From NCBI GenBank assembly GCA_963842885.1, contig CAWJIE010000010.1, forward strand, positions 1 to 23,298: a DNA stretch of 23,298 nt. Direction: 5' to 3'. Of the stretch, positions 1-23,298 are shown piece after piece; within the stretch, counting starts at the first letter, position 1; each line of letters opens with the position of its first letter. This DNA is from an uncultured Nitrososphaerota archaeon (GTDB lineage: Archaea; Thermoproteota; Nitrososphaeria; Conexivisphaerales; DTJL01). Position numbers and translations under genes: made by a program. The notes beneath the pieces were generated by a model. The model worked only from the letters and a program-made list of their open reading frames with translations. It did not search any database and had not been told where the DNA came from.

Positions 1-297
1 TCCCTGAGTCCTGTGAGCGAAGAGCAGTTCCGAATCTGGGCGAGGGGGAGGGGACCTCACGCCCCCCTGGCGGTGAAGGGGCACACCTTCTCCTTTGCGA
101 AGGAGAACATAGTCAAGGTGGACGGCGGACTGTTCGTGTACGAAGAGGCCCTGGAGCTGGTCAGGCTGCTCAACTCCTCGAACCCCTTCGACCACCTGAG
201 CGCCACCGTCACCATATGGGAGAGAAGTGGCGTCCTTAGGCTCCTGGTACTTGCCCTGATAGCCGCTCTCGTCATCGCCGTGATCGCGTTAGCTTGA
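1..297 (+). CDS. hypothetical protein with C-terminal transmembrane helix (probably 5'-truncated by the window edge)
   Basis: Frame 1 is open from base 1 to TGA at 295-297; host-like GC3-rich codons; hydrophobic C-terminus (LRLLVLALIAALVIAVIALA). Confidence 0.7.
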   Translation, partial: SLSPVSEEQFRIWARGRGPHAPLAVKGHTFSFAKENIVKVDGGLFVYEEALELVRLLNSSNPFDHLSATVTIWERSGVLRLLVLALIAALVIAVIALA

Positions 298-511
298 AGC
301 TGGTCAACTCCGAGCCCATCCTCCTGGACCCTACCTGCTGAACCCAACCCCTTCGGCGACGACCCTGCAGCCGAGAGAATTGCCAGGATACTAGAGGAGA
401 AGTTCGGTTTCGGGTTCGATGGGTCGCCGCCAGGGCAGGCGTGCAGCCCGATGTCTGTGCTCCCAACGCTTAATAGCATGAAATCCAACTTCATGTCGAA
501 GCGCTCGGGGC

Positions 512-874
512 GTGTCCGACTCCCTCGGTAAGTCAAGAGATCGTTCCTTCCACGGTTCCGAGCCAGCTCCCTCCGCCCATGACGCCGGCTGCAAGCACCT
601 GAGGGTCCGCGGCGAGAAGGTGGCGGACGGCAACTTCATCGTCGTGCGCACCTACTGCACGGACTGCGGCAAGCTCCTGGATGAGGAGAGGCTCCTCCAG
701 GGCCCTGAGCTCCGGCGCTGTCCGGTCGACCCGAGGCTCGACCGGTGCGTCACCGGATGCCCGGTGGAGGAGGGCTCGCCGGACGCCTTCGAACACCCTT
801 GCCTCCCCGTCATATGGGCGATCGAGGAGGCGGGCGACAAGCCCCGGCTCTTTCGCCCCGAACCCACCCCTTGA
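512..874 (+). CDS. small Cys-rich, putative Zn-binding protein
   Basis: CKH...YCTDCG knuckle plus further Cys/His (CPVD..RCVTGC..HPC); host-like codon usage; TTAATA at ~470. Confidence 0.65.
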   Translation: MSDSLGKSRDRSFHGSEPAPSAHDAGCKHLRVRGEKVADGNFIVVRTYCTDCGKLLDEERLLQGPELRRCPVDPRLDRCVTGCPVEEGSPDAFEHPCLPVIWAIEEAGDKPRLFRPEPTP

Positions 875-937
875 TACGAGCCCGCGGGCGCGAGGCGAGC
901 AAGATTAAACTAAGACGGGAGGCCGCCGCAATCCGTC

Positions 938-1861
938 TTGAATCAAGGAGAGCTGGTCTGCACCGGCCTGACGAAGGTCTACGGCGGTTCCGGGGGCAGG
1001 AGGGCCCTCGACTCGGTGACCCTGACCGTCCCTTCTCACGGGATATTCACGCTGATCGGGAAGAACGGGGCCGGGAAGACCACCCTCGTCCGCATACTCG
1101 CGACCCAGCTTGAGCCGACCCTGGGCTCGGCCTCCATCAACGGGATCGACGTCGTGAAGGAAGCGAGGAAGCTGAGGGAGAGGATAGCGATAATCCCCCA
1201 GGAGGCCAGGGCGATACCCTGGCTGACGCCCCTGCAGACGGTCGTGGCCTACCTGCTCTGGAGGGGGTTCGGCTACGGAGAGGCGAAGAGCAGAGCCGAG
1301 GAGGCCCTCGCCAAGGCGGGGGTCGCGCAGTACGCCGGGACGGTGACCAGGAAGCTCTCCGGAGGGCTCAAGAGGAAGGTGATGGTGGCGACGGTGCTGG
1401 CCGCGGACGCGGAGATCACCTTCCTTGACGAGCCGACGACGGGGCTGGACCCGATCTCCCGCAGGGAGCTGTGGAAGTCCCTCGACGAGATAGCCAAGGA
1501 CCGCTTCCTCATACTGACGACCCACTACCTGGAGGAGGCGGAGCATCTGGCGAACACGATAGGGGTCCTCGACCAGGGGAGGCTGGTCGGGCTCGGCTCC
1601 CTGGACTACCTGAGGAGCCTGGTGAAGTACGAGTACAGCATCAGGTTCCCGACGATGGAGGAGACCCCCTCCGTCGAGGGAGGGGTCGTCACCTCGGGGA
1701 CGGACGGACAGACGCAGATCCTGACCGGCGAGCGGGAGGCCTACAGGTTGTCGAGGGAGCTGCTGGAGAGGGGGGCGAAGTTCTCCATAAACCGGATTTC
1801 GTTGGACGGTATCTTCTTCAGCCTGGTGGGCTCCGTCGTCGACGAGGGGGAGCAAGAATGA
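938..1861 (+). CDS. ABC-2 type exporter ATP-binding subunit (DrrA/NodI-like)
   Basis: Walker A GKNGAGKTT, signature LSGG, Walker B/D-loop FLDEPTTGLDP, H-loop TTHYLEEAE; ATTAAA at ~904-909 upstream. Confidence 0.95.
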   Translation: MNQGELVCTGLTKVYGGSGGRRALDSVTLTVPSHGIFTLIGKNGAGKTTLVRILATQLEPTLGSASINGIDVVKEARKLRERIAIIPQEARAIPWLTPLQTVVAYLLWRGFGYGEAKSRAEEALAKAGVAQYAGTVTRKLSGGLKRKVMVATVLAADAEITFLDEPTTGLDPISRRELWKSLDEIAKDRFLILTTHYLEEAEHLANTIGVLDQGRLVGLGSLDYLRSLVKYEYSIRFPTMEETPSVEGGVVTSGTDGQTQILTGEREAYRLSRELLERGAKFSINRISLDGIFFSLVGSVVDEGEQE

Positions 1862-2601
1862 AGCGGAGCGCGGGCGGCCAGGTGTTCGCGGCCGTCCTGG
1901 TCAACGCCGTGTACGCGATGAAGAACTACCCCGTGGTCCTCCTCAACACCGTGCTTTCGCCGCTCTCCTTTCTCCTCGTGATATTCTTCGTCAGCAGGGG
2001 GGCGCTCATCGGAGAGGCCATCGAGGGGGCGTTCATAATGAGCATGTTCTCGAGCGGGATGGGACTGCAGGCCGACCTCTCGCACCTGAAGAACGACTTC
2101 AAGCTGCAGGAGATGGTGGTGAGCTCGCCCACTACTCCGGCGGTGTACGTCGCCGGGATGGCCCTTTCCGAGCTCGTGTATTCGCTCCCCGCCCTGGCCG
2201 TGCTGACGGTGCTCGCCGCCGTCTTCCTCCATCCCAGCCTCATCGAGGCCGTCTCGCTCCTCGGGGTCATGCTGCTGATGTTCCTGGCGTCCGTCACGCT
2301 GGGCTTCACTCTCTCCACCTTCTCCAGTGACATAATGCAGAGCTTCGCGATGTCCAGGCTCATCTCCACGCTGTTCTCCACCCTGCCCCCCGTCTACTAC
2401 CCCATCACCTACATCCCCCTTCCCTACAGGTACCTGGCATATCTTTCGCCCACCACCTACGCTGCGGGGATAGCTCAGAGCGCGACAGGCTTCCTCCGGT
2501 TGGCTCCCGCGGCGCTGCTGGCGGACTGGGCGGTGCTGATAGGGGTGACCCTTTGCCTGGCCCTTGTGGCGGCGAAGAAGGCCAGATGGAGAGAGGTCTG
2601 A
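1858..2601 (+). CDS. ABC-2 type exporter permease
   Basis: ATG at 1858 overlaps the ATPase stop (ATGA); about 6 TM segments; C-terminal PVYYPITYIP..YLSPTTYA typical of ABC-2 permeases. The longer 1471 start is an overlap artefact. Confidence 0.9.
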   Translation: MKRSAGGQVFAAVLVNAVYAMKNYPVVLLNTVLSPLSFLLVIFFVSRGALIGEAIEGAFIMSMFSSGMGLQADLSHLKNDFKLQEMVVSSPTTPAVYVAGMALSELVYSLPALAVLTVLAAVFLHPSLIEAVSLLGVMLLMFLASVTLGFTLSTFSSDIMQSFAMSRLISTLFSTLPPVYYPITYIPLPYRYLAYLSPTTYAAGIAQSATGFLRLAPAALLADWAVLIGVTLCLALVAAKKARWREV

Positions 2602-2710
2602 AACCAGGAAGGGAGCTATTCCGGCCCAGTATGCCCACGGGGCTGGGCAGGCTCCTGAGGTCGGCTCCGCGATGCTAACCTTATAGGAACGTACGAAGCA
2701 TGTATTACCC

Positions 2711-4091
2711 GTGCGCTTCGGCGATGCCAGGATCAAGGTGGCCGCATATCACTAGTGGCCTCCGTAGTCCTGGTGGTGATCAAGCTGGGCGCGTACCTCG
2801 CCACCGGCTCCCTGAGTGTGATGGCTGAGTTCCTCCACTCTTCGTTGGATTTCTTTGCCACACTGGTGACCTTGTCGGCGGTGTCATATGCCGCGAAGCC
2901 TCCTGACATCGGCCATCACTACGGCCACGGCAAGGCCGAGAACCTGGGCGGCCTGGTGGGGGCGATCATGATCATGGCCACCAGCCTTTGGATCCTCTAC
3001 GAAGGGATCGACCGGCTGATACATTCCGTCGCCTTCACGCCTTCGCTCGCAGCCGTCGCTGTAATGGCCGTTTCGATGGTGGTCGACTATCAGAGGTCCA
3101 AGGTGCTCTTCCGAGCCGCGAAAAGGTATCACAGCCAGGCGCTCGAAGCTGACGCCCTTCACTTCTCCAGTGACCTGATTAGCGCCGGCTCCGTATTGGC
3201 AGTCGTAGCGGTGGGTTTGGCCCTTCCACTTGTGACGAGCGTGCCCGAGTTCGTTCTGGTAATCTTGGACGTCGGCGTTGCGGCCTTCGTGTCAGCATGG
3301 TTCGCATGGCAGGGTTATCACTTGTCCATGCGCGCCATCTCCGAACTCCTCGACAAGGCCCCCGTCGAGGTGGTGGCCGAAGCCGAAAGGATTGCTCGGC
3401 GCACTGACGGCGTCCTCTCGGTCAAGGACGTCAGGTCCAGGCGCAGCGGCTCGAGGGTCTTCATGGACATGTCAGTGGTGGTGGCGGAGGGGACGGAGAT
3501 CAAGGGGCTCATGAAACTGCCTCAATGGTGGAGAGGGCGGTGAAGGAGGGCTTGGGCGACGTCGATTTGGTCATACACATTGAGCCGGCCTCCCACGACG
3601 GGCTCAAGAAGGCCATAACGGCCGAGGCCTCCAGGGTCCCGGGCGTCAGGGGGGTCCATTCGGTCATGGTCTCCGAGGCCAAGGGACGCTACAACGTGCG
3701 GCTCCATGTCGGCGTCGACCCGAAGGAGACGGTGGAGGAGGCGCATGCGGTGACCGATGAGACGGAGAGGAGGATCAAAGACACGAACCCCTCCATCTCC
3801 ACAGTCGTCGTGCACGCCGAGCCCCTGAAGCCAGTCGTCACCTACGACGTGGTCGAGGCCGTCAAGTCCTTCTTGAGCGGGTCCCCGACGCTCAAGGTGG
3901 CTGGGGTGTCGGTGGAGACCATCGGCGAAGTGACCTACGTGGACATCAGCTGCGTCGCCCAAGCCTCAGCGCAACTCGCCGACGCCCATGACTCGGTCAC
4001 CCTACTCGAAGACCATGTGAGGGAACTTCTGGGAGGGAATGTCTACGTCACCGTACACGTGGAGCCCCACAGTGCATCACGTCCTGCCTAA
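2711..4091 (+). CDS. cation diffusion facilitator (FieF-like) transporter with repeated C-terminal ZT-dimer domains; two apparent frameshifts
   Basis: CDF motifs AEFLHSSLD, PPD..HHYGHGKAE, ALEADALHFSSD, then three ZT_dimer-like units ending IHIEP/VHAEP/VHVEP. GTG at 2711 lies ~25 nt after TTATA. Adding one base at ~2746 and one G to the G4 run at 3504-3507 (giving ...KGAHETASMVERAVK...) restores a single frame. Confidence 0.88.
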
Positions 4092-4174
4092 ATCGCGCTC
4101 GGCCTAGACATTACTTGATGGACCCTCGACTCCAGTCCGTGCTCAGCAGGATGTACCCCAGCTGCACTCACCGG

Positions 4175-4250
4175 GAGATCGAGTCGCTGGGCTGGAGGCC
4201 AGGGTACAACAGCGCCCAGGTGGTCAGGAAGACGGTGAGCGAAATACTGG
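4175..4250 (+). pseudogene. possible C-terminal remnant of an NAD-dependent epimerase/dehydratase
   Basis: IESLGWRPGYNSAQVVRKTVSEIL resembles the 'LGWxPxYxxxxxxxxT' tail of extended SDR epimerases; nothing else of the gene is present. Confidence 0.4.
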
Positions 4251-4269
4251 ATGGGGAACAGCCGCCTCA

Positions 4270-4980
4270 TCATCGGCGAGAGGTAGTTCTGCCAGCTATC
4301 TGACTCAGTATGCCCGCTTTGTTTCGCGGGCTCTTCATGTTCCTGCGCCTGTAGCTGAAGCCGACCGACATCAGCACGGACAGCGCCATGAGTGCGGCCA
4401 AGGCGATCTGCCCCACTGAGATGGCCTCCAGGGCCAGGCGCGAGAATCCGTAGCGGACGAGCCCTCCCAGCTCCGGCGTCCCCGCCGCCAGCCACGTCAG
4501 GGAGCTTATCGACAGAAGAGGGACGACCATCAGGAGGTTGGACCTCCCTCCATCCAGGAGCCTCCTGAGGTCTCCCGAGCGCCACATCATGGCCAGCATC
4601 AGGGAGAAGGAGCCGAACTCGATCAGGGAGTCCGCCGCCGACGGCATCCCCAGCCGCAGCCCCACCGTGACTGAAGCCAGCGGAAGGAGGAGGGGTACGC
4701 TGTTGGCCAGGAAGTCCCCCACCAGCACGTGCTGGAGCACGCCGACGACGTAGGGGAGGGAGTCCCTCCTCCACCACACGACGACGGCCGCCATCGGGAG
4801 GAGGAGGGGCAGGGAGTGGGTGTAGGTGTGGTGGACGAGCCCGAGCCCTGCGAAGAAGATGTCGAAGTCCGGGAGGATCCCCGCCAGGAACGCCAGCCAC
4901 AGGATGAGCTTCTGGTGCCTCCACTTGGCCACCGCCGAGGCGAAGATGTAGCCCAGCGCCACGTGGCCGAGGAGGTACAA
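4270..4980 (-). CDS. YdjM-family (LexA-binding, inner-membrane) metal-dependent hydrolase
   Basis: Motifs GH near the N-terminus, ILPDFD, HHTYTHS, HVLVGD; likely TTG start at 4980 with TTTAAT at 5006-5011 (minus strand). Confidence 0.85.
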   Translation of the reverse strand: MYLLGHVALGYIFASAVAKWRHQKLILWLAFLAGILPDFDIFFAGLGLVHHTYTHSLPLLLPMAAVVVWWRRDSLPYVVGVLQHVLVGDFLANSVPLLLPLASVTVGLRLGMPSAADSLIEFGSFSLMLAMMWRSGDLRRLLDGGRSNLLMVVPLLSISSLTWLAAGTPELGGLVRYGFSRLALEAISVGQIALAALMALSVLMSVGFSYRRRNMKSPRNKAGILSQIAGRTTSRR

Positions 4981-5204
4981 GTGCAGGGGGTTGGCCACTG
5001 GGGGGATTAAAGCTTGACAGCGGCGCATTCACCTCCGGTTTGAGACCCATTGCCGGGGAGATGGCGCGATGATCTCGGAGAGAGGGACGGCGACGGCCAC
5101 GCCGCGGAGAGGACGGCGGGATGATAGAGGAGCGAATGCTGCCTCTTCCTACCTACCGACCCATTTGAGGAGAGACCATTCGGTCTCCGGGCGAGAGCCA
5201 TTGC

Positions 5205-5236
5205 CTTTATATATCTTAGTTACCAAATAGGTAACT
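5205..5236 (+). promoter_or_regulatory. TATA box plus palindromic operator of the first TA-like operon
   Basis: TTTATATA at ~5206-5213 followed by AGTTACC-aaata-GGTAACT (5218-5236), which abuts the GTG start at 5237. Confidence 0.8.
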
Positions 5237-5890
5237 GTGTCAGAGCCCGTGCCCGCCTATGCCCAGGAAGCGTACGCCATACTGCGGAACCGCTTTGCCG
5301 GGGGGAGCTTCCCTGCGGACTACCTGTCGTGGTTCATATCGATAGGCATGGCCAAGAAGACACTGTTCGTGCTGGAGCACGCGGGGTGGATCAGAAGGGA
5401 GAGCAGGGGGAGCTACGTCTGCGTGAACGCCGACGACGTGTTCAGCTCCCTGCTGGAATACAGGGTCCCGAGGCTGCTCCAGGGGTCGGGGATGAAGTAC
5501 GCCTACGCCGGCGCGAGCGCCGTCGAGGTCTGGACTGACTTCAGCTACGTCCAGAGGAGCTGGGAGCACTCCCCCTACTACGTGAAGGTGATGGAGGGAG
5601 ACCTGAAGAAGTGGGTCTCACTCTTCAGGGCCCACAGGATAAAGGCGTGGGTCCTGAAGCCGGAGGCCGCTCTGGGGGAGTCCGTGACCCTGGAGCCGGA
5701 GAAGCGGTTGAGCCCCGACACCTACGGCGGCCTCCCCGTGGAGGCCCTGGGCGAAGTGGTCCGCTACTGCGAGGAACACGTGGAGGCCTTCGAATATCCC
5801 CTTGCGTACCTGGCGGCCAAGTTCAAGGTGAAGCCCAGGGTTGAGATAGACGGGCGCGTGCTGAATGAGGCGGCGAAAGCGGTCGCATGA
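5237..5890 (+). CDS. AbiEi-like antitoxin / wHTH regulator
   Basis: wHTH wing pattern LFVLEHAGWIRRESRGSY followed by YAYAGASAVEVW; stop overlaps the nucleotidyltransferase start (ATGA). Confidence 0.7.
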   Translation: MSEPVPAYAQEAYAILRNRFAGGSFPADYLSWFISIGMAKKTLFVLEHAGWIRRESRGSYVCVNADDVFSSLLEYRVPRLLQGSGMKYAYAGASAVEVWTDFSYVQRSWEHSPYYVKVMEGDLKKWVSLFRAHRIKAWVLKPEAALGESVTLEPEKRLSPDTYGGLPVEALGEVVRYCEEHVEAFEYPLAYLAAKFKVKPRVEIDGRVLNEAAKAVA

Positions 5891-6570
5891 TGAAAGGCAG
5901 AGAGGGCGCCGTCTTCGAGGCCCTGGCCAGGCTTCCGAAGGCCGGCCTCGTCCTGATCGGAGGCTACGCCGTGAACGCGTACGTCCCCCCGAGGTTCTCG
6001 ATCGACTGCGATGTGGTCGTGCTGGGCAGCACGAAGGAGGTGGAGGAGGCGCTTCGAAAGGACGGGTTCATGGAGGCTGAGTCCGGCGACACCCCGCACG
6101 GAAGATACGTGCGATACGAGAAGAGGGAGGAGGGGGTCTCGTTCGACCTCCTGGTGAACTCGGTGCTCGACCGCGGCACCAACGTAGTCTTTGAAGCTTC
6201 CCTCTTCGAGAAGTACTCTGCGGAGCGAACGACGACCGGAAGGTCGGTCTCCCTTCGGACCACGATGAGGATAGCCGACCCCGAGCTCCTGTTCGTCATG
6301 AAGTTCGTCACCGGGAGGAGGCAGGACGTCAGGGACATCTTCATGCTTGCCAGCACTCCCCTAAATTGGGACATGGTCGAGCACCTGGCGTTGACCAAGT
6401 GCGGCAGAGGCATCGTGAAGGAAAGGAGCGAGATGATCAGGAGGAGCATCTCGTCGTCGGAGTACAGGGACAGCCTTCAGGGCCCATACGGGAAGATCCC
6501 GGACGACAGGTTCGAGATGTGCAGGAGCGGCCTCCTTTCATTTCTCGACAGAGTGTCAGATGGAGGATAG
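5887..6570 (+). CDS. AbiEii-like nucleotidyltransferase (type IV TA toxin-like)
   Basis: VLIGGYAVNAY..RFSIDCDVVV (GG / R-x-S-x-D-x-D) and C-terminal LLFVMK...RRQDVRDI motif. Confidence 0.85.
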   Translation: MMKGREGAVFEALARLPKAGLVLIGGYAVNAYVPPRFSIDCDVVVLGSTKEVEEALRKDGFMEAESGDTPHGRYVRYEKREEGVSFDLLVNSVLDRGTNVVFEASLFEKYSAERTTTGRSVSLRTTMRIADPELLFVMKFVTGRRQDVRDIFMLASTPLNWDMVEHLALTKCGRGIVKERSEMIRRSISSSEYRDSLQGPYGKIPDDRFEMCRSGLLSFLDRVSDGG

Positions 6571-6682
6571 CCTGACGCTGCTGCGGGGCAGGCCGGTGGA
6601 GGTGACTTTGCCAAGGAAGAGGCGGTGCATCCCCCTGGCCGTGGAGATTCACAGGTGGGCGTCGGTTCCAATGGCGCCCAGC

Positions 6683-7216
6683 CTACCGGCTTGCCTCCAG
6701 CGCCTCGAGGAGGGAGCCGACGCCAGCGCTTTCGGCCCGTCTCAAGAGGTACTCCCTGTCCAACGAGCCGTTGAGCTTCTCGAGCACCCCCTTGGCGTCC
6801 TTTTCATCCTGGACCCCCCTGTCCCTCCTCGCCAGCTTGTTCACCACGAAGTCCTCCGGGGATATGACCCAGACCGGGAGTCCTCCTATCTCCTGCCTGG
6901 TCCTCCTCGATAGCGTTTCGGCGTCCCAGGTCACGCCGTCTGGCCTGGCCCAGAACCCCACTTCGAGCTCCTTGTCTCCGACCCTGAACACGCTCACCCC
7001 GTCGTGGAACGAGCCGACGGAATGGACGAAGCCGGCAGCTTGGGCTGCGGAGGAGAAGGCCGCGAACTCCTCTTCCGTCCTGACGGCGACGGCGATGTCG
7101 ATATCCAGGGTGGTGCGGACGGCGCCGTAGAAGGGGAGGGCGTACCCTCCCACCACCATGTAGTCGAACCCTCCTCCCTCTAGGAAGGTGACGACCTTCC
7201 TCAGCGTGTCAACTAT
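6683..7216 (-). CDS. second AbiEii/DUF6036-like nucleotidyltransferase
   Basis: VVGGYALPFYG..RTTLDIDIAV, ISPEDFVVNKL, QDEKDA, LDREYL. The frame stays open upstream of ATG 7159 (IVDTLRKVVTFLEGGGFDY) to the regulator stop; the exact start is uncertain (no canonical codon). Confidence 0.85.
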   Translation of the reverse strand: MVDTLRKVVTFLEGGGFDYMVVGGYALPFYGAVRTTLDIDIAVAVRTEEEFAAFSSAAQAAGFVHSVGSFHDGVSVFRVGDKELEVGFWARPDGVTWDAETLSRRTRQEIGGLPVWVISPEDFVVNKLARRDRGVQDEKDAKGVLEKLNGSLDREYLLRRAESAGVGSLLEALEASR

Positions 7217-7613
7217 GGCGGAGGGCGATTCCGTTCAGCTCCAAGAACAGGTCCGAGGTTGAGACGCCGGCCGCTGAGAGCCTCCTGGCATATCTCGCGT
7301 CCGAGGCCGCCCTGTGGAGGTCGGCGGGGTTGGCTCTCAGCTCCATGAGCTCCATGCGGGAATGCGCCGCCAGGTACTCTCGACCAAGGGAGGTGGGCCT
7401 GGGCACGCGCCTGGGCCTCCCCCTGACCCTCCTGACCCCGGGCCTCGGCTGGAGGAGACCGTGGTCCTCCATCTCGGCCTGCAGGGCTATGACCCTCGAA
7501 GGAGCCAGGCGCAGGGCCTTGGCGAGCTGGCGCACCCCTAGGGGCCCCTCGAGGAGGGCCTTCAGGATTCTCGCCTTGTCGTCCGCCAGATTATGTTTCC
7601 GATTGGGAAACAT
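7209..7613 (-). CDS. winged-helix transcription regulator / putative antitoxin
   Basis: ARILKALLEGPLGVRQLAKAL...MEDHGLL...GRPRR...TSLGREYL (ArsR/MarR-like wHTH); ATG at 7613 about 30 nt after TTATTA (7641-7646, minus strand). Confidence 0.8.
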   Translation of the reverse strand: MFPNRKHNLADDKARILKALLEGPLGVRQLAKALRLAPSRVIALQAEMEDHGLLQPRPGVRRVRGRPRRVPRPTSLGREYLAAHSRMELMELRANPADLHRAASDARYARRLSAAGVSTSDLFLELNGIALRHS

Positions 7614-7614
7614 A
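7592..7614. promoter_or_regulatory. palindromic operator of the second TA-like operon
   Basis: Perfect 9-5-9 inverted repeat TATGTTTCC-gattg-GGAAACATA covering the predicted start codon. Confidence 0.75.
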
Positions 7615-7808
7615 CTACCCTTCCCTGGCCCTCCCAGAGCTAATAAGCATTTCTGTACTGGTGCGCCTTCGGTTGATGGTGGCCGTTGATGGCGTGTCGG
7701 CATCATACCCGTGAACGTGCAGGCGCTGAAGTCCGTCGGGCAGAGGTTCGTTTCTAACGGATACCCTGGTCATGCTTTTGCGCTGAGCGGACCACGATGC
7801 AGTATTCC

Positions 7809-8003
7809 CTAGGCTGCTTCCGGGGCCGATAAACCCAGAAGAAACTTGCGTGCCACCTCGCGGTTTCCCGGTCTCCTTCCTTTGACCACATCCACGGCCC
7901 AATCTATCGCCGATTTATTCAAATCGCGCTGCTGCTGGGCGGCCTGGGCCTCTTCGACGGAGTCGTGGACTTGGCCCTTGGGTACTAACCGGGATAGGAG
8001 CAT
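7809..8003 (-). CDS. small hypothetical protein
   Basis: 64-aa ORF with protein-like helical composition (SAIDWAVDVVKGRRPGNREVARKFLL); no recognised motif. Confidence 0.35.
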   Translation of the reverse strand: MLLSRLVPKGQVHDSVEEAQAAQQQRDLNKSAIDWAVDVVKGRRPGNREVARKFLLGLSAPEAA

Positions 8004-8132
8004 AACATGTTATGCTCAAGTGCAAGGGAGTCCGGTGGGCCTGAGCGGGCTCGGTGGGGCTCGCCTATTATTCTTAGCGGCTCCATCTGATTCATAGGCC
8101 GGAATCGACATTCTCCTCCAAGGACCAGAGTC

Positions 8133-11100
8133 TCAGCGGCTCCGGCGTCTGAAGAATATGGCGCCGAGTACCACGAGGATGACTGCGGTCCCGCCGACAA
8201 GAGCCATTTCCAGCGTCGTGGCGGCCTGCCAAGGAGTTTTGGTGCTGCTGGAGGTTGAGCTTGTCGTCGTGGTGCTGCTGCTCGATGTTGTGGTCGTGGT
8301 AGTCGTGGAAACTTCCAAGACGTACCCTGCTTCGAGTGTAGAATTGGCTGACAATTCTAGGGTCCTCGTGCGCGACGTCACTCCATCTCCCCATGTTGAG
8401 AAGCCTAGGGTGCTGCCATTTGTTAGTTTCACCGTCTGTGGGAGCGCGAATCTGTAGTTGGCGACGTACCCAAGCGGAAGGGTGACGCTGCCACTCTGTC
8501 CGACGCTGAAGCTCGTTCCATTGATTTGGAACGTAGTTGATGCTGGGAGGTTTGTATTCAGCGTCAGATAGAACGTTGTAAGCCAACCATTAGGTTGCAT
8601 TATCGGATCGTTGTCCTGAACAAAGCCGGGAATTACAAATGGGGTGTCCCCGATCCCATCCAAGTTGGCGTCCGTTCCGTTGTAGGAACTCCAGTAATTC
8701 CCTTGTCCGTTATAATCCCAGGTGTTTGGGATGCCGCCGTTGCTTCCAACGGGCAACTCCCCAGGAAATACGGAATCGTTAATGAAATTGTTGTGGTAGA
8801 CGAGGTCACCCCCACACTGATTGAACCATATGCCACTGAACGAGTTAGAGATCGTGTTGTTTACAATCAGGCTATCAAAAACATTCGACACTTGGATCGG
8901 ACCGTGACTGTCTGAAACGATATTCCCGGCAACTGTTGCATTAACGTGAACACCTATACCAGCATTCCAAGCGCCAACCACTATATTGCCGGAGACAAGT
9001 GTATAGGGATTCGACGCTGGACAGGTGTTTACATAGATACCACCACTAATCGGATACAAGACTGTGTTTCCGGAAACTACCACGCTTCCAGAGTTCTCTT
9101 GCGAGCAACCCGTTCTGATTCCCGCGTAGTCGTACGAAAGAGAATTGTTCACAATCGTCACATAGTTTGCACTGGCTATTGTTATCCCGTAACCTTGTTG
9201 AGAATCTGAAATGATGCTGTTCTCTACTGTTATGTTATTTGCGTTTAGATCCTGAATTGAGACTCCATCCAACGTGCTATTGATTATCACAAGCGACGAA
9301 GTGGAGGAAGTATCGACATAATCGTATCCCTGAACCGTAGCCAGCATCGAGAATTTTGCTGTTCTCGATTTCTATCGTCGAGTTTGCGCACCCGCAACCC
9401 AAACTCACCTGGCCTTCGCTGCCTAGAATCAACGTGCTGTTTACAATCGTCAAGTTTTCTTGCATATTTGGGAGGTGGCCTGAATCCATCTCGCACGACC
9501 TGATTCACTATTACGTTCCCCGGCACCACAGCTGGTTCTGAGGTTATGGGGAATGTGACGAATTGGGGTTTCGTAATCGGTACTTGATAGATAGTAAATG
9601 GAGTCTGCTCGGAGTAGAGCTCCGTACCGTTGGGAGGTATGCTCGTCCGACTGTAAGTGGCACTGCCTACAAAGCAAGAAGGAGAGTTAGTAGCCGCAGC
9701 TGTTGAGAGTTGCTGGCGTGTAGTAGCTCCAATAGTTACCGATCGTGCCAAGAGACCACGAATTATTCCCATTGTCGGAGGGACCTCCTACCGGTGGGCT
9801 CAAGTCATAGAAAGTTATTTTGATAAATATGATTCAAGGATGACCCTTCTATCACGATGCTGTAAGAGGCGCCAACTTGGTTGTCGTATATGGTGCCGTT
9901 GTCAGAAGAGTCGTAGATCAAGATGCCTTGAAGAGCGCCCGATAGGTCATTGCCTGCGACGACATCATTACTGGATGATGAGAGATATAGGGCTACCTCG
10001 CCGTCTTGACTCATGGTAATGTTGTTGTTGAGGATGGTGCTGTTTGAAGTGTGGTCAACCTGTATTCCTAACGCCACAACCTGAAATACTGTTGTTCGCT
10101 ACCACGCTACCGTGTGCAAGCCCTAACGTTATGGCTGCAGTACCATAAGCAGTTATCGTGTTAGATTCGATGGTTGAGTCGACAGCATGTCCGCCGGTGT
10201 TGATTCCAGCTTCACCGCCAACTAGAATATTGTCTGAAACAGTGTTATTGTCAGAACCCCCCAGAACCACAGCAATATTTTTTGCGGTTATATTATTGTG
10301 AGTTATTATGTTACTATAGGAAGAATCTGAAGAAAAGGCCATCGCACCGGCTTTGCGGCCCAAAGGCTTCCGTCCAAGAAGCAGGATTTGACAGCGTAGG
10401 CACTCCCGGAAGATTTTCAGTCAGAAGTGTATTGTATTCGATTAGCGAATTATTGGCATTTCCTAGAGAAACAATCCATAGTTGGAGGTTAGCTGTAGCA
10501 TTCTGTTCAAATGTATTGTTGATAATCAAATCATTCGAGCTGTCGAAGAGTCCAAATGCGGAATAGTCGTTGGACTGAAACGTGTTGCCTTTTACGGTTA
10601 CACTAGAGCCGCCGACTATCAAACCAATGGCATTTTGAGAGAACAGATTGTTTTCGATCAGGGCGTTATCTGTTTCCACGACCATGCCAGCAGTAATGAC
10701 GGTGAATTGGTGATTTTCTTCACCACAGGGAAGGCAATTGAACAGATTGTTCGACACTTGGACGCTACCACACGATCCAACTCCGTGCACTTGACTGTTC
10801 TCCATTACAAAGTTGTTTCCGTTCACAACAAATGTGTACCTGTTAGCCAAGTTTCCAGCTGTGATGTTGCTGTTGTAAACGTAGAGAGAACCTCCAGGCT
10901 GGACTAGGATGCCGTATTGACCAGAGTACTGACTGTTTATTGTGAGCACTACATTTTTCAGTGTCAGGTTTCCTCCCGATTGAACGGTCAGGTTACCGTT
11001 TAGGACAATTGATTCACTTTGGATTACTTCATTTCCTGTCACCACCCAGTCTCCGCTCGGGGGAGGCTGAGCGTATGAAATGCAAGCGAAGAGAGGTGAA

Positions 11101-11150
11101 GCTAACAGGAAGAAAGGGAGGACCAGGACCAGAGCCCTGTATGTCCTCAT
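8133..11150 (-). CDS. large NosD/CASH-type parallel beta-helix cell-surface protein, broken by at least 6 frameshifts
   Basis: Signal peptide (MRTYRALVLVLPFFLLASP...), Asn-ladder repeats (NNTI, GI.L..S.NN), GNYWS motif twice (~9720-9740 in an unlisted frame and ~8690), DANLDGIGDTP, Thr/Ser linker, C-terminal TM + RRR. ORF pieces 10314-11207, 10055-10363, 9805-10077, 9287-9772, 9277-9489 and 8133-9347 are collinear parts of one protein. Confidence 0.85.
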
Positions 11151-11357
11151 ACGGTCACGATTACTATGGCCAAGGTGATAAGGGTTTGCTATCTGAATCG
11201 TTCTCAAGTCGGGATAGGAGCATGGGATGCCATTCTCAAACCGGACTACACCGGCGCCCCGATCGGCATCTCCATTGTTTCAGCTGCCAAGACGCTTTGA
11301 CGCTACCTTTTTGAACACCAGCGCTGTCACACTTTCAACAGAAGGAGAGGGCCACAT

Positions 11358-12509
11358 ATGTCCCATCGACTCGTCCTTGCATTTCTCTTGGCGATTTTGA
11401 TAACTGTCGTCCCCGTCACCTTCACCATCACCCTCCCACTATCCTCTCACAGACCCATCTTCGTGGTACCCGTCTTCAAGGGGGATGTCACCGACGCTGC
11501 CGCATCTCCCTCTGGGCTCATAGTGGCGTATTCCGTGAACTCCTCTTCGAGCAGCCAGCTTTGGCTGTCCGATGTCCCTAATGGGGCTGCCAGGGGGATA
11601 CATCAGCGTCCGTTGGCCCACGCTCAAGGCGAAGTGACCTCGATGGAATGGTCGTCGGACGGAATACACATCTTCTACGTTTCGGTGAGCGGTGAGTCCA
11701 CTTTGTACGTGGCCGACGTTGCGACCCTAACGACGAAGAAGGTCCTGACCATGGATACGATCGAAGATCCCAGTTGGAATCCCGCCGGAGGCGAAGATCC
11801 TCTTCTCGGGGGGTAATGGCGGCTGGAAGAGCATTTACCTCGTGAACCCCTCAACGGGGGCCTTGGAGCGCATCACCAGTGGGGCGGCCGACCTCTATCC
11901 GTCGTGGGCACCCGACGGCAAGTCCGTGTTGTTCTCGCGGTTGGACGGCAACGAGTCAGGCATCTGGCGTTCGGACTTAAAGGGGAACCTGACCCTGCTG
12001 AATCTGATCATCGGGTCGAACACAAGGCCGGTTGAGAGCCGTAACGGAACGATAGCCTTCCTGTCCGACCGGATGGGACAATGGGACGTCTGGACCATGC
12101 TTTCCAACGGCACGAACGCCATCGACGTCGTGAAGAGCGCCTTTGCCAGTGAGAACGGCATCAGTGCCGACACCAGCCTCATGTGGTCGTCCGACGGGTC
12201 CAAGCTGGTCGTGTCGTCGACTCCCGCGGGCCAAGGAGTGAGGGTCTATGTGATAGACCCGAGCAAGAAGTCCGTGCAGTGGGACACCGTCAATAGGACG
12301 CAAGACTTGGACATGCAGGCGTACAGCGGCCTATACACCTATCACTTCAGCGTGGTCGAGGAATTCTGGGCCCCTTCATAGGCAACTCCGCTCACGCCGT
12401 TTCGTGGCTCAGGGGGTCGGCCGGGCTCGTCGTCATAGAGGACGGAGAACCCCGTTCTCTCATAGTATTCATGGTCAACCCGTCCACGGCCCTCCCGTAC
12501 TCCGGGTAG
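11358..12509 (+). CDS. TolB-like (PD40 repeat) beta-propeller, secreted or anchored; two apparent frameshifts
   Basis: N-terminal hydrophobic segment; repeats WSSDG, PSWNPAG, YPSWAPDGKSVLFS, IAFLSDR.G.WDVW. Frame change at ~11789 (to AKILFSGGNGGWKSIYLVNP) and probably ~12362 (to ILGPFIGNSAHAVSWL... TAG 12507-12509). Confidence 0.8.
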
Positions 12510-12636
12510 GACGCGTTATGTGCGGCTGACGGCGGGTCCTCTTTCCATCCGATTTAAGTCCCAGAGCAAAGGGCCGAGGTCGCGCTGAATCCCCGAGACG
12601 AGATTGCCTCGGCTGATCTTAGGCCGCTGAACTCCA

Positions 12637-14031
12637 TCATGGAGACGGCCGCACTCTTGCATCACTGAGGAGAAGCCCCAGAAGGACCGTTGCAACTCCG
12701 ACGGCCATCAGCAGCATTCCGCCCGCCATGTAGGGAAGGTAGATGCTGGAGGTCGGGTTCCAATCCTTGAAGATGTAGAGGACGGCGGCGCTGGAGCTCA
12801 AGATGTAGCCGGCCGTAAGCGAAAGGCCTCCCACGATTGCCAGCCTTCCCTTTACGTGGAAGACCAGGGCTATCAGCATGATCAGCGCCATGGCCGTCAG
12901 AGTGATCAAGACATGCTCGTGGCCGGTTATGAACGCAGTCTCGTTGGGAAGGCCGGCGAACTTGCTCAGGTTCAACGCGACGTATATACCCGGCAGGGTC
13001 ACCACGACGTTCACCCAGAAGATAACGAACAGCATCCCGTAGGTCATGATGTTCCCGAGGACCCCCTTCACTCCTGCGAATCCGGGCTTGCGAGCCTCCG
13101 TGGCGACTATCGCATACATGATGAACAACGATGCCTGCAACAGGATGCAGGCGAAGACGATTATGACGTTATGGGCCTCCACCCCCATGGGCACGGTGGC
13201 GAAGGTGGCGATGGTGGTCGTTGGCGTCCCGACGAGCAGGCCGTAGAGGCCCCATTTGACGAAGGTTCCGGGCACGCCGGCATATGTGTCCGCCTTGAAG
13301 TGCCGGACCATAAGCGCCACGACCGCCACATCCGCGATGGCGATGACGGTGTGGATATGCGCCGCCATTACGAGCACGAACCCCTTGAACTGGGATGCAG
13401 CCCCCCACTGGGAGCTTCCGGTTGAGGCATAGGCCCCCGCGGAGACGGCCGCAAGGAGGGAGATGGCGGACACCCATAGCACGAGCTGGGAGAGGCTCCT
13501 CCCTCCTGTGTTCATCACGGGCCGTCGTTCGCTCCGGGGAAAGAGTGCGACCACGATCCCGAAACCTCCCATCGCGGTGAGGCTCAATCCGGCCCAGAGG
13601 ATTCCGAATGCCAAAGGATTCCCTCCTTCCAAGACCAAGAGGAGGGCGCCGGATGAAGCGGAGACAAATCCTATCGTCACCGCTGAAGCAACGAACAGGG
13701 CCATCCTTCCCCTAAGGTCGAATACGGCCAGCGAGACGTAGGAGAGCGCAGCAACGAAGGGGATGGCCAGGGCGTGGTAGTACATGCTCTCATATGGGTA
13801 GAAGAAAGGAAGCGTGGAGCTTGAAAAGCCGAGGGAGGAGCTCATCCCCAGGAAGGGAGCGGAGAAGACCATCCCGAAGAGCGTGACCGCAAAATCCCAA
13901 GCGACCGCGAATATGGCCAATCGCTTCAGGGTGGCCGGGGTGGGTCCTTTCCGGGTCTGCAGAGACTCTGCTCGGGACTCGGAATCGACTTCCGAGGCAG
14001 CGGAATTGAATTCATCAGTATGAAATGACAC
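12637..14031 (-). CDS. ~12-TM His-rich membrane protein, possible divergent heme-copper oxidase/NOR subunit I fold
   Basis: About 12 hydrophobic helices; His at 86 (YYH), 225/227 (HIH), 287 and 371/373 (AFITGHEH). The CDS is secure; the function is inference. Confidence 0.75.
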   Translation of the reverse strand: MSFHTDEFNSAASEVDSESRAESLQTRKGPTPATLKRLAIFAVAWDFAVTLFGMVFSAPFLGMSSSLGFSSSTLPFFYPYESMYYHALAIPFVAALSYVSLAVFDLRGRMALFVASAVTIGFVSASSGALLLVLEGGNPLAFGILWAGLSLTAMGGFGIVVALFPRSERRPVMNTGGRSLSQLVLWVSAISLLAAVSAGAYASTGSSQWGAASQFKGFVLVMAAHIHTVIAIADVAVVALMVRHFKADTYAGVPGTFVKWGLYGLLVGTPTTTIATFATVPMGVEAHNVIIVFACILLQASLFIMYAIVATEARKPGFAGVKGVLGNIMTYGMLFVIFWVNVVVTLPGIYVALNLSKFAGLPNETAFITGHEHVLITLTAMALIMLIALVFHVKGRLAIVGGLSLTAGYILSSSAAVLYIFKDWNPTSSIYLPYMAGGMLLMAVGVATVLLGLLLSDARVRPSP

Positions 14032-14548
14032 GCTCCACAGCTCCTTCCTGGTCCATGGGAGGACTACCTTTTATTCCATGCATACTGGCTCTCATCCAAT
14101 CTCTTCGGGAGCCTCCTCCCAAACCCTCATGAGGGGTTGAAGGTGCGAAAACGGGGCCCTCCATCATCCGTCGCGCTGAAGTTGAGACCGATATCCGGAC
14201 TCGAGAGAGGGAATCAGTCGCCCGAAGGGCGCATTAGGAGCTCTCCGATCGGGACCGTAGAATAGAGTGTCATGCTTGAGTGGGCTCGAGCTCGACTTCC
14301 GCTTCATTTCTTGGAGATTGCCTCTACGTCATCAGCCCATTCCGTTCTATTGGGATAGGAACATCGGAACCGGGGTTCAAGCACAACAAGATCCTGGTGG
14401 GCTGTGACGGATTCGGGGTCAGATGGACTCTAAACCAGGCTAAGAATGGAATTCTGTATCTGCGATATGGAATTCGAGTAAGATTAGCAGAGCAAGCGCC
14501 TTTCAGCTCGTCTTGAAGTACCTCCAGGGTATCTTGAGGCCTGCGGAT

Positions 14549-15349
14549 TCAATTGAGTGATCGTGAGGGTGCTTTTTCTGCCGAAGCCTTCGACGGCCTG
14601 TCGACAAAATAGATTGCAGCCAAGGTAGCGCCGGCCAGAATGGGGGAGGGCCAGAAGAGGGAGGGCCTCCCCAATTCCATCTGGGTCACAACCGCCAGAG
14701 GCCCTCCAGCTACGATCGAGGCGATTCCCGACCCCAGGGCCAGGCGTTGCATCCAATCTTTTCGTAGGACCACACAGATGGTGGTCACAGCCCAGCCCCC
14801 GGAGGCAAAGAAGTTGAGGGGCTGTAGAGCGATGAATATTGGATCCATGGTGGCCAGAATGTAATGGGTGCTGGCTACGCCGTTTACGAAAGCCAAGACG
14901 AACGCCATTCCGCTCAGGAGGCTCAAGACGATGGGTTTGATGCCAGTGGGCCTTACATAGGCCTGCAGTAGAAAGAAGAAGAGCAGGTTGGCCGCAAAAA
15001 CGACAGATGTGGGGGGGAATCCCAAGCCGCTGCTGACATATGGCAGGATGGGGAAGAATCCAGCCAGGATCGAAAAGATGCAGGCCGTGATTGCCGTGGA
15101 GAAGCTCCAGTCCTGTCCAGTCGAGAACCCAAACCCAGCCACGGCCCATGTGACGCCCCCTATCATGGCCAAGACGGTAAGCAGAGGTAGCATATATGAC
15201 ACCAAAAGCGCCTCAACGGGAGCGCCTCGGCTCAATTCGGTCTGGATTTGGAGATGGTAGACGTTGAGGAATACAAGCAAATAGAAGACGATCCCGAGTA
15301 GCGCCCCGATGATGGAGACGACCACGGCAGGGGTTTGTTTCAATTGCAC
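14549..15349 (-). CDS. conserved-looking ~8-TM membrane protein
   Basis: 266 aa, about 8 hydrophobic segments with two similar halves (GGVTWAVAGFG / SGGWAVTTIC). Confidence 0.8.
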   Translation of the reverse strand: MQLKQTPAVVVSIIGALLGIVFYLLVFLNVYHLQIQTELSRGAPVEALLVSYMLPLLTVLAMIGGVTWAVAGFGFSTGQDWSFSTAITACIFSILAGFFPILPYVSSGLGFPPTSVVFAANLLFFFLLQAYVRPTGIKPIVLSLLSGMAFVLAFVNGVASTHYILATMDPIFIALQPLNFFASGGWAVTTICVVLRKDWMQRLALGSGIASIVAGGPLAVVTQMELGRPSLFWPSPILAGATLAAIYFVDRPSKASAEKAPSRSLN

Positions 15350-15614
15350 CTCTACCCTACCGCATATTCTGACTGCGTTGGATATGTACTTTGACTCATC
15401 TGCTCTCCGGCCGGGATAGGGGCATAGGATGCGATGTTCAGGCGCAACAGTGTCTGATGGGCCGGGACCGATCCATCGCCAAGGCTATCACGAGCGGGCG
15501 CCGGCCTCCTTGTCGCTGAAACTGGTTCGTGGTCAATCACACTAGTCCTGCGCTCGGTGCCCTCTCACGATGGTGGAACTCTTATGTGATTCACAAGTCC
15601 GAAGAATCACTGAG

Positions 15615-15749
15615 ATGCGTGTCCTCGCCCTAGGCGGGGCTGGTGAGTACGGCAGACGGGCGGCAACCGCGCCCCATAGTCACCTCTTGCCTGACGGACA
15701 ATGGGCAGACCGTCTGGCCCCTATCAACATAAATGCGCCCGCCTGTTGA
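15615..15749 (+). pseudogene. N-terminal remnant of a Rossmann-fold (saccharopine dehydrogenase-like) oxidoreductase
   Basis: MRVLALGGAGEYGRRAA is a typical beta1-GGxGxxG start; similarity ends after ~17 codons; TTATGT ~30 nt upstream. Confidence 0.55.
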
Positions 15750-15763
15750 CACCAGGCGTCTGC

Positions 15764-16588
15764 ATGAGCAGAGTCATAGACGTCCACATCCACCTCTCCG
15801 AGCTCCGGGGCGACGCCCTGCGCCCTTTCGCCGAAGCCAACGGCCTGCGCTATGACCTAAAGGAGTTGCTTTCCCTGATGGAGGAGAACGGGGTCGAGGC
15901 CGGCCTCCTCCTGAGCCCGCCCCTCCGAGACAACACCATCGTCGGGAACCGGCGCGTCCTGGACCTCTGCTCCAGGAGCCGCGGAAGGCTCTTCCCCGTC
16001 CTCACCGTCGAGCCCAGCCCTGCCGCCGTGCGAGAGTGCGTCGCGACGGCGAAGAGGAGCAGAGGCGAAGTGAAGGGGTTCAAGGTGCGCCTGGGATACG
16101 TTCCCTTCTTCCCTGACGACGCCGTCTTCTCCCCCCTTTACGAGTTCGCCGAGTCGGAGGGCCTCCCCGTGATGTTCCACACGGGCGACACGGGCCTCCC
16201 CAACGCGAGCCTCCGACACGCCCATCCCCTCAACCTCGACGCCCTGGCGAACGTCAGGGACTCCCTGAAGATAGTCGTCTGCCACATGGGAAACCCGTGG
16301 GTCGAGGACGCGGCGGAGCTGGTCTACAAGCACAGGAACGTGTACGCCGACATCTCCGGCCTCTTCGCCGTGGGGGCCAAGTACTCCAGCGAGTATGTCG
16401 AGTACCTCTCCGATAGGGTGAGCAACGCGATCTACTTCACGGGGAGCGCCGACAAGTTCCTGTTCGGCACAGACTACCCAGTGGAGACCTACCGGTCGGC
16501 GCTCTCCTTCGTGGGCAAGCTGAAGCTCCACGAGGATGACTTCGACAGGATCCTCTACTCCAACGCCAAGAAGGTGTTCCCCATCTGA
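15764..16588 (+). CDS. amidohydrolase family protein (Amidohydro_2 TIM barrel)
   Basis: IDVHIH, GFK, PVMFHTG, CHMGNP, NVYADISG, LFGTDYP; ATG 15764 about 30 nt after ATAAAT. Confidence 0.93.
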   Translation: MSRVIDVHIHLSELRGDALRPFAEANGLRYDLKELLSLMEENGVEAGLLLSPPLRDNTIVGNRRVLDLCSRSRGRLFPVLTVEPSPAAVRECVATAKRSRGEVKGFKVRLGYVPFFPDDAVFSPLYEFAESEGLPVMFHTGDTGLPNASLRHAHPLNLDALANVRDSLKIVVCHMGNPWVEDAAELVYKHRNVYADISGLFAVGAKYSSEYVEYLSDRVSNAIYFTGSADKFLFGTDYPVETYRSALSFVGKLKLHEDDFDRILYSNAKKVFPI

Positions 16589-17070
16589 GCGGGGAGTTAG
16601 CCATAGCAGAGGTCCCTTCGGGGGAGAGGGACTCCCTACTCTCCATCCTTGAGGCAAGCTTCGAGGGCTGGTACCTCTGGCATTCTAGGAGGACCCTCGG
16701 GAAGGTGAGCCTTGTCAAGGCGGCGACCCTGGGCGGAGCGACGGCAGGCCTCATCATGCTGAAGGAGCTGGGGGAGGGGGTCGGATACGTATACTACGTA
16801 GCGGTCCTCCCGGAGTTCAGGAGGAAGGAGGTGGGCGGCAGGCTGCTGGACGACGCCCTGGCACACTTCACGTCGAGGGGGGCATCGTCCGTCTACGCCA
16901 CGGTGAAGGGGGACAACGCGGTCTCGCTTTCTCTCTTCCATTCGAGGGGATTCCTGGAGACCTCCTTCGGCGAAATGTCGAAGCTTCACGGTAGGCTGAG
17001 GTCGGCCTACATGATGCTTGAGATGCAGGCCGTGGCCGGCGAAGTGGTGCTTGGCAAGGACATGGGCTGA
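16585..17070 (+). CDS. GNAT family N-acetyltransferase
   Basis: VYYVAVLPEFRRKEVGGRLL (motif A), DNAVSLSLFHSRGF (motif B); frame open upstream of 16705 to a CTG overlapping the amidohydrolase TGA. Confidence 0.9.
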   Translation: MSGELAIAEVPSGERDSLLSILEASFEGWYLWHSRRTLGKVSLVKAATLGGATAGLIMLKELGEGVGYVYYVAVLPEFRRKEVGGRLLDDALAHFTSRGASSVYATVKGDNAVSLSLFHSRGFLETSFGEMSKLHGRLRSAYMMLEMQAVAGEVVLGKDMG

Positions 17071-17302
17071 GGGGGAGGCCAGCGACTGACGCCACCGCCA
17101 TGAGAATGGCGATATCGTGGCCTCGTGAGAATCCGGTGGGAATCATGGGACAGACAAGCCACACGGACAACTAACGTTGCCCACTCCATCTAAGACCGAG
17201 CAGGACGTGGTCTTGCCGAACGCCTTCGAGAAGACGCCCATGCTGCACCTTCAGAACGGGGCCTAGCATCCAATCTTTAATAGTAAGTAAACATGATAAT
17301 AT

Positions 17303-17656
17303 GTGAGGGCGAACCGTGTGAATTTCAAGAACGATAAGCTTGTGGGTTACGTTTTGTTGGCTTCGGGCGTAGTCGTGATTATCTTCTCAATCATCGAGAT
17401 GATAGAGGTCTTCACAGGGAGCAGCCCCCCTCCGAACCTGTTCAACTTCTCGGACATCTCCGTGAGCGGCACCCTCCTGGTTTCAGCCCAGACGCTGGAC
17501 AAGGCCTCGGGCATGGCCGCCTGGTCTGCGCTGATGGTCTTCGTCATGTGGGGTGGTGGAAAGATCGCCTCCTTGGGCGTCAACCTGCTGAGGGAGATCA
17601 AGGTCGAAATAAAGGGCTCCTTGAAGACGGTCGAAGAGGGAGCAGCGAAGTCCTAA
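17303..17656 (+). CDS. small 2-TM membrane protein
   Basis: Two hydrophobic segments, GGKIASLGVNLLREIKVEIK tail; TTTAATA at ~17276-17282. Confidence 0.8.
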   Translation: MRANRVNFKNDKLVGYVLLASGVVVIIFSIIEMIEVFTGSSPPPNLFNFSDISVSGTLLVSAQTLDKASGMAAWSALMVFVMWGGGKIASLGVNLLREIKVEIKGSLKTVEEGAAKS

Positions 17657-17996
17657 CCGAAGCAGTCATGAAGGGCGGTCCTGGCAGCGCGCGTCCTCAG
17701 CGGTCATCGGTCTGATGACGACCCCACGCCTCCTGTTGGACGTCATGACCTTGGGTGTCTATCGCGGCTGGAGAGGAAGTCAATATCGTGGCCTGACCGA
17801 CGATGACTGTCGCTTGATCATCTTTATGTTATTGAAAACAACAGAATAATTCAGGGAGAGAAGGGCGGTCAGCGGGCCCGAAGTGCCCATACCGAATTGG
17901 GTTCAGACCCCATTTGTCAAGCCATTCCATCCACTGTACATCTTCGTCATGCTGGTAACTGTCGTCGGATGACCTGTTCAGAAGAGTGGATGCTTC

Positions 17997-18278
17997 TCAA
18001 GCCTTGGGCTTGGCTGTGGCTGCCCTGACAAGAGAACGTTGTTCACGTCGTTTGAGCCAATATCGCACCAGCAGGCCTACGGCTGGTATCCCCAAGCAAA
18101 CTAGGCCGTCAACCACATCACCCTCGTACAAGAGGACGAGCCCGACAAAGACAAACGCAATCAAGAGAACCCAGTATATGTTTCCCGTCCAGTCCATCCC
18201 ACCTTCCTTGTTCATCGCCCAACTCTTGTCGTATGTTGGAGGCTGACCCAATTCCAGCTTGAAATAGTGTAGGGGCAT
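17997..18278 (-). CDS. small 2-TM membrane protein
   Basis: IYWVLLIAFVFVGLVLLY / GLVCLGIPAVGLLVRYW plus basic tail; the start may be an internal Met. Confidence 0.65.
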   Translation of the reverse strand: MPLHYFKLELGQPPTYDKSWAMNKEGGMDWTGNIYWVLLIAFVFVGLVLLYEGDVVDGLVCLGIPAVGLLVRYWLKRREQRSLVRAATAKPKA

Positions 18279-18397
18279 ACTTCAACCCTTTGATATCCGA
18301 GGGAAGTTGACAGCACCCTGGACCCGATGCCTAGTTACCAATGCCCTCTTTGGAAGCGTTTAAGACGGAGAGATGGCTATTTCTAATGGGAGATTGA

Positions 18398-18565
18398 ATG
18401 CCCAAGGAAGAGTTGAGGGAGACGCGATGCAGAGTTTGTGGGAAGGCGTCTGACCAGCTCACGGATGGCGTCTGTGAAAAGTGCAGGGGCGAGAACAAGA
18501 ACGTGAAGAACGCCTGGTTTGAAGGATACAAGGGCCGAATCGGTAGGCCTGTCCTCGGCCCATGA
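18398..18565 (+). CDS. 55-aa Zn-finger microprotein (not in ORF track)
   Basis: MPKEELRETRCRVCGKASDQLTDGVCEKCRGENKNVKNAWFEGYKGRIGRPVLGP*: CxxC-x11-CxxC; TTTAAG at ~18359-18364. Confidence 0.75.
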   Translation: MPKEELRETRCRVCGKASDQLTDGVCEKCRGENKNVKNAWFEGYKGRIGRPVLGP

Positions 18566-18637
18566 GACGATGGTAGACGCTGGGTCTTGACCAAGTAGAG
18601 GTTCCATATTCCGTGCATCTTCGTCAGAAGTATGAGG

Positions 18638-18667
18638 TTCAATCGTAGGCTTGGACCTGCGAATGGG
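18638..18667 (+). repeat. 30-bp site copy A1 (arm-CTTGGA-arm)
   Basis: TTCAATCGTAGG-CTTGGA-CCTGCGAATGGG. Confidence 0.9.
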
Positions 18668-18758
18668 CTGACTGGATATCTATCGCTGCTGGAAAAGGAG
18701 TCAATATCCTCGATCGGCACTGTCTCATCGAATCGGCTTGCCTAGTTCAGCTGCCTGG

Positions 18759-19280
18759 TCAGTGATCGGAGCGATGTCTGCGGATGTTCATTTCTTCGGT
18801 CAGAACCCATGTCTTGCCACCATCGTGCGTCTCCTCCGAATGCCACCTAAAGGAACTTGGCTTGACATCTGAAAAGACCCAACGCTCGGGATGACCCTCC
18901 TTCGTCTTGTTCTCAAGGACGATCTCCTCCCCCACCTTCCGGGCGATGAACGTCTGCACTGTAGAACTGAGTGCGGAGATCCAGGTGCTCCGCCAGGCAT
19001 CAATCGAAGGGTCATAGACCCTGACCGTGGTGCCAACCGGGATGACCCTTTTGGAACCTTCGTCATAGGTCATCCATACATCCTGTATGGCCCTGCCATC
19101 GAGGACCCACCCGAAATGCACTTCGCCCTTCTCCTTGAACGCAACTCCGCTGGGACTTGGGCTCCTGACGCCGACGATATCCCAATCCCCCACGAACTGG
19201 CCGAAGAGCATCAGCTTGTCCTTGAATTCCGGATGCGGACCATTCGAAACCAGGCCTCTGATTCCCTTTCGTTCCATCAT
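18759..19280 (-). CDS. DUF1579-like beta-rich hypothetical protein
   Basis: FGQFVGDWD, GEVHFGWVLDGRAIQDVW, GTTVRVYDP..DAWRSTW, SFRWHSEETHDGGKTW. Confidence 0.85.
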   Translation of the reverse strand: MMERKGIRGLVSNGPHPEFKDKLMLFGQFVGDWDIVGVRSPSPSGVAFKEKGEVHFGWVLDGRAIQDVWMTYDEGSKRVIPVGTTVRVYDPSIDAWRSTWISALSSTVQTFIARKVGEEIVLENKTKEGHPERWVFSDVKPSSFRWHSEETHDGGKTWVLTEEMNIRRHRSDH

Positions 19281-19342
19281 TAGTCCGCCCCTGACCTATA
19301 CTCTTAAGGGCTGCTATCGTCTACGAGAACGCACTGACTGAA

Positions 19343-19522
19343 TTGAGCTGGCTTACTCTCAACTGCAAGAACTGCCACCGCGACTTTGAGATCAGCGAGT
19401 TGCAGAGGAAGCTTGTCATTCCATGGTTTCTGTTCGGTAGGGTGCCAGGATATCGCTGGTACCTTACGCGCTGCCCTTATTGTCGCAAGAAGAGCTACAA
19501 CCGCCCGTCAAGCGATAGCTAA
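19343..19522 (+). CDS. 59-aa Zn-ribbon microprotein (not in ORF track)
   Basis: TTG start; MSWLTLNCKNCHRDFEISELQRKLVIPWFLFGRVPGYRWYLTRCPYCRKKSYNRPSSDS*: CxxC...CPxC; stop ends directly before site A2. Confidence 0.75.
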   Translation: MSWLTLNCKNCHRDFEISELQRKLVIPWFLFGRVPGYRWYLTRCPYCRKKSYNRPSSDS

Positions 19523-19552
19523 CCGCAAGACGGGCTTGGACCTACGAATGGG
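19523..19552 (+). repeat. 30-bp site copy A2
   Basis: CCGCAAGACGGG-CTTGGA-CCTACGAATGGG; followed by CTGAC as in A1; left arm degenerate. Confidence 0.85.
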
Positions 19553-19711
19553 CTGACCTCGTTCATCTTTAAGCTATTGAAAACAACATGTCAATTGGAC
19601 GAGAACCACATCGGCTGGCGGCCGCGGTATTCTTGGCTTGTGCTTCAAGCTTCAAGTGACAACGTTAATACGCCAGAAAGCAGGATTCGACGAGAAGAGG
19701 GCCAACAGACA

Positions 19712-20758
19712 TTGCCGCAATGCCCGATCTGCCACAGTGAAATAACTGCAGATTATGGCTTCTGTCCGAATTGTGGAGCACGTCTCGCTCCCGCGACCGC
19801 AGGCGGCAACGAGCGGCCTATAGAGAGCGGGAATACTGGTCTGCAAGGACAGCGCAAGTGGTCTAGGATCAGGGTCGCAGCGGCAATGATCATCGTACTG
19901 CTGGTGGTCGTTTCGGCGTTCGTCTTGATTTCATCAGTTTCCCCGACCCGTTCTATCAACCCCCAAACGAATTGCCCGCCGAGTCCCACTTCGTCGACCT
20001 ACATAGCGGCACCGAATCCGAACTATGACGCCCAGGAGGTGATGGTATTCACCCAGACATACACCCAGCTGGAATTCAACGTGACCGCCGTGGCTCAGTG
20101 CGACGCCAATGGGTACGGGCCGTCGTACCTTCTGAACGGCCTCTCGAATACAGGTTACTGGTACCAGGTAGGGATAAACTGGGACTGGCCACTTCAGACA
20201 GGCGGTTACAACTCGGGCTTCGGGTTTGTCAGTGAGGCATGGGCGCCGGGGGGACTGACGCGCGCGCCCCCTTCCGTCGCGTTCTCAGGCATCGTCAACC
20301 AAGGTGACATCATCGAACTGAGCCTGTCGTTCAACGGAGGCCAGGTGGTCGCTTCTGCGCGCGACTTGAACACGGGAGCAAGCGGCTCGATGAGCTATCC
20401 TGCGAGGACGGCGACCATGTTCGTCGGGTCGCAAGCGCAGGAGTCGCAACCAAGATTCTCGTTTGCGACGGAAGGTTACTTCACTGGCCTGATGACAGAG
20501 TGGTACCACGTAAGCGCGAACTACACTGGACCCGAGCGAAGTGTGAACTACTCCGAGAATACGATGTCAATAGCATCGGCTACGCTTGGCGTCGGCGAAT
20601 GGAACTTCACAGCTGCCACCCCCAGCTCGGTCTACTCTGACTTGGCCAACAATGGGAATGCGATAGATCTCGGTGCGCAGCCAAACCAGCTTCAACAGTT
20701 CGCGCTCAACGGATTCACGCTCTCAGCGGACGCGTACGAGTTCGTGACCGGGCCTTAG
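19712..20758 (+). CDS. Zn-ribbon + single TM + extracellular beta-rich domain protein
   Basis: CPIC...FCPNCGARL, one TM helix, then YGPSYLLNGLSNTGYWYQVG...FTGLMTEWYH with many NxS/T sites (thermopsin-like in character). Likely TTG start at 19712; the 19577 start lies inside a repeat block. Confidence 0.8.
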   Translation: MPQCPICHSEITADYGFCPNCGARLAPATAGGNERPIESGNTGLQGQRKWSRIRVAAAMIIVLLVVVSAFVLISSVSPTRSINPQTNCPPSPTSSTYIAAPNPNYDAQEVMVFTQTYTQLEFNVTAVAQCDANGYGPSYLLNGLSNTGYWYQVGINWDWPLQTGGYNSGFGFVSEAWAPGGLTRAPPSVAFSGIVNQGDIIELSLSFNGGQVVASARDLNTGASGSMSYPARTATMFVGSQAQESQPRFSFATEGYFTGLMTEWYHVSANYTGPERSVNYSENTMSIASATLGVGEWNFTAATPSSVYSDLANNGNAIDLGAQPNQLQQFALNGFTLSADAYEFVTGP

Positions 20759-21014
20759 CGTCACCAACGAGAGGTTCTCGAAGAACATCGATTGGTCGTG
20801 CACGGAAGACGAGGGATGATGACCCACGTCGACAAATGCGACCTTCCTTGCCTGATCGATCATCTGGATTACACCCCTGACTGATGATTCGAGGTCTCCA
20901 ATTCCGGGTGAAGCGGGTAGTCAGGGCAGGAATATGGACCTCCCACTGTCTAAGCTAAGTGATGGACGCGGGATGACTGCTGCCACCTGATATTCTTGGG
21001 TCTGGGTATTCGAT

Positions 21015-21044
21015 CTCAGAGGTAGGCTTGGACCTGCGAATGGA
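21015..21044 (+). repeat. 30-bp site copy A3
   Basis: CTCAGAGGTAGG-CTTGGA-CCTGCGAATGGA. Confidence 0.9.
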
Positions 21045-21092
21045 CCTGATTCAGTTTCAAGTCTGCCCAACTCGTAACTTAGGCAAACAGAG

Positions 21093-21506
21093 TCAGCCCT
21101 CTCGTGGCAAGCTCCGGCGAATAATTGTCGGCCTGACGAAATAGCCCATCTTCCAAAGAATGCCCAGTGTCACAAGAGGCAACAGACAGAAGGCCAGATC
21201 TATGTACGCGCCAATGACGCCCTGAGCTGCATAGCCCCACGCATCAATTGTGAGGATGAGACATGGATAGATTGCCACGAAGCTGAACCAGCTCTTCCGG
21301 AAGACCCAGAACGCCGAGATGAAAGATATGGCGCTCGCCAGCAAGTAGGGCCAGGCGTCGATCCCCAATAGTATCGAAGTAAGCGGCAGAAGGCCGGTCT
21401 GCTGTGTTATGACAAACAGCACGCCGCAGATGCAATACAGCCCTAGAAAGATAAGCCATAGAAGCGTGATTACTGCAAGTTTCGGTTTGAACGAATTCAT
21501 GGCCAT
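21093..21506 (-). CDS. 4-TM membrane protein
   Basis: 137 aa, four hydrophobic segments; TATAAAA at ~21546-21552 on the minus strand. Confidence 0.75.
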   Translation of the reverse strand: MAMNSFKPKLAVITLLWLIFLGLYCICGVLFVITQQTGLLPLTSILLGIDAWPYLLASAISFISAFWVFRKSWFSFVAIYPCLILTIDAWGYAAQGVIGAYIDLAFCLLPLVTLGILWKMGYFVRPTIIRRSLPREG

Positions 21507-21582
21507 CTCCTAGCTGTCCATTGAACAAGAGTAGAGCGCTTGACCTTTTATACGAATCGTTCTCTCCGCGGGCCTCTTGAAT

Positions 21583-21612
21583 CTCAGGCGTAGGCTTGGA
21601 GCTGCGAATGGG
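21583..21612 (+). repeat. 30-bp site copy A4
   Basis: CTCAGGCGTAGG-CTTGGA-GCTGCGAATGGG. Confidence 0.88.
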
Positions 21613-21751
21613 AGCCACCGGAAGATGCTCTTGGATGGTTGTTGCGGCTGGGAAAGAAATCAATATTCTTCTTCAAGTCGCCGCCGGAATCAGGAATGGA
21701 AGTAGCGTTCAATGACACTAGAGTCGGGTACGAATCCTGCTGACGGGTTCG

Positions 21752-22180
21752 CTACCTCGATGCCTCTTCCGTATCCCGCAGCCGCCTGGCCAACTCCCTG
21801 TCGATCATCGCGGGCACGTCGGGGAAGAGGCGGACGAGGGCCTCGACGGACCATTGGGAGAGCGCAAAACAGCGGGTGGGCTCGATGGCGATGACTTGGG
21901 TCGGCCGTGGCTGGCCATGGAGCACGGCCATTTCGCCGAAGAACTCTCCCCCGCCGAGTTCCGAGAGCAGCATTCCCTCCCTCCTCATCTGGACCTTCCC
22001 CTCGAGTACTATGAAGAGGGCGATGCCACCTTCGCCCGCCTCGACGACCTTCTCGCCCGGCCGGAAGGACAGCTCCTGCCCCAGCTTGACTACCGTCAGC
22101 AGGTCCTTCCGCCCTAAACCAGCGAACAAGGCCACCGAACCCAGAGCATCCACCAGATCGCTCGGCGGGTCTGCTTCCAT
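21752..22180 (-). CDS. stand-alone cyclic-nucleotide-binding domain protein
   Basis: LFAGL..., F.PGE.VV.AGE.G..LFIVLEGKV, GEFFGEMAVL...PRPTQVIA; TTAAA ~27 nt upstream on the minus strand. Confidence 0.92.
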   Translation of the reverse strand: MEADPPSDLVDALGSVALFAGLGRKDLLTVVKLGQELSFRPGEKVVEAGEGGIALFIVLEGKVQMRREGMLLSELGGGEFFGEMAVLHGQPRPTQVIAIEPTRCFALSQWSVEALVRLFPDVPAMIDRELARRLRDTEEASR

Positions 22181-22220
22181 CGTTCTATATCACTTCGTGG
22201 AGAGATTTAAGTCTCCCGTG

Positions 22221-23298
22221 TTATGGTTTGGGAAACGGGGTCCGTGCCCCTTCCTCGACGACCTCCTCCTTGTCTTCGGGGTCGCTCTTCCCTACGGGGT
22301 TGCGCCTCCCCAGGAGCGGCCGCACGACCGGCCCGAAGGCGACGGCGACCCACATGCCCAGCAGCGCCGCGAAGCCGAGCGTCTGGCCGACCGCGACGGC
22401 GGCCACGACCGCCTCGCTGCGCATGAGGTCGGTGGAGGGCAGGCTGATCGAGGCGACGGCCGACCCGCCGGCCGAGCCCGCGCCCGGACCGGCCCCGGAG
22501 ACTCCGAGTCCCGGGCTGCCCGGGCCCCCGAACCCGCCACCGCCGCCGAAACCACCCGAGCCGCCGGAAGCGCCGAAGCCGCCGAAGGTGTTGGCGGACC
22601 CGAGCACGGCGTGCAGGTTGACGGTGTTCAGCAGCGCGATCCAGCAGTAAGCCAGGGCGCGCCCGAGATAGGGAGCGGCCAGGAGGGCGGCGGCCGGGAA
22701 GAACGGGAAGAGATAGCGCTCGTGAACCCGCGTCGGGACGGCGTAGAAGGCGAAGGCGACGACCGCGAATGCCAGCACGATGGTGCGGCGGTCGTCGCGG
22801 AACAGCAGGCCGGCGACCACGAGCAGGCATACGGCGGCCAGCAGCAGCGCGCCCACCTGGAAGGCCGTCAGGCTGGGCGAAGACGACGATGGAATCCGAA
22901 GTCCACGAGCCGCTGCCGCGGGCTATGGAAGCGAGCGGCTGGCTGCCGACGAGCGCCCAGGCGAAAAGGCGTTCGCGGTCAGGACCGCGTACTGTCCGGT
23001 GACGGACTGGAAGAGCCCGATCAAACCGGCCACCTGTCCGATGACCGGCAGACCGGCCAGGCTTGCCGGTGCGTACGTCGCGATGTCGAAGGGCAGGGAG
23101 CGGAACGATGCCGACGATGGCCCCGAGGAATATGGCCATGCCGAGCCTGAAGCGGGCCCTGGTCGGTCAGGCGGCCGCCCAGCCTCTCGTCGAGTGCTGA
23201 CAGCCGGCGGCCGAGTGACGGAACCGGGCCCGATCCCACACGCAGCAGGTGTCGCCTCACCAGCACCGGCAGCACCACGACCAGGCATATCGCGTCCT
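22221..23298 (-). CDS. GT-C type membrane glycosyltransferase (mannosyltransferase-like), partial and frameshifted
   Basis: AFAFYAVPTRVHERYLFPFF (HERY motif) and upstream Y.VLTANAF..WALVG pieces distributed over three frames; Gly-rich loop; runs off the window end. Confidence 0.7.

Follow-up and report, generated by a model that had tools for sequence, protein, structure and literature searches.

We identified a family of short repeated DNA sites in the genome of an uncultured Nitrososphaerota archaeon of the Conexivisphaerales (G000), four of which lie in the window, i.e., the stretch of 23,298 nucleotides that was analysed (contig C10). Judged by their sequences, these are sites of about 35-40 bp, forming a genus-specific family with an invariant 16-bp core, GGCTTGGACCTGCGAA. 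The repeat, its clustering, its uniform orientation, its independence of gene orientation, the breaks of homology in its core, and the high turnover of the units between copies are all supported by the data. Our preferred reading, held with slightly less than even confidence, is that the sites bound small gene units in highly variable co-oriented arrays, and that each site would be a crossover site where units are exchanged by recombination in the core.

The window has four direct copies on the plus strand (A1 to A4). Their 19-nt cores are at 18648-18666, 19533-19551, 21025-21043, and 21593-21611, with 0, 1, 0, and 1 mismatches, respectively. The core matched none of 100 dinucleotide-shuffled versions of the window and matched the real one four times, which confirms that the repeats are real (zero are expected by chance). 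A previous reading made from the sequence only (hereafter the sequence-only reading) had described four same-strand copies spaced by 885, 1492, and 568 bp, an identical CTTGGA in all four, and one gene or one divergent gene pair per interval. We retrieved the same values in window coordinates, the same CTTGGA in 4/4 copies, a gene pair in A1-A2, and one gene in each of A2-A3 and A3-A4. The features of the region are as follows:

17749..17863, plus strand: left array edge, module iii (17749-17803) then module i (17813-17863), located by nhmmer with repeats D4 and D12
17997..18565, genes on both strands: unit before A1, a 93-aa gene (17997-18278, minus) and a 55-aa zinc-ribbon ORF (18398-18565, plus)
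18634..18675, plus strand: site A1, invariant core 18648-18663 (the copy placed at 18638 by the sequence-only reading)
18670..18738, plus strand: module iii right after A1, located by nhmmer
18759..19522, genes on both strands: unit A1-A2, a 173-aa gene (18759-19280, minus) and a divergent 59-aa zinc-ribbon ORF (19343-19522, plus)
19532..19563, plus strand: site A2, a degenerate copy, core 19533-19548
19556..19614, plus strand: module i right after A2, TATA-like, TCATCTTTAAGCTATTGAAAACAA...
19577..20758, plus strand: unit A2-A3, a single gene (at most 393 aa)
21011..21049, plus strand: site A3, core 21025-21040
21046..21109, plus strand: module ii right after A3, hairpin GTCTGCCCAA...TTAGGCAAAC
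21093..21506, minus strand: unit A3-A4, one 137-aa membrane-protein gene
21577..21623, plus strand: site A4, core 21593-21608, C>G at 21601
21627..21689, plus strand: module iii right after A4, the last repeat module of the window
21752..22180, minus strand: beyond the last site, a 142-aa gene for a cNMP-binding protein that belongs to a multi-copy family

The left array edge has no core site, and GGACGT is found just upstream of it. The genes of the unit before A1 match no Pfam family or have merely a weak match to DZR_2, and profile searches revealed no family for those of unit A1-A2. The 59-aa zinc-ribbon ORF and A2 are kept as one block in the relatives G001, G002, and G003. The gene of unit A2-A3 encodes a zinc ribbon, then a predicted membrane span, then an unknown domain. 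No such site adjoins its homologue in G004; the core-like word next to this homologue is a single copy, probably there by chance. Module ii overlaps the 3' end of the 137-aa gene, which has its own TATA-like box (TTTTATACGA on the plus strand) at about 21540-21552. With this box and the modules i, at least some units have their own TATA-like promoter. Relative to the modules, the cNMP-binding gene has the opposite orientation to its paralogue on contig C3, and it is probably either outside the array or inverted.

We aligned 99 copies of the site, 54 from G000 and 45 from loci of the sister species G002. The fully conserved block spans 16 bp and includes the tandem words GGAC / TGGAC / TGAC. 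CTTGGA, which had been presented as the core, is indeed invariant, but it is only part of this longer element, and the crossover can therefore not be placed at CTTGGA. The left flank is pyrimidine-rich and ends with GGACGTR; the CGTR directly 5' of the block is kept in 82-88% of the copies. On the 3' side a variable A/G run precedes ATGGGCTGAC. The distance from GCGA to TGGG was 1, 2, 3, 4, 5, or 7 nt in 11, 3, 10, 3, 1, and 1 of 44 copies, and 15 copies had no nearby TGGG. In A2, the left arm is two nucleotides short and the right arm has G>A; A4 deviates by a C>G immediately 3' of CTTGGA. The arms had been described as imperfect inverted repeats. Those of A1 are complementary at 8 of 12 positions (by eye), but across the 99 copies the symmetry is weak and restricted to the inner 6 bp (CGTRGG / CCTGCG). 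We found no stable single-stranded fold of the site, as six folds did not surpass those of shuffled sequences (z between -0.89 and +0.71), and the attC boxes GTTRRRY/RYYYAAC are absent from its consensus. The similarity shared around the site extends over about 40 nt, reaching 90 nt on the right side only, and we found neither terminal inverted repeats nor a partner end. The site was thus rejected as a MITE or IS end, which would have terminal inverted repeats and target-site duplications around a unit of constant length. Between species that share genes at 73-88% identity, the 16-bp core does not change, and the flanks drift by species (GGACGTR in G000 and G002, GGCGTG in G003). Species-specific site flanks are also a trait of chromosomal integrons.

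We found 62 copies of the site in G000 (nhmmer, E<0.01), and a genome of 2 Mb carries about 60 members of the family. The array in the window does not stand alone: sites occur genome-wide, in many clusters and as single copies. In a scan of 41 genomes with at most one mismatch, four species of the genus had 61, 24, 61, and 49 copies and the fifth species had one. Another genus of the same order had one copy, in one genome, and the remaining 35 genomes had none (the reversed-pattern control gave 0-2 matches). Exact matches in 185,579 species genomes amounted to 53, of which 52 were in three genomes of the genus. The site is essentially confined to four of the five species of one Conexivisphaerales genus and practically absent elsewhere. 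A viral carrier was discarded, since the sole IMG/VR match sits in unrelated coding DNA.

Most copies in G000 are intergenic (59/62, with gene calls made in this analysis), in a genome that is 81% coding. Among 54 adjacent pairs, 39 are less than 5 kb apart (random mean 8.6, maximum 17, 2000 trials), and 37 of these 39 are co-oriented. The clustering for which the sequence-only reading had proposed a test was thus found in the genome, with uniform orientation, but sites are also scattered genome-wide, single copies included. Site orientation has no tie to the transcription direction of neighbouring genes: 57 sites lie between convergent (20) or divergent (10) genes, or between co-directional genes in sense (11) or antisense (16). 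Convergent spacers are over-represented at the sites (20/57 vs 424/2298 genome-wide). The blocks of uniform orientation correlate with neither gene strand nor GC skew. They are not set by origins either: neither of the two Orc1/Cdc6 genes sits at a switch, one being 3-7 kb away from a switch defined by just one weak copy and the other inside a block. A link to small zinc-ribbon genes was rejected (upstream of just 3/118 sites), and so was a tRNA-derived att site, whose direct repeat would be identical to a piece of the tRNA gene anchoring the array: the best match to 31 tRNA genes covers 10-12 nt (E 0.13-2), and the tRNA nearest to any site is 939 nt away, the next 2.6 kb. CRISPR repeats measure 25-40 nt and are regularly spaced at 55-100 nt, whereas the sites are spaced by 0.2-6 kb and no regular array was found in the genome.

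Searches with nhmmer showed four small repeat modules, the site among them, which are co-oriented and whose order can change. The modules are also found without the core and as single copies in G000. The organisation is more intricate than a single site for each cassette. In 15/62 copies the TATA-like module i follows the core at a fixed distance, and an ORF of at least 100 aa on the same strand comes after only 3 of the 34 copies of module i. Modules i and iii, which are longer than the core, were found only in G000 and G002 when up to three mismatches were allowed. Consensus folding of the four modules gave no structure. An IS110-family insertion sequence targets module iii in G000, and we found no orphan guide RNA of this element, the matches being only in its three IS copies. 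In bacteria, IS110-type elements target REP, attC, or dRS3 repeats, and the targeting of module iii resembles that of attC repeats in integrons.

The turnover of the arrays was examined by comparing G000 with G002. Five units common to both sit in different neighbourhoods at the nucleotide level, and in all five comparisons an identity of about 80-94% turns into unrelated sequence at the edges of the core or within it. The A/G spacer and ATGGGCTGAC go with the downstream unit, the left flank with the upstream unit. All five resolved junctions are at the short core and none in the longer modules. Breakpoints had been predicted at CTTGGA; the junctions do fall in the conserved core, of which CTTGGA is one part. 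Gene content between sites differs among relatives, as had been anticipated, and most of the units are species-specific: 20 of the 35 site-to-site units of G002 lack a nucleotide homologue in G000. Six have one with a coverage of at least 50%, and the G000 homologue has sites at both ends in two cases, at one end in one, and at neither in three. The fraction of bases aligning to G000 is 32% between modules, against 56% at more than 3 kb from any module. The arrays of G003 (29 sites in 75 kb) have only 12 matches of at least 300 nt to G000. Homologous segments kept their orientation relative to the nearest module in 18/18 pairs (≤300 nt) and 24/25 pairs (≤1500 nt), and for paralogous units inside G000 sites flank both loci. 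Internal homology ends at 40 nt or less from a module in 25/107 cases (23%, vs 4.7% of random positions), a proportion that we estimate to be about that expected if all ends were intergenic. A 4.4-kb segment and other homologous segments have sites in G002 and none in G000. The flanks of the former (G002 C136, G000 C3) were too diverged to be aligned in an empty-versus-filled comparison.

The absence of a recombinase from the window, already noted, was confirmed, as PF00589, PF01797, PF02371, and PF00239 gave 0 matches on contig C10. With the same profiles, we found no recombinase genes consistently beside arrays in the whole genome. The suggestion of a nearby XerA or tyrosine integrase was not borne out: no recombinase is linked to the site or co-distributed with it. 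The tyrosine recombinases of G000 score 51-91 bits with the archaeal XerA model (cut-off 220), and no bona fide XerA was found. No IntI, the tyrosine recombinase that has its own specific domain and is encoded next to attI, was found in this genome, which is 87% complete: TIGR02249 gave 19-29 bits for three of the five tyrosine recombinases (cut-off 265) and no match for the other two. None of them is beside an array start, and their families occur also in genomes without the site. The single Y1 transposase is beside a TnpB gene and not flanked by the site, and no homologue was found in G001 or G003.

Site-specific recombination at the core is plausible from these comparisons, and plausible at most, because the symmetric arms have 6 bp, no recombinase is linked, and three of the six well-covered units are siteless in G000. 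In such a process, recombination within the invariant core would swap, remove, and add units of 0.5-4.7 kb with one to three genes. Because recombination would take place inside the core, the left sequence (pyrimidine-rich, GGACGTR) would travel with the upstream unit, and the right sequence (A/G run, ATGGGCTGAC, and module i, ii, or iii) with the downstream one. A recombinase that recognises the sequence and is supplied in trans would carry out the exchange, as happens in integron clusters lacking an integrase, and units might pass through a circular form bearing one complete site. Candidate enzymes in G000 are its distant Xer-like tyrosine recombinases and its IS110-family recombinase. The enzyme might even be of the IS110 type and use a guide RNA, which we considered because the paralogous module iii is already the target of an element of this type. 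We find it doubtful that all this amounts to a genome-wide cassette exchange of an undescribed kind in one Conexivisphaerales genus, with a 16-bp double-stranded core, cassette-borne arms, promoter and terminator modules, and a trans-acting recombinase that is neither IntI nor XerA.

The repeats could instead be a dispersed mosaic repeat of the REP/BIME or NIME/dRS3 kind, in which the core and modules i, ii, and iii would be small selfish or structural elements lodged in intergenic DNA where they do no harm, and units would be reshuffled incidentally by homologous or short-homology recombination without a dedicated enzyme. We regard this account as unlikely, yet repeat-mediated homologous recombination is a serious rival. 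Plain homology at a repeat of 20-40 bp yields the same junctions, and RecA-independent deletion between short direct repeats is reportedly the subject of one paper (PMC5426353). The changeable order of the four co-oriented modules, the single copies and core-less modules, the excess of convergent spacers, the segments with sites in G002 only, and the IS110-family element in module iii all fit a mosaic repeat, as do the GTRG head of the core and its short stem, which tolerates G-T pairs on the motif strand only. Such repeats fit less well with a similarity ending within about 40-90 nt without terminal inverted repeats, a stem of only 6 bp that folds no better than shuffles, the lack of RAYT with a lone and unlinked Y1 transposase, and direct copies instead of alternating BIMEs. 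Moreover, the core is invariant across species whereas the longer modules i and iii are not, which is hard to explain without sequence-specific recognition, and the five junctions are at the core although the longer modules would be better substrates for homologous recombination.

The core might also be the binding site of a genus-specific DNA-binding protein (a regulator, an insulator, or a chromatin boundary), with a turnover of units that is unrelated to it. Its invariant block with GGAC / TGGAC / TGAC words resembles such a site, and its fixed distance to module i in 15/62 copies agrees with this. We deem it improbable, given that position and orientation relative to neighbouring genes are not constant, that 20 of 57 sites are between convergent 3' ends, that few module-i copies precede a same-strand ORF (3/34), and that it leaves the homology switch inside the core unexplained. 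A role as RNA, through a strand-specific hairpin CGYRGG-CUUGGA-CCUGCG acting e.g., as a processing or stability signal, is very improbable. The two variable stem positions pair only if G-U is counted (T/C opposite G; G/A opposite T), and 95-96% of 108 copies then pair there; this pairing is strand-specific, as is the uniform orientation. However, the changes are transitions on one side only, hence not true covariation, consensus folding gave no structure, and there is no sense bias at co-directional genes (11 sense, 16 antisense), with many copies between convergent genes. No known RNA family matched at threshold in Rfam (best overlap: the ATPC motif, 23.8 bits vs 45). A coding origin was discarded as well: the core reads GLDLRMG-stop in one frame, but the distance from GCGA to TGGG varies (1-7 nt, see above) and frames differ between copies.

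Returning to exchange at the core, the sequence-only reading had proposed a cassette system resembling dif modules or integrons. The data support an organisation in cassette arrays, but the system is neither an integron nor a dif module. That reading had also listed patterns that would argue against it, namely a fixed distance to TATA boxes genome-wide, MITE or IS ends that duplicate their target, genes between sites that are the same in relatives, and breakpoints elsewhere than at the site; we looked for them and found none. The dif and pdif sites have 28 bp, with two 11-bp Xer-binding arms and a 6-bp spacer, and pdif modules lie between inversely oriented sites and are served by XerC/D or XerA. 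The sites described here likewise have a short arm-spacer-arm form and bound gene modules that need no module-borne recombinase, but they are direct (37/39), their symmetric arms have 6 bp, and all proteins score below the XerA cut-off. REP repeats have a GT[AG]G head, and REP/BIME copies alternate; their association with RAYT transposases was reportedly treated by Nunvar and colleagues in 2010 (PMC2817692). Typically, REPs form a stable palindromic hairpin, and the RAYT is a Y1 transposase present as one copy between inverted REPs. The sites resemble them as abundant, short, intergenic imperfect palindromes with a GT[AG]G head, targeted by IS110-family elements, and differ by a very short stem, direct copies, and no RAYT found.

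The attC sites of integrons are imperfect palindromes that form a single-stranded hairpin with R''-L''/L'-R' boxes (GTTRRRY). They conserve structure, whereas here the sequence itself is invariant. Differently from integrons and CALIN (clusters of attC sites lacking an integrase), we found no attC R/L boxes or single-stranded hairpin, no IntI, and no attI; genes are in both orientations, at least some units have their own TATA-like promoter, and many small arrays and single sites replace the one platform. As in CALIN, at least two co-oriented sites are less than 4 kb apart and cassette content differs between relatives. Further traits are common to the present arrays and to the integrons and CALIN treated by Ghaly et al. 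2022 (PMC9668308): small, mostly single-gene, mostly lineage-specific units between direct copies of one site, joints inside the conserved part of the site, species-specific flanks, and arrays that can do without a nearby integrase. Bentley et al. 2007 (PMC1797815) describe dRS3 arrays in Neisseria, with hundreds of copies flanking RS repeats; a site-specific recombinase is proposed to act on dRS3, and the transposase of a phage integrates into these arrays. Both systems have a site of about 20 bp clustered with mosaic small repeats beside variable genes and an IS110-like recombinase integrating into repeats, but dRS3 has inverted-repeat symmetry about a variable centre and 50-150-bp repeats between sites, whereas here the centre is invariant, the site asymmetric and co-oriented, whole genes lie between sites, and the host is archaeal. 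As in NIME-like mosaic arrays, the short site occurs in arrays interleaved with other small repeats, beside variable genes. Integrated elements of Thaumarchaeota are several kb or larger, and the units here have 0.5-4.7 kb. Passages of Krupovic et al. 2019 (PMC6563490) give their att sites as short (median 17 bp) and report arrays formed by repeated integration of elements using tyrosine recombinases. Short direct repeats flank inserted DNA in both cases, but the elements described there carry their own integrase and often a tRNA-derived att site, and we found neither integrase nor tRNA similarity here.

Little is understood of the ways in which archaea acquire, keep, and reshuffle accessory genes. 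Archaeal integrons have been reported (Ghaly et al. 2022, PMC9668308), and those reported so far use bacterial-type attC sites. If exchange at the core is true, a cassette platform based on a different site, one defined by its sequence, would solve the same problem a second time and independently, the 16-bp word would be a simple marker of the flexible genes of these archaea from peat and soil, and it would provide a defined DNA substrate for fishing out the enzyme. If the sites are merely a passive substrate of homologous recombination, they would still be a clear archaeal parallel to the neisserial mosaic repeats. Repeat-marked joints may be an undescribed archaeal route for the shuffling of accessory genes.

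Public sequencing runs gave contigs 98-99% identical to the window (X1 record 2, X2 record 11, X3 record 18). Their exact match begins at 18673, the edge between A1 and module iii, and they carry 900-2600 other letters before it. Either these populations have another neighbour at that place or the repeat was misassembled; both are possible. Bins 17952-18439 are nearly uncovered in the X1 and X2 contigs, an observation that carries no weight. Joints in public runs were rejected as evidence for excision, since their short sides have 20-32 nt and match other module junctions of the genome (e.g., at the module iii copy C5:83370). Synteny with the window stops at 17072-17078 in all relatives. Among 80 metagenome loci around the neighbouring amidohydrolase gene, one has any module, an inverted module iii immediately after the GNAT gene.

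The sequence-only reading had placed four directly repeated copies of a short site in the window. A search with the 19-nt core confirmed them; no match was found in any of 100 shuffles of the window.

18648 (first base of the core), + strand, direct: site A1, 0 mismatches
19533 (first base of the core), + strand, direct: site A2, 1 mismatch
21025 (first base of the core), + strand, direct: site A3, 0 mismatches
21593 (first base of the core), + strand, direct: site A4, 1 mismatch

Inspection of ORFs in the three intervals agreed with the gene content previously described, and searches for recombinase families gave no match on contig C10, which the window covers entirely, again as had been stated. 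The interval proteins matched only zinc ribbons in Pfam, and had no match in NCBIfam or PADLOC. The repeat phenomenon extends far beyond the window. We identified 62 copies at E<0.01 in a profile search of the whole genome (G000; 11 contigs, 2.03 Mb, 58% G+C). The 15-nt core, at ≤1 mismatch, had 61, 24, 61, and 49 copies in four species of the genus, one in the fifth species, one in a genome from a different genus of that order, and none in the other 35 of the 41 relatives searched, the reversed pattern giving 0–2 matches per genome as a control. The exact 19-mer occurred at 53 places in a scan of 185,579 species (one genome each), 52 of them in three Conexivisphaerales/Nitrososphaerota archaeon genomes and one in a Woesearchaeota genome. 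A viral carrier was rejected: one viral contig had a single match, which sat in unrelated coding DNA. In G004, the species of the genus that lacks the site, GTAGACTTGCGAAAGGCC lies beside the homologue of the window's 393-aa gene (L019, a locus of contig C11, 1180–1197). It resembles the core minus six bases, is single-copy in that genome, and may be a relic or a chance match.

To describe the site we aligned 99 copies with at most two changes in the 15-mer, 54 from G000 and 45 from fetched loci of G002, a second species of the genus. The near-invariant block is GGCTTGGACCTGCGAA, preceded by CGT (82–88%) and then R (G 55%, A 39%). Farther 5' of the core there is a less strict GGA with a pyrimidine-rich stretch, and 3' of it a variable A/G run followed by ATGGGCTGAC. 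The flank differs between species (GGACGTR vs GGCGTG), the core itself being unchanged. The inverted arms proposed earlier hold only for the CGTRGG/CCTGCG pair around CTTGGA, but the outer arms (8/12 complementary in A1) are asymmetric across the family. The single-stranded DNA fold of the site was not better than that of shuffles, and Rfam had no family for it at its threshold.

Using our own ORF-based gene calls, by which 81% of G000 is coding, 59 of the 62 copies were intergenic. The genes around the sites were convergent in 20 cases, divergent in 10, and co-directional in 11 (sense) and 16 (antisense); the 2298 intergenic spacers genome-wide comprise 424 convergent, 421 divergent, and 1453 co-directional ones. 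The neighbouring genes have no preferred orientation, which disfavours a promoter, operator, terminator or mRNA element. A protein-binding site without connection to exchange seems improbable to us, and an RNA role for the site very improbable indeed. The copies are clustered, with 39 of 54 adjacent site pairs less than 5 kb apart (random mean 8.6, maximum 17 in 2000 trials), and 37 of these 39 close pairs are co-oriented. Site orientation is uniform across blocks of up to ~100 kb, and bore no relation to the strand of genes, to GC skew, or to either of the two Orc1/Cdc6 genes.

One of three small repeats frequently adjoins the 3' side of the site, on the same strand.

Module i: 34 copies, TATA-like
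Module ii: 26 copies, hairpin with a 10-bp stem
Module iii: 39 copies, about 60 nt

These modules are also found without the site, and their order is changeable. A same-strand ORF of at least 100 aa follows module i in only 3 of its 34 copies. Module iii, with its own frame GGACGT...CTTGGA...CTGAC, is possibly an elongated relative of the site. Modules i and iii (≤3 mismatches) were found in only two of the nine family genomes, G000 and G002, with weaker i-like matches in G003, a further species of the genus. Given this narrow distribution, the core is the best-conserved component of the mosaic. In G000, a recurrent G+C-rich stretch (GGGGCGGGAGGCTGGCCCAC..GCCGTTGGTGG) often separates module i from a module ii hairpin downstream of it, as in these examples.

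G000 C4:137297-137422
G000 C8:6677-6788
G000 C5:293267-293391
G000 C3:267613-267656

The arrangement resembles a promoter and a terminator enclosing a short transcript, and could possibly represent a small-RNA gene family. Elsewhere (G000 C2:103880-104640) a 670-bp segment lies between two arrays that run away from it on either side. It holds a 50-aa zinc-ribbon ORF with a core-like 3' end (…GGTTGGGCCTGGACCTCTAG). This segment recurs in G002 C62 with different neighbours.

We fetched 20 site-rich G002 loci and compared their junctions with G000. Five units, i.e., gene segments between two sites, were common to both species but had different neighbours, including the following.

G002 C69:302-824, shared with G000 C8:4315-4848; the homologue of the adjoining G002 unit is at G000 C2:33702-34027
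G002 C112:2221-4391, shared with G000 C2:28864-26692

At the upstream site of the shared units the left flanks are unrelated between species at the nucleotide level, and identity starts at or within the core and then extends over the spacer, ATGGGCTGAC and the unit itself. At the downstream site it covers the left flank and the core, and ends at the spacer or directly after ATGGGCTGA, the next module being different (i vs ii). These limits of identity place the joints inside the invariant block. Breakpoints had been predicted at CTTGGA; finer placement within the block, and at CTTGGA in particular, is impossible. Turnover is high: of 35 site-to-site G002 units, 20 had no nucleotide homologue in G000, nine had a partial one, and six had one with at least 50% coverage. 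The bases aligning to G000 amounted to 32% between modules vs 56% at >3 kb from modules. Six G003 loci (75 kb, 29 sites) had 12 segments of at least 300 nt matching G000 and two matching the G002 loci. The orientation of shared segments relative to the nearest module was kept in 18/18 and 24/25 comparisons. Paralogous units inside G000 have sites at both loci.

Defence-type cargo is common within and around the arrays. A methyltransferase, a DpnII-like restriction enzyme, and an N6/N4 DNA methylase are encoded between sites of the C4 array (G000 C4:337890-341130; L059 15889-19129), and a toxin-antitoxin pair (ParE/RHH) borders the C2 array on its outer side. Several kb separate an AbiEii gene (C2) and a MazE gene (C4) from their closest sites.

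The joints at the core, the high turnover, and the uniform orientation partly support a cassette array, as the sequence-only reading had proposed. Site-specific exchange by a putative trans-acting recombinase is plausible in our view, if somewhat short of probable: a candidate enzyme supplied in trans would exchange units at the site. Other observations limit this reading. Three of the six well-covered G002 units lack a site beside the G000 homologue. Homology ends near modules in 25 of 107 cases vs 4.7% of random positions, an about five-fold excess that is roughly what intergenic placement alone predicts by our own baseline estimate. Four species retain the small zinc-ribbon ORF preceding A2 along with A2 itself, but the ORF's other boundary in the window is not at a module. 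Relative to the modules, the cNMP-binding gene 3' of A4 points the opposite way from its paralogue. In contigs from public runs that are 98–99% identical to the window, the exact match starts at 18673 (the A1/module iii edge), the sequence differing before it, and repeats can mislead assemblers; the joints listed in these contigs are other module junctions. A REP/NIME-like repeat exchanging by homology is a rather unlikely alternative, though one to be taken seriously. The neisserial dRS3/NIME mosaic is the nearest conceptual relative besides integrons, and its authors propose dRS3/NIME as a recombinase target promoting the exchange of flanking genes (PMC1797815).

The likeness to an integron array or CALIN lies in the overall architecture. 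All testable defining parts of integrons (PMC9668308) fail here: attC fold, attC boxes, IntI, and attI. The dif-module proposal does not hold for either pdif or dif modules, since the sites are direct, the arms are 6 bp, and no XerA was found. A REP/RAYT system, a MITE, a tRNA-derived att array, and a CRISPR array were each tested and rejected. In Thaumarchaeota the att sites of integrated elements are short, and arrays formed by integrating elements are known (PMC6563490). Searches of the main texts of open-access papers yielded no description of the repeat or of archaeal non-attC cassette arrays.

G000 has five tyrosine-recombinase matches, three IS110-family copies, one serine recombinase, and one IS605-type TnpA with TnpB. 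Its tyrosine recombinases (C5:9.5-12.1 kb, C3:398.6-400.1 kb, C4:323.4-324.5 kb) are only distantly Xer-like and score far under the XerA and integron-integrase cut-offs, and their families are also present in genomes without the site. Some family members lie 0.1–2 kb from modules (G000, G002, G003), in regions where mobile DNA is abundant in any case. Searches detected the Y1 transposase and the IS110 protein in G000 and G002, and in neither G001 (another species of the genus) nor G003.

G000 C5:212190-213990 (L014): single IS605-type element, TnpA (Y1) and 461-aa TnpB, no association with the repeat
G000 C3:1400-2710: IS110-family insertion sequence
G000 C3:189210-190520: IS110-family insertion sequence
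G000 C7:18990-20300: IS110-family insertion sequence

The IS110-family protein (Transposase_20 and DEDD_Tnp_IS110, about 370 aa) belongs to an element with terminal inverted repeats ATGAAAGACGCCC/GGGCGTCTTTCAT. All three copies are inserted in module iii at TATTGCTG|CTGG, two of them directly 3' of a core. Such behaviour is that of the IS110 relatives which target REP, attC or dRS3 repeats. The 290-nt non-coding left end has words resembling both junctions and may therefore encode a guide (bridge) RNA. The insertions mark the mosaic as a recognised landing pad but do not show that the IS110 enzyme moves units.

The window has other repeated features. A 142-aa cyclic-nucleotide-binding protein (21752–22180, − strand) is encoded by a gene that is multi-copy in the genus (also G000 C3:5809-6240 and G002 C69, C81, C138), with copies 86–89% identical in nucleotides. 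In PADLOC its match is to the cNMP-binding part of Pycsar-type defence effectors; the protein has no effector domain. A second intergenic repeat family of 37 nt, D1 (TCGGGATAGGAGCAT...ATGCTCA), has four copies (7982–8018, 11202–11238, 14242–14278, 15404–15440) that are 62–78% alike, two of them sharing a 53-nt extension. An 18-nt periodic GC-rich repeat, D5 (22519–22586), close to the end of the contig and inside overlapping ORFs, probably encodes a Gly/Pro-rich repeat.
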